This document shows, in pieces, positions 1-64,000 of a DNA stretch of 64,000 bases. The stretch is from TPA_inf: Saccharomyces. Its lineage: Eukaryota. The stretch is from contig BK006946.2 in NCBI GenBank assembly GCA_000146045.2, forward strand, positions 480,001 to 544,000, written 5' to 3'. Below the pieces are notes generated by a model. That model was given only the letters and a program-made list of their open reading frames with translations, was not told the origin of the DNA and made no database searches. How positions within the stretch are numbered: the stretch's first letter is position 1; each line of letters opens with the position of its first letter. A program made the translations under genes and the position numbers.

Positions 1-10393: not shown

Positions 10394-11992
10394 TCAGGAA
10401 GAACAATGAGCGTAAATGGTACTAATTAAAATAACGGCGGCAGATAATGAAAAATATTGGCGTAACCCCCACTTGTTATTGCCATTTCTGTCAAACCAAG
10501 GTTTTCTTTCCATCGCAAAACGGACGAGCTTTTCCTTTTGTGCGCTATTTGGAGGGTATCTCATAAAAAGGGTAAAATCATTCCAATATGGTTGTTTAAA
10601 AATTGTTCTTTCATGACTAAAGGTATTGAATCCATAATATCCACCATAGTTACCATAACCTGAAGTACCGATCCCTCCAAATGGAGCGTCGGTAATTCCT
10701 ACATGAATCACTGTATCACCGACAACACAGTCACCAGATCTTAAGCGCGTCAAGATACGATTTATTTCAGTTTGGCTATCAGAGAATATGTATTGCACCA
10801 ATGGAGTGTCATGTTCTTCTATTATCTTGTTAATGGTCTCATCAAGATCCTCGTACTCAATGATGGGCAATACAGGAGCAAAGTTTTCCTGTTTCATCAA
10901 AGGATCATCCCAACCAATGTTATAAACTATGGTTGGTGGTACAAGGCATAGATCCTCAGTATCTGAATTGATAGAAATTTTTGAAGGCACAATCTTGGAG
11001 CCGTTAGTTGAGTTTATACTTGCAACGGCCTTTTTGTAAGCAGGCTCATGAATCATACGAGTGAAATCTGTTTGTTCATCAAAGCTTGGATAAAATTCAT
11101 TTAGTACTGATTCACACTCTTTAATGACTTTTGGATAGATAGATTTATGTACTAACAAATAATCTGGTGAAACACAAATCTGGCCAGAATTTCCGAAAGC
11201 ACCAAAAAAAATCCTTTTCAAAGCAATTTTTATGTTACTTGCTTTGAAATTTTCTGTAATAAAGGTAGGTGATTTACCACCAAGTTCAAGTACACAAGGT
11301 GTTAGACTTTTTGCTGCTTTCTCAGCAACTATTGATCCGACACGGGGAGAACCTGTGTAGAATATTAGGTCAAATTTTCCACAATCTAGTAGTCTTGTAG
11401 TTTCATCTATAGCTCCCTGAACTACTTGAATCAATCCATCAGGGAAACCAGCTGTGGTTAACAAATTTTCCATAACTACAGCAGTGTGTGGTGTTAGTTC
11501 ACTTGGCTTCAGAACAATGGTGTTACCTGCAGCAAGAGCTGCTGCCAATGGGGCAAATGCTAAAAGTAGGGGAAAATTGAAAGGAGCAATAATCAAGACA
11601 CTGCCCCTTGATATTTTCTCCACGATTGTTTTACCAAACATAAATGGAGGAGAAGAATCAGATACTCTCCGAGGTTTGATCAATTTTGGTAAAATCTCAA
11701 TTAGGTGAAGTATATCGTTCATAAGTTTGGTCGTTTCATTCAGAACCGATTCAATTTTGTTCCGATGAAAGTCCTTGTACATAGCATCGATCAGTTCTTC
11801 CTCATGATCTTTGACGGCATAATAGAGTTTTTTCAACTGCAACTGCCTGAATTCTAGATCTTTTTTCCTTGGGTTATTTTCGTGGGACAATTTCAATTGT
11901 TTCTCAAAGAAGAAATTTCTTGAGATTTCAACTATTTCATCTATTTTAGACACTGGGGTATAATTCAATATTTTTGAGCCGTCGTTTGACAT
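10394..11992 (-). CDS. HFD1: Fatty aldehyde dehydrogenase, 532 aa
   Basis: ALDH family motifs are present (ELGGKSP and the catalytic Cys region GQICVSPDY). Length and position match YMR110C. Confidence 0.9.
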   Translation of the reverse strand: MSNDGSKILNYTPVSKIDEIVEISRNFFFEKQLKLSHENNPRKKDLEFRQLQLKKLYYAVKDHEEELIDAMYKDFHRNKIESVLNETTKLMNDILHLIEILPKLIKPRRVSDSSPPFMFGKTIVEKISRGSVLIIAPFNFPLLLAFAPLAAALAAGNTIVLKPSELTPHTAVVMENLLTTAGFPDGLIQVVQGAIDETTRLLDCGKFDLIFYTGSPRVGSIVAEKAAKSLTPCVLELGGKSPTFITENFKASNIKIALKRIFFGAFGNSGQICVSPDYLLVHKSIYPKVIKECESVLNEFYPSFDEQTDFTRMIHEPAYKKAVASINSTNGSKIVPSKISINSDTEDLCLVPPTIVYNIGWDDPLMKQENFAPVLPIIEYEDLDETINKIIEEHDTPLVQYIFSDSQTEINRILTRLRSGDCVVGDTVIHVGITDAPFGGIGTSGYGNYGGYYGFNTFSHERTIFKQPYWNDFTLFMRYPPNSAQKEKLVRFAMERKPWFDRNGNNKWGLRQYFSLSAAVILISTIYAHCSS

Positions 11993-12403
11993 GTTGGTGA
12001 TAAATTACTATGGCTATGGTTTTAGAATATTCCTTTTAGATAATCAATATGCCTGAAGTTTTGTTTTTTATATATGGAGTATCCGTTTATCCCTAAAATC
12101 CGAAGAATCTCCTCCTAAAACGACAAAAAAAAGGGTAAGCAATCCACCATCTAATTAAATCACTAATATTAGATTGAATTTTCGAACCTATCTAAAAGTG
12201 GGATCTTGATGTAAAATTGACTGATAGATAAAAGGCTTGGAGTCGATAGTTGATATATCAGTACACCGGTAATTGTCTATTATATACCCTGTTGGCATGA
12301 AATCCATATAGGACGGTATATATTTATATATAAAATGCATGTAAAAATCTTTCATCATGAACTACTCGGAATTTTTGGCTGGAAATTCGTTGTTCCATTT
12401 CCT

Positions 12404-13792
12404 CTAAGTGTCTTGATCATGTTCTGGTGTGCCTGTACTGGAATTTGGTATACTATGTGGCTGCTGTAATGATAATCTAGCTTCTCTCTCTTCTAACAAG
12501 AAAATTCTTCTTGGCTTCCCTCTTCTCTTTAGAGTAAGTGAATAGTCTTCGAGTTTGTCCATTTTTTTGGAGAAGTATTCGTATAACTGGGACATTGATA
12601 ATCGGCAATGATGTCCTTTGAAGGTATTGTTTCCCAATCTTATATTTTCGACAACCTTGATGGCTTGGTTTCTACTTATTTTATTCTCAGGTAGCGACAA
12701 ACCATATTTGCTTGGATCATCTTTTATATCTATTATTCTTTTTATGATGGTCATTCTTTTAGTGAACAAAGTCCTTTCTTTGGCAGATCGCCTCCAAGTG
12801 GACCCATATCTCCTCTCAAGGGAAAGAACTGACGGTTGGCCCGGTAAGCCTTCAAAGTATTCACGGGCCGCATCTGTAACGTTCTGGATTGCACGATTTA
12901 GTTTATATGACGTTCCAACGCACCCTCTTCTGTTTCTGATATCATTCTCGTTTCCTGTTCCATCGAGTTGGTTATTACTGTCATCAGCATTGCTAACAGA
13001 ATCGGGGTTATTTAAAGGTAGGTTCCTGGTGGTAGCGTTCTCATCACTTTCATTACCATCGTATTCCCCATTTTCAAAGTCTGACAGCCCTGGCTCAGGC
13101 TTGATACGAGGATCGCCGGCTAATATGCTTGCGTGCATACTATATTCTTGCCAGTTTGTTGATCTTGACTGACTTTGATGAGCTTGCGTACTTGTTGATG
13201 GATTTCCAACACGAGCAGCTTCCTGAGGAGTAACATTTTCCCCAGTATGGTCTATAAATCTTATTCTCTCCCCAGTCATAATACCAACTACCTCTTTGAA
13301 GACTTCTTTCATTGCGGAAACATCTTCAACATACTTATTGATGTCTTTAAATCCTTTCTCCAACTTCTTTTGATTCTCTAGAAAGAAGAGTTCTTGTTCC
13401 TTTTTCATTAGGCTGATTTCTTCCTTCAGATTGGCATTTTGCTCCTCCATTCTGGTTAGTTGTGCTATAAGAAATGCATTGAAATTTGTTTCAGGGGTTT
13501 CTTTTATCCTTCCAGGGCCTATTCTGTTGGTCGGTTCTGTTGCCGATGCTGATGTGGATGTAGACACTATGGGAGGTTGAGCAGCGTCTGTCGGTCTGAA
13601 AAGAGGATTGATACGGCCTGGGATCATGTACCTATTTAATGCAGCATGTCTTGATACTCCTGTTGGACTTGTGGTTATAGTTCGCTGCCCTAGATCGTGA
13701 TTCCTGCGTTCAGAATCTCTATCTGAATCATCATCGTCCAACGAGCCGTACCCACCAAAACCTTCTACATAGTTATATTCTCGAGCGGGCAT
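12404..13792 (-). CDS. EUC1: Nuclear protein YMR111C (Euc1), 462 aa
   Basis: Full ORF. The position between HFD1 and MED11 and the 462-aa length match YMR111C. It has a coiled-coil segment (EEQNANLKEEISLMKKEQELFFLENQKKLEK). Confidence 0.8.
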   Translation of the reverse strand: MPAREYNYVEGFGGYGSLDDDDSDRDSERRNHDLGQRTITTSPTGVSRHAALNRYMIPGRINPLFRPTDAAQPPIVSTSTSASATEPTNRIGPGRIKETPETNFNAFLIAQLTRMEEQNANLKEEISLMKKEQELFFLENQKKLEKGFKDINKYVEDVSAMKEVFKEVVGIMTGERIRFIDHTGENVTPQEAARVGNPSTSTQAHQSQSRSTNWQEYSMHASILAGDPRIKPEPGLSDFENGEYDGNESDENATTRNLPLNNPDSVSNADDSNNQLDGTGNENDIRNRRGCVGTSYKLNRAIQNVTDAAREYFEGLPGQPSVLSLERRYGSTWRRSAKERTLFTKRMTIIKRIIDIKDDPSKYGLSLPENKISRNQAIKVVENIRLGNNTFKGHHCRLSMSQLYEYFSKKMDKLEDYSLTLKRRGKPRRIFLLEEREARLSLQQPHSIPNSSTGTPEHDQDT

Positions 13793-14099
13793 GTTTAATT
13801 AATGTGTTGACTCCTGGACTAACTTCTCGATGGCACAAAATGTAGTCTTCTGGCAAAAGACGAAGTTGATTGTTAAATATTTTAAGCTAGCAATGCCCTT
13901 TGTACTCTCGTTTGTGTTTGAGTTTCAAGTACGCTTCCTTTTTTTAATTTTTTTACTAATACTAAACTCGTTCTCTTTAGACAATACTGGTTGAAGTAAA
14001 GTAAATGCTATATCATCATATGGAATATGATATCCCTGTGATGTTTATATAATTATACATTTGTACTTGATACAAAAGTGTTCTAGTCCTAATTAAGGT

Positions 14100-14447
14100 T
14101 TACTTGGATTTCGAAGGATCTAATATAGCCGACAATAAATCCAATTGTTCTTCCATTTTTTCTGTGTCTTGGCCTAGGGCCTTCTTGTTGACATTGATGG
14201 GCAGTAGTCGTGTTCCAACGTTCTCATCCAACAACTGTATCTCCTTGCGTAGCTGTGTGGTTGATTTATCTAGTCGTTCGTAAAACTGTTTGACATGATT
14301 TTCGAATTGGGGTTTCACTGATTCATTACCTCTTTTTAGTTCACCAAATATGAACGTGACTTGAGACGCCTCCTGCAACATGGAGCATAACTGGGTCTCT
14401 ATATCATTTAATGACTTAAGACGTTCTTGTATATATGGTGGCTGCAT
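14100..14447 (-). CDS. MED11: Mediator subunit Med11, 115 aa
   Basis: Protein starts MQPPYIQERLKSLNDIETQLCSMLQEASQ. The track ORF is 16 codons longer because of an upstream in-frame ATG at 14495; I chose the inner start. Confidence 0.8.
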   Translation of the reverse strand: MQPPYIQERLKSLNDIETQLCSMLQEASQVTFIFGELKRGNESVKPQFENHVKQFYERLDKSTTQLRKEIQLLDENVGTRLLPINVNKKALGQDTEKMEEQLDLLSAILDPSKSK

Positions 14448-14998
14448 TGTTTCGTTTTCTTGTTTCGTTTCACTCTTCGTATTGAGAACCTGCATCGTTG
14501 TTCATTTGGATTTGATAGCGTCCTTCTAATAAGCGCGCCTCTGGCTTGATGAGAAGATTTGAATCGAATTAGCAGATCTAACGACTGGGTCAAAAAACCG
14601 CTAAGATGAGGGCCTGCATACTGTCCAAGTCAGATTTTCGTACTCATTCGATTACTTTCAAAATATAAAAGCCGCCGCAATGAGCGACTTAAATCAAGTT
14701 TTTAAAATGTCCAATATACATATATATAAATAAAGTCAAGATTTTTTTATCACTGGATGTTTCAAAGCTTCTCATACGGTGGCTACGTCCTGGTTACCAT
14801 ATTTCTTGTGTTATATATATTATTTATAGGCCCTTCTACAACATTGGTTAGTTCGGGTGTTTTCCTCTATGAATAATTGTTATTTAAAAATTGAGCAGAA
14901 AAACTCAGGATTGTTTATAATGTAAATGTTTTGAATAGACCGATAAGGTCACCTGTTAGTAAGTTGATCTAGTGTATTTATTGTATTTTGCTATATCA

Positions 14999-16282
14999 AT
15001 GGCCATTGAATTGGGACTTTCCCGTATTACAAAACTACTAGAGCATTTAGGCAATCCGCAAAACTCACTTAGAGTGCTGCACATTGCAGGGACAAATGGT
15101 AAAGGTTCAGTATGTACTTACCTATCTTCTGTGTTGCAACAAAAGTCCTACCAAATTGGAAAATTTACCACTCCACACTTGGTGCATGTTACTGATTCCA
15201 TTACAATCAACAATAAGCCGATTCCGTTAGAGAGATACCAGAATATTAGATTACAACTAGAAGCTTTAAACAAGTCACACTCTTTAAAATGTACGGAATT
15301 CGAGCTATTAACATGTACCGCATTCAAATATTTTTATGATGTGCAGTGCCAATGGTGTGTCATAGAAGTAGGCCTTGGCGGAAGACTTGATGCGACCAAT
15401 GTTATTCCAGGCGCAAATAAGGCATGTTGTGGTATTACTAAAATCAGTTTGGATCATGAAAGCTTTTTAGGTAACACCTTGTCTGAAATCTCTAAAGAGA
15501 AAGCAGGTATAATAACAGAAGGGGTACCCTTCACAGTGATTGATGGAACCAATGAGGCAAGTGTTATAAATGTTGTGAAAGAAAGATGCAAGGCTTTAGG
15601 GTCTGAACTATCCGTTACAGATTCTCAACTTAACGGAAATATGATTGACACCAACTCCTGGGGTTGTTTTGACTTGGCAAAATTGCCACTGAATGGAGAA
15701 TATCAGATATTTAATCTCAGGGTGGCCATGGGTATGTTAGACTACTTACAAATGAACGAACTTATTGATATTACCAAGAATGAAGTAAGTACGAGATTGG
15801 CGAAGGTTGATTGGCCAGGAAGGTTATATCGTATGGATTATCGCTTTGACAAAGTAAGTAATAGGACAGTGCCTATATTAATGGACGGTGCCCACAATGG
15901 CTCAGCTGCAGTAGAGTTAGTTAAGTACCTAAGAAAGGAGTACGGAAACCAGCCTTTGACCTTTGTGATGGCAGTAACGCATGGGAAAAACTTGGAGCCG
16001 CTGCTCCAGCCATTATTGAGGCCTATAGATCAAGTAATTCTTACTCGGTTTAATAATGTGGAAGGTATGCCCTGGATTCATGCCACTGATCCTGAAGAAA
16101 TAAAAGATTTTATTTTGACTCAAGGATACACAAAGGAGATAGTGATTGAAAATGATTTACATCAGGTATTGCCTTCTCTGGCGCATGTATCAGACGAGCA
16201 AAGACGGCCAATTGTTGTATGCGGTTCACTGTATTTATGTGGTGAATTATTACGGATTCACAATAGTCACTTGAGAAACTAA
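14999..16282 (+). CDS. FOL3: Dihydrofolate synthetase (folylpolyglutamate synthase family), 427 aa
   Basis: MAIELGLSRITKLLEHLGNPQ...HIAGTNGKGSVCTY is a Mur-ligase-type ATP-binding motif. The track ORF begins 9 codons upstream at 14972. Confidence 0.85.
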   Translation: MAIELGLSRITKLLEHLGNPQNSLRVLHIAGTNGKGSVCTYLSSVLQQKSYQIGKFTTPHLVHVTDSITINNKPIPLERYQNIRLQLEALNKSHSLKCTEFELLTCTAFKYFYDVQCQWCVIEVGLGGRLDATNVIPGANKACCGITKISLDHESFLGNTLSEISKEKAGIITEGVPFTVIDGTNEASVINVVKERCKALGSELSVTDSQLNGNMIDTNSWGCFDLAKLPLNGEYQIFNLRVAMGMLDYLQMNELIDITKNEVSTRLAKVDWPGRLYRMDYRFDKVSNRTVPILMDGAHNGSAAVELVKYLRKEYGNQPLTFVMAVTHGKNLEPLLQPLLRPIDQVILTRFNNVEGMPWIHATDPEEIKDFILTQGYTKEIVIENDLHQVLPSLAHVSDEQRRPIVVCGSLYLCGELLRIHNSHLRN

Positions 16283-16342
16283 ATAAAATAAGTAACAACG
16301 AACATTATATAGACTATCGATGATAAACAAACTAAAAAAATG

Positions 16343-17449
16343 TCATTTTTTTATTTTTTTCTTGCCTCTGGAGTCTTTCTGGTTTCCCAACATATTTACT
16401 ATATTTCTCTTCTCTCTGTTTCCCTCTCTTTTGGGTGACAAATTAGCTTCTTCTCTCTTCACTCGGTCACCTATACTTCCTTCCTCTGGTAAAGTTGTTT
16501 CCTCTTGTTCTTCATTCTTTTTTAATCCATCATAGGAATTCCTTTTGAGGCTTTTCTTTTGATTAAAAACATCTTCGCCTTTCAACGATTTGTCACCCTT
16601 TACACCTCGATTATCAATACCTTGTTCGTTATCATTTTCTAGCAAGGCTTCTTCTTTTTCTCTCTTTACGCTGAACATGTCCGAATCCTCTTTCAAAAGC
16701 GGTTTTATCAGCCGCTCTCCGGTGTTGGTAGTCTTCCCCACATCATCGGTAACTTGATAGAATTGTAACTTTGATTCATCGTAGTCCGGCTTCAGCAGCT
16801 TTACCAGTTCTTCAGTGCTCCATGTCGTTTTATCCACATCCATCCATGCATCCCAACTTTCGGTGCCTGGTTCCAGCACGCAAGGCATTCTTTCGTGGAG
16901 CCATTCTAACTCTCTGGGGCCTTGTGCAGTTATTATGGTGAACGTATATAAATCATCCTTTTCGACGTAATCATACATTCCTGCTACAAACATCAATCTG
17001 CCGTCTCGTCTAGAAATGAAATAAGGCGTCTTCTTTTTCCCTACGGTTTTCCATTCAAAATATCCGCTCATAAGCACAGCACACCTTTTCTTCTCACAGG
17101 GTCTCATCCACATTTTGCTCTCTTGTAAATTCTCTAAACGGGCATTAAAGGTACGATAGGTCTTGAATTGTGAAACGTCCTTGGTCCAGAATGGTACAAG
17201 GCCCCATCTCATAAATTGTATTGCTTTAGTATCAGGACGATATACCGCAGAGTAGTTTGTAGGGGAAATATTGTAAGAGGCCTTGAAGATATCCTTACTA
17301 ACGGTAGGCTGATCTTTGGTGTCTTCCTCGTCATGTGGATGCTGGCTGTTCGATGAGGCGTCCTTGGGTGTATTAACCGGTAAGTTCCAATCTCTTAGAA
17401 GTTGCGGCAAATCTCCGCTATCGTAAGCTAAGGCAAACCTACCACACAT
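16343..17449 (-). CDS. YMR114C: SRAP-domain protein (abasic-site processing, HMCES/YedK family), 368 aa
   Basis: N-terminal MCGRFAL with catalytic Cys2 is the hallmark of SOS-response-associated peptidase proteins. The tail is K/E-rich. Confidence 0.85.
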   Translation of the reverse strand: MCGRFALAYDSGDLPQLLRDWNLPVNTPKDASSNSQHPHDEEDTKDQPTVSKDIFKASYNISPTNYSAVYRPDTKAIQFMRWGLVPFWTKDVSQFKTYRTFNARLENLQESKMWMRPCEKKRCAVLMSGYFEWKTVGKKKTPYFISRRDGRLMFVAGMYDYVEKDDLYTFTIITAQGPRELEWLHERMPCVLEPGTESWDAWMDVDKTTWSTEELVKLLKPDYDESKLQFYQVTDDVGKTTNTGERLIKPLLKEDSDMFSVKREKEEALLENDNEQGIDNRGVKGDKSLKGEDVFNQKKSLKRNSYDGLKKNEEQEETTLPEEGSIGDRVKREEANLSPKREGNREKRNIVNMLGNQKDSRGKKKIKK

Positions 17450-17703
17450 CTTGGGTTATGAAAGTCTGGTATTAGCATCAGGTATACTTTAATTAAGTCT
17501 CTTGGTTCAACTGTTCATTGCTTTGTTCCCTTTTTTGATCCCTTTCATTCAGATATTTTTCGTGGGGGTTCGGCCTCACAAAATTGCATTTACAAATCAT
17601 CAACATTTTTATGCAAAAGTGGGCTACTTTCATTTACTCACAAAGGTGTAAACACAAGCAGGAAGATCTCAGTTTAACAGGCTAAAAGTCCCTCCTTTTC
17701 GGT

Positions 17704-19209
17704 ATGCTTTTACAAGGAATGCGTTTATCGCAAAGGTTACATAAGAGACATCTATTTGCTTCCAAGATTTTAACGTGGACTACGAACCCTGCTCATATAC
17801 GCCACCTACATGATATAAGGCCGCCTGCATCAAACTTCAATACGCAAGAATCGGCCCCCATACCGGAGTCTCCAGCAAACTCACCAACTCGACCACAGAT
17901 GGCACCTAAACCCAATTTGAAAAAAAAAAATCGTAGTTTAATGTATTCTATTATTGGGGTTTCCATAGTAGGTTTATATTTTTGGTTTAAAAGTAACTCC
18001 AGGAAACAAAAACTACCTCTTTCGGCGCAAAAAGTCTGGAAGGAAGCCATATGGCAAGAAAGTGATAAAATGGATTTTAATTACAAAGAAGCGTTAAGGC
18101 GGTATATTGAGGCGTTGGATGAATGCGATCGCTCTCATGTCGATTTATTGTCAGATGATTATACCAGAATAGAGCTGAAAATTGCTGAAATGTATGAAAA
18201 GCTCAATATGCTTGAAGAAGCCCAAAATTTGTACCAAGAATTATTAAGTCGGTTTTTCGAAGCGCTGAATGTTCCTGGCAAAGTTGATGAGAGTGAAAGA
18301 GGCGAGGTTTTAAGAAAAGACTTGAGAATCTTGATTAAATCGTTAGAAATCAATAAGGACATAGAAAGTGGCAAGAGAAAATTGCTACAACATTTACTTT
18401 TAGCTCAAGAGGAAATTTTAAGCAAATCGCCAGAGTTGAAGGAATTTTTTGAAAACAGAAAAAAGAAGCTCTCGATGGTAAAAGACATCAATAGAGACCC
18501 TAATGATGATTTTAAAACATTTGTTAGTGAGGAAAATATTAAGTTTGATGAGCAAGGCTATATGATTTTGGATCTGGAAAAGAATAGCAGCGCTTGGGAA
18601 CCCTTTAAGGAAGAATTTTTTACTGCGAGAGATTTATATACAGCTTATTGTCTGTCATCAAAAGACATAGCTGCAGCTCTAAGTTGCAAGATAACTAGTG
18701 TGGAATGGATGGTTATGGCAGACATGCCACCAGGACAGATATTGCTATCACAGGCAAATTTGGGGTCATTGTTCTATCTTCAAGCAGAAAAGCTAGAAGC
18801 TGACTTAAATCAATTAGAGCAAAAGAAAAGTAAAGAGTCCAACCAAGAGTTAGATATGGGAACATACATAAAAGCCGTTAGATTCGTACGCAAAAATCGT
18901 GACTTATGTCTGGAAAGAGCACAAAAATGTTACGACAGCGTTATTGCGTTTGCCAAAAGAAACAGAAAAATTAGGTTTCATGTGAAGGATCAACTGGATC
19001 CTTCAATTGCACAGTCAATTGCTCTATCTACCTATGGAATGGGGGTTTTAAGCCTTCATGAAGGTGTTTTGGCTAAAGCTGAAAAACTATTCAAAGATTC
19101 GATCACTATGGCCAAGGAGACTGAATTTAATGAACTCCTTGCAGAAGCTGAAAAGGAACTAGAAAAGACGACAGTCTTGAAAGCGGCCAAAAAAGAGGGT
19201 TTAAACTAA
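17704..19209 (+). CDS. MGR3: Mitochondrial inner-membrane i-AAA protease adaptor, 501 aa
   Basis: N-terminal mitochondrial targeting-like region, one predicted transmembrane segment (SLMYSIIGVSIVGLYFWF), and TPR-like helical repeats. Length and position match YMR115W. Confidence 0.8.
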   Translation: MLLQGMRLSQRLHKRHLFASKILTWTTNPAHIRHLHDIRPPASNFNTQESAPIPESPANSPTRPQMAPKPNLKKKNRSLMYSIIGVSIVGLYFWFKSNSRKQKLPLSAQKVWKEAIWQESDKMDFNYKEALRRYIEALDECDRSHVDLLSDDYTRIELKIAEMYEKLNMLEEAQNLYQELLSRFFEALNVPGKVDESERGEVLRKDLRILIKSLEINKDIESGKRKLLQHLLLAQEEILSKSPELKEFFENRKKKLSMVKDINRDPNDDFKTFVSEENIKFDEQGYMILDLEKNSSAWEPFKEEFFTARDLYTAYCLSSKDIAAALSCKITSVEWMVMADMPPGQILLSQANLGSLFYLQAEKLEADLNQLEQKKSKESNQELDMGTYIKAVRFVRKNRDLCLERAQKCYDSVIAFAKRNRKIRFHVKDQLDPSIAQSIALSTYGMGVLSLHEGVLAKAEKLFKDSITMAKETEFNELLAEAEKELEKTTVLKAAKKEGLN

Positions 19210-19455
19210 TACCACAATAAAGGAAATAAAGGAAGACAAAAATAATAAATATTTCAACTGTACATATGTATTTTCGCAGCAAACAGAAAGCATAGTTTAT
19301 AGTACCTAATGATAACCTTTCTTTCATTACTTCGAAATCTATGACGATTATATTATACACTAAAATATAGAAATTATTTTCTTTATTTTTACCATTTTAA
19401 ACATGACCAATAACTAGAAGATACATAAAAGAACAAATGAACTTTATACATATTC

Positions 19456-20688
19456 TTAGTTAGCAGTCATAACTTGCCAAACTCTAATGACGTTGTCGGT
19501 GTAACCGGCAAACAAAGTTTGACCGTCAGCAGACCAAGCCAAAGAAACAGCATGTGGTTCAGCGGCCTTGCTGTAACCAGCAAATTCTGGTCTCAAGTCA
19601 TCGACCAAGTATTGTGGGTCCAAAGAAAAGACCTTAATACCGGTAGCAGTGGCAGCAGCCAACCAGTATCTGTTTGGAGAGAAAGCCAAAGAGAAAACTT
19701 CATCTTGGGCAGACAAAGTGTACATAGCCTTCTTAGCAGCCAAGTTCCACAACATAATTTCACCGTCCTTACCAGCGGAAGCAATCAAAGTTCCGTCTGG
19801 GGAAGCAGTCAAAGTGTTGATGTTGGAGTTGTGACCGATGAAGTCAGCTTCAATTTGGAATTGGTTTAAGTTCCAAGCCTGTCATTATATCATTTTTGTT
19901 AGTAAGGGAACAAAATTAATTTAAAAAAAAAGTTTCCATTTTGACATAACGAGTAAAGAGAAGAGCAGAGTAATGCTAAACCATTCATCAGAGATCTTGG
20001 TGATAATTGGTATGTCTCATTCGGAACTCAAAGTTCCATCTGAAGTAGCAAATATGTTATTACATCATTTGAATGGCATACACAAATCCACTTTTCTTCT
20101 TCTACTCGATTGTCATCATATTCTATCATGGAAAGAAAATATATCACATACCTTAACCATTTTGTCGTTACCGGCAGAAATGATGGTGACAGAGTCATCA
20201 TCAGCTTTTTCGTTTGGAACAACTCTGACTTGGGAAACCCAGTCATTGTGACCCAACAAAGTGGCCAAACATTGACCTTTGATGGTCCAGACCTTGATGG
20301 TCTTGTCACGGGAACCAGAGATAATCATGGAAGCCTTCTTGTCAATGTCAACGGACATAACATCGGACTTGTGACCGACGAATCTTTGGTAGGTTTCACC
20401 GGTGGCAACATCCCATAATCTCAAGGTCTTGTCCCAAGAAGCAGACAAAGCGTAAGCACCGTCAGCAGTCAAAGTACAGTCTTGGACAATGTGACTGTGA
20501 CCCTTGAAAGATCTAACTGGGACACCAAACTTTTGGTCGTCACCAGTCAACTTCCAGGAGATCAAAGTCTTATCACGGGAAGCGGACAACAATAGGTTTG
20601 GTTGACCAGCAGAAGTAGCCAAAGATGTGACCCAACCGTTGTGACCTTCCAAGGTACCTCTCAAAACTAAAACTTCGTTAGATGCCAT
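19456..20688 (-). CDS. ASC1: RACK1 orthologue, WD40 protein of the 40S ribosomal subunit, 319 aa. Two exons: 20152-20688 and 19456-19878; intron 19879-20151 (273 nt).
   Basis: Exon 1 ends ...NDKMVK and is followed by GTATGT (reverse complement of 20146-20151). The branchpoint TACTAAC and the 3' splice site ACAG|GCTTGGAAC give ...[13 protein letters not shown]. The joined protein is all WD repeats and ends VWQVMTAN. Confidence 0.9.
19984..20072 (-). ncRNA. SNR24: Box C/D snoRNA snR24 (U24) inside the ASC1 intron, 89 nt
   Basis: Minus strand reads UCAAAUGAUGUAAUAACAUAUUUGCUACUUCAGAUGGAACUUUGAGUUCCGAAUGAGACAUACCAAUUAUCACCAAGAUCUCUGAUGAA. It has a C box AUGAUGU near the 5' end and a D box CUGA near the 3' end. 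Boundaries are within a few nt. Confidence 0.8.
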
Positions 20689-20975
20689 TTTTCACTTTAT
20701 TTACTTTAGTGTGTTATAAGGATTTTTTGGAAAAAAAAAAGAGAGAGAGAACGAGTTAGGAAAACCAAAGGAGCAGTCTTAAATATAGGAAAATTTTCAA
20801 GTTGTAGAAAATCCACAATTAAAGGAATAGCCCAATGCCAAAAAAATTGGTCTTACACATCCAAAAAAAAGTTGCGTGGATGAAATTTTTTTCAACAAAC
20901 GTTCTGAGACTTTCGCTGGAGAAGCACGTCCTCGCTAAGAAATTTTCAGAACGGAGCGATAACGAAGACGGCCTA

Positions 20976-20988
20976 ACATCCGTACATA
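20976..20988 (+). promoter_or_regulatory. Rap1-like site ACATCCGTACATA about 290 bp upstream of ASC1
   Basis: It differs at 2 positions from the RP-gene Rap1 consensus ACACCCATACATT and sits at the typical distance for ribosomal-protein-type promoters. A poly(dA)10-(GA)n tract lies at 20731-20750. Confidence 0.3.
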
Positions 20989-21249
20989 GTCATAAGGCTA
21001 CAGATGGCCAGGTTTGGGGGAATATAAGTATGGTGATGAGTATTACCAGTAACACAAACAAATATTTTGACAAACCAGTTACGTTGTGACAGTCCAGTAT
21101 CTTTTAAACGTAGAATGGTGCATCTAGAGTAAATATTGTAGTTATATCACACCGAGCAAAATACGTGGTTCCAATTCATAATGCTAATAATTATGCTCAG
21201 CTCATTGAATATGTATGCCACTGTAGTATTTTATTAATGATCTCAATTT

Positions 21250-21891
21250 TCACTTTCCTAATCTTTCCCAGATGTATTTGGTCTTATAGAAATCGCTGAG
21301 GTTATTGTCCAAGGGTAAAATATCAATATTCCCATCATTTTTTCTGTTAATAAGGACTTGATCATTTTCTAAATCCAAAATAACTCCTAAAGATCTGTAT
21401 AGCTTCAATTTTAGAATATTTTCGTTTGCTTCCGGGGTGACCGCACTTTGTTCTTCCAGCTCAGGTTCAATTACTTTTGCTTTTATTTTGGAACCGTTCG
21501 GTGTGGATATTATTTCACTATCTTTGAGGTACAATTTCATCTTTTCGTCCAATTCACTTCGAAGTGACACAATATTACGTTCCAATCCGTCCAAATCTTT
21601 CAGAAGTTTAACTAGTTCGTCTTTACTACCAAACTCATTGCTCTCTTCGTTAGTATATTCTAAGTCTCCCTCCAATTTAGCAACATTTATTCTTTCCGCA
21701 TTCAATTTCTTGTTCGACTCAGAAACCTTTGAATGCTCTTTACTAATTCTTGCTTCGCTTTCCTCTTTTATAACATCAAGATCGTGTCGGATTCTTTTCA
21801 TGGCATCAACATCTTGCTGAATATCAAAACTTTCTCTGACCTCTTTTAAAAATTCAACCGGATTGTCGAGTAGGTTATCCTTTTGTGACAT
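21250..21891 (-). CDS. SPC24: Ndc80-complex kinetochore subunit, 213 aa
   Basis: Begins MSQKDNLLDNPVEFLKEVRESFDIQQDV. It has an N-terminal coiled coil and a C-terminal RWD-like globular domain. Length matches YMR117C. Confidence 0.85.
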   Translation of the reverse strand: MSQKDNLLDNPVEFLKEVRESFDIQQDVDAMKRIRHDLDVIKEESEARISKEHSKVSESNKKLNAERINVAKLEGDLEYTNEESNEFGSKDELVKLLKDLDGLERNIVSLRSELDEKMKLYLKDSEIISTPNGSKIKAKVIEPELEEQSAVTPEANENILKLKLYRSLGVILDLENDQVLINRKNDGNIDILPLDNNLSDFYKTKYIWERLGK

Positions 21892-22143
21892 GGCTCTTGC
21901 GTTCCTTCCCTTTACACTTGCTCTTCCCTCGTTACTTCTTTCATCTATAGCAAAGTCCCTACGTAAGTTATTTTGAAGACTTCATTGTTTACATTTACTT
22001 TTGACGCGCCTGTCAAGGTCGGGTAACCTCTTCTGCTTTCGCGGGTCCTTCTACGTTGAATCAAATTTATTGAATATAACATTATAAAGAGTATCATAAA
22101 AGCTATGTAGCAAAAAACACTAAGTACATTCCTTACATTTCAT

Positions 22144-22734
22144 TTACTGAGCCAGTAAATACGTTCCTAAGACGAGTGTGCCGGCTAAAACGATTGATCC
22201 GGTTTTTATAACCCCACGGTTGGTCAATTCGTAGCCCATATCCCAGATGAGATGCCTTATACCGTTACCAAAATGGAATGCAAACAGATATGCTGCAGAG
22301 CCTTTGGCCACCCATTGGGACCACTTAGGCATCTTTTCGTGATACCACTTGTTTAGATCCTGAAAAGTCGTATCCATTCCCATTATTGTCGTCACACCCA
22401 AAGTAATTGTGAAAGCATAGAATCCAAGAGCCAGTAAAACGCCAGATATACGATGTAAAGAGGAAAGATACCAGCTCATTTCAGGTTCGTAAACAGTTAA
22501 ATGAGGAGAGATCGGTCTTTTTTTCCTTTGAGATACTAAGAGCTCCTCTTCCTTGTTGCTTGACCAAAGATCAGATTTGGATACGCGGCCATTGTGGAAT
22601 TCTTTGGAAAAAAGGTCCATTCTGCCATTAGAGATATAATTATGCAAAATAAATGGTGTGCTGATTCTTGGCACGAATACAGATGCTCGGGGAACTCCAA
22701 ATACAGATGTTACTCTTTGAATGGTTGCTTTCAT
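22144..22734 (-). CDS. SHH3: SDH3 paralogue (succinate dehydrogenase cytochrome b-type subunit homologue), 196 aa
   Basis: Begins MKATIQRVTSVFGVPRA. It contains an Sdh3-type transmembrane heme/quinone region (HLTVYEPEMSWYLSSLHRISG...). The track ORF adds 16 upstream codons. Confidence 0.75.
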   Translation of the reverse strand: MKATIQRVTSVFGVPRASVFVPRISTPFILHNYISNGRMDLFSKEFHNGRVSKSDLWSSNKEEELLVSQRKKRPISPHLTVYEPEMSWYLSSLHRISGVLLALGFYAFTITLGVTTIMGMDTTFQDLNKWYHEKMPKWSQWVAKGSAAYLFAFHFGNGIRHLIWDMGYELTNRGVIKTGSIVLAGTLVLGTYLLAQ

Positions 22735-23193
22735 TATTCTTACGCTTCTGAATATTTCTGAGCTCCACTTATCAGCTATCACAGTCGCATTGAGTGTGAT
22801 TAATTTTTCGGTATATTGATACTATTTCATTTTTATTTGCCATTATCTAAAATCTTCGTCAATTTTTTTATGAGCAACGTATCCCTAATCCCTTTTTTAC
22901 AAAAGTCCAAAATAGAAAAAAAACTATTACGGATGCAGTGATCTCTAATTAGGGATACTTTTCCTTGTAATTTGGTTTATCGTACGGTAAGAATGACCGA
23001 ATGAGTGATGGTTTTGATCCGAACCGTAAAGAAATACTGGTAGAAGTGTTTACTCTGGTTCCTTTCAACGACATGGTATACAACTATATTGCATGAGAAC
23101 TGGATGCGATGCAAGTACTTCTGGTACAAACATGTAAATACTATTGATTATATTACAGTAATTTTGTCAAAACACAGTGGCACAAAGTCATTT

Positions 23194-23390
23194 GATAATG
23201 TGATAGGATAACGAAACATATAAAGCGGAAGGACAAAAAAAAAGTAGTGATATTATGTAGAAATACCGATTCCATTATGAGGACTCTTATATCTTCGAGA
23301 GGAACTTCTATTATATTCTGTATACACAACATTATAGCCTTTGATCAACAATGGAGTTCACAATTATCAAAATATTCGCACAATATTCAC
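23194..23390 (+). mobile_element. Truncated delta (Ty1/Ty2 LTR) fragment, 3' two-thirds
   Basis: Matches the delta consensus from GATAATGTGATAGGATAACGAAACATATAAAGCGGAAGG through ATTCCATTATGAGGACTCTTATATCTTCGAGAGGAACTTCTATTATATTCTGTATAC to CAACAATGGAGTTCACAATTATC. It lacks the TGTTGG 5' end. Confidence 0.6.
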
Positions 23391-23760
23391 GTAGAATAGT
23401 GGATGACAGAGTATATAAACAAAGAAAGAAGCACTCAGGATTTTCTATAAATAGTGAAGTTTTCTATGGACGCCAAAAAATCTTAAGGGTATCTTGAGTG
23501 TAATCATCATTGGAAGGATTATTATCTTTCACGAGTAAAATACTATTAATAACTAGTAATTTCCGTGAAGTCATTAAAATGAACAAAACGATAAAACGGT
23601 TTCTTATTGCTAATGTGCTGATTTTTTGCCAAAAGGTAAAATCTAAAAATATCAATTGCATACCTTCACATTTGGTATATTACCATATAATAGCAAGATG
23701 ACATAAATCGGTGAGGAGCAGTTACCAAATTCCATGGAAGATGAAAAACAGGGTTGATAA

Positions 23761-24141
23761 TATAATAAACTGTTGGAACGAGAGTAATTAATAGTGACAT
23801 GAGTTGCTATGGTAACAATCTAATGCTTACATCGTATATTAATGTACAACTCGTATACGTTTAAGTGTGATTGCGCCTATTGCAGAAGGAATGTTAAACG
23901 AGAAGCTCAGACAATACTGAAGCTGTGTTAAAGACCTATTAGTTGAACATGTTATGGTAGGTACATATATGAGGAATATGAGTCGTCACATCAATGTATA
24001 GTAACTACCGGAATCACTATTATATTGGTCATAATTAATATGACCAATCGGCGTGTGTTTTATATACCTCTCTTATTTAGTATAAGAAGATCAGTACTCA
24101 CTTCTTCATTAATACTAATTTTTAACCTCTAATTATCAACA
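23761..24141 (+). mobile_element. Solo tau LTR (Ty4) with intact 5-bp target-site duplication TAAAC
   Basis: Starts TGTTGGAACGAGAGTAATTAATAGTGACATGAGTTGCTATGG and ends AATTATCAACA. It is flanked by TAAAC at 23756-23760 and at 24142-24146. Confidence 0.75.
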
Positions 24142-24345
24142 TAAACAATGGAAGAAAAATAATAATATTACCAAGCAAAATTATTGTCCTTGTGGATTTC
24201 GATATTTTCAACAGGTACCTTAGTAGAGCTGAAGTTTTTTCAAATTAAACATTTATGTGGTAGTCATATATATGTGTCATGCGAGTCTTTACATTAAATA
24301 TATGGTAACCACCAGAGAACTTGTTATATTAGTCACGATTAATAA

Positions 24346-24677
24346 TGTTGGAATAAAAATCCACTACCGTCTATCAACTAGTAGTTATATTATCAATATA
24401 TTATCATAGACGGTGTTAGATGATGATATAAATTATGAGAAGCTGTCATCAAAGTTAGAAGAAGCTGAAATGCAAAGATTGATAATATGATAGGATAATG
24501 AAACATATAAAATAGAAAGAGGGATAATCGTAATATTAGTATGTAAAAATATACATTCCATTTTGAGGATTCCTATGTCCTCGTGGAGAACTTTTAGTAT
24601 ATTCTGTTTACCTAATATTATAATCTTTTATCAACAATGGAATCCCAACAATTATCTCAAAATTCACCTATATCTCA
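24346..24677 (+). mobile_element. Solo delta LTR (Ty1) with intact 5-bp target-site duplication AATAA, inserted into an older tau-like fragment
   Basis: Full-length delta from TGTTGGAATAAAAATCCACTACCGTCTATCAACTAGTAG to GGAATCCCAACAATTATCTCAAAATTCACCTATATCTCA. AATAA lies at 24341-24345 and at 24678-24682. The upstream flank 24230-24345 resembles the middle of tau. Confidence 0.8.
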
Positions 24678-24894
24678 AATAATAAACCGATCGGACTGCG
24701 TTCAGTGAACCTCTCTTATATAGTATAGGAAGATCCAAATTTATTATTCGCTGATATGACCTTTTGACCTTTACATATTAACGAGGTGCTTTTACCAATG
24801 CATAGACGAGCAGCTTATCCCATAATGAGTTTAAATTCTATTCAACTCATAACAACTTATAGTTGCTATAGTCACACCTTTTCAACAGATAAGT

Positions 24895-25008
24895 GGTTGT
24901 TTGGCCGAGCGGTCTAAGGCGCCTGATTCAAGAAATATCTTGACCGCAGTTAACTGTGGGAATACTCAGGTATCGTAAGATGCAAGAGTTCGAATCTCTT
25001 AGCAACCA
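24895..25008 (+). tRNA. tL(CAA): tRNA-Leu (anticodon CAA) with a 32-nt intron at 24933-24964
   Basis: Reads GGTTGTTTGGCCGAGCGGTCTAAGGCGCCTGATTCAAG, then the intron, then CTCAGGTATCGTAAGATGCAAGAGTTCGAATCTCTTAGCAACCA. It has a long variable arm and a B-box GTTCGAATC, and is followed by a T7 terminator tract. Confidence 0.9.
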
Positions 25009-25332
25009 TTATTTTTTTCTCGCGTATTCCTTTGAGGGCGCCCCTTTATGTTGAAATATTGAGAAGCTACGAATCAAACTTTGAAGTCAGTTGAGTAAGC
25101 AATATGAAAAACATTGGAAAATACAATAAAACACAATTACGAAAACTATATTGTTTTGAACAGAAAAATAGAAGGAAGTACTAAAATTACTCTTTCACCA
25201 CACAACAATTTTAACTCAAGAAGATAATCACTGCTTACTTTTATATTTTATAGACAATTTGCACTTTGGGGTATTTTTCTTAATTTTATCTGGGTTTTTT
25301 TCTTCTTTTTACAAAGAAACTATGCTAAGAAT

Positions 25333-27207
25333 ATGAACTCTTCCACTTCTTCAGAAAATGTGTTCATAAATTCATTTAGCTATTTGAATCAAACATCACA
25401 AGCCGTAATCTCAGGTAACTCCACTTTCGCAAATGTTATCAACTTTCCTTATAGACTTGGATTATCCTTTATTGGGGCTGTGAACTTGCAGTACGAGCAA
25501 ACCGTTAAATCTGAAGAAATTCCCCCAACTCTAAGGTCTGTTTTTGATACAATAGGGTTTTTTTTCAGCCCGTACGCCATATTTTGCTTTGTAATCGCCA
25601 TTGTCCTGAACCGGTTCGTTGTATTTTACGCCGTCCTTAACAACGGTTCCAGACGTACTTTACCGTTATGGTTGAGTAATGTTTTCCATGTATCAGCAGT
25701 AGTTGTATTAGCAATGGTATCCTTAGGTCCGCTGACCTTGGGTAAGGATTTCAAAATATTAGGCGACCCTGCTTTTGCCCAAGAAAAATTTTTACTGAAT
25801 ATATTCTACGCTTTCGCTTACTCTTATTGTGTCGAAACCATATTTACCATCATGCGGAATTCCAGCCCTTTGGAGGGCACTGACTATTCATTGTTTGAAC
25901 TTTCGATTCAGTTTTATACAATGACTAATAATAATACTAAATTTTTAGATTCTCCTGATTACATTATAGACTGTTCTATGGCTATTTTGAGCAGGATATT
26001 GATCCATTTGGTGGAGATTTTCAGGCTTAGAAATTATCGTCTACTTTTTAGTACTATTATGAACCTCTGTCATATTTGTTACTTAGGGATAAGAGTTAAG
26101 CAGGGCGGCTGGAAAAGCCTTCCATTTTCGGTGAAATTTAGGCACTTTCCAAAACTGTTTTCAGTGTCTATTATTTGCTTATCATTACTGATTTTTAAAT
26201 TATCATGCTTAATTAGATGGGATCCATTTGGAAAATCACGTAATTCTTGCGAACTTTTACAGTTTTACCCTCTCAGTAGAAATTGGAAAAAATACTTAAA
26301 TTACACGGGAGAAGAAGATTTTTCTGCTATGGCCACTAAATTCGCACTATTATTATGCTCAGGAACTGAACTAATGGAAAAGGGTATACGAAGAGAATTT
26401 CCTGCTATTAACATCCCGGATAATGTTAATGAGAAATTTTTTATTAGCGGTTATTTAAATGAACTTTCTAAACCGTATAAAGAGAACACTTCCATCAGCT
26501 TCCCAAAGAAAAATTCATCAATATTAAAGCAAAGATTTTTTTTAATGTTTCCAAAATCTATAATATGGATCATGAAGAAGCTTGTAGGCCAAGTATTCTT
26601 TGGCTTCAGAGATAACAAGGACGAGGACATCCCCGACAACGACCCATCAAAAATGTTAAAGATAACTAAAACGAACTCTCTCAATAATAGTGCCGGCCAC
26701 AAAGAAGATATTGAACTTGAACTATTGAACACATCAGATGATGAGTATTCTGAAGATTACGAGCCTTCTGAAGTTGAGTCACTGGGGGATTCTGATGAAG
26801 AAAACTTGGAAGAAGATTCACTGATTTTCAACGAAACTCGGGATGCCCTACTGGATTTATTTTCTTCCGAAGATAATGAAGTTCATACTGATTATAATTG
26901 GATCATGTCAACTAGCCGTATCCTTCAACAAAAATTACTGTCAGATAAAACTTTGACAAGGGCGTCTATCTTAGATACAAAGTTAAGTGAAGTAGATGAG
27001 ACTTTTGGTACAGAAAGTGATTTTGATCTATCTTGCGCGGTATGCAAAGTCAATGAAAGAAATACAGTATTATGGCCCTGCCGATGTTTTGCCATTTGCG
27101 AGGATTGCAGAATTTCTTTGGGTTTACGTGGGTTCAGCACTTGCGTATGTTGTAGGAGTAAAGTTCATGGGTACTGTAAGGTTCATCCTGTTTCAGATAG
27201 TAAATAA
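25333..27207 (+). CDS. ASI1: Inner-nuclear-membrane RING E3 ligase subunit of the Asi complex, 624 aa
   Basis: Multi-pass membrane N-terminal half, and a C-terminal RING CAVCKVNERNTVLWPCRCFAICEDCR...CVCCRSKVHGYC. Length matches YMR119W. Confidence 0.85.
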   Translation: MNSSTSSENVFINSFSYLNQTSQAVISGNSTFANVINFPYRLGLSFIGAVNLQYEQTVKSEEIPPTLRSVFDTIGFFFSPYAIFCFVIAIVLNRFVVFYAVLNNGSRRTLPLWLSNVFHVSAVVVLAMVSLGPLTLGKDFKILGDPAFAQEKFLLNIFYAFAYSYCVETIFTIMRNSSPLEGTDYSLFELSIQFYTMTNNNTKFLDSPDYIIDCSMAILSRILIHLVEIFRLRNYRLLFSTIMNLCHICYLGIRVKQGGWKSLPFSVKFRHFPKLFSVSIICLSLLIFKLSCLIRWDPFGKSRNSCELLQFYPLSRNWKKYLNYTGEEDFSAMATKFALLLCSGTELMEKGIRREFPAINIPDNVNEKFFISGYLNELSKPYKENTSISFPKKNSSILKQRFFLMFPKSIIWIMKKLVGQVFFGFRDNKDEDIPDNDPSKMLKITKTNSLNNSAGHKEDIELELLNTSDDEYSEDYEPSEVESLGDSDEENLEEDSLIFNETRDALLDLFSSEDNEVHTDYNWIMSTSRILQQKLLSDKTLTRASILDTKLSEVDETFGTESDFDLSCAVCKVNERNTVLWPCRCFAICEDCRISLGLRGFSTCVCCRSKVHGYCKVHPVSDSK

Positions 27208-27501
27208 TAGTTTAAGAACTTTTGCATGGTATCTAAAAGAGGTTTTTCGTTTGGGAGCTCTAGCATTAATTACTATAGCTAGAGCTTTCTGTGTTGCACA
27301 TATAAACATCATAATAATAAATCAAGTTTTTTTTCTTTGGGAAATGTTCGAATTAAAATTGTACTTATAACATATCGTATCATTAGTATATATATAAAAG
27401 TGTCAGTGGCGATTATATCATTAGAGGAGGAAAGAATAAACTATACATCGATTTGCCGTCATTTCTGTATTTATGGCATATTGACTCTGAACTCATGCCA
27501 T

Positions 27502-29280
27502 CTAATGGTGGAACAAACGGATTGGGTTCTCTACGTAAACCAAATCGAATGAATCGGCAGCTGAAAATACAACCTTGTCCATGACAGAACCAGATGGAGC
27601 GGCAATGTATTTGACACCGGATTTAACTGCTCTGTAAACATTGTCTGGGAATGGGAAAAATGCATCCGATGACAAAGAAACGTTGGTTAATTTACTCAAC
27701 CATTCCTTTCTTTCTTCTGGAGTAAATGGTTTTGGAATCTCCTCGAACTTCGATTGGTATTCAGACAATTCTGGTTCTTCTGTTGGAATTTGGCCGGTTA
27801 CGAATAAATCGATAGCATTAGATTTTTCTGGTCTCTTGACGCCTTTAGCCCATTTAATCTCCAAAACTCTAGGGTGTTGTCTGAACCACCAATTATCAGC
27901 CTTATCACCAGCTAATCTTGTACAATGGATTCTAGATTGTTGACCTGCACCCAATCCGACAACCATACCATTTCTAGCATAACATACGGAATTAGATTGA
28001 GTATATTTAATAGCAATGGTGGCAACCGTTAAATCAATTATGGCTTGTTCAGTGAGATTTTTATTTTGAGAAACAATTTCTTTGAAAGTTGATTGATTGA
28101 TTATGGCATCGTTTCTCTTTTGTTCCAAAGTCACACCGTATACTTGTCTTCTTTCGACAGCTTCTGGAACATAGTTTGGATCAATTTGTAATATGCAGTA
28201 CTTACCTCCCTTCTTCTTGGATAGAATGGCCAACGCCTCAGGCTCATAACCTGGGGCAATAACACCATCAGAAACTTCTCTAGATATGATCTTAGCTGTT
28301 GGAACATCAACTATGTTGGAAAGAGCAATCCAATCACCAAAGGAAGACATTCTATCAGCACCACGGGCCCTAGCATAGGCACATGCCAGGGGAGATAAGT
28401 TTTCAATGTCGGCAACAAAATAAACTTGCTTTTCAACATCAGACAATGGGATACCCACAGCGGCACCAGCTGGTGATACATGCTTGAACGATGCTGCTGC
28501 TGGTAAATTCAACGAGGCGGATAATTCCTTAACCAGGGGCCAGGAATTTAGAGCATCCAACAAATTAATGTAACCTGGTGAACCACATAGGACTTTGAAA
28601 GGTAAACTGTCTTGTTGACTGACGTAAGCTTGAGCCGGCTTTTGGTGTGGATTGGCACCATAACGTAGAGTAATTTGAGCTTGACCTTCAGAGTATTGTT
28701 TCCTGAAGAAATCTGAAATTGCAGCATCATAATCGGCAGTGTGTTCGAAAGCCTTTAATGCCAATCTGTTTCTCAAATCTTGAGAGATTTCACCATTACT
28801 GGATAATTCACTTAAAAATTCGGAGTAGTCCTTTGGATCAGATAAAATAGTGACTCTAGCATGGTTCTTAGCAGCTGCTCTTAATAGAGTAACACCACCA
28901 ATATCAATTTCTTCTACTGCTTCTGGAATAGTCACACCCACCTTAGCAACAGTTTCTTTGAATGGGTATAGGTTACAAACGACATAATCGACTTTTTCAA
29001 TGTGCTGTTCCTTCAAGTCTTTCTCATCGCTATCGATGTCCCTAGCAAGGATACCACCATGAACGGCAGGATGTAAAGTTTTCACTCTACCTCCCAACAT
29101 TTCTGGGGCATGTGTGATAGCAGAAACGTCTTCGATTGGAAAACCAGCGTCACGAATCATACGAGCAGTACCACCGGAGGCGAGAATACGAACGTTCTTC
29201 TCGATGAGGCCTCTGGCTAAATCAAGTAGACCTGTCTTGTCATAGACGGATAGGATTGCGGTTTTTGTGTAATTGGCCAT
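27502..29280 (-). CDS. ADE17: Bifunctional AICAR transformylase / IMP cyclohydrolase, 592 aa
   Basis: PurH family. Begins [25 protein letters not shown], which is the MGS-like IMPCH domain, followed by the AICARFT domain. The track ORF has 13 extra N-terminal codons. ADE17 is on chrXIII and ADE16 on chrXII. Confidence 0.9.
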
Positions 29281-29733
29281 ATTTGATGGTGATATGTGCT
29301 TTGATGTCCAAGCTAGCAAAACTACTTCAAGGGCTATTAGTTGCTGGTAAGAAAGATTTTAGGTACTACACTAAAGGTTAAAACGAGCGTACATTTATAT
29401 ACATAGATCCGAACGTGATATGCACATCCGAATATTAACAAGTTATGAGAGGAGTCAATTCATTTCTGGGCACATCAGGGTACACACATTGTAGGGTAGG
29501 ATCTTCTTTATAAATGATAAGTTGACTTCTGCAATGACTTAGTTGGCATGATTAATATTGTTCGTTCCGCTAAGGAAAAAAGAGTCAAAAACTGCAAATT
29601 CAAATTGCGTATGCTGCCAAAGAGCGAAGAATAATAAAAAAAAAATAAGTCGAAGAAAAGGAACGATGAAGTAATCAGGTTGAAAAAATGTTCATAGTGC
29701 ATTATTATTGATCTATATACGGTTCTAACTATT

Positions 29734-30348
29734 TCATTTTCTATACCTCCATAACGACAGAGTATTTTGTCTTTTCCAGGTCTTTCTTCTGCCGGCCTTG
29801 GTGTTGTTGAATTTGTGTCCCTTGTTGATACCCCTGGATTTCTTACCGGTGGCAGTCAAGCCTCTAGCTTCACGATGCTTATGGACGGGATTGCAGATCC
29901 AGTTGTACCGAGCATCTCTTCTGATAGCCTTGTGTTGAGGATCAACCAATATAACTTCGAAGTACTTGTAAGTAGAGTCTTGGTTGACCCAGTAGGAGTT
30001 CAAGACTCTCAAGTTAGCAGCACGACGGCCAACTCTTTCTTCAGCGGTAGCTCTCAAGGATCTTTGGTATTTCAATTCATTGACACCTTGGTTAGTTGGC
30101 TTACCGTAAGTAGCACCCTTTGGAACAGGTCTCTTTCTGTTACCGCGTCTAACCCTGACACGGTAGATAACGAAACCTTGCTTGGCTTTGTAGCCTAGTC
30201 TCCTAGCCTTGTCTGGTCTAGTTGGTCTAGCGGCTCTGTGAATGACATTTTTTTGTCTGTATTCCCAGACCCTGACTCTTTGCAAGAATCTCAAAACATC
30301 AGATTGCTTCTTTCTTTCTAATTCTTCTAAATATTTGTAGGCTCCCAT
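29734..30348 (-). CDS. RPL15B: 60S ribosomal protein L15, 204 aa
   Basis: Begins [32 protein letters not shown] and is very basic. The upstream in-frame extension in the track (31 codons) is not part of the protein. No intron. Confidence 0.9.
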
Positions 30349-30700
30349 TGCTTGTGTGGTAGGTAATTTGTGACTGTCTTTACGGTAGCTTTCGCCGATT
30401 ACTATTGCCGCTAACTTCTCAAGAGTGAATGAAATTATCAATGGCTCCGGTTAATTGAAAACGTGGAAAAGTATCGAAAGGAACAAGAAAGATGTTTTCC
30501 GGGTAACGACATATGGAGCATCAAGACAGATACATCTCTACTGACTACATGTTTGTATCATCATTTGAAGAGATTGGAGAAGTATTCTAGCAATCGGTGC
30601 AAAAAATAAGAGTAAAGAAAAAAGACGTTTGTTTCCTTAAAGGAGCTGGAGGAGCCTGTTTTGGATAGCGGCGTAGTCGCTTTATTAATTTGGTTATACT

Positions 30701-31075
30701 TTAAACGCAAAGATGGCAGTACGAAACCAGCAATGCAGTGATTATATATTCCCTACTAAGGAAAGTTGCGCATCCAATGGGAAACATTTTCCTGATCTGT
30801 ACCTTTGGCAACCTGAATATGCGGTTGGCTGGCAAATAAGGTAGCGTGGAGGCGGTGTTTTTGCCACAAACCAGTACGCCCAATCTATCCCTGCGAGCCA
30901 CCGTAATGATGCAAATTGCAGTAAAGCAGCGCTTAGCCTCCAGCCGAAATTTACTTCCGTCGAATGCACGTTGGCCAGAATGTCTCTCGTCCCCCTTGTG
31001 CTGCGCAAATAACAACGCGTTGGTGCGTTCTGGAACGCGAAGATTGCGAAACACGCCTCCGAACTGACGTAGCAT
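30701..31075 (-). CDS. YMR122C: Uncharacterised ORF YMR122C (124 aa) lying in the RPL15B upstream region; coding status doubtful
   Basis: ORF only. Cys/Arg-rich, atypical composition, and it overlaps the promoter of a highly expressed RP gene. Confidence 0.3.
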   Translation of the reverse strand: MLRQFGGVFRNLRVPERTNALLFAQHKGDERHSGQRAFDGSKFRLEAKRCFTAICIITVARRDRLGVLVCGKNTASTLPYLPANRIFRLPKVQIRKMFPIGCATFLSREYIITALLVSYCHLCV

Positions 31076-31314
31076 AGAGTCTTTCACAGTATTGCCTAAT
31101 GCGGAAATCACATTGCCATATTGGTGAAAAATACAATGGCTAGTTTGATCTATTTTTGGGTTATGGTGTCTCGAGCGTAAAAAGTGAAAAAAAAGTATAT
31201 AAACGATCTGAATTTAAGGCAGAATTCTGTTTGCCGCTCTCAGAATGTACTGTTAATTACTGAGGTCTCCATCAAACACAAACCCCAACCTAATCGCAAA
31301 TAACCTGAATAAAA

Positions 31315-31569
31315 ATGGCCAGCAGTACTTCCACTTCCGCTTCCGCTTCCTCCTCCATCAAAACTAACAGTGCCTTAGTTTCCAACAATGTCGTTGCCGC
31401 CTCTTCCGTCTCTGCTACTTCTACTGCTAGTTCCAGTGCCGCTAAGAACACTACTTCCAGTTCAAAGAACGCTGCTCCAGGCATGGTTGCAAACCCTGTT
31501 TCCTCGAAGTACGGTATCATCATGGCCGCATTTGCTGCTGTTTCTTTCGTCCTAGGCACCGGTATTTAA
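31315..31569 (+). CDS. YMR122W-A: Small Ser/Ala/Thr-rich protein with a C-terminal hydrophobic anchor, 84 aa
   Basis: Begins MASSTSTSASASSSIKTNSALVSNNVVAASSVSATSTASS and ends KYGIIMAAFAAVSFVLGTGI, a predicted tail anchor or GPI-like signal. Confidence 0.75.
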   Translation: MASSTSTSASASSSIKTNSALVSNNVVAASSVSATSTASSSAAKNTTSSSKNAAPGMVANPVSSKYGIIMAAFAAVSFVLGTGI

Positions 31570-32981
31570 GAAGTTTCTAAAAGCCTTTTTTTTTCCTTCT
31601 GCTTATTGTACTATCAAAGGGAACGATTGATTAACAGAAAAATTACATAAAAATCATATCATAATGGACTCGCGGTTGACGCCTAGTTAAACCAATGAAG
31701 AGGTGGGCGAACTTGTGGGAGTTATATATATTTAGGCCAATTGGGCCATTGCATGTTTCCTATAATATATTTTAATATAAAAATTTATTTATTAATACAG
31801 CAACTCATTAGATTAATCGAGTGGTGGTAAGGCTTTTTTTGCTCGCAATGCGAGCACGTGACAGAAAGTGAGAATGAACGTCTGACATTGCTAGTGTCAC
31901 GTTCAGAAAACGAGAAGACGGGTAAAACAAAAATATTGATGATTGTTGGTTAGCAATATCAAATTCATTGAAGGAGGTCACAACCGCGAGAGAAAGTAAG
32001 ATGTCATGTTTTTGAATATGAACCTGGAGCTCGCATATAACTCTTTCCAGTGGCACCTTTAGATTTATTTTAACTCTGAAATGTAGGTTTTTTTTTTTTT
32101 AGACAAGTCACGATAAGTAGTTGTTGTTAGCGACTTTATTCACAGCATTTTTTTATGTAGCATTTGTAGAAATAGGGGAATTATATCGGAGTACTCAAGA
32201 AACTAACGGGCTTCTGAGTAAAGGGGCTTCCCGATGTAATGGCATCCAAGGTACTTATCTAACTGATTTTTGATTGGAAGAAACATTTAGAATGCAACCT
32301 CAATTGTGGGCAATTACGACCAATGACAGCCAAATCCAGTAAGGTTTCAAAGGGATAATTTACTGAGAAAACAGATTTACTATTCTGGAGGCAGGAGTGA
32401 TATATTCTTATTCTTCCTATCCATGGGAATAACGATGCACTTTTTTATGGGTAAGGTGTGCTCCCAGTTTTTCTTACCAAGAAGTGTGCAATTGGTACGG
32501 TAATATCGTATTTGTTTGCACTGATGTACCCACGCTTTAGCCATTTAAGTTATTACGAATCTACTCTGTCTATTTTTTTTTTACCAACTCCCTACCCAGA
32601 GGGAAAATGCGTATGCAATCTAAAATACTTTATTTCCCATTCCGTGCCTTAGGCAAACACAAATGGATTTTGGCTGCATACCGAGGGGTCTAGGTGGTGA
32701 TGAGGTCGCTACAACCCAGGATGGTTATCTCGTTTCTTCGAATTTCCGCAGCAAAGAGGACCCTTATTGCAGGGATGGAACCTTTTCTGCACAAAGCAAA
32801 ATCCTCAGGATGTTTCTCTCCTCTGTCTTTCTTTGCCGAGCTCCATCGTGCTAGCGCATCGGACAGGAAGCAGTGAAATACAAGAAAAGTATACAAGCAG
32901 TATTCCTGCTCAAGAACCCAGTTTTCAGTTATAGTTTCCACTCCTTTCAATAGATGGGAAACTATATATCCATTAACTAAA

Positions 32982-33260
32982 ATGGCCAGTCAGACTATCT
33001 CTTCTCCTCACTAGTGCCTAATCTCTGGTGTCGCCACTCCTGCTGCTGCTAATTATAAGGGCAAAGTCAGACCATCACTTACATTGAGGTGAATATTAAA
33101 ACCAGTGAAGGTTCTGTTTTTCTCGGGAGTATTTCCGGCAGTAACACCGTTACTTATACCAAAGAGAATTTTTCTGTTGGTATGATTACTGACCCTGTCT
33201 GCTCGAAGCACGGTATCATCATTTACCGTTGTTTCTTTCGTCCTAGATATCGGTGTCTCA
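32982..33260 (+). pseudogene. Degenerate duplicate of YMR122W-A (start codon, N-terminal block and C-terminal block recognisable; frame destroyed)
   Basis: 32978-33000 aaaATGGCCAGTCAGACTATCTCTTCTCCTCAC TAG matches aaaATGGCCAGCAGTACTTCCACTTCC at 31312. 33187-33256 GACCCTGTCTGCTCGAAGCACGGTATCATCAT...GTTTCTTTCGTCCTAGATATCGGT matches 31489-31562 AACCCTGTTTCCTCGAAGTACGGTATCATCATGGCCGCATTTGCTGCTGTTTCTTTCGTCCTAGGCACCGGT, with an internal deletion. Confidence 0.55.
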
Positions 33261-33592
33261 GAAACTCCAATTGAAGATGTACAGGTGATTAATTACGTCT
33301 TTTTATCAATCTATTTACCTATATATTTCAATTTTGATTTTTATTTGGCGAGTGACATGTGAAAACTTTGCCTATGAACCTGAATAGCGCATTCATATTT
33401 TAAGAACATGGTAGGGTATAGCAGATGTTCTTTAATTTTCTTTGACTGCGTTTACCCGGCGTTTTTTGCTTGACTGAAAATCAAATGAAGAAAAATAGAG
33501 ATGGTCTTTTCTTTTTGTCATATCCAAGAACACGTCCATCTAATTGATTAGTGCCAAAAATCGCAGGGATATAACTTCGAAAATTTCTCAAA

Positions 33593-33961
33593 ATGGCCAA
33601 TTTTTTTGTTAGACTGTGGGAAAGTGTATTTGAACCAGGGACCTCCCCCCAGCTGATCATCGCCACACACGTATCTTTTGTTGCACTACTACTGACCCTC
33701 ATCTGGCTCATCTATGCCACAAACGGGAATATCCACTTCTATGCTCTTTTCTGTATATCACTTTTACTATGGATTACCGTTATCTGGTTTATAAACGAAT
33801 TATCACACGTCAAATTGAAGGATAATGATGAGCTGGATAAAGATGCCAATAAAAAGGACGACAGTGCCATCAAGGAAGACAGCGAAGACAAGCAAGAAAG
33901 CGGGAAATCCACTAGTACTGCCAGACGGACTCAAGCACAATCTAGGTCAAGAAAAGCATAG
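33593..33961 (+). CDS. PKR1: V-ATPase assembly factor, small ER membrane protein, 122 aa
   Basis: Two transmembrane segments (HVSFVALLLTLIWLIYA and FYALFCISLLLWITVIWFI) plus a charged tail. Length and position match YMR123W. Confidence 0.8.
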   Translation: MANFFVRLWESVFEPGTSPQLIIATHVSFVALLLTLIWLIYATNGNIHFYALFCISLLLWITVIWFINELSHVKLKDNDELDKDANKKDDSAIKEDSEDKQESGKSTSTARRTQAQSRSRKA

Positions 33962-34455
33962 ACAGATACATAATTGACTACATAATTATCTCTGTTATTA
34001 GTATATCACAGAGCTTCCGGGTAAATGTCCGCAATTGTAAATTTTTTTGTCCGCTTCAGGGTCTCCCCTGATATTTTTTTTTTTTCAAAAATTCCTTTTT
34101 TTTAAATCAAATTTTGGGCTCAATTATGGACAAATGAAGCACATGCAAAGAGTTAACGCGTGCGACTGAATAGAACAACTCTTTCAGCATCGCAAACCCT
34201 TCAAATTGTGAATAAATAGGCATTTCAAGTAACTGTGTCAGCAGCACATTGCATAGGAATTCTGATTTTTTGTTTTAGTGACTGCCCTCCTAATTTTTTT
34301 TTTTTTAGTTTACGGCTATAGCTAAATTTGGAGCTTTCTTTCATTAATTTTCACCGAGCTATTAATAACCCTACAAAAAGAGCAGAGAGGTACAGCCTGA
34401 TCCGATAAAGCAGTGGGATAAAAAGTACTCAAAGACTATTTATAAAAAGTTCAAA

Positions 34456-37287
34456 ATGGATGCAGGTTTATCGACCATGGCAACAAGAAACGGTCAGTCT
34501 TCTGCTAGAGTTAAATTGAGAAATAACCTCTTGAATAATGATATAGGAAATATTGACATTAGGGATGAAACACCTATTTCAAGGAACGGGAATGACAGCA
34601 ATATTAACATCCAGCCTTCTTCCGTGCCGCAGCAGCAGCAGCAGCAGCAGCAATACTACCGTAATGGCATGAATGAGGCTCCAATACAAGCGCCACTTCA
34701 ACAACGTCAAATTCCCATGCAGAATTATTCACAACAGCAACGCCAGCAACAACAGTATAATTTTGAGTATTCCAATCCACATATGAATGAGATTCCCCTC
34801 ATGCAGCATAACTTCACCAAACCATCACTAAGCAATAATCGCGATAATGTTAATGGTAAGAAAGCTTCCTCATTTACCCAGAGCTCATTTTCCAATTTTT
34901 TCAAACATAAGCATCAATTTGGGAAGTCAAAGAAAAACACTAAGGGGACAGGAGGTGGTGGAGATGGTGATGATGACGATGAGGTTATCTTGGATGATTC
35001 TGCAAACTCCGACCTAACATTCAATGACATTCAGACCTTCGGTCACAAGGGCGGTGACAAATATGGATATGGTGGTGATTCCACTCCTATCATTCCAACA
35101 TTGGTGACTAAAGACCGCGGCAATATGAGTAATACTGAGTATAGGAAGTACATTACTAATCAAAGGAAAACCGCAATGAATGCCATGGCTAAACAAACTA
35201 AAAATGGTACATTAGCCTCGTTGCCTCCGAGAGCAATGTCTTTGCAAAGTTTCCCGAATGGTAATCCTTTAATGCAAGCACCCACTCCTCATCCTAGATT
35301 TCAACCGAATAAAATGGTGAGCGCTAATTATTCGAGATCAAATTCGTTGATGAGTGGACCTCCCGGACAATTTCGACAGCCGCAGCAACAAAGAATGCTA
35401 CCGATGAACAACTACAACAATCACCCAGGTCAATTCCAGAATACCCCACCAGTAATGCCCTCTGGACAACAGCCACCTCAGCAACCACGTACTCTGTCAT
35501 TAACTAATGGCCCAAGATATTCACCCCAAAATCCTCGGCCATTCGCAGGTCATCAGCAGATATCACAAAGACAACAACAACAACAACAACAACTTCAACT
35601 TCATCCAATGTCTGAAGGCTATCGGACAATGTCTCTACAAAGTCAGAACGTTCCCCAAGGGTTTAATCCATGGTCACCAAATGACAACGATCGTAAAGCT
35701 GTGTCCATGAAACAGCCAATCAGTCAATCGTCAATTTCCTCAAAGAATAATTCAGCTTATTCAATACCGAACGTACAAAACAACTCCCTGACTACATTCT
35801 CTCCGTCATCTCCTACTGATGCTACAGCAATGCCTAACTCTACAAAACAAGGATCTTCACCACTAAAAAAACAAGTGAACATTGATCAACCTATTGAAAA
35901 CAAGGGAAAACTGAATGTTTTGCAATTATCCACTCCTCAACAAAACGAGTTAAAGGAAAAAGAAAGGAAGCTAGCTGAAATGGAAAAATCTTTACGTGAG
36001 AGAGAAGCACTAGTAGAAGAAAAAGAAAAGGAAAGAGCTGAGAAAAATACTGAAGCAAATGAAGAGGAGGAAATTTCACATGAATCAGACGATTTAAATT
36101 TAAGACCTGCGAGTGCGCTAGAGACTGGTTTAAAAGATCTTAAATTGGAAAGTGAAAGTGCAGTCGCCAATAGAGCGTCCTTGTCGACTTTCTCATCCAC
36201 ATTTAGTGATTCTCCCTCCAAGCAAAGAATCATCAATACCAGAACAGGTATGTATAAGCTAGAAAACTCTACTGATATCAATGAATACGTGACCGCACAA
36301 GAATTCCCCTCTCCCGGAAAGTATAACTCAAATTCGGATAATGGCGAAATGAATACAACGAACGAGGTCGATTTTGATTTCAATACTAGTAAAAGGGCTT
36401 CTTTGTTACAATCCATACCGGAAAGAGATCCCAAAAGAAATGTCTCAGATGCTACCATTAAGCGACGTGAATCCGATGGCAATGGCAGGAGACTAAGTAA
36501 TGTCAACATATCCATGAACCAGGAAAACATCAACAATGATACTTTTCTATATAAAAAAAATAATCGCGATGGTCATTTATCAGCAGTTTCTCATATGTCC
36601 AGCTCTTCCCGTAGATCGTTCATCTCCAATACGCTGCCGTTGAATATTGATTCCGCCTCAGAATCTGATAATTTTGTACCGCATATGGATGGTTCACCCT
36701 CCAAAACAAAATCAGCCCCAGTTAGCTACGATAAGGATGGCATGAATGCTTCAGAAGAAGACTTCAGTTTTGATAATACTTTAGCCAAACCGTATGAACC
36801 GTTATATGCTAGGAGAGGAGACATAACTTCCGCCGGATCAACTAGTGGAGAAGATAGCTCTCAGCCAAAGATGATAACAATATCTGGTGAGCAATTGAAT
36901 TTGATAACAGAAAACAAAGAATTAATGAATGAGTTGACACTGGTGTCTACAGAATTAGCAGAATCGATAAAAAGGGAAACTGAATTAGAAGAAAGAATAC
37001 GGCTGTATGAAACCAATAATTCAGCACCATCTTTTGACGATTCTTCGAGTGTGTCTTTTTCTGACTTTGAAAAGGAACTGAGAAAAAAATCCAGTAAAAT
37101 TGTGCAATTGATCCAGCAATTAAATGACGAGAGATTAAAGAGATTCATTGCGGAGGAGCAGTTATTACTCCAAGAAAATGGCACCAAACCAAGTTCTATG
37201 GAACTAGTAGGAAGAATTGAAAACTTGAATAAACTTATTGATGAGAGAGATTCAGAAATTGAAATGCTTAAAGGACGTTTACAGTAG
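34456..37287 (+). CDS. EPO1: Cortical ER / polarity protein, 943 aa, low-complexity Q/N/S-rich with C-terminal coiled coil
   Basis: Poly-Q from (CAG)7CAA at 34630-34653, and a second Q-run (CAA)n at 35569-35597. C-terminal coiled coil ELKEKERKLAEMEKSLREREALVEEKEKERAEK. Matches YMR124W. Confidence 0.8.
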   Translation: MDAGLSTMATRNGQSSARVKLRNNLLNNDIGNIDIRDETPISRNGNDSNINIQPSSVPQQQQQQQQYYRNGMNEAPIQAPLQQRQIPMQNYSQQQRQQQQYNFEYSNPHMNEIPLMQHNFTKPSLSNNRDNVNGKKASSFTQSSFSNFFKHKHQFGKSKKNTKGTGGGGDGDDDDEVILDDSANSDLTFNDIQTFGHKGGDKYGYGGDSTPIIPTLVTKDRGNMSNTEYRKYITNQRKTAMNAMAKQTKNGTLASLPPRAMSLQSFPNGNPLMQAPTPHPRFQPNKMVSANYSRSNSLMSGPPGQFRQPQQQRMLPMNNYNNHPGQFQNTPPVMPSGQQPPQQPRTLSLTNGPRYSPQNPRPFAGHQQISQRQQQQQQQLQLHPMSEGYRTMSLQSQNVPQGFNPWSPNDNDRKAVSMKQPISQSSISSKNNSAYSIPNVQNNSLTTFSPSSPTDATAMPNSTKQGSSPLKKQVNIDQPIENKGKLNVLQLSTPQQNELKEKERKLAEMEKSLREREALVEEKEKERAEKNTEANEEEEISHESDDLNLRPASALETGLKDLKLESESAVANRASLSTFSSTFSDSPSKQRIINTRTGMYKLENSTDINEYVTAQEFPSPGKYNSNSDNGEMNTTNEVDFDFNTSKRASLLQSIPERDPKRNVSDATIKRRESDGNGRRLSNVNISMNQENINNDTFLYKKNNRDGHLSAVSHMSSSSRRSFISNTLPLNIDSASESDNFVPHMDGSPSKTKSAPVSYDKDGMNASEEDFSFDNTLAKPYEPLYARRGDITSAGSTSGEDSSQPKMITISGEQLNLITENKELMNELTLVSTELAESIKRETELEERIRLYETNNSAPSFDDSSSVSFSDFEKELRKKSSKIVQLIQQLNDERLKRFIAEEQLLLQENGTKPSSMELVGRIENLNKLIDERDSEIEMLKGRLQ

Positions 37288-37539
37288 ATGAATGATGTAT
37301 TTTATTGTATATATCGCTTAGTGCACCAAAATCATACTACGTAAGTATAAAATCACTTTACACGTAGAAGATGCTTTTTCAGATTGTTCTTGAAAAAGTT
37401 GAAAAAAATATAATTCACACTCAGCAACAGGTGAAAGTGTATAATGGGTAAAAAAGGAAGGACAGAAGGTATATTGCTAATCAAAACGACTTTGGTATAC
37501 GCGTTTGGGGCTACAATTGCATTTTAAATATATTTAAGA

Positions 37540-40446
37540 TGTTTAATAGAAAAAGAAGAGGAGGTATGTTTTAAAACCAATGTTTTCCAGAAGTTTCGTT
37601 CTAGAGTGTGTATATCAAGACCAATTAGGATGGTATTTCCATTTTTTGTCAGTTAGTACGGTGTGACAGAAAAGTGTACTTTTGTGGCACAGAGAAGTGG
37701 AGAAACGGTACACGTAGAATACATAACGGCAAGTAACCTCTCTTATTTTACTCTCCATCTTTACTTTGTTTTACATTCCTAGGATTATTAGGTTAGCTTG
37801 GTTTTACAAAAACTCAATTATTCAGTTTCATTCAAATTACTAACATACCCAACTTTGACTACCTTGCATATGATTTTACCGTTAGACTTCGATGAAGATG
37901 AAAATTACCGTGATTTTAGGCCTCGCATGCCTAAAAGACAGAGAATCCCACCTGTTGTACAACTGTGTAAAGAAATGATGCCCGATATTCGCACTATTGG
38001 TGAATCTGTTAAAGCTTTTGAAGATGATATCAAATTCTTGAGTGAAGCTATAATGAATGAGTATGGCCATGAGGACTACTTTAATAATGCTTTACTGAGC
38101 ACTTTAAACGCTGTTGTTGTGGAGCAACCACAGAAGCAAGCTGCTATCGCTCTCTTAACCATGGTTGTTAATTCGAAAAATAATGTTGCCGGAAAGAGTA
38201 TTATCAATTACTTCTTCGAAGAATTACAAAAATGGTGCAAGCAAACATATAATGATGAATTCAAGAGTACGTCAAATGAAACTGGGCCATGGAACAAGAT
38301 CAAGTTAATCCTGAGATTTTTATCCATTCTATCGCCCATGTTTTTAGTTGATGAACTAATCAATATCTACAAGAGCTTATTTGAATTGAGTATCGAATTA
38401 AACAATCTGGATCCAGGTAACAGAGTTCCTTTATCTGAAGCAATTTACACCAATACATTATTAAATATCCCGTATTTGTTCTTTTTTAATAGGAATAATG
38501 ACGGTTTGAGGACAAAAGTGGAGGAGTTACTTGCATACGTTGAACAAAACTATCTAGTTAAAACAACGGATATAAACCTATTAAGAGAATACAATGGTGA
38601 ACCTCCATATGAAATGGTAGAACTTGTCCGAGTCGTATTACCAAACGTCAAGAAGGCGCTAATCAATAACTTGGAACAGCTGAATGAATTATTTCCTGAT
38701 TGGAATCATTTATTAACTCCCCAAACCGGTGATGAAGGGTTCAATGACGCTTTAACCCTTCCATCAGTAGATGATCTAAAGTCTTTCGTGCGCTTGAATA
38801 AAAACTTTGGTTCAGTTGATAGCATGTGGAAGACACCAAGGTATGCTTTTCATGTTTACTTGCCAAACTCCGCTGGTAATTTCGAAACAGTTGTACCAAT
38901 CAGCACTTATGCTGGTCAATTATTCAACGATATCATTATTGATCTGGTGGAAAGTTTAGAATTCAATAGAAAGGAAGTAGCTAGACAAGTGATAACTTTG
39001 GATCTTTTTTTCAAAGCAGGTATATTTACAGAACCTGGTGAATCTATTGCCCAATTAATTGCCACTTATGAAGAGAACCCATTGGCTCCTACATTTAAGA
39101 TAGAAGATTTGGCTATTGAAACCATTTTGGGACTTATTTTTAAATTACCTAGTGTTTCCCAGCCTTTTGCATACTTTTACACTTTATTGGTGGATATTTG
39201 TCAAAATTCTCCAAAAGCAATTGCTCCTGTCTTTGGTAGAGCCTTTAGGTTTTTTTATAGTCATTTGGATTCATTAGATTTTGAACTAAAATTAAGATAT
39301 TTGGACTGGTTTTCAATTCAAATGAGCAACTTTAATTTTTCTTGGAAGTGGAATGAATGGGAAGACGATTCGATCAAATTTGGCAAGTATTTTTATAATC
39401 CAAAGGTAAATTTTGCTAAAAATTTGATTCAAAAAGAACTACGATTGACCTCTAACTTTTCAGAAGTAGAGGACAGCCTACCACAAGAATTCACGAAATA
39501 TTTGGATACTTCTTACATTCCAAGAGATCAACTGATTAACTACTATCAATCATTATTCACCGGTTATACGGTAGAAGAAGATTCCGTTAGAAAAAATGAT
39601 CTATATTTTAGACAAGAAGGTGTACCTATGGAAAACACAGTCCGTAAAATTTTAGATTATACCCACAAAGCAAACAATTCTAGGGAAGTTACTGAATTAG
39701 AAAGTATTCTAGGTGAGTTAAAGAATGAGTATGGTTCCATAATTTCCGACTTTAACAGATTTGTTATCATATTGTTAGTCCAGGCCGTTACAGACTCTGG
39801 TAGTAGATCTTTATCACATGCTAATAAATATATTAATGATTTAAAAGAAGATCTCAAAACCATATTTGCGAAGATTGAATTGGATATCGAGACAAAAGAG
39901 TATATCATAATTGAAGCCGTCCTAACATTTTGGAACGCCAACCCTCAGACAGGTTTCTTAGTAGCAGATGCATTCAAATATGCAGGTTTACTTACTTCCA
40001 GAACCATTTTTACATTTATATTTAACGAAACTGGTTTGAAGAATAATGGTTTGATTGAAGCTACAGCAATTGAAGCGGTCTTTAGAAATTTATCTCAACA
40101 AATCTCGGAAGAGAACGAAAGTGGAAATAATTTTGAGTTCGTTTTCGAAAGATTATGTACCATCGCCAACAGTACTATAGACTTACTAGATGTCAATGCT
40201 GATGAAGATATTGAGATACCTAAAGTCAACGGGGAAATGGACATCGACGATATTGAAGATGATAAACTGGATTTGAAATGGAAATATTTTACAGTGATTG
40301 GGTTTATTAAAAGTATATTAAGAAGGTATTCCCACGAATATCGTGAGTTAGCAGACAAATTCATTGCCAACATTGATAACGCTATTCCACACGAATCCAC
40401 TAGGAGAACAATTTCGAATTGGATTCAAGAAACAAAGGAAGTTTAA
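37540..40446 (+). CDS. STO1: Nuclear cap-binding complex large subunit (CBP80), 861 aa. Exon 1 37540-37564, intron 37565-37885 (321 nt), exon 2 37886-40446.
   Basis: ATGTTTAATAGAAAAAGAAGAGGAG|GTATGT...TACTAAC(37839-37845)...GTTAG|ACTTCGATGAAGAT gives MFNRKRRG-DFDEDENYRDFRPRMPKRQRIPP. MIF4G-like helical repeats follow. The track ORF 37798-40446 begins inside the intron. Confidence 0.85.
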
Positions 40447-40760
40447 AAAGATTCGGAGGATGGACTACATTCGTTATCACTCCGCTTTTTAATTTTTAAT
40501 CAATGTTACATACCTAGCGTAATTTTCCTATATATAAAATATCAGCTTTATATAAATATATTATTGAAACTGTACCTATAATAATAAATTTAAAATTAAG
40601 TAAATACAAATGCTTCAAAATTTGTTAGTATTGTTTTCTTCAATCATCTTTACTTAATTGTCATCGCAATAATTAAATTAATATTTTATTGTTGTTGCGT
40701 ATATAATACAACCTGAATGGTATGCTACACTATGTTACACTATGCTATTGATCAGAGTTT

Positions 40761-41789
40761 CTAATGACGAATTACACTTCTATAACTATCCGCTTTGGAA
40801 AGTTTGAGACGAAGGGCGTTACAATCAGAATCCGTATCCAAAGGATGTTCTTCAGAATTAGTCAGATCTACACCTGATGAAACATGCCTTGCGACAGTAC
40901 TTATGCTACTTTCTCTAACCAAATGTGTAGGCGGTTCGGGAAAGTAATGCATATCATCCTGCGCGTATTCGTTTTCATCAAATGGGTTTATTGAATATTT
41001 TGATTCAGTTCTTCCAATGTTATTTGAACTGCCATTTAATCTAAAATTATGTAAATTTGCAAATGAAGTGTCTCTTGTTAATGACACTTCACCGAAATAG
41101 AGACAAAACTTAACAAACTTTATGAACTGGTCTCTAGTAACGTCCTTCCCTGAAAATCTAATTGTTTCATATAAATCGATAAACTCCTTCGCCTTTTCTA
41201 ACTGAATTTTATTGGCGTTGTGATTAACAAATTGTGAGTTCACCACGTCGGCAAACGTATCTTCTAGATTCATTCTAACATCTAAATTGTTCAGAAACAA
41301 TCCATGGTATTTCAGTCTATCTGTTAAACTTTTTATACAATCAGCATAGTTTAGGTATTCTGGAAATAACTTTTCATCTAATGGGTAGTCACATCTCCTC
41401 GGGGGCTCAAGTCCGTCGTGAATAACAGGGTCTTTAGGTTTTTTGAGAAGAATTGTTAATTCTTTAGATCTTTCCATGTTCTGCAGTACTGCTTCCCTAC
41501 TAGAACGATGCGGGAGATCAGCAGGTGTGATCGGAATATATCTTCTTGGTATATCTTTTAAACAACTCTTATGAAATAGCATTCTTCCAATAATAATAAA
41601 GATACAAAAAACGCCAAAGACAACTAAAGCGCCTACAACAATGAACGTATTAAAGGCATTGTTTTCTGATTTAGAAGCTTGTGCAATGGAATCTATGGGT
41701 AAAACAACTGAAAACCCAATCAAAAGTATCAAAGAAACGAAAAGGGAAGCTTTGTATAACCACGACTTGAGTTTTGCGAATCCGGACAT
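40761..41789 (-). CDS. DLT1: Membrane protein, Defect at Low Temperature 1, 342 aa
   Basis: Two N-terminal transmembrane segments. Length and position match YMR126C. Confidence 0.75.
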
Positions 41790-42328
41790 CTACTGCTAAG
41801 TATGGACACTCGTGTCTATAGATAGTATCAGGCCAAAGTTGTATAGCGGTATCTTTTTTTGAATAAATTTCAATGTGTTTTCCTCTGTTTAACCTCCCAC
41901 TTTCTTTGATGCTCAAGAGCAATAACTTTATCGCAAAATAACAAAACTTTAATATGTGTTGTAATTTTGGCTAAACCCAGTTCAACATCACCACAAAAGA
42001 AGGTTTCCTTTATGCCCTTACCCTTTCTGCCTTCTTATTCTAGAATTTGTTTTGATGCTGTATTTGTTTGGTCCTTGTTCGTCATCGAAAAACCGGCCCA
42101 AAAACGGCTAATAAAAACGTGAACCTGTTTTAAGTCTTTTGCTATAAAAGATATTTATACTCTAAAAAAAGGGAAACTTTTGCAGCAAAACAAATTTTAT
42201 GCATTAGTTCTCTGTTCTTAACTTGGTCAGACAAAATTCGTCCGTTTGTAGTTGTCTGTACAGGAATTCATCGAGCGATATTCTATCCTGAAATACATAT
42301 GCCATTAAGTTACATCCTGAATAGATTC

Positions 42329-43345
42329 CTAGTCATCTATCAGCAAATATTCATCTTTTAATTTGAACCAATTCCGTTTTGTTCCATGTAGTTTCAACCA
42401 GCTATTCAATGACTGCAAGTAAATTTGGTTATTCTCCCCAATACAGTTCAAGTGCTTCAAGGTCAAAATAACATCATTGACTCTCATTCCAGTCACGATG
42501 GAAAGATCCTCCAGGGTCACTTTATCATAATGGGCGAGGTCACCTTCAATAAGGTGCCAACAGAGTATCTGTGACCAATATTTCAAGTACCCGATTAGTC
42601 CAAAAGGTGATAACGGTACTTCTGGCCCTGATATTACACCTTCTAATTGGGATAGTTTGTATGAAAACTCGATAAGTAAAAGGCCTAATCCACGTCGTTG
42701 ATATGGGGGAAATATCAAGATGCACGCTAGATTATTTTGCTGATATGACACTAAATCTTTCGAAAAGAATCCCATCGGCTTTGTTGATCCAGTTTCATAA
42801 ACTATGTAAAATTCATAATGATCTACTTTGAAATACATGGATTTATTGTCCAGATATAGCTTAGTGAAAAGACAAAGACATTGGCAAAAGAGTTGATACT
42901 TGGATCCTTTTACTCTTCTTATTGTATATTCAGGACTCTTGTATTTTATTTTGCCTGGAACACGATATTGAAATGGACAACTTGCAACATGTCCTACAAA
43001 CCGCGTCTGATCATCCGTGTATTTGAAGCAGTATTCACAAACGAAAAGAGTGTCTAGCCAGTATTGGCTGTTAGAAACAGAGGAAAGCTGACCCTTGGTC
43101 TCGGAGCACCCTAGCCTTTTTGTTTCAGGATCGAAATAAACGGCGCTCCCATACCAAGTAGAGAATTTTTTATTCAGTCCAAACTGAATCTGTCTTATGT
43201 TCCTTTCGTTCAGTATTCCATATAGCATCTCTTTTTGAGTTTTTTTAATTTTTGCTGAGGGCTTATTCTTGCCTTTTCCACCATTCTTCTTTCCTTTTAG
43301 CTTCTGGGTAGTCGCTGTGAGTGATTGACTTAAAGATCTTGCCAT
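42329..43345 (-). CDS. SAS2: MYST-family histone acetyltransferase (SAS complex catalytic subunit), 338 aa
   Basis: Begins MARSLSQSLTATTQKLKGKK. It has a C2HC zinc finger (CEYCFKYTDDQTRFVGHVASC) and an acetyl-CoA motif QRRGLGLLLIEFSYKLS. The track adds 7 upstream codons. Confidence 0.9.
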   Translation of the reverse strand: MARSLSQSLTATTQKLKGKKNGGKGKNKPSAKIKKTQKEMLYGILNERNIRQIQFGLNKKFSTWYGSAVYFDPETKRLGCSETKGQLSSVSNSQYWLDTLFVCEYCFKYTDDQTRFVGHVASCPFQYRVPGKIKYKSPEYTIRRVKGSKYQLFCQCLCLFTKLYLDNKSMYFKVDHYEFYIVYETGSTKPMGFFSKDLVSYQQNNLACILIFPPYQRRGLGLLLIEFSYKLSQLEGVISGPEVPLSPFGLIGYLKYWSQILCWHLIEGDLAHYDKVTLEDLSIVTGMRVNDVILTLKHLNCIGENNQIYLQSLNSWLKLHGTKRNWFKLKDEYLLIDD

Positions 43346-43695
43346 TTTTTTTGCGAGTGAAAACAAAAAGCAACTAGAAAATAGGAGCCTCCAATATCAA
43401 AAAATCAAACTTCAATTTAACAGATTCTTAGAGCGCTACATACTCTATCCAGTTCGATATGGACAAGACTTAATGATTTCATCATCTCTTCTGATTAACG
43501 ATTCTGTTATTCTTCATATTTACGCGCCTAACATATCATGATGATTGGGTGTTCCGAAAATTTTCATTGGCGATGAGCTGAGTATTGAAAGCTCATTATA
43601 GTATTAGTATATTATTGTTAATAGCAAGTGCTATATGCTATAAAAATGCAATTACAACCCAATACTAATAATAGAGTGTCTTAAGAAATATAAGT

Positions 43696-46600
43696 ATGGG
43701 TACTTACAGAAAAAGGTTTAATGAAAAAGCCAGATCCGGCCATATGGCCAAATTAAAAGAACTGAAAAGAATTAGGAATAAGCAGTTCACTAGACAGGAT
43801 GAAAACGATGAAAGAGTAGAAAACCCAGATTCAGCTCCCGCTGAGAGTTCTACTACGGAGCCAAATGCCAATGCGGAAATTCTTGAACCTCTCACTGAAG
43901 AAGAAAAGAAAATGAAGAAAAGAAAACTACAGGAGTTATTTACCCCAAAGGAATCGAAAGTTTCGAGATTGAAGAAGAAAAGACTGGATAAATTTATTGA
44001 ACATCAATTAAAAAGAGAGGAAAGAAAGACAATTATTGGTAAACTTCAAGATTATAAGATAGATACAAGTTTGTTGACAAGCTCTAAAAGGTTAGGAGAG
44101 GGCAGGCAGACTAAAAAGGAAGAATTCAAAGAAGCACTGAGTTTAGAACGTCAAGGAAGAGGAAATGAACAAACAAATGAAATATTATACGAAGAATATG
44201 AACCAAAAGTTTGGGATGAGTATGGTGAAGGAGGGAGCTCTGAGGATGATGACGGCGAAGATGATTTCGAGGCTTCATTTGGTAGTATGCCGAAACCAAC
44301 GGACAATGAGGAGAAGAAATCATCAGGTTTTATTGATCATAGACCAGCAAAATTTGGTGGATCTGGTCTTAGCTTTGGGTTTAGCAATATAAAAGTCATA
44401 AACAAAGAAAGCAAAACTCCGAAGAAGAAATATAATTGGAGACAACGAGTAGAAATGGAAGAATTGAAGAAGCATGGGAAAGAAGATGAAATGGATTTCG
44501 ACACGACATCTGAAGATGATGACGAAGAGGAGGATCAGGAAGAAGAAGACAAAATGCATCCTAGTGAAAACCCACTCGAAGAAGTTGAAAGCGCAGATAG
44601 TGAAACTGGCTCAGAAAAATTTGACCAAAATGATGTTGCTAACGAATTCAAGGATTGGGCCAATCAAGAAATAAAAAAATTGGAAGGTAGAGATCAAGAG
44701 CTAGTTACTCCCACTTTGAACATCGATTATAAACCGATAATTAGAAAGGAAGATTTAGATGATGGTCTCCAAGAAGCTTATGTTCCAATAAACGAGAATT
44801 CCACCCGTAAAGCCTTCTATGTTGAAGTTAGCAGATCAGATGAAATTCAGAAAGCAAGAATTCAACTACCAGTATTTGGTGAAGAACACAAAATTATGGA
44901 GGCTATTCACCATAATGATGTAGTGATTATTTGTGGTGAAACGGGGTCAGGTAAGACTACACAAGTCCCACAATTTTTATATGAGGCTGGGTTTGGTGCC
45001 GAAGATTCTCCAGATTACCCAGGAATGGTGGGTATCACTCAACCAAGAAGAGTGGCCGCTGTGTCCATGGCTGAACGTGTAGCTAATGAATTGGGGGACC
45101 ATGGTCATAAAGTAGGATACCAAATTAGGTTTGACTCTACCGCAAAGGAGGACACAAAGGTCAAGTTTATGACAGATGGTGTCTTGCTACGAGAAATGAT
45201 GCACGATTTCAAGTTGACTAAATATTCCTCCATTATCATAGATGAAGCACATGAAAGAAACATTAACACTGATATTTTGATCGGTATGCTTAGCCGTTGT
45301 GTTCGGTTAAGAGCTAAACTACATAAGGAGAACCCGATCGAGCACAAGAAGCTAAAACTCATCATCATGTCAGCTACATTAAGGGTATCAGATTTCAGCG
45401 AAAACAAAACATTGTTCCCCATAGCGCCCCCTGTCTTACAGGTTGATGCAAGGCAGTTTCCAGTCTCTATTCACTTTAATCGTAGAACTGCATTCAACTA
45501 TACAGACGAGGCTTTCAGAAAGACTTGCAAAATTCACCAGAAACTTCCTCCTGGCGCTATATTGGTGTTTTTAACCGGTCAGCAGGAAATTACACACATG
45601 GTAAAAAGGCTAAGAAAGGAATTTCCTTTTAAGAAAAACTCCAAGTACAACAAAGATTTAGAAACACCCGTTTCTAAAATGGGTATCAATTCAAAAACAA
45701 CAGATTTGGAGGCTGAGGATATAGACTTCAGTGTACAAGTTATCGATCAAGATAAGTTCAAGAGCGCGATAAGATACGAAGAAGATGAAGGTAACAGTGG
45801 AAACGGTGAAGATGAGGAAGACGAAGAGGAAGAAGGGTTTGAAGAAGTCCTAACTGAAGGGCAAACAGCTAACGATCCTTTATATGTCCTTCCACTGTAT
45901 TCTCTATTACCAACCAAGGAACAAATGAGAGTCTTTCAAAAACCTCCTCAAGGTTCTAGGCTTTGTATTGTTGCAACAAATGTTGCAGAAACATCGTTAA
46001 CTATACCTGGAGTTAGATATGTTGTTGATTCCGGGAGGTCTAAAGAGCGTAAATATAATGAATCAAATGGCGTACAGAGTTTTGAAGTGGGCTGGGTAAG
46101 TAAAGCTAGTGCCAATCAAAGAAGCGGTAGAGCAGGTCGTACTGGACCAGGCCATTGTTACCGTTTATATTCGTCTGCTGTTTTTGAACATGATTTCGAA
46201 CAGTTCTCTAAACCTGAAATCTTAAGAATGCCAGTGGAGAGCATCGTGTTACAAATGAAGAGCATGGCCATTCATAATATCATTAATTTTCCATTTCCAA
46301 CTCCTCCAGATAGAGTTGCCCTTTCCAAGGCAATACAATTACTGCAATATTTAGGTGCTCTTGATAATAAGGAGATGATTACTGAAGATGGTAAAAAAAT
46401 GAGCCTGTTCCCACTTTCACCCAGATTTTCCAAAATGTTACTTGTTTCTGACGAAAAAGCCTGCCTTCCTTATATTGTAGCAATTGTTAGTGCCCTTTCG
46501 GTGGGAGATCCTTTTATCAATGAATTTGAGTTGGGAATAAACGAAATTTCTAGAAAACCAAATCCAGATGAAAATCTAGATGATAAGATTAGAGAGCACG

Positions 46601-47499
46601 ATGAATCAACACCAGGTATGGATCCTGAACTGAAAAAGGAATTGCGCAGTAAATTCTATAAAAGCAGGAGTCAGTTTAGTAAATTAGACAAATTTAGTGA
46701 CGTATTCCGTTTATTAAGTGTTGTAAGTGCAATGGACTACGTTCCAAAGGAACAAAAAGAAATATTCATGAAGAAAAATTTTTTAAGAGGCAAACTAATG
46801 GAAGAAATAGTAAAATTGAGGAAGCAGTTAATGTATATCATCAAGTCCAACACTTCAAAAGAAAATATTGCCGTAGTAATTAGGAATGAAGACTTGAAAA
46901 GTGATATTCCAAGCGTCATACAAATAAAACTTTTAAAACAAATGATTTGCGCTGGTTTTGTCGACCATGTTGCCGTAAGAGCAGATGTTTTATTTCCAGA
47001 TGATGCTAAGATAACCAACAGAACTTCCATAATCAACATTCCTTATATTCCTGTTTTGGCCACGAGAACACCAAATATCGAGGACTGCTTTGTCTATATC
47101 CATCCGACTTCAATTTTAAATAATTTGGGGGAAATGCCACCCAAATACATGCTCTATTATTCCTTGCACCTTGGTGGAAATAATAAAACAAGGATGAATA
47201 CTTTATGTGACATCGCAAGCACCCCCTTAGCGAACATAGCAAGAAAGGGACTTCTTTTGACATACAGTAAACCTCTGACTGGTCAAGGCTTGAAGACCGT
47301 TAATTTATCACCTACGGAACGGTATTGTTATGTGGTTCCTAGATTTGGATCCACAGTTGACAACGATCTCAAGATTGGTTGGGATTTAAATCCTATAGCA
47401 GTGCATCAGAAGAAGCAAAAAGGCCAGTGGACAGTCATTAAGTTTATCACCAGAAAGGGCTTCCAGACCATCACAGGTGAAGAGAAAGAAAAAAAATAA
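43696..47499 (+). CDS. ECM16: DEAH-box RNA helicase of the SSU processome, 1267 aa
   Basis: Motifs I GETGSGKTTQ, II DEAH (IIIDEAHER), SAT (MSATL) and VI QRSGRAGRTGPGHCYRLY. It has a long acidic/K-rich N-terminal extension and HA2/OB C-terminal domains. Confidence 0.9.
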   Translation: MGTYRKRFNEKARSGHMAKLKELKRIRNKQFTRQDENDERVENPDSAPAESSTTEPNANAEILEPLTEEEKKMKKRKLQELFTPKESKVSRLKKKRLDKFIEHQLKREERKTIIGKLQDYKIDTSLLTSSKRLGEGRQTKKEEFKEALSLERQGRGNEQTNEILYEEYEPKVWDEYGEGGSSEDDDGEDDFEASFGSMPKPTDNEEKKSSGFIDHRPAKFGGSGLSFGFSNIKVINKESKTPKKKYNWRQRVEMEELKKHGKEDEMDFDTTSEDDDEEEDQEEEDKMHPSENPLEEVESADSETGSEKFDQNDVANEFKDWANQEIKKLEGRDQELVTPTLNIDYKPIIRKEDLDDGLQEAYVPINENSTRKAFYVEVSRSDEIQKARIQLPVFGEEHKIMEAIHHNDVVIICGETGSGKTTQVPQFLYEAGFGAEDSPDYPGMVGITQPRRVAAVSMAERVANELGDHGHKVGYQIRFDSTAKEDTKVKFMTDGVLLREMMHDFKLTKYSSIIIDEAHERNINTDILIGMLSRCVRLRAKLHKENPIEHKKLKLIIMSATLRVSDFSENKTLFPIAPPVLQVDARQFPVSIHFNRRTAFNYTDEAFRKTCKIHQKLPPGAILVFLTGQQEITHMVKRLRKEFPFKKNSKYNKDLETPVSKMGINSKTTDLEAEDIDFSVQVIDQDKFKSAIRYEEDEGNSGNGEDEEDEEEEGFEEVLTEGQTANDPLYVLPLYSLLPTKEQMRVFQKPPQGSRLCIVATNVAETSLTIPGVRYVVDSGRSKERKYNESNGVQSFEVGWVSKASANQRSGRAGRTGPGHCYRLYSSAVFEHDFEQFSKPEILRMPVESIVLQMKSMAIHNIINFPFPTPPDRVALSKAIQLLQYLGALDNKEMITEDGKKMSLFPLSPRFSKMLLVSDEKACLPYIVAIVSALSVGDPFINEFELGINEISRKPNPDENLDDKIREHDESTPGMDPELKKELRSKFYKSRSQFSKLDKFSDVFRLLSVVSAMDYVPKEQKEIFMKKNFLRGKLMEEIVKLRKQLMYIIKSNTSKENIAVVIRNEDLKSDIPSVIQIKLLKQMICAGFVDHVAVRADVLFPDDAKITNRTSIINIPYIPVLATRTPNIEDCFVYIHPTSILNNLGEMPPKYMLYYSLHLGGNNKTRMNTLCDIASTPLANIARKGLLLTYSKPLTGQGLKTVNLSPTERYCYVVPRFGSTVDNDLKIGWDLNPIAVHQKKQKGQWTVIKFITRKGFQTITGEEKEKK

Positions 47500-47803
47500 T
47501 GCGCTGGTATTATAGAAATAGAGTTTCATTATATAAGAACATATAGGAAGAATACATTATTCCTATCTAGGGCATCAAATAATTGCAACCACTTAATGTT
47601 AACTTCCTTCATAATTCAAAACATTATGTTCTATAGCACTATGTATTTTATGTCATTATATACGTAGTCAATAACTTTATACGTTTTTTTTATTGAACAA
47701 AAGTAAGAATTGCTTAAGACATAATAAGAGGAAACTCATCGAACCAATTCAAAACGGATTATAGATTTATCATACCAGATACGTTTATCAGGAGGCTTGT
47801 ATA

Positions 47804-50800
47804 ATGGAGCACAGATATAACGTGTTTAATGATACTCCACGAGGGAACCATTGGATGGGCAGTTCTGTGTCAGGATCACCACGTCCATCTTATAGCAGTC
47901 GTCCTAATGTAAACACAACACGACGCTTCCAATATAGTGACGATGAGCCCGCTGAGAAAATCCGACCTTTACGCTCGAGGAGCTTTAAAAGTACTGAAAG
48001 TAACATAAGCGATGAAAAATCAAGGATATCTGAACGTGACAGCAAAGACCGCTACATTAATGGTGATAAAAAGGTAGACATTTATTCACTGCCTCTAATA
48101 TCAACCGATGTTTTAGAAATTTCCAAACAAAGGACATTTGCGGTGATATTGTTTTTAATAATTCAATGTTATAAAATATATGACCTGGTAATACTTAAAT
48201 CGGGGTTACCGCTTTCGGGTTTACTGTTTAAGAACTATCGATTTAATTTCATATCCAAGTATTTCATTATAGATTCCTTCTTCCTGTATGTTTTACCATC
48301 CTTTAACATTCCTAGGTTGACTTTTAAGCCATGGGTTGTTTATCTCCAGATTTTAGCTATGCTACTATTGAACATTTTCATATCAAGCGATCACGAGTTC
48401 GTTTTGATTTCATTAATTATGACCACATGGAGAAAACTTTATACGAAAGAATTAAGTGTAACAGGTTCAGCCATTAACCATCATCGTATTTTTGATTCTT
48501 CCGCTCATTTTAAGGGTGCTCTAACAATCAAGATCCTACCTGAAAACACAGCTATGTTTAATCCTCTTCATGAATCATATTGTTTGCCCATGGATACCAA
48601 TCTTTTTAAAATTAACTCAATTGACGTACCCATCAGAATAAACTCAACTGAAGAGATTGAATATATCGAGTTGGAATATAGAGATCTTTACACAAATTCG
48701 GTAGAGTTACGGTCTTTGAGTAAGAAAGACTTCAAAATCATCGATAACCCCAAATCCTTTTTAAAAAAAGATCAGTCAGTTCTAAAGTCACATTCAAACG
48801 ATTTTGAAGAAGGCAGTACAATTCGTTATTTGGCTGTAACTCTTCAAGATATTGGCTTTTATCAAATCAAAAAAATTGTTGATTCAAAAAAACTGAATTT
48901 AAAGATCCATCAGTCACACTTGGTTGTACCCTACTGTCCAATTGCATCTATTACTGGAACTGGAAGCAATGATAGATGTATTGGCGATTCAGATAATGTT
49001 TCTTTTGAAATTCAAGGTGTGCCCCCAATGAAATTAGCATACTCTAAGATCGTTAATGGTCAAACTTTTTCATATGTAGACTCCAGCTTGCAACCAGAAT
49101 ATTTTGAGTCTCCTTTGCAGTCAAGCAAATCCAAACAAAGTTTTACTCAAGGAGAACTAAACGATTTGAAATGGGGAAGAAACCAACCTGTTAATATTAA
49201 TTTAGACTCTTCCATTACCCAGGACGGCAAATTTGCATATAAAATTGATAAAATAACTGATGGTCTGGGAAATGTCGTGGATTTTACATCTCTCCCTGAA
49301 GAATTAAAAAAGCGCTATGATCTATCTTATAATTTCAATGTTCATGAGGTTCCACGTGCAGCGCTAGAAGAAAGATTTGATCCAAAGTCACCCACAAAAA
49401 GGTCTATTGCCATCGTGTTTGAAGAAATCAAAAACTGGATTTCAGACATTCCATATGTTATTAGCCTATCCTATACTGATGCACAAGACAAGTCGAAAAA
49501 GATAATGAATGTTACTACAGATTCTTTGACCAAAGTGTTGCAAGCGGATCTTCCGGGGTCATATAACTTAGAATATATTGAATCTAAGTTTTGTCCAGGT
49601 GAAATTGTGGGTAAATCAAACGTTCTTGTAACTATGCCAGTTGCACCTACTATGGAAGTTAAATCATTTCCAATATTGGACCAGTGTGTGGGACAGGTTG
49701 GTCTAAACTTTGAACTATCTTTTACTGGGGCTCCACCATACTATTATAACACTAAAATCTATAAGCTTGAAAACGGTGAAAGAAAGTTATATGATGCAAA
49801 GAGATACACCTCTGAAGGTACGAGAAATCGCTTCAGCTATAGTCCACCTAAAGAAGGTAACTATGAAATCGTGTTTGATACTGTTTCTAATAAATTATTC
49901 ACTGAACCAATCAAATTGGAACCTGTAAAAGAATATACTTTCAAGACATCAATGAGGGTGAAACCAAGCGCATCACTAAAATTACACCATGATTTGAAAC
50001 TCTGTTTGGGTGACCACAGCAGTGTCCCAGTAGCACTAAAAGGCCAAGGCCCTTTTACGTTAACATATGATATCATTGAAACTTTTTCTAGCAAGAGGAA
50101 AACTTTTGAAATTAAAGAAATAAAAACCAACGAATATGTCATTAAAACACCAGTCTTTACTACTGGTGGTGATTATATTCTATCTTTGGTTTCTATCAAG
50201 GATTCTACCGGCTGTGTAGTTGGACTCAGCCAACCAGATGCTAAAATACAGGTGAGGAGAGATATTCCATCTGCTGCATTCAATTTTTTTGAACCTATCA
50301 AAGAAGCTAAAATTAAGCACGGTTCTGTCACTGAAATTCCGCTCAAATTAAGTGGAGAGGGGCCATTCACCGTTAAGTTTAAACACATGGATTACGATGG
50401 AAACATTGTGAAAGAATTTGAAAACAAATTTCAGAATAGTTATAAGCCCGCTTTGAAAGTAAGTAAAGAAGGGCTTTACCAATTGGTCGATATTCGTGAC
50501 TCAAGTTGCCAAGGTAATGTGATTTACCGGAACAGTCTGTATAAGGTATCTTTCTTGGAGAAGCCAAAATTTGCAATTCAAGACAATCATCACATTACAA
50601 AAGTAACGGAAAATTTATTCTCTAAAGAAGAAGTCTGTCAAGGGATGGAAGGTACGGTTGATTTGGCTCTATTTGGTTCTCCACCATTCATATTAGAATA
50701 TGATTTGATGGCACCCAACGGTCATATTTCTACAAAAAAAATTCAGGTGGCAACCAAATACGCTTCACTGAAACTGCCTAATCAAATTCCTGGAGAGTAC

Positions 50801-51817
50801 ATAACTACTATTAAGGCCATCTTCGATGGCAATTATGGTGAAAGCGACATACATTTTAGAGAACATCAGTCGGAGCTCATAATCAAACAGACAGTGCACC
50901 CCATTCCAGACGTCGCCTTTGCTGATGGTGGTAAAACCTTGCGTGCATGTGCTGCTAATGTAGATCAAATCTCATTTTTGGAACCAATAAATTTGAAATT
51001 TTTACAAGGCGAAAGCCCATTTTCAATCACCTTTAGCGTTTATCACGAGAGTACCAGTAGGACAGATCAGTATACCATTGACAACATTGACTCAGAGAAC
51101 TTTTCATTTGAAAAGTTATATGAAGGGATGAAGTTAGGTAACCATGCCATTACTATTGATTCTGTTGTTGACGCAAATGGTTGTGTTAACAGCCTCATAT
51201 CTGGACCGCGTAATCAAATTCTTGTGTCAATTACTGATGCACCAAAGATACATATATTAGATCCTTCTACCGAGTATTGTGTTGGGGACTATGTTGCATA
51301 TCAATTAAACGGTGTGGCACCTTTCATGATTAAGTATGAATTCAACGGTATTCCACTAAAATCTAAGGAACGCAGCTCCCAATTTGTTAGATTAGCATCT
51401 GAACCGGGCATTATATCTATCACTTCTTTACAGGATTCATCATCACAATGCATTGTCGACTTTACGAACCCTAAATTAAAGAGTGAATTTGATGACTTAT
51501 CTTTAAACATACATCCTATTCCTTCCGTAACTGTTTCTCAAGGAAATTACGTTACTGAGGATATCCGCGAAGGTGACCAGGCTGAAGTAATCTTTTCGTT
51601 TGAAGGTACCCCACCATTCTCACTAACTTATGTAAGGACAGAAGAGACTGATGGAAAACACGGCAAAAGGAGGTCGCAGGTTGTTGAGACGCATAAAGTC
51701 ACTGATATATATTCTCATGAATACAAGGTAATTACAAGCTTGCAAGGTACCTACGAGGCGATTGAAATTACAGATGCTTATTGTTTTGCCAAAAATGATC
51801 TTTTTTTCAATAACTAA
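47804..51817 (+). CDS. POM152: Nuclear pore membrane glycoprotein, 1337 aa
   Basis: N-terminal transmembrane region, then about 8 tandem lumenal repeats, each with a G-x-P/G-P-F/Y-x-hydrophobic-x-Y/F core: GVPPMKLAYS, GAPPYYYNTK, GQGPFTLTYD, GEGPFTVKFK, GSPPFILEYD, GESPFSITFS, GVAPFMIKYE, GTPPFSLTYV. Confidence 0.9.
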   Translation: MEHRYNVFNDTPRGNHWMGSSVSGSPRPSYSSRPNVNTTRRFQYSDDEPAEKIRPLRSRSFKSTESNISDEKSRISERDSKDRYINGDKKVDIYSLPLISTDVLEISKQRTFAVILFLIIQCYKIYDLVILKSGLPLSGLLFKNYRFNFISKYFIIDSFFLYVLPSFNIPRLTFKPWVVYLQILAMLLLNIFISSDHEFVLISLIMTTWRKLYTKELSVTGSAINHHRIFDSSAHFKGALTIKILPENTAMFNPLHESYCLPMDTNLFKINSIDVPIRINSTEEIEYIELEYRDLYTNSVELRSLSKKDFKIIDNPKSFLKKDQSVLKSHSNDFEEGSTIRYLAVTLQDIGFYQIKKIVDSKKLNLKIHQSHLVVPYCPIASITGTGSNDRCIGDSDNVSFEIQGVPPMKLAYSKIVNGQTFSYVDSSLQPEYFESPLQSSKSKQSFTQGELNDLKWGRNQPVNINLDSSITQDGKFAYKIDKITDGLGNVVDFTSLPEELKKRYDLSYNFNVHEVPRAALEERFDPKSPTKRSIAIVFEEIKNWISDIPYVISLSYTDAQDKSKKIMNVTTDSLTKVLQADLPGSYNLEYIESKFCPGEIVGKSNVLVTMPVAPTMEVKSFPILDQCVGQVGLNFELSFTGAPPYYYNTKIYKLENGERKLYDAKRYTSEGTRNRFSYSPPKEGNYEIVFDTVSNKLFTEPIKLEPVKEYTFKTSMRVKPSASLKLHHDLKLCLGDHSSVPVALKGQGPFTLTYDIIETFSSKRKTFEIKEIKTNEYVIKTPVFTTGGDYILSLVSIKDSTGCVVGLSQPDAKIQVRRDIPSAAFNFFEPIKEAKIKHGSVTEIPLKLSGEGPFTVKFKHMDYDGNIVKEFENKFQNSYKPALKVSKEGLYQLVDIRDSSCQGNVIYRNSLYKVSFLEKPKFAIQDNHHITKVTENLFSKEEVCQGMEGTVDLALFGSPPFILEYDLMAPNGHISTKKIQVATKYASLKLPNQIPGEYITTIKAIFDGNYGESDIHFREHQSELIIKQTVHPIPDVAFADGGKTLRACAANVDQISFLEPINLKFLQGESPFSITFSVYHESTSRTDQYTIDNIDSENFSFEKLYEGMKLGNHAITIDSVVDANGCVNSLISGPRNQILVSITDAPKIHILDPSTEYCVGDYVAYQLNGVAPFMIKYEFNGIPLKSKERSSQFVRLASEPGIISITSLQDSSSQCIVDFTNPKLKSEFDDLSLNIHPIPSVTVSQGNYVTEDIREGDQAEVIFSFEGTPPFSLTYVRTEETDGKHGKRRSQVVETHKVTDIYSHEYKVITSLQGTYEAIEITDAYCFAKNDLFFNN

Positions 51818-52118
51818 ATATTACAAGAAAGTCTGATGAAATTTTTCTTTCCCGCAATATTTTTGTACAATTGTAATGTATAATATATCTCTGTACATCA
51901 GTATTAAAATACTTAAGAAAGCGAAAAAGACGCCTGTATTGTTTGTTGTTCTTTTTCTTCAAAATTATCAAGACGCTCGATTCAATTATCTTCGCTCATA
52001 GTAACTCGAAAGAGTGTAGGTGAATGAATAGAAAAAGAGAGCGCTGAGACCTTTGTCCTTTACGGTCTATAGAGGTGTGTTAAAAGCAGACTTTTGAACA
52101 TCCACAGAAATTGGCTCA

Positions 52119-53027
52119 ATGACCTATCCGAAAAGAATACCTATAAATGCGTGGTCTGAAGTTCATAGGGTGGCAAGGCCACTAATTATTACTTTCGACG
52201 CATATAATACACTATACGCCACAAAACTTCCCGTCATGGAACAATACTGCATTGTTGGGCGTAAATATGGTATCAAGGCGAATCCTTCGACTTTAACAAA
52301 CAATTTTCCACACGTTTTTAAAAAACTGAAGGAAGACTATCCCCAATACGGAAAATATTCTGGTATCAAGCCCGAACAATGGTGGTCCATCTTGATTAGG
52401 AACGTCTTCGCACCAAACGAAATTCCCGATGAGATGATAAATGAAATATTAATGCGGTTTGAGGGCTTCGATTCGTATTTTGTTTATCCAGATTTGATCA
52501 AATTTTTAAAGGATTTGAAGTCAAGACATCCTGATGTTATCTTAGGAATAGTAAGCAATACTGATCCAATTTTTTACAAATTATTAAAGAATATCGGATT
52601 ATTTGAGACATTTTCCGGTCACATTTATTTATCATATGAGCTTAATCTCGCCAAACCTGATAGAGCAATATTTCAATATGCGCTTGACGATATTATATCT
52701 AAACAACCTCATTTACTCGAAAAGTACACCAGGGAGGAAATTCTACAGCATTGCTTTCACATCGGAGATGAATTAAAGAACGATCTCGAAGGGGCAGAAG
52801 CTGCCGGTTGGACTGGTATACTGTTAGATAGAAATGATAAATACGGGTTTCTTTCAAACTCGATTAGTAAACCAATGCGGGACGAATACAAGCTGTCAAT
52901 TGATAAAATAGATAATAATTCAATAAACACTTGGGAAGCCAATACTAAGCAAACTGACACGTTACAGTTGAGTGAAAGAAAGTACGTTGTTTCGAATCTT
53001 GAGGTTTTAGAGGAACTCTTTCCCTGA
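52119..53027 (+). CDS. YMR130W: HAD-superfamily hydrolase-like protein, 302 aa
   Basis: Motif I FDAYNTL (the DxYxT/D variant) and motif III/IV region HIGDELKNDLEGAEAAGW. Length and position match YMR130W. Confidence 0.8.
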   Translation: MTYPKRIPINAWSEVHRVARPLIITFDAYNTLYATKLPVMEQYCIVGRKYGIKANPSTLTNNFPHVFKKLKEDYPQYGKYSGIKPEQWWSILIRNVFAPNEIPDEMINEILMRFEGFDSYFVYPDLIKFLKDLKSRHPDVILGIVSNTDPIFYKLLKNIGLFETFSGHIYLSYELNLAKPDRAIFQYALDDIISKQPHLLEKYTREEILQHCFHIGDELKNDLEGAEAAGWTGILLDRNDKYGFLSNSISKPMRDEYKLSIDKIDNNSINTWEANTKQTDTLQLSERKYVVSNLEVLEELFP

Positions 53028-53162
53028 GCGCCTAACGTTACAGTAACAAATATGTATGATAGATATTATTCATATCCGCCAGTAATATTTACTATATCTT
53101 TGAATGGGTTTGTTTATTAATAATCTACTATGTGTAAATATATGATCCAAGTATTATACAGT

Positions 53163-54698
53163 TTAGACACTGATTGTTTTCCAGACGTTCAAACCGTCAG
53201 TACCGGTACTTACTAAACAACCTGGGATTTGCTTATGCCATTTGACATCTTTAACTTCCTTTTGCCAGTGAACAAACAATAATTGTGGTGGAATTTCTTG
53301 TAGCTCTTTTGTTTCGGCGGCCTGTTGTTTAATTTCCTCATCGTCAGCTTCTACAGACAAATCCCACAAAGTCACAGTATTATCTTCTGAGCCTACCGCA
53401 ACGATAGACTCATCTAATGGGTTGAATGCAATGGAAGTAATGGCTCCCTTATGGAAGTCATATTGAGCAACCGGTTGGACGGCGTCAGCATTACTTGGCG
53501 TAAACTGTCTTAAATCCCATACTCCCCATGTACCGTTATCGTCACCGCTTGCTAGCAAGTAACCAATTTTATCACTCCAACTTATGACATTTACGTCAGT
53601 ATTAGAAGCTTTAACAGAGATAGCAGGTTTATGTTTTTTTGATCTTGTGTCCCAAATCCTTATATATCCATCACATCCTGCGGTTGCAAAAACGGTGGAT
53701 TCAGTGCGAGACCACTGGATATCTTCTATGGATTTATTGTTTGAAACAGTAAATGGTTGTTTATCAGTCACCCATCTCGATGTGTGCCTTTGGGTAAAAT
53801 ATATTTGTCCTGAGCAATCACCTGATAGTAACGCACCAGTCTTGATCAATGGTGACCAATCCAACCCGTAGCCTTCAACATTCCCATGATTTTTTACAGT
53901 GTGAATAGGACGCTTAGCAGACTTCGGAATCTGATAACCTGGTGTGGAAAAAGCTTTGCTTTGTGGAGCTAGATTGTATATATAAACATCACCATTTTCG
54001 CTCATTGTAGCGGTTAACACCTCTTGATTAGAAATGGCAAAAGGAGAAACCTTTAATCTATTGGTTGTATCTCTCAATGGTATATTTTCATTCTCAATGA
54101 CTGGATCCACATCATCTTCATCATCCTCTTCATCATCTTCACCTTCATTATCGTCTTTCAAAAGTGTTTTCGCTAAATTAGAAAGTGCTAGAACCATTAG
54201 TTCATTCTCCTTTTTCCTGGAAGATTGAGTAGCCGTGGTCAACAAAATAGACTGTGGATAGTTTCTACGTTCAGAACCTAGTGTATCTGGAATGACATCT
54301 AATGTCAAGCATGGCCATGGCATATTGACATTATGTAGCATTTCATAAACAGTGGGATCAGCCTCAAGGACTTCATCTGGCCCTAATGGACGAGACATAT
54401 GGGGTAAGTAAAGCTCCTGGATCTTTTCTTTGTTGCCTTCGGATTGGTCCTTTTGTACTAAAGTTTCAGCTTCTTCTTGCTTTTTCCTAAGGTCATCTTC
54501 GTCATTAATCTCATCATCGCCATCAATTTCAATAATTTCACCATCACTATCAAATTCATCACTCAATTGTTCTTCTAGGTCATTCTTGGGAGCATCTTGC
54601 TCTTCAGAGGCGGGAATAGCAGGAACAGAGTGAGATTCTGTTTTAGCAGAGACCACTCTATCTTGTTCCTCGTTGACCTCGATAGACCTTTTCGACAT
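53163..54698 (-). CDS. RRB1: WD40 ribosome-biogenesis chaperone (escort of Rpl3), 511 aa
   Basis: Acidic N-terminus ([23 protein letters not shown]), an internal acidic stretch and C-terminal WD repeats (WSP..., [15 protein letters not shown]). Confidence 0.85.
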
Positions 54699-54943
54699 TA
54701 TGGTGCTATTTCCGTGTATATGAAAACGGAGAGTAGGTGATATAACTATTTACCTACAAATTCAAACAACTACAATCCCTATAAGAAATGATCATCTCAT
54801 CGCTAAATTCAGTTGGATTTTATTTTCTGTATTTTTCGCTGAAAGGAAAAAAATTTTCACGGCTCGAACGAAAAAAGAAACGTGATCACGATGTAAGTAC
54901 AAATGGTACTCTATTTTGAAGCGTCTACGTTATGTAGATGATA

Positions 54944-55570
54944 TCATACTTCCAGTTGCATATCGTCAGTAACCTCATCTTTAGACTGTTTGTTCTTCTT
55001 CTTTTGGTTTTTTTTCGCTACTTTCCTTAGCTTTTCTTCTTCAATAAGATTTGATCTATTCGACTCAATATAGTTTACAAAAAAATCACCATTTTTGGTC
55101 TTCTTTGCTTCGTTAAGTGTAGCTTCCACATTATTAAATAGTTCTACCCTTGTCTTGGCCAGTCTGTTTAGTATTTTGTTATCTCGTGCTCCGCATTCCA
55201 TTTTTCTACATTGTCTTAGAGACTTAAATGATACTTCACCGGGATTCATATACCTGTTTTTTCTCAAGTTATGCCATGGTGTTATCAAGATGGTGCATTG
55301 TGGCATTTTGTTTCCTTGAATGGATTCTGATTTACATAGCTGCAGACAGTCACATATCACTTCTTGCGGTATGTCATCGATTGTTTTTTCATTTGGGCGT
55401 AACTTTAAATAAACATGACCACTTGAGTACTTATCCGCGTGAAACCAAACATAGTTTAACTCCCTATAGCTCCATTTGATAAGTAGATCGTTTTCAAACT
55501 TATCTTTGCCCATCACAATTTGGTAAGGTGTTGAATACTCAGTTGGTTTTGATTCATAGAAATACACCAT
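54944..55570 (-). CDS. JLP2: Jlp2 (DUF814/NFACT-R-like), 208 aa
   Basis: Begins MVYFYESKPTEYSTPYQIVMGKDKFEND with a K-rich C-terminus. The track ORF has 8 extra upstream codons. Confidence 0.75.
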   Translation of the reverse strand: MVYFYESKPTEYSTPYQIVMGKDKFENDLLIKWSYRELNYVWFHADKYSSGHVYLKLRPNEKTIDDIPQEVICDCLQLCKSESIQGNKMPQCTILITPWHNLRKNRYMNPGEVSFKSLRQCRKMECGARDNKILNRLAKTRVELFNNVEATLNEAKKTKNGDFFVNYIESNRSNLIEEEKLRKVAKKNQKKKNKQSKDEVTDDMQLEV

Positions 55571-56112
55571 TGTTATTGAAAAGTTGAATTTCAATTGAGC
55601 CTTATAATTCTATTCGCTTACTTTCTAAATTTTAAGTATAAGGCAGTCCTCTGGTCTACAGAGTTGTTTTGTTTTTTTATCCAAGTTCTTTGTTTCAATC
55701 TTATTGTAGTTTTTTTCCATTAAAATATTAAAGCCTAGGATAATCTATATCCTAAACTAAATATAAATTAAGAGTATAAAAGATGAAAGTAAATAGCATC
55801 TAGCATTCAGAAAAAATAAGAAGTCTCTTTTCAAATGATTGATCGAGCACAACGAATGTTTTCAAACCACTGTTAATTTTTTTATAGATGTAATGACTAC
55901 TTATATGTTCTACGATGTGATTTTGTAGGAATAAAATAAAATTCAGTTTACCGTCTGCATATTCATAAACACTTAAATGACTGTTAAAGTATTCAGTATT
56001 TTAAATAATAATAACATAAATTATTAATACATACTTAAATACGAAGCCCATTTTGGTGGGTTCCTGAAAGAATATCAACTTTTTTTTACTAATAGAGAAT
56101 TTCGTTACAAGG

Positions 56113-56122
56113 TGGGCGGCTA
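56113..56122 (+). promoter_or_regulatory. URS1 (Ume6 site) TGGGCGGCTA about 85 bp upstream of REC114
   Basis: Exact match to the early-meiotic URS1 core, immediately upstream of an early meiotic gene. Confidence 0.6.
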
Positions 56123-56206
56123 ACTTATAAAAAGCAAAGGAGAAGGTTTTAACATATCGTCAAGTTAAGTTTGAAAGAGAGAACTAAAATAAAAAAAAAG
56201 AGAAAA

Positions 56207-57609
56207 ATGTACGAGTACTGCTCAGTTGTAATAAAGAAATACTCCAAGTATACAATTCCCTCCTTCGCTCCAAATGGTTTTCAATCAATGCTTGAGCCTC
56301 CTCAGATAGACAAGTGGCAACACCTTTCCGCTAACTGCACTCTCCAATTTCGGGTTCTTCTAATGGACTCTAGACAAATTCTGATCAATGTGGTTCTCAA
56401 TAATTCAACACTTCTCGAAAATATTCGCCTGCCGCTGGGGGATAATCAAGATTTAATACAATTTTCATGTAAAAGCCCCATAATCTCTTGTAAATATATC
56501 TCCGAAGAATTCGGACCCAGAATGTTAAGGAGGTTTCAGATGAATTTGCCAAATGACGTTGAGTTCAACAGGACTGTAGTTTCTTTAAAGAACCTTAATT
56601 TTGTTTTAAGGACAGCTAGGACATCAATAGCCCAGAGTACAATAACAAGCCAGGTGCAAGGCAATAATAACGGTACAAAGGTCTGTTTCACAGAAGGTCC
56701 AAAAGTTAGTAGCTACACAAATCCGAACACGCAATTTCAAACTCAAAACATGATTATGGATTTCAGTCAACGTTATCAGGAAGAATCTGAAAGAGAGTCA
56801 AATAATCGTTCAAATATAACTTTACCACACGACAGCATTCAAATAGCTCAACAAATATGGCCAAACACGGATTTAAATGTAGTACAATCTTCACAAGACC
56901 TCAACACTCCAATGGCTACGCAAACTGTTTTGGGTCGTCCTGAGTCGCTAATTGTACAGCCATTGGAGGTTTCTCAATCTCCACCAAACACTACCAACTG
57001 CCTTCCTAATGCAGAAAACAAAAAGAAAAAAGTCGACACCACTTCTGATTTTACTTCAAGAAAGGAGATTGCTCTGTGTAAAACTGGTTTATTAGAAACT
57101 ATTCATATACCAAAGGAAAGGGAAAGTCAGATGCAAAGCGTCACTGGTTTAGATGCAACACCAACGATTATATGGAGCCCCGGGAAAGACAACACGGCGA
57201 AGAAAAATACCAGTAATAAGAAAAATATTGATGATAAACTAACAAACCCCCAAAAATCTGGAAATACACATACCCCTGATAGAAATAAAGAAGTGCTACC
57301 TAACGGCACACTTAATGAAACGAGGAAAGAAGCATCGCCAAGCGAAGGATTAACGATAAGAGTTAAAAACGTTAATCGGAATGCGTCAAGAAAAATATCT
57401 AAGCGGCTAATCAAGGAAAAGTTGAAAGACGAAGAATTCATGAAATGGGTATGTATGCATTTGCAAGAAACTGAGCTGTTTCCCCCTCTTATCCACTCAT
57501 TTTCTCTGACTTGACAAAGAAATACTAACTAACAACTTTTGCCACTACAAATATGAATGAAAAGGTTAATAAGGTTGAAACGGTTCTCAATAAAATGTTC
57601 GAAAAGTGA
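56207..57609 (+). CDS. REC114: Meiotic DSB-formation protein, 428 aa. Exon 1 56207-57448, intron 57449-57564, exon 2 57565-57609.
   Basis: Begins MYEYCSVVIKKYSKYTIPSF. ...EEFMKW|GTATGTATGC ... TACTAAC (57524-57530) ... GAAAAG|GTTAATAAGGTTGAAACGGTTCTCAATAAAATGTTCGAAAAGTGA adds VNKVETVLNKMFEK. The track ORF 56171-57514 starts 12 codons early and reads through into the intron. Confidence 0.85.
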
Positions 57610-57837
57610 ACCCTTTTTTTGCAATTCCTTTTTACACTAGCCACGAAGTAAAATGGAAAAGTAAACCCGAGTTTCGGCAATATCGCTAAGCAAGAAGAGC
57701 AAGCTCGTTTAAGTAAGCCTTTATGAAAAAAAAACAAAATATAAAGCATTATAAAAATTGAATCACATCGCAAATCTGCAATATACTTGGAAGTGTTTAT
57801 AGCAAAGTGTGGTATAGAAAAAGAACCAAAGGCCGGT

Positions 57838-58551
57838 ATGTCGTTAAAGGATAGGTATCTAAATCTCGAATTAAAATTAATAAATAAACTACAGGAGTTG
57901 CCATATGTTCATCAATTTATCCATGATCGAATAAGTGGTAGGATAACTCTCTTTTTGATAGTGGTTGGTACGCTTGCATTTTTTAACGAACTGTATATAA
58001 CGATCGAAATGAGTCTTCTACAAAAGAACACATCAGAAGAACTAGAGCGTGGAAGAATCGATGAAAGTCTGAAGCTTCATCGGATGTTGGTGAGTGATGA
58101 ATATCACGGTAAAGAATACAAAGACGAGAAAAGCGGTATTGTTATTGAAGAGTTCGAAGATCGCGATAAGTTTTTTGCAAAACCTGTGTTTGTATCAGAA
58201 TTGGATGTCGAATGTAATGTTATTGTAGATGGGAAAGAACTTCTGTCCACCCCATTAAAATTTCATGTTGAATTTTCTCCAGAGGATTATGAAAATGAAA
58301 AAAGACCTGAGTTTGGTACTACCTTGCGTGTATTGAGGCTGAGACTTTACCACTACTTTAAAGATTGCGAAATATATCGCGATATAATTAAGAATGAGGG
58401 CGGTGAAGGGGCAAGAAAGTTTACGATTTCCAACGGTGTCAAAATTTACAATCATAAAGATGAACTACTGCCATTGAATATCGATGATGTTCAATTATGT
58501 TTCCTGAAGATTGATACGGGAAACACGATAAAATGCGAATTCATACTATGA
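57838..58551 (+). CDS. ERG29: ER membrane protein required for ergosterol homeostasis, 237 aa
   Basis: Begins MSLKDRYLNLELKLINKLQELPYVHQFIHDRISGRITLFLIVVGTLAFF with one transmembrane segment. The track ORF adds 17 upstream codons. Confidence 0.75.
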   Translation: MSLKDRYLNLELKLINKLQELPYVHQFIHDRISGRITLFLIVVGTLAFFNELYITIEMSLLQKNTSEELERGRIDESLKLHRMLVSDEYHGKEYKDEKSGIVIEEFEDRDKFFAKPVFVSELDVECNVIVDGKELLSTPLKFHVEFSPEDYENEKRPEFGTTLRVLRLRLYHYFKDCEIYRDIIKNEGGEGARKFTISNGVKIYNHKDELLPLNIDDVQLCFLKIDTGNTIKCEFIL

Positions 58552-58606
58552 AAGCTTCCAAAAAAAAAAAAGAAAAATCAATTGCTAAATGCATACATGC
58601 AGGTAG

Positions 58607-58660
58607 GCACACACACACACACACACACACACTCACTCACACATGCACACGCACACACAC
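58607..58660. repeat. (CA)n/(AC)n dinucleotide microsatellite, imperfect
   Basis: cacacacacacacacacacactcactcacacatgcacacgcacacacaca, in the convergent 3' intergenic region between ERG29 and GID8. Confidence 0.9.
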
Positions 58661-58688
58661 ATATATAAATATATACGTACTATGTATG

Positions 58689-60056
58689 TCAGTTTTCGAC
58701 CCTAGGAACCCCTATTTGGTTGTGATGAAGCTGATTTTCGCACCAACACCACAGTTTCATTATCTGCGTCAATCTTGGTTCATAGGGAAATTCGGAAGAG
58801 TAGTAATTATTGAATTCTAAACCTTTTTCCTTTCCATTTGAAGAGGAAAGCAATTCAGAAGTTTGATTCCAGTAATTTTTATTTTCTAAGTTATGAAAAG
58901 TTGTCGCCGCTGAACCTGTGCCAACATTTCCATCCCTTTGATTTAGCCAAACTGAATTAGCAGCAGCCGTGACCTCGTTGCTTGACATCTTTTCGTTGAT
59001 AGGTTGGTCAGACGAAATGTGAGTTATTTTTGTACCATTTGAACCATTGACGAGATTGTTGTTATACACCGTGAAGTTCTGCGTAATTATTTTCTTGTCG
59101 GAATTTAACAAATCTGGAAATTTGGAATTATTATTGCTGATCTCAAATTGAATCCTTGGATGAATAAACTTCAGCAGCTTCTCATTAACCAGATCTGCTA
59201 TCTTAGATCTTAGAGATATCGAGTACAGATTTTGTAACGATTTGGGCAGCTTAATGCTGCCGCTGTCCGCCGAATCTGACAAGGGGAAAAGCAGCAGAGT
59301 CATTGCTAATTCTAACTCTTGCATCTTTTTGACACTTGACGAAGCCTTTATTGCAAGTTTATTTTGAGAATACTGAATTAGATTGAGTATAAAGTCGTTG
59401 GAATCCTTGGTGATGTTCTCCTGTTGATGGTGACTTCTTATCATCTCGATCAAATTCAGTAACAGCAGTTTGAAGTGTAAATCTCCATCTATGTCAAACT
59501 GCTGCTGCTGCTGCTGCTGCTGCCTGTCAGTTCTACCCGTATAACTTCCCGTAGCATTGAAAGTCTCTTCCAGCACCTCCAGCCCGAAGATAGAGTTTAT
59601 CTCCTCCATCGCCTCATTGATACGCCCCAGCTTAATAAGATGTTTGATATGGAAACGCTCCTTGATCTTGTACAAATCATTGAAAACCGCAATGTCTTTG
59701 TTGTTCCGTATAAATCCCAGCTCCTTGGCCATCCTAATGCTCGAGTCTTCATATGCCATAGAAACAAAGTAGTTCAACAGAAGCCGTGGCAGTGTGGGCT
59801 CTATGGGTGTGGTCTGTATGGTAGCAAATCCCTCGTCCTGCGAGCCGCCACTGCTGTTGGGCTGAATTTTCAGCGGATAATGTATTGTCTTATTTGCATA
59901 TAGCTCGCCCATGGCAGAATACTTGGCCACCTGCTCCTTCCATTCTTCCTTCGTGAAGCACTTCTTTCCATACGTAAAGTCTTTCCCACCATTCTTGCCT
60001 TGGCCGCTGCAAGATCCGCTCTTCGTGGTCTCGTTACTAAGAGTAGATATAGTCAT
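58689..60056 (-). CDS. GID8: GID/CTLH ubiquitin-ligase complex subunit (LisH-CTLH-CRA), 455 aa
   Basis: LisH/CTLH region (LLLNYFVSMAYEDSSIRMAKELGF...) and poly-Q8 encoded by (CTG)8 on the plus strand at 59499-59522. Length matches YMR135C. Confidence 0.85.
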   Translation of the reverse strand: MTISTLSNETTKSGSCSGQGKNGGKDFTYGKKCFTKEEWKEQVAKYSAMGELYANKTIHYPLKIQPNSSGGSQDEGFATIQTTPIEPTLPRLLLNYFVSMAYEDSSIRMAKELGFIRNNKDIAVFNDLYKIKERFHIKHLIKLGRINEAMEEINSIFGLEVLEETFNATGSYTGRTDRQQQQQQQQFDIDGDLHFKLLLLNLIEMIRSHHQQENITKDSNDFILNLIQYSQNKLAIKASSSVKKMQELELAMTLLLFPLSDSADSGSIKLPKSLQNLYSISLRSKIADLVNEKLLKFIHPRIQFEISNNNSKFPDLLNSDKKIITQNFTVYNNNLVNGSNGTKITHISSDQPINEKMSSNEVTAAANSVWLNQRDGNVGTGSAATTFHNLENKNYWNQTSELLSSSNGKEKGLEFNNYYSSEFPYEPRLTQIMKLWCWCENQLHHNQIGVPRVEN

Positions 60057-60179
60057 TTCTATTTGTTACCACACACAAATATATCTTCATCCGGCTGATA
60101 TTTGTCTCTACTGCCCCTTTGCTTGCAATTTAATGACCAAATTACACATGTTAGCTTCAAGAAAAATGATGTACCATCA

Positions 60180-60830
60180 AAATGTCTCCTGCAACGAACC
60201 GGGGCACCGCGCCGGCAGAGTCAGGAAAGCGAGATCGACACTGATAGTGATAAACAGCAACACAATGGAGCGATTACCATTCACTCGGAACGGATCCGGA
60301 CAACAGTCAAATAAACTCCGGGATCCCAAAAAGGGCCGTACACACAAACCCAAGCCGAGCGAAAAACACAAAAAAAATAAAACAGGGAAAAAAGGAGCGC
60401 AAGAGAAAACGCACAGGAGTAGGAGCAGCAGAAAGGGGAACTAATATGGTTTTTCCGTTTGCTTATTTTTATTTTTTTGTTGAGTCATGGGCACGTCACC
60501 GCACAACAGCCGCCGCAGGCCTGTACCGCTACGCGTCTATCACTGCGAAACATCGCTACTTCTGTCGCCGCGTCGACGCTGGTCCAGACCACAAAAGGAT
60601 GCACGATCAGAAGCACTGTACCCTGCAGAGTTGGAGATAGTGTAACCGTGACTTCATTTTTCAAGCGTGGTTTCACATTCTTTTTGCACCGCCCTTATCT
60701 CAGATATAGTTTCGTTCGGTTGCTTTGCTTTCCCCAACTGAAGGTGCTGGATGGCGGTTTTTCCGGCTGCTGCGATTTTCCCTGCGCGGGGCCCGGCGCG
60801 GAATTGTGCAAAAGCTAAAACTCAACGGTT
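60180..60830. promoter_or_regulatory. GC-rich block (many CGG/CCG/GCGC motifs) in the long 5' region of GAT2
   Basis: Strings such as ccggggcaccgcgccggcag, cagccgccgcaggcctgtaccgctacgcg, cgccgcgtcgacgctgg and ctgcgcggggcccggcgcggaa. Composition is far above the local ~37% GC. It spawns the stop-free ORFs 60446-60640 and 60459-60818. Confidence 0.4.
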
Positions 60831-61198
60831 ATTTTGAAATATAAGGTTATAAGCAAATTTCCTAAATTTGCTTAATTGTTAATGCAGTTGTTATTGCATT
60901 AAGACATTCGGCTATCGTTTCCTTTCTTCGTGTCGGCAATCTTGTATAAAAGTTATTTTTTGAGTTTCAGTTTCTTGTATATCTTGGTATATATTGAAGG
61001 AGGATTTTTTCTTTCCTGGTCCTTTTACTTCCTTGCGTCCCCTCATATTTCTTCTATTTCCGTTCACGGCGTTTTTTTATTTTCTCCATCTACTTTTAGT
61101 GATTTCCTTTGCTCTAATATTGTTTTCGTTCATAGTGAATTGTTTGTTTTCACTTTAATAAAGGGCTTTTACGACTTGTCTCAAAAAATTTCATCGAG

Positions 61199-62881
61199 AT
61201 GCAAGCCCCCAATATCTACCCCTTCTCTCAAACACAGCCACAAGCACTGCCCGGGTTCACATACGGTCCTCCACAACTTGTTTTTGACCATTCTGCTCCG
61301 AGAGTAGATCCTTTGCATTCTACTGTAACTATAAATTCTCCATTACCCTTGCAGCATTATAATGGACCGAATGCCCATATAAACAGCGCAAACAACAACT
61401 ACGCATACTACTATCATCATCCCAACAATAATGATAACAACAACCATAGTAACAACACTATAAAAAATAACAACATTAATTCTGTTCTTCCCGCCGTTAA
61501 TATTCAAATATCCAACAACTCACATTATAGAAATACACACCAAATTCCTTCTGCTCCTCAGCGGCTGGTCAGCATCATACCGGATCCCCACATGCCGCCC
61601 AATATTTCTCACTTTCAGCTAAATAATATTCACCCTCAAATGCATGCTCCTGTTGCTACTGATATTCATTTCCAACAAGTACCAGTTTACAATAAAACCA
61701 ATAATGGCATTGGTACTGATAACATTAATAACGATAAACCCGTAAACTCGAATCAGAATGAAGTGCTGGACAATATTGATGAACGTTCCTGTCATGAAAT
61801 TAACAGGGTAGTTTCATTTTCTAAACATTTTGAAAACAACGAACTTACCACTACAGCAAATGATCTAAACATTCAATCTACTATGGATGAATTAGCTAAA
61901 CTGAAATCTTTATCAAATTCTACCCATTTCAGGCAGAGTATTGCTACTCAGAATTTCCATTCTTTACAAAATCATATCACAACCATCGAAAACCGTCTGG
62001 CTTCTTTACTTACTGACAGACAACAAGAGCAGCAACAGTTGAAGCAGCAAGAGTCTGAAAAGGAGAGCTCTTCACCGTTTTCCAATAAGATAAAGTTACC
62101 TTCCTTACAGGAATTAACTGACTCCATCTCCACCCAACATCTTCCAACATTCTATGACAATAAAAGGCATGCTTCGGATACCGATTTAAAGAGTAGCACC
62201 TTACATGGTCCATTATATCACCGTCACGCTTTTCTTTCAACCTCTTCTTCCTCACCCTCCCCCACGGCCGGTTCCGCGCCTCTTCAAAAGTTACAGGTTC
62301 CAAGACAAGACGATCCAAACGATAAGAAAATGAATATTTCATCATCTCCCTTCAATTCAATAACCTACATTCCAAACACTACGTTATCTCCAATGGTGCA
62401 AACGCAGTTAAAGAACTTAACCACTTCTAACCTCAACACGAAAAAGAAGAATAACAGAGGCAGACCAAGAGCTATTCAGAGACAACCCACGCTGACCACT
62501 TCCAGCCATTTCATCAATAATTCCAATCCTGGTGCTGCTGCAGTTTCAACGACAACTCCCGCCGCTAATAGCGATGAAAAGAATCCTAATGCAAAAAAAA
62601 TCATCGAGTTTTGTTTCCATTGCGGGGAGACCGAGACTCCAGAATGGAGAAAGGGACCATATGGCACAAGAACTTTGTGTAATGCCTGTGGGTTATTTTA
62701 TAGGAAAGTCACCAAGAAATTTGGCTCAAAAAGCAGTAATTTGTTGTTAAGATATAGAAGATCTATTGATTTAGCCAACGATCGTAGAATTCCTGATTTT
62801 ATCACTATTCCAAACAGGTTTATTCATGATATGGATAATGATCAAACGTTGGACTCTGAGTATAATACGATATTGCAATAA
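61199..62881 (+). CDS. GAT2: GATA-type zinc-finger transcription factor, 560 aa
   Basis: C-terminal GATA finger CFHCGETETPEWRKGPYGTRTLCNACGLFYRKV, and an N/Q/H-rich low-complexity N-terminal half. Confidence 0.9.
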   Translation: MQAPNIYPFSQTQPQALPGFTYGPPQLVFDHSAPRVDPLHSTVTINSPLPLQHYNGPNAHINSANNNYAYYYHHPNNNDNNNHSNNTIKNNNINSVLPAVNIQISNNSHYRNTHQIPSAPQRLVSIIPDPHMPPNISHFQLNNIHPQMHAPVATDIHFQQVPVYNKTNNGIGTDNINNDKPVNSNQNEVLDNIDERSCHEINRVVSFSKHFENNELTTTANDLNIQSTMDELAKLKSLSNSTHFRQSIATQNFHSLQNHITTIENRLASLLTDRQQEQQQLKQQESEKESSSPFSNKIKLPSLQELTDSISTQHLPTFYDNKRHASDTDLKSSTLHGPLYHRHAFLSTSSSSPSPTAGSAPLQKLQVPRQDDPNDKKMNISSSPFNSITYIPNTTLSPMVQTQLKNLTTSNLNTKKKNNRGRPRAIQRQPTLTTSSHFINNSNPGAAAVSTTTPAANSDEKNPNAKKIIEFCFHCGETETPEWRKGPYGTRTLCNACGLFYRKVTKKFGSKSSNLLLRYRRSIDLANDRRIPDFITIPNRFIHDMDNDQTLDSEYNTILQ

Positions 62882-62977
62882 TATAAAATCATACATTCAT
62901 ATAATATCCATTACGTACGTACATCTTACATAACACATTTTTACCCCCTTTTCTTTTTTTTGTTTTCCTTTTTTGTT

Positions 62978-64000
62978 TTATTTAGCCGCCCGCGTTTTCC
63001 TAACGTTTTCCCAACATTGAAACCAATTCGTCATATACCTCACTTTCCATAAATTGTTTAGATTCACAGTGGGAATGACTTCAGAACACTTCAATTTACA
63101 ACCAAATTTCACTAAATCGTTAAAACTACTGTGTTCAGAATATGGTACGTTAAAAACTTGAAATTTGTTGTACTTTTTGTATTGCCTCAATATACTCGAG
63201 ATTTCAAACCCATTCTCATCATCATTATCTCGATCATTCTTCATTAGTTCTAAGCAATATTCTGTATTGCCACTCATTTCATTCTCATCATCATCGTTTT
63301 TCTTTTGATATTTTAAACCAAAATTGTGACTCCACCCGGTAGGTATAAACCCGACAACATCTTCAATGTCTTTCACATAGTCTGTTTCCAATTCTTTTAA
63401 ACTTTTCAAGTAAGCTTCTATGGTTTCTTGACTTTTCAACACTCTTATAGGTACCAAATGTACGGATGATTCATGTAAATTGCTGGTGAGTAAGCTTTCG
63501 TCCCACATGTCATTTTGATTTTCGTTGTTTTGTAAAACTGTTAGCATCATTGAAAATTTAACGGAATTCGGCATAACAAATAATTTTGTTTTCAAAAATT
63601 CACATATCTTGATGGCTAGCTTCTCTTTTCCAATAGTATATGTTCCCACAAGAAATAGGACCCTGTAACGATGAGTTGTCAATGTTTTCTTTCTCTGAAA
63701 GTGAAAAAGGTTCCTTTGTGAATCTCCAAATGTTTTGTTTTTACCATGTTTTATAAGCCGTAATGTAAAATCAGCCACAGTCTCGCACACAGAATGTTGT
63801 GAAGGAAAGTTGTATCCCATAGTCATATATGTTGTATCTAAATAAACTTGGTCAATAGTTTCATTCGCTGTCTCGGCCAACCACTTCTGAATTGTCTCAA
63901 TCATTTTGGCGTTGCTTCGAAAATCCCCCGTGTGAAGAATTTGTCTTATAGGCTTATCATACGAATTTGCCAGAAACTCCTGGAAAAGCATTATTATTGC
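62978..64000 (-). CDS. PSO2: DNA interstrand cross-link repair nuclease (SNM1 / metallo-beta-lactamase-CPSF family), C-terminal 340 aa; the gene continues past the window end
   Basis: ...HTGDFR region and the DRMBL-type C-terminal domain. Stop at 62978, and the frame is still open at 64000. Confidence 0.8.
   Translation of the reverse strand, partial: AIIMLFQEFLANSYDKPIRQILHTGDFRSNAKMIETIQKWLAETANETIDQVYLDTTYMTMGYNFPSQHSVCETVADFTLRLIKHGKNKTFGDSQRNLFHFQRKKTLTTHRYRVLFLVGTYTIGKEKLAIKICEFLKTKLFVMPNSVKFSMMLTVLQNNENQNDMWDESLLTSNLHESSVHLVPIRVLKSQETIEAYLKSLKELETDYVKDIEDVVGFIPTGWSHNFGLKYQKKNDDDENEMSGNTEYCLELMKNDRDNDDENGFEISSILRQYKKYNKFQVFNVPYSEHSSFNDLVKFGCKLKCSEVIPTVNLNNLWKVRYMTNWFQCWENVRKTRAAK

What the first reader, a model, noticed from the sequence alone, without database searches (positions are those of the whole stretch)
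32982..33260. Decayed second copy of YMR122W-A about 1.4 kb downstream of the intact gene
The start context and first 5 codons (aaaATGGCCAGTCAGACT vs aaaATGGCCAGCAGTACT) match the intact gene. So does a 70-nt C-terminal block, tcgaagcacggtatcatcat[deletion]gtttctttcgtcctag, in the same order and orientation. The copy has a stop at codon 11 and an internal deletion. This looks like a tandem duplication relic of a tiny tail-anchored-like protein gene. I do not recall a pseudogene annotated at this position, though that could be my memory gap.
Basis: seen in the sequence. Interest (0 to 1): 0.55.

Follow-up and report, generated by a model that had tools for sequence, protein, structure and literature searches.

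The report
Dead tandem paralogue of yeast YMR122W-A
The stretch is a real but ordinary dead gene: the decayed remains of an old neighbouring duplicate of the tiny membrane-protein gene YMR122W-A, still intact in the sister yeast S. paradoxus.

Summary
Window 32982-33260 (+) lies 1.4 kb downstream of YMR122W-A (31315-31569) and 330 nt upstream of PKR1. Its 3' block matches the gene's 3' end far beyond chance (blastn E=4e-11 in the window; shuffle z=20).

The decisive evidence is an intact 95-codon ORF at exactly this position in S. paradoxus CBS432. The same ORF occurs in S. paradoxus-type haplotypes carried by S. cerevisiae strains AHL, AVB and AIE.

Against that orthologue, the reference relic has these lesions:
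- a +1/-1 indel pair that creates TAG at codon 11
- a -1 frameshift
- an 8-nt deletion
- a lost stop codon

Three of the indels are shared by divergent wild Asian S. cerevisiae, so the gene died before the sampled S. cerevisiae lineages (reference-type and wild Asian) diverged.

Decayed copies also sit at the same place in S. mikatae and S. kudriavzevii. S. eubayanus and N. castellii have one gene. The duplication is therefore old, and it included the promoter.

Two extras came out of the comparison. Either copy can be the broken one in S. paradoxus lineages, but one intact copy always remains. Part of the tail-coding 3' end of YMR122W-A in S. cerevisiae and S. paradoxus looks overwritten by copy 2 through gene conversion.

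This is an unannotated member of a known kind, a tandem gene relic. Interest is modest.

The parts
31315..31569 (+). YMR122W-A (copy 1). Intact 84-aa gene. It is the upstream member of the old tandem pair.
   Evidence: ORF list. Orthologues of 80-86 aa are found in S. paradoxus, S. mikatae, S. kudriavzevii, S. arboricola, S. eubayanus and N. castellii. dN/dS between S. cerevisiae and S. paradoxus is 0.04.
31487..31558 (+). Putative gene-conversion tract inside YMR122W-A, minimum 31505-31558. Copy-2 character states appear at 31505, 31519, 31541 and 31558, corresponding to W>S, V>I, G>V and A>T.
   Evidence: Four consecutive diagnostic sites carry the copy-2 state. They are flanked by copy-1 states at 31477-31486 and at 31559. 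Fisher p=1.4e-4 using S. paradoxus copy 2, and p=0.004 using only the S. mikatae and S. kudriavzevii copy-2 states. This is an inference, not a demonstration.
32680..32978 (+). Decayed duplicate of the YMR122W-A promoter. It includes the mutated TATA-like element AAGAAAAGTATACAA at 32882-32896, against AAAAAAAGTATATAA at 31188-31202.
   Evidence: A collinear 15-nt repeat has the same spacing (1694 nt) as the coding blocks. Alignment of upstream-1 against upstream-2 gives z=2.6 in S. cerevisiae, 3.7 in CBS432 and 8.0 in S. paradoxus lineage L033. See also alignment A2.
32982..33260 (+). The relic (copy 2). It is the pseudogenised orthologue of the 95-aa S. paradoxus gene P0005.
   Evidence: Syntenic with L023 3387-3674 and L001 5001-5288.
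33009..33017 (+). Lesions 1 and 2. A +1 insertion (C at 33009) is present in the reference-type haplotypes only. A -1 deletion between 33016 and 33017 is present in all four other S. cerevisiae assemblies examined. Together they put TAG in frame at 33012-33014 (codon 11).
   Evidence: Alignment with S. paradoxus and with the four other S. cerevisiae assemblies.
33070..33071 (+). Lesion 3. A -1 frameshift: GTCAG^ACC against GTCAGTACC in S. paradoxus.
   Evidence: Shared by all five S. cerevisiae haplotypes examined.
33219..33220 (+). Lesion 4. An 8-nt deletion inside the hydrophobic-tail coding block (position uncertain by about 2 nt).
   Evidence: Shared by all five S. cerevisiae haplotypes examined.
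33258..33260 (+). Lesion 5. The former stop codon TAA has become TCA. This change is seen in the reference haplotype only.
   Evidence: L029-L032 retain TAA.
33593..33961 (+). PKR1 (YMR123W). The downstream neighbour used as the synteny anchor.
   Evidence: Pfam PF08636 orthologues. Copy 2 ends about 330 nt upstream of it in S. cerevisiae, S. paradoxus and S. mikatae, and about 370 nt upstream in S. kudriavzevii.

Best explanation
Window 32982-33260 is a non-functional gene relic, an unprocessed pseudogene. It is the S. cerevisiae orthologue of the downstream member ('copy 2') of an old tandem pair whose upstream member is YMR122W-A ('copy 1').

1. A segment holding the promoter and the coding region of a small gene was duplicated in tandem between RPL15B and PKR1. 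The gene encodes a Ser/Thr-rich protein with a C-terminal hydrophobic tail. The duplication happened before S. kudriavzevii split off (shown) and possibly before S. arboricola did (weak trace only).
2. Copy 2 diverged strongly in its N-terminal two thirds but kept the juxtamembrane motif and the tail.
3. Copy 2 stayed under purifying selection for much of the time since the S. cerevisiae / S. paradoxus split (dN/dS about 0.3).
4. [quoted passage not shown] The reference strain has added a further indel and lost the stop codon.
5. Before copy 2 died, about 55-70 nt of its 3' end appear to have been copied into YMR122W-A by gene conversion, in the common ancestor of S. cerevisiae and S. paradoxus (inferred).

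The pattern of loss suggests the two copies are at least partly redundant (inferred). Either copy can be the broken one, but every haplotype seen keeps at least one intact.
For: Homology:
- 3' block E=3.9e-11 and z=20.
- Collinear start block, 3' block and TATA block with spacings of 1667-1694 nt.
- Promoter homology z=8.0 with 0 of 500 shuffles reaching it in L033, z=3.7 in CBS432, z=2.6 in S. cerevisiae.

Intact orthologue:
- P0005 (95 aa) was found with the YMR122W-A protein as query.
- It is encoded 327 nt upstream of PKR1 in L001 and L020-L028.
- The ORF is intact in S. paradoxus CBS432 (GCA_002079055.1, L023 3387-3674) and in L036.
- These haplotypes are 85-88% identical to the window over 10 kb and 99.7-99.9% identical to CBS432.
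- Their PKR1 protein is identical to the S. paradoxus PKR1 entry.

Lesions:
- Five are listed under 'parts'.
- Three are shared by four other S. cerevisiae assemblies, L029-L032. Their PKR1 proteins are shared with entries named XXYS1_4, EM14S01-3B and CFS.

Other species:
- S. mikatae copy 2 (L014 4478-4708) has no ATG, and its stop codon is lost.
- S. kudriavzevii keeps only the last 35 codons, in two strains.
- S. eubayanus and N. castellii have a single gene.

Past constraint:
- 22 synonymous against 26 non-synonymous differences, dN/dS 0.25-0.32.
- Binomial p=0.001 against neutrality.

Alternative loss:
- Copy 1 has a +G frameshift and copy 2 is intact in L001-L006, L020-L022 and L024-L028.
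- Copy 1 is intact and copy 2 has two -1 frameshifts in L033-L035.
- Both are intact in CBS432 and L036.

Conversion.

Nothing else is detectable at the site. There is no Rfam hit and no tRNA.
Against: - No expression data could be consulted. Transcription, or a residual non-coding or promoter role for PKR1, which starts 330 nt downstream, is not excluded.
- Only five S. cerevisiae haplotypes were inspected.
- All intact copy-2 sequences belong to one S. paradoxus lineage (99.7-99.9% alike). Their intactness is therefore weak evidence of function. The dN/dS argument rests on 48 substitutions and a simple Nei-Gojobori count.
- At protein level only the last 34 residues of copy 2 are significantly similar to an unconverted family member (E=4e-14). 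The N-terminal 63 residues give no alignment. Whole-gene duplication therefore rests on the start context and the promoter homology.
- The conversion tract rests on 4-6 sites.
- SGD's current feature table could not be checked.
Confidence: 0.92

Rival explanations
1. Copy 2 is not a whole-gene duplicate of YMR122W-A. It is an unrelated small gene that acquired only the 3' tail-coding segment from its neighbour, by gene conversion or a partial duplication.
For: The N-terminal 63 residues of the intact S. paradoxus protein show no significant similarity to the family. Only the last 34 residues do. Conversion between the two loci does seem to occur.
Against: The same start context, AAAATGGCCAG, is present. 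There is collinear promoter homology over about 270 nt with z=8.0 in L033. A collinear TATA block has matching spacing. Orientation, size class and architecture are the same. S. kudriavzevii and S. mikatae copy 2 also share the tail although their copy 1 is unconverted.
Confidence: 0.1
2. The relic still does something in S. cerevisiae. It could be part of the PKR1 promoter or 5' region, a non-coding transcript, or a short peptide from the residual 61-codon GTG-started ORF at 33089-33274.
For: It lies only 330 nt upstream of the PKR1 ATG. The sequence has not been deleted in any lineage sampled.
Against: The residual ORF has no ATG start and reads the tail out of frame. Lesions keep accumulating and differ between strains. 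The TATA-like element is mutated. The same region is far more decayed in S. kudriavzevii and S. arboricola, while the proximal PKR1 promoter block stays conserved. There is no Rfam match.
Confidence: 0.06
3. The similarity is a chance or low-complexity artefact, or the lesions are sequencing errors in the reference.
For: The 11-mer at the start is at chance level on its own. The family is Ser/Thr-rich, which inflates protein scores. The hit to the 5118-aa bacterial repeat protein P0057 is an example.
Against: E=3.9e-11 and z=20 for a block that is not low-complexity. There is an intact syntenic orthologue. The same three indels occur in four further independent S. cerevisiae assemblies.
Confidence: 0.01

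Closest known systems
Tandem gene arrays with a gene relic ('1 CDS + 1 relic' class; Despons et al. 2010, PMC2822764) and intergenic gene relics of S. cerevisiae (Lafontaine et al. 2004, recalled from memory; that paper could not be read)
   Same: One intact gene sits next to a same-strand degenerate copy carrying stops and frameshifts. This fits birth-and-death evolution of tandem duplicates.
   Different: Despons et al. state that the 1CDS-relic class is absent from S288C. Neither their supplements nor those of Scannell et al. 2011 mention YMR122W-A. This case seems to have been missed, probably because the protein-level signal is borderline (tblastn E=1.8e-4).
Duplicates kept in S. paradoxus but lost in parallel in other Saccharomyces species (YML020W and SSU1 in Scannell et al. 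2011, PMC3276118)
   Same: The second copy is retained in S. paradoxus and independently pseudogenised in several other Saccharomyces lineages (for the precedent; here).
   Different: Those precedents are whole-genome-duplication pairs. This is a local tandem pair. It also shows within-species alternative loss in S. paradoxus and an apparent conversion into the surviving copy.
YMR122W-A protein family: small Saccharomycetaceae proteins of 80-110 aa with a Ser/Thr-rich N-terminal part, the motif KNAAPGMV(A/V)NPVSWKYG and a C-terminal hydrophobic tail. I recall the SGD standard name as NCW1, from memory only.
   Same: The intact S. paradoxus copy 2 keeps the motif (ENAAIGMIANPVSSKYG) and the 17-residue terminal hydrophobic segment ending GxGI.
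   Different: Its first 60 residues are not low-complexity Ser/Ala/Thr. Instead they read ...CKDKVSTITYIEVNTKTSEGSVFVESISGSSTVTYTKEN and have no detectable relatives. There is no Pfam family for either copy.

Membership tests
Unprocessed (duplicative) pseudogene / tandem gene relic | Significant homology to a neighbouring functional gene, in the same orientation and collinear | tested here: met
   blastn E=3.9e-11 and z=20. Three collinear blocks with spacings of 1667-1694 nt.
Unprocessed (duplicative) pseudogene / tandem gene relic | Reading frame destroyed by stops or frameshifts relative to an intact orthologue | tested here: met
   Five lesions against S. paradoxus copy 2. The longest residual ORF is 61 codons with a GTG start.
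Unprocessed (duplicative) pseudogene / tandem gene relic | Lesions are real and fixed in the species, not assembly errors or a private allele | tested here: met
   Three indels are shared by four further S. cerevisiae assemblies, L029-L032, whose PKR1 proteins are shared with entries named XXYS1_4, EM14S01-3B and CFS. Only five haplotypes were sampled.
Unprocessed (duplicative) pseudogene / tandem gene relic | Flanking (promoter) sequence was duplicated as well, which distinguishes it from a processed retro-copy | tested here: met
   Upstream-1 against upstream-2 alignment gives z=8.0 (L033), 3.7 (CBS432) and 2.6 (S. cerevisiae). No poly(A) tract follows the relic.
Unprocessed (duplicative) pseudogene / tandem gene relic | Absence of expression or function | not testable with these tools
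   No transcriptome or ribosome-profiling data are accessible here.
YMR122W-A protein family (membership of the ancestral copy 2) | Conserved juxtamembrane motif plus a terminal hydrophobic tail of about 17 residues ending GxGI-stop | tested here: met
   BLASTP of P0005 against the S. eubayanus single-copy protein gives 24 of 34 identical, E=4e-14. Kyte-Doolittle maximum is 2.68 at residues 79-95.
YMR122W-A protein family (membership of the ancestral copy 2) | Similarity over the N-terminal Ser/Thr-rich part | tested here: not met
   No alignment with E<=100 for residues 1-63. Only the DNA start context is shared.
   Hydropathy only. The tail at residues 68-84 has KD 2.24, and the first 20 residues have a mean KD of -0.15. 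A single conserved transmembrane domain and an ER location are reported in PMC4710237.
The alternative is a GPI-attachment signal, since N-A-A followed by a spacer and a hydrophobic end is also GPI-like. | not testable with these tools
   Needs experiments. The GPI-like resemblance is my own reading of the sequence.

The most novel reading that the evidence does not exclude
YMR122W-A and its tandem paralogue form a functionally redundant pair that is being resolved differently in different lineages. Copy 2 is dead in S. cerevisiae, S. mikatae, S. kudriavzevii and one S. paradoxus lineage. Copy 1 is frameshifted in a European-type S. paradoxus haplotype. S. cerevisiae strains AHL, AVB and AIE carry that haplotype, so they have in effect swapped which paralogue is active. 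In addition, the transmembrane tail of today's S. cerevisiae YMR122W-A is itself a gene-conversion graft from the now-dead copy.
Probability: 0.45. Interest if true: 0.45.

Novelty: new member of a known kind. Interest (0 to 1): 0.33.

Why it matters
1. It would add an apparently unrecorded pseudogene to the best-annotated eukaryotic genome. It would also correct the statement that S288C has no 'one gene + one relic' tandem arrays.
2. It reveals an unannotated 95-aa gene in the S. paradoxus CBS432 record. A paralogue matters for anyone studying the uncharacterised but highly expressed YMR122W-A. Natural S. cerevisiae strains with the introgressed haplotype lack an intact YMR122W-A but carry the paralogue.
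3. It is a compact example of birth-and-death evolution with alternative loss and gene conversion. It could be used to test redundancy of small tail-anchored or GPI-like proteins.

None of this changes general understanding.

Tried and rejected
- A protein search with P0005 among 5.8 billion proteins found only its own cluster plus a YMR122W-A fragment filed under Fusarium.
- An exhaustive phmmer search of 1.84 billion representatives found nothing further, apart from a 5118-aa bacterial repeat adhesin. That hit is a summed low-complexity artefact.
- Pfam gave no family for any member.
- Rfam at E<=1 and a tRNA scan over 31000-34000 and 29000-35000 gave nothing.
- S. arboricola gave only a marginal 43-nt trace at the syntenic spot, L015 4524-4566. 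It scores z=4.4 against the S. eubayanus gene and z=0.5 against S. paradoxus copy 2. I do not count it as shown.
- Homology between the two 3' flanks, or across the 1.4-kb spacer, was not detectable by blastn.
- Literature:
  - The Lafontaine 2004 relic catalogue is not held.
  - Ten papers mentioning YMR122W-A say nothing about a paralogue.
  - The SearchDOGS paper (PMC3161974), Scannell 2011 and Despons 2010 do not mention the locus.
  - The mapping NCW1 = YMR122W-A could not be confirmed from the papers read.
- The clade of strains AHL, AVB and AIE and the identity of the Logan runs were not established.

Full report
**Setting.** The window is S. cerevisiae chromosome XIII. The relevant genes are RPL15B (29734-30441, minus strand), YMR122W-A (31315-31569, plus strand, 84 aa), PKR1/YMR123W (33593-33961) and YMR124W (34456-37287). 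The finding covers 32982-33260. It lies in the 2-kb gap between YMR122W-A and PKR1.

**Observation.**
- The start context and first codons match: 32979-32996 against 31312-31329, with an exact 11-mer and 14 of 18 bases identical.
- Codon 11 is TAG (33012-33014).
- The 3' block 33179-33263 aligns with 31480-31572 over 93 columns at 73% identity with one 8-nt gap.
- With the gene as query against the whole 64-kb window, this block is the only non-self hit of note (E=3.9e-11).
- The local alignment score is 66, against 19.1 +/- 2.3 for shuffles (z=20).
- The start 11-mer is at chance level on its own. However, the repeat finder returns three collinear blocks with nearly the same spacing:
  - a TATA-like block, 31188-31202 and 32882-32896, spacing 1694
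  - the start block, spacing 1667
  - the 3' block, spacing 1691

**The intact orthologue.**
- Searching the YMR122W-A protein returned P0005 as well as the expected orthologues. P0005 is a 95-aa protein annotated in S. cerevisiae strains AHL, AVB and AIE.
- Its sequence reads like a repaired translation of the relic: [95 protein letters not shown].
- It is encoded 327 nt upstream of PKR1, exactly the relic's position.
- Those contigs are only 85-88% identical to the window over 10 kb. Their PKR1 protein is identical to the S. paradoxus PKR1 entry. They are 99.7-99.9% identical to S. paradoxus CBS432. They are therefore S. paradoxus-type, presumably introgressed, haplotypes.
- In CBS432 itself (GCA_002079055.1, L023) the same 95-codon ORF is intact at 3387-3674, although no gene is called there.

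**Lesions.** Relative to S. paradoxus copy 2, the reference relic carries five lesions:
1. a +1 insertion at 33009
2. a -1 deletion at 33016/33017, which together with the insertion creates the in-frame TAG
3. a -1 deletion at 33070/33071
4. an 8-nt deletion at about 33219/33220
5. loss of the stop codon (TAA to TCA, 33258-33260)

Four further S. cerevisiae assemblies (L029-L032) were compared. Their PKR1 proteins are shared with entries named XXYS1_4, EM14S01-3B and CFS, which I take to include wild Asian isolates. They share the two -1 deletions and the 8-nt deletion. The three assemblies L029-L031 lack the +1 insertion, and all four keep TAA. [quoted passage not shown]

**Age and extent of the duplication.**

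| Species | Copy 1 | Copy 2 |
|---|---|---|
| S. mikatae | intact, 80 aa | degenerate at L014 4478-4708: open for 76 codons, no ATG, altered 3' end, stop lost |
| S. kudriavzevii (two strains) | intact | only the last 35 codons recognisable (L007 7254-7358) |
| S. arboricola | intact | a marginal 43-nt trace at most |
| S. eubayanus | single gene | none |
| N. castellii | single gene | none |

- The duplication thus predates the S. kudriavzevii split.
- The regions upstream of the two copies are still alignable: z=8.0 in S. paradoxus lineage L033, 3.7 in CBS432 and 2.6 in S. cerevisiae. The duplicated unit therefore included at least about 270 nt of promoter. This is a segmental tandem duplication, not a retro-copy.
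- At protein level only the last 34 residues of copy 2 resemble an unconverted family member (E=4e-14). The first 63 residues have no detectable relatives anywhere.

**Was copy 2 ever a real gene?**
- Between S. paradoxus copy 2 and the frame-repaired S. cerevisiae relic there are 22 synonymous and 26 non-synonymous differences.
- That gives dN/dS of 0.25-0.32, and p=0.001 against neutrality. For copy 1 the ratio is 0.04.
- Copy 2 therefore coded for protein under relaxed but real constraint for much of the time since the two species split.

**Alternative loss.** Three states occur in the S. paradoxus clade:
- CBS432 and L036: both copies intact.
- The haplotype found in AHL, AVB and AIE and in many Logan runs: copy 1 has a +G frameshift (CCAGGGTATGG) that truncates it to 55 aa without the tail. 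Copy 2 is intact.
- A divergent lineage (L033-L035, about 92% identical to CBS432): copy 1 is intact, and copy 2 has two -1 frameshifts.

No haplotype seen has lost both copies. I read this as partial redundancy. That is an inference.

**Gene conversion.**
- In the last 96 nt, S. cerevisiae and S. paradoxus copy 1 carry the copy-2 state at four consecutive diagnostic sites: 31505, 31519, 31541 and 31558. These change W>S, V>I, G>V and A>T in a tail that is otherwise conserved as far out as N. castellii.
- These sites are flanked by copy-1 states.
- The derived changes are concentrated at sites where copy 2 differs: Fisher p=1.4e-4, or p=0.004 using only S. mikatae and S. kudriavzevii copy 2 to fix the direction.
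- This suggests a transfer of about 55-70 nt from copy 2 into copy 1 in the common ancestor of S. cerevisiae and S. paradoxus. The sample of sites is small.

**Known or not.**
- Despons et al. 2010 scanned S288C for exactly this class and report that 1CDS-relic arrays are absent there.
- Their supplements, Scannell et al. 2011 with its supplements, the SearchDOGS paper (PMC3161974) and ten papers citing YMR122W-A do not mention the locus.
- The 2004 relic catalogue and SGD itself could not be consulted.

**Verdict.** This is a real, ordinary tandem gene relic, apparently unrecorded. It comes with a small evolutionary story: an intact orthologue in S. paradoxus, alternative loss and probable conversion. 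It is a new member of a known kind, of modest interest.

Noticed in passing
L001 3101-3344; also L002-L006, L020-L022 and L024-L028: In the European-type S. paradoxus haplotype the YMR122W-A orthologue has a +G frameshift (CCAGGGTATGG against CCAGGTATGG). This truncates it to 55 aa without the hydrophobic tail. S. cerevisiae assemblies AHL, AVB and AIE and many Logan runs carry this haplotype. CBS432 (L023) and L036 lack the frameshift.
   Followed up: yes
L023 3387-3674 (S. paradoxus CBS432, GCA_002079055.1): An intact 95-codon ORF identical to P0005 has no called gene in this record. It is apparently an unannotated gene in the S. paradoxus reference.
   Followed up: partly
P0001 (no window coordinates): A 66-aa 'Fusarium falciforme hypothetical protein NW754_016612' is 98% identical to S. 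cerevisiae YMR122W-A. It looks like yeast contamination in that assembly.
   Followed up: no
window 33450-33459: GTTTACCCGG lies about 135 nt upstream of the PKR1 ATG. Its core TTTACCCGG is invariant across six Saccharomyces species, in an otherwise poorly conserved promoter. It is a candidate regulatory site.
   Followed up: no
L016 5001-5489 (S. eubayanus); P0015 (VIN7): PKR1 is annotated with N-terminal extensions (162 and 145 aa against 122 aa). The conserved ATG is at L016 5121. These are probably start-codon mis-annotations.
   Followed up: no
window 32889-32895; L033 about 2860; L023 about 3290: The TATA element upstream of copy 2 is TATATAA in the divergent S. paradoxus lineage whose copy 2 is frameshifted. 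It is TATACAA in S. cerevisiae. In CBS432, whose ORF is intact, it is disrupted (GTGTAAG). Whether copy 2 is expressed in CBS432 is therefore open.
   Followed up: partly
window 31570-32980: The 1.4-kb spacer between the two copies has no ORF over 86 codons, no tRNA and no Rfam hit. Beyond the roughly 300 nt next to copy 2, it has no detectable similarity to the region upstream of copy 1. Apart from that promoter-homologous end, its origin is unexplained. The spacer is shorter in S. kudriavzevii, S. mikatae and S. arboricola (about 0.8-1.0 kb).
   Followed up: partly
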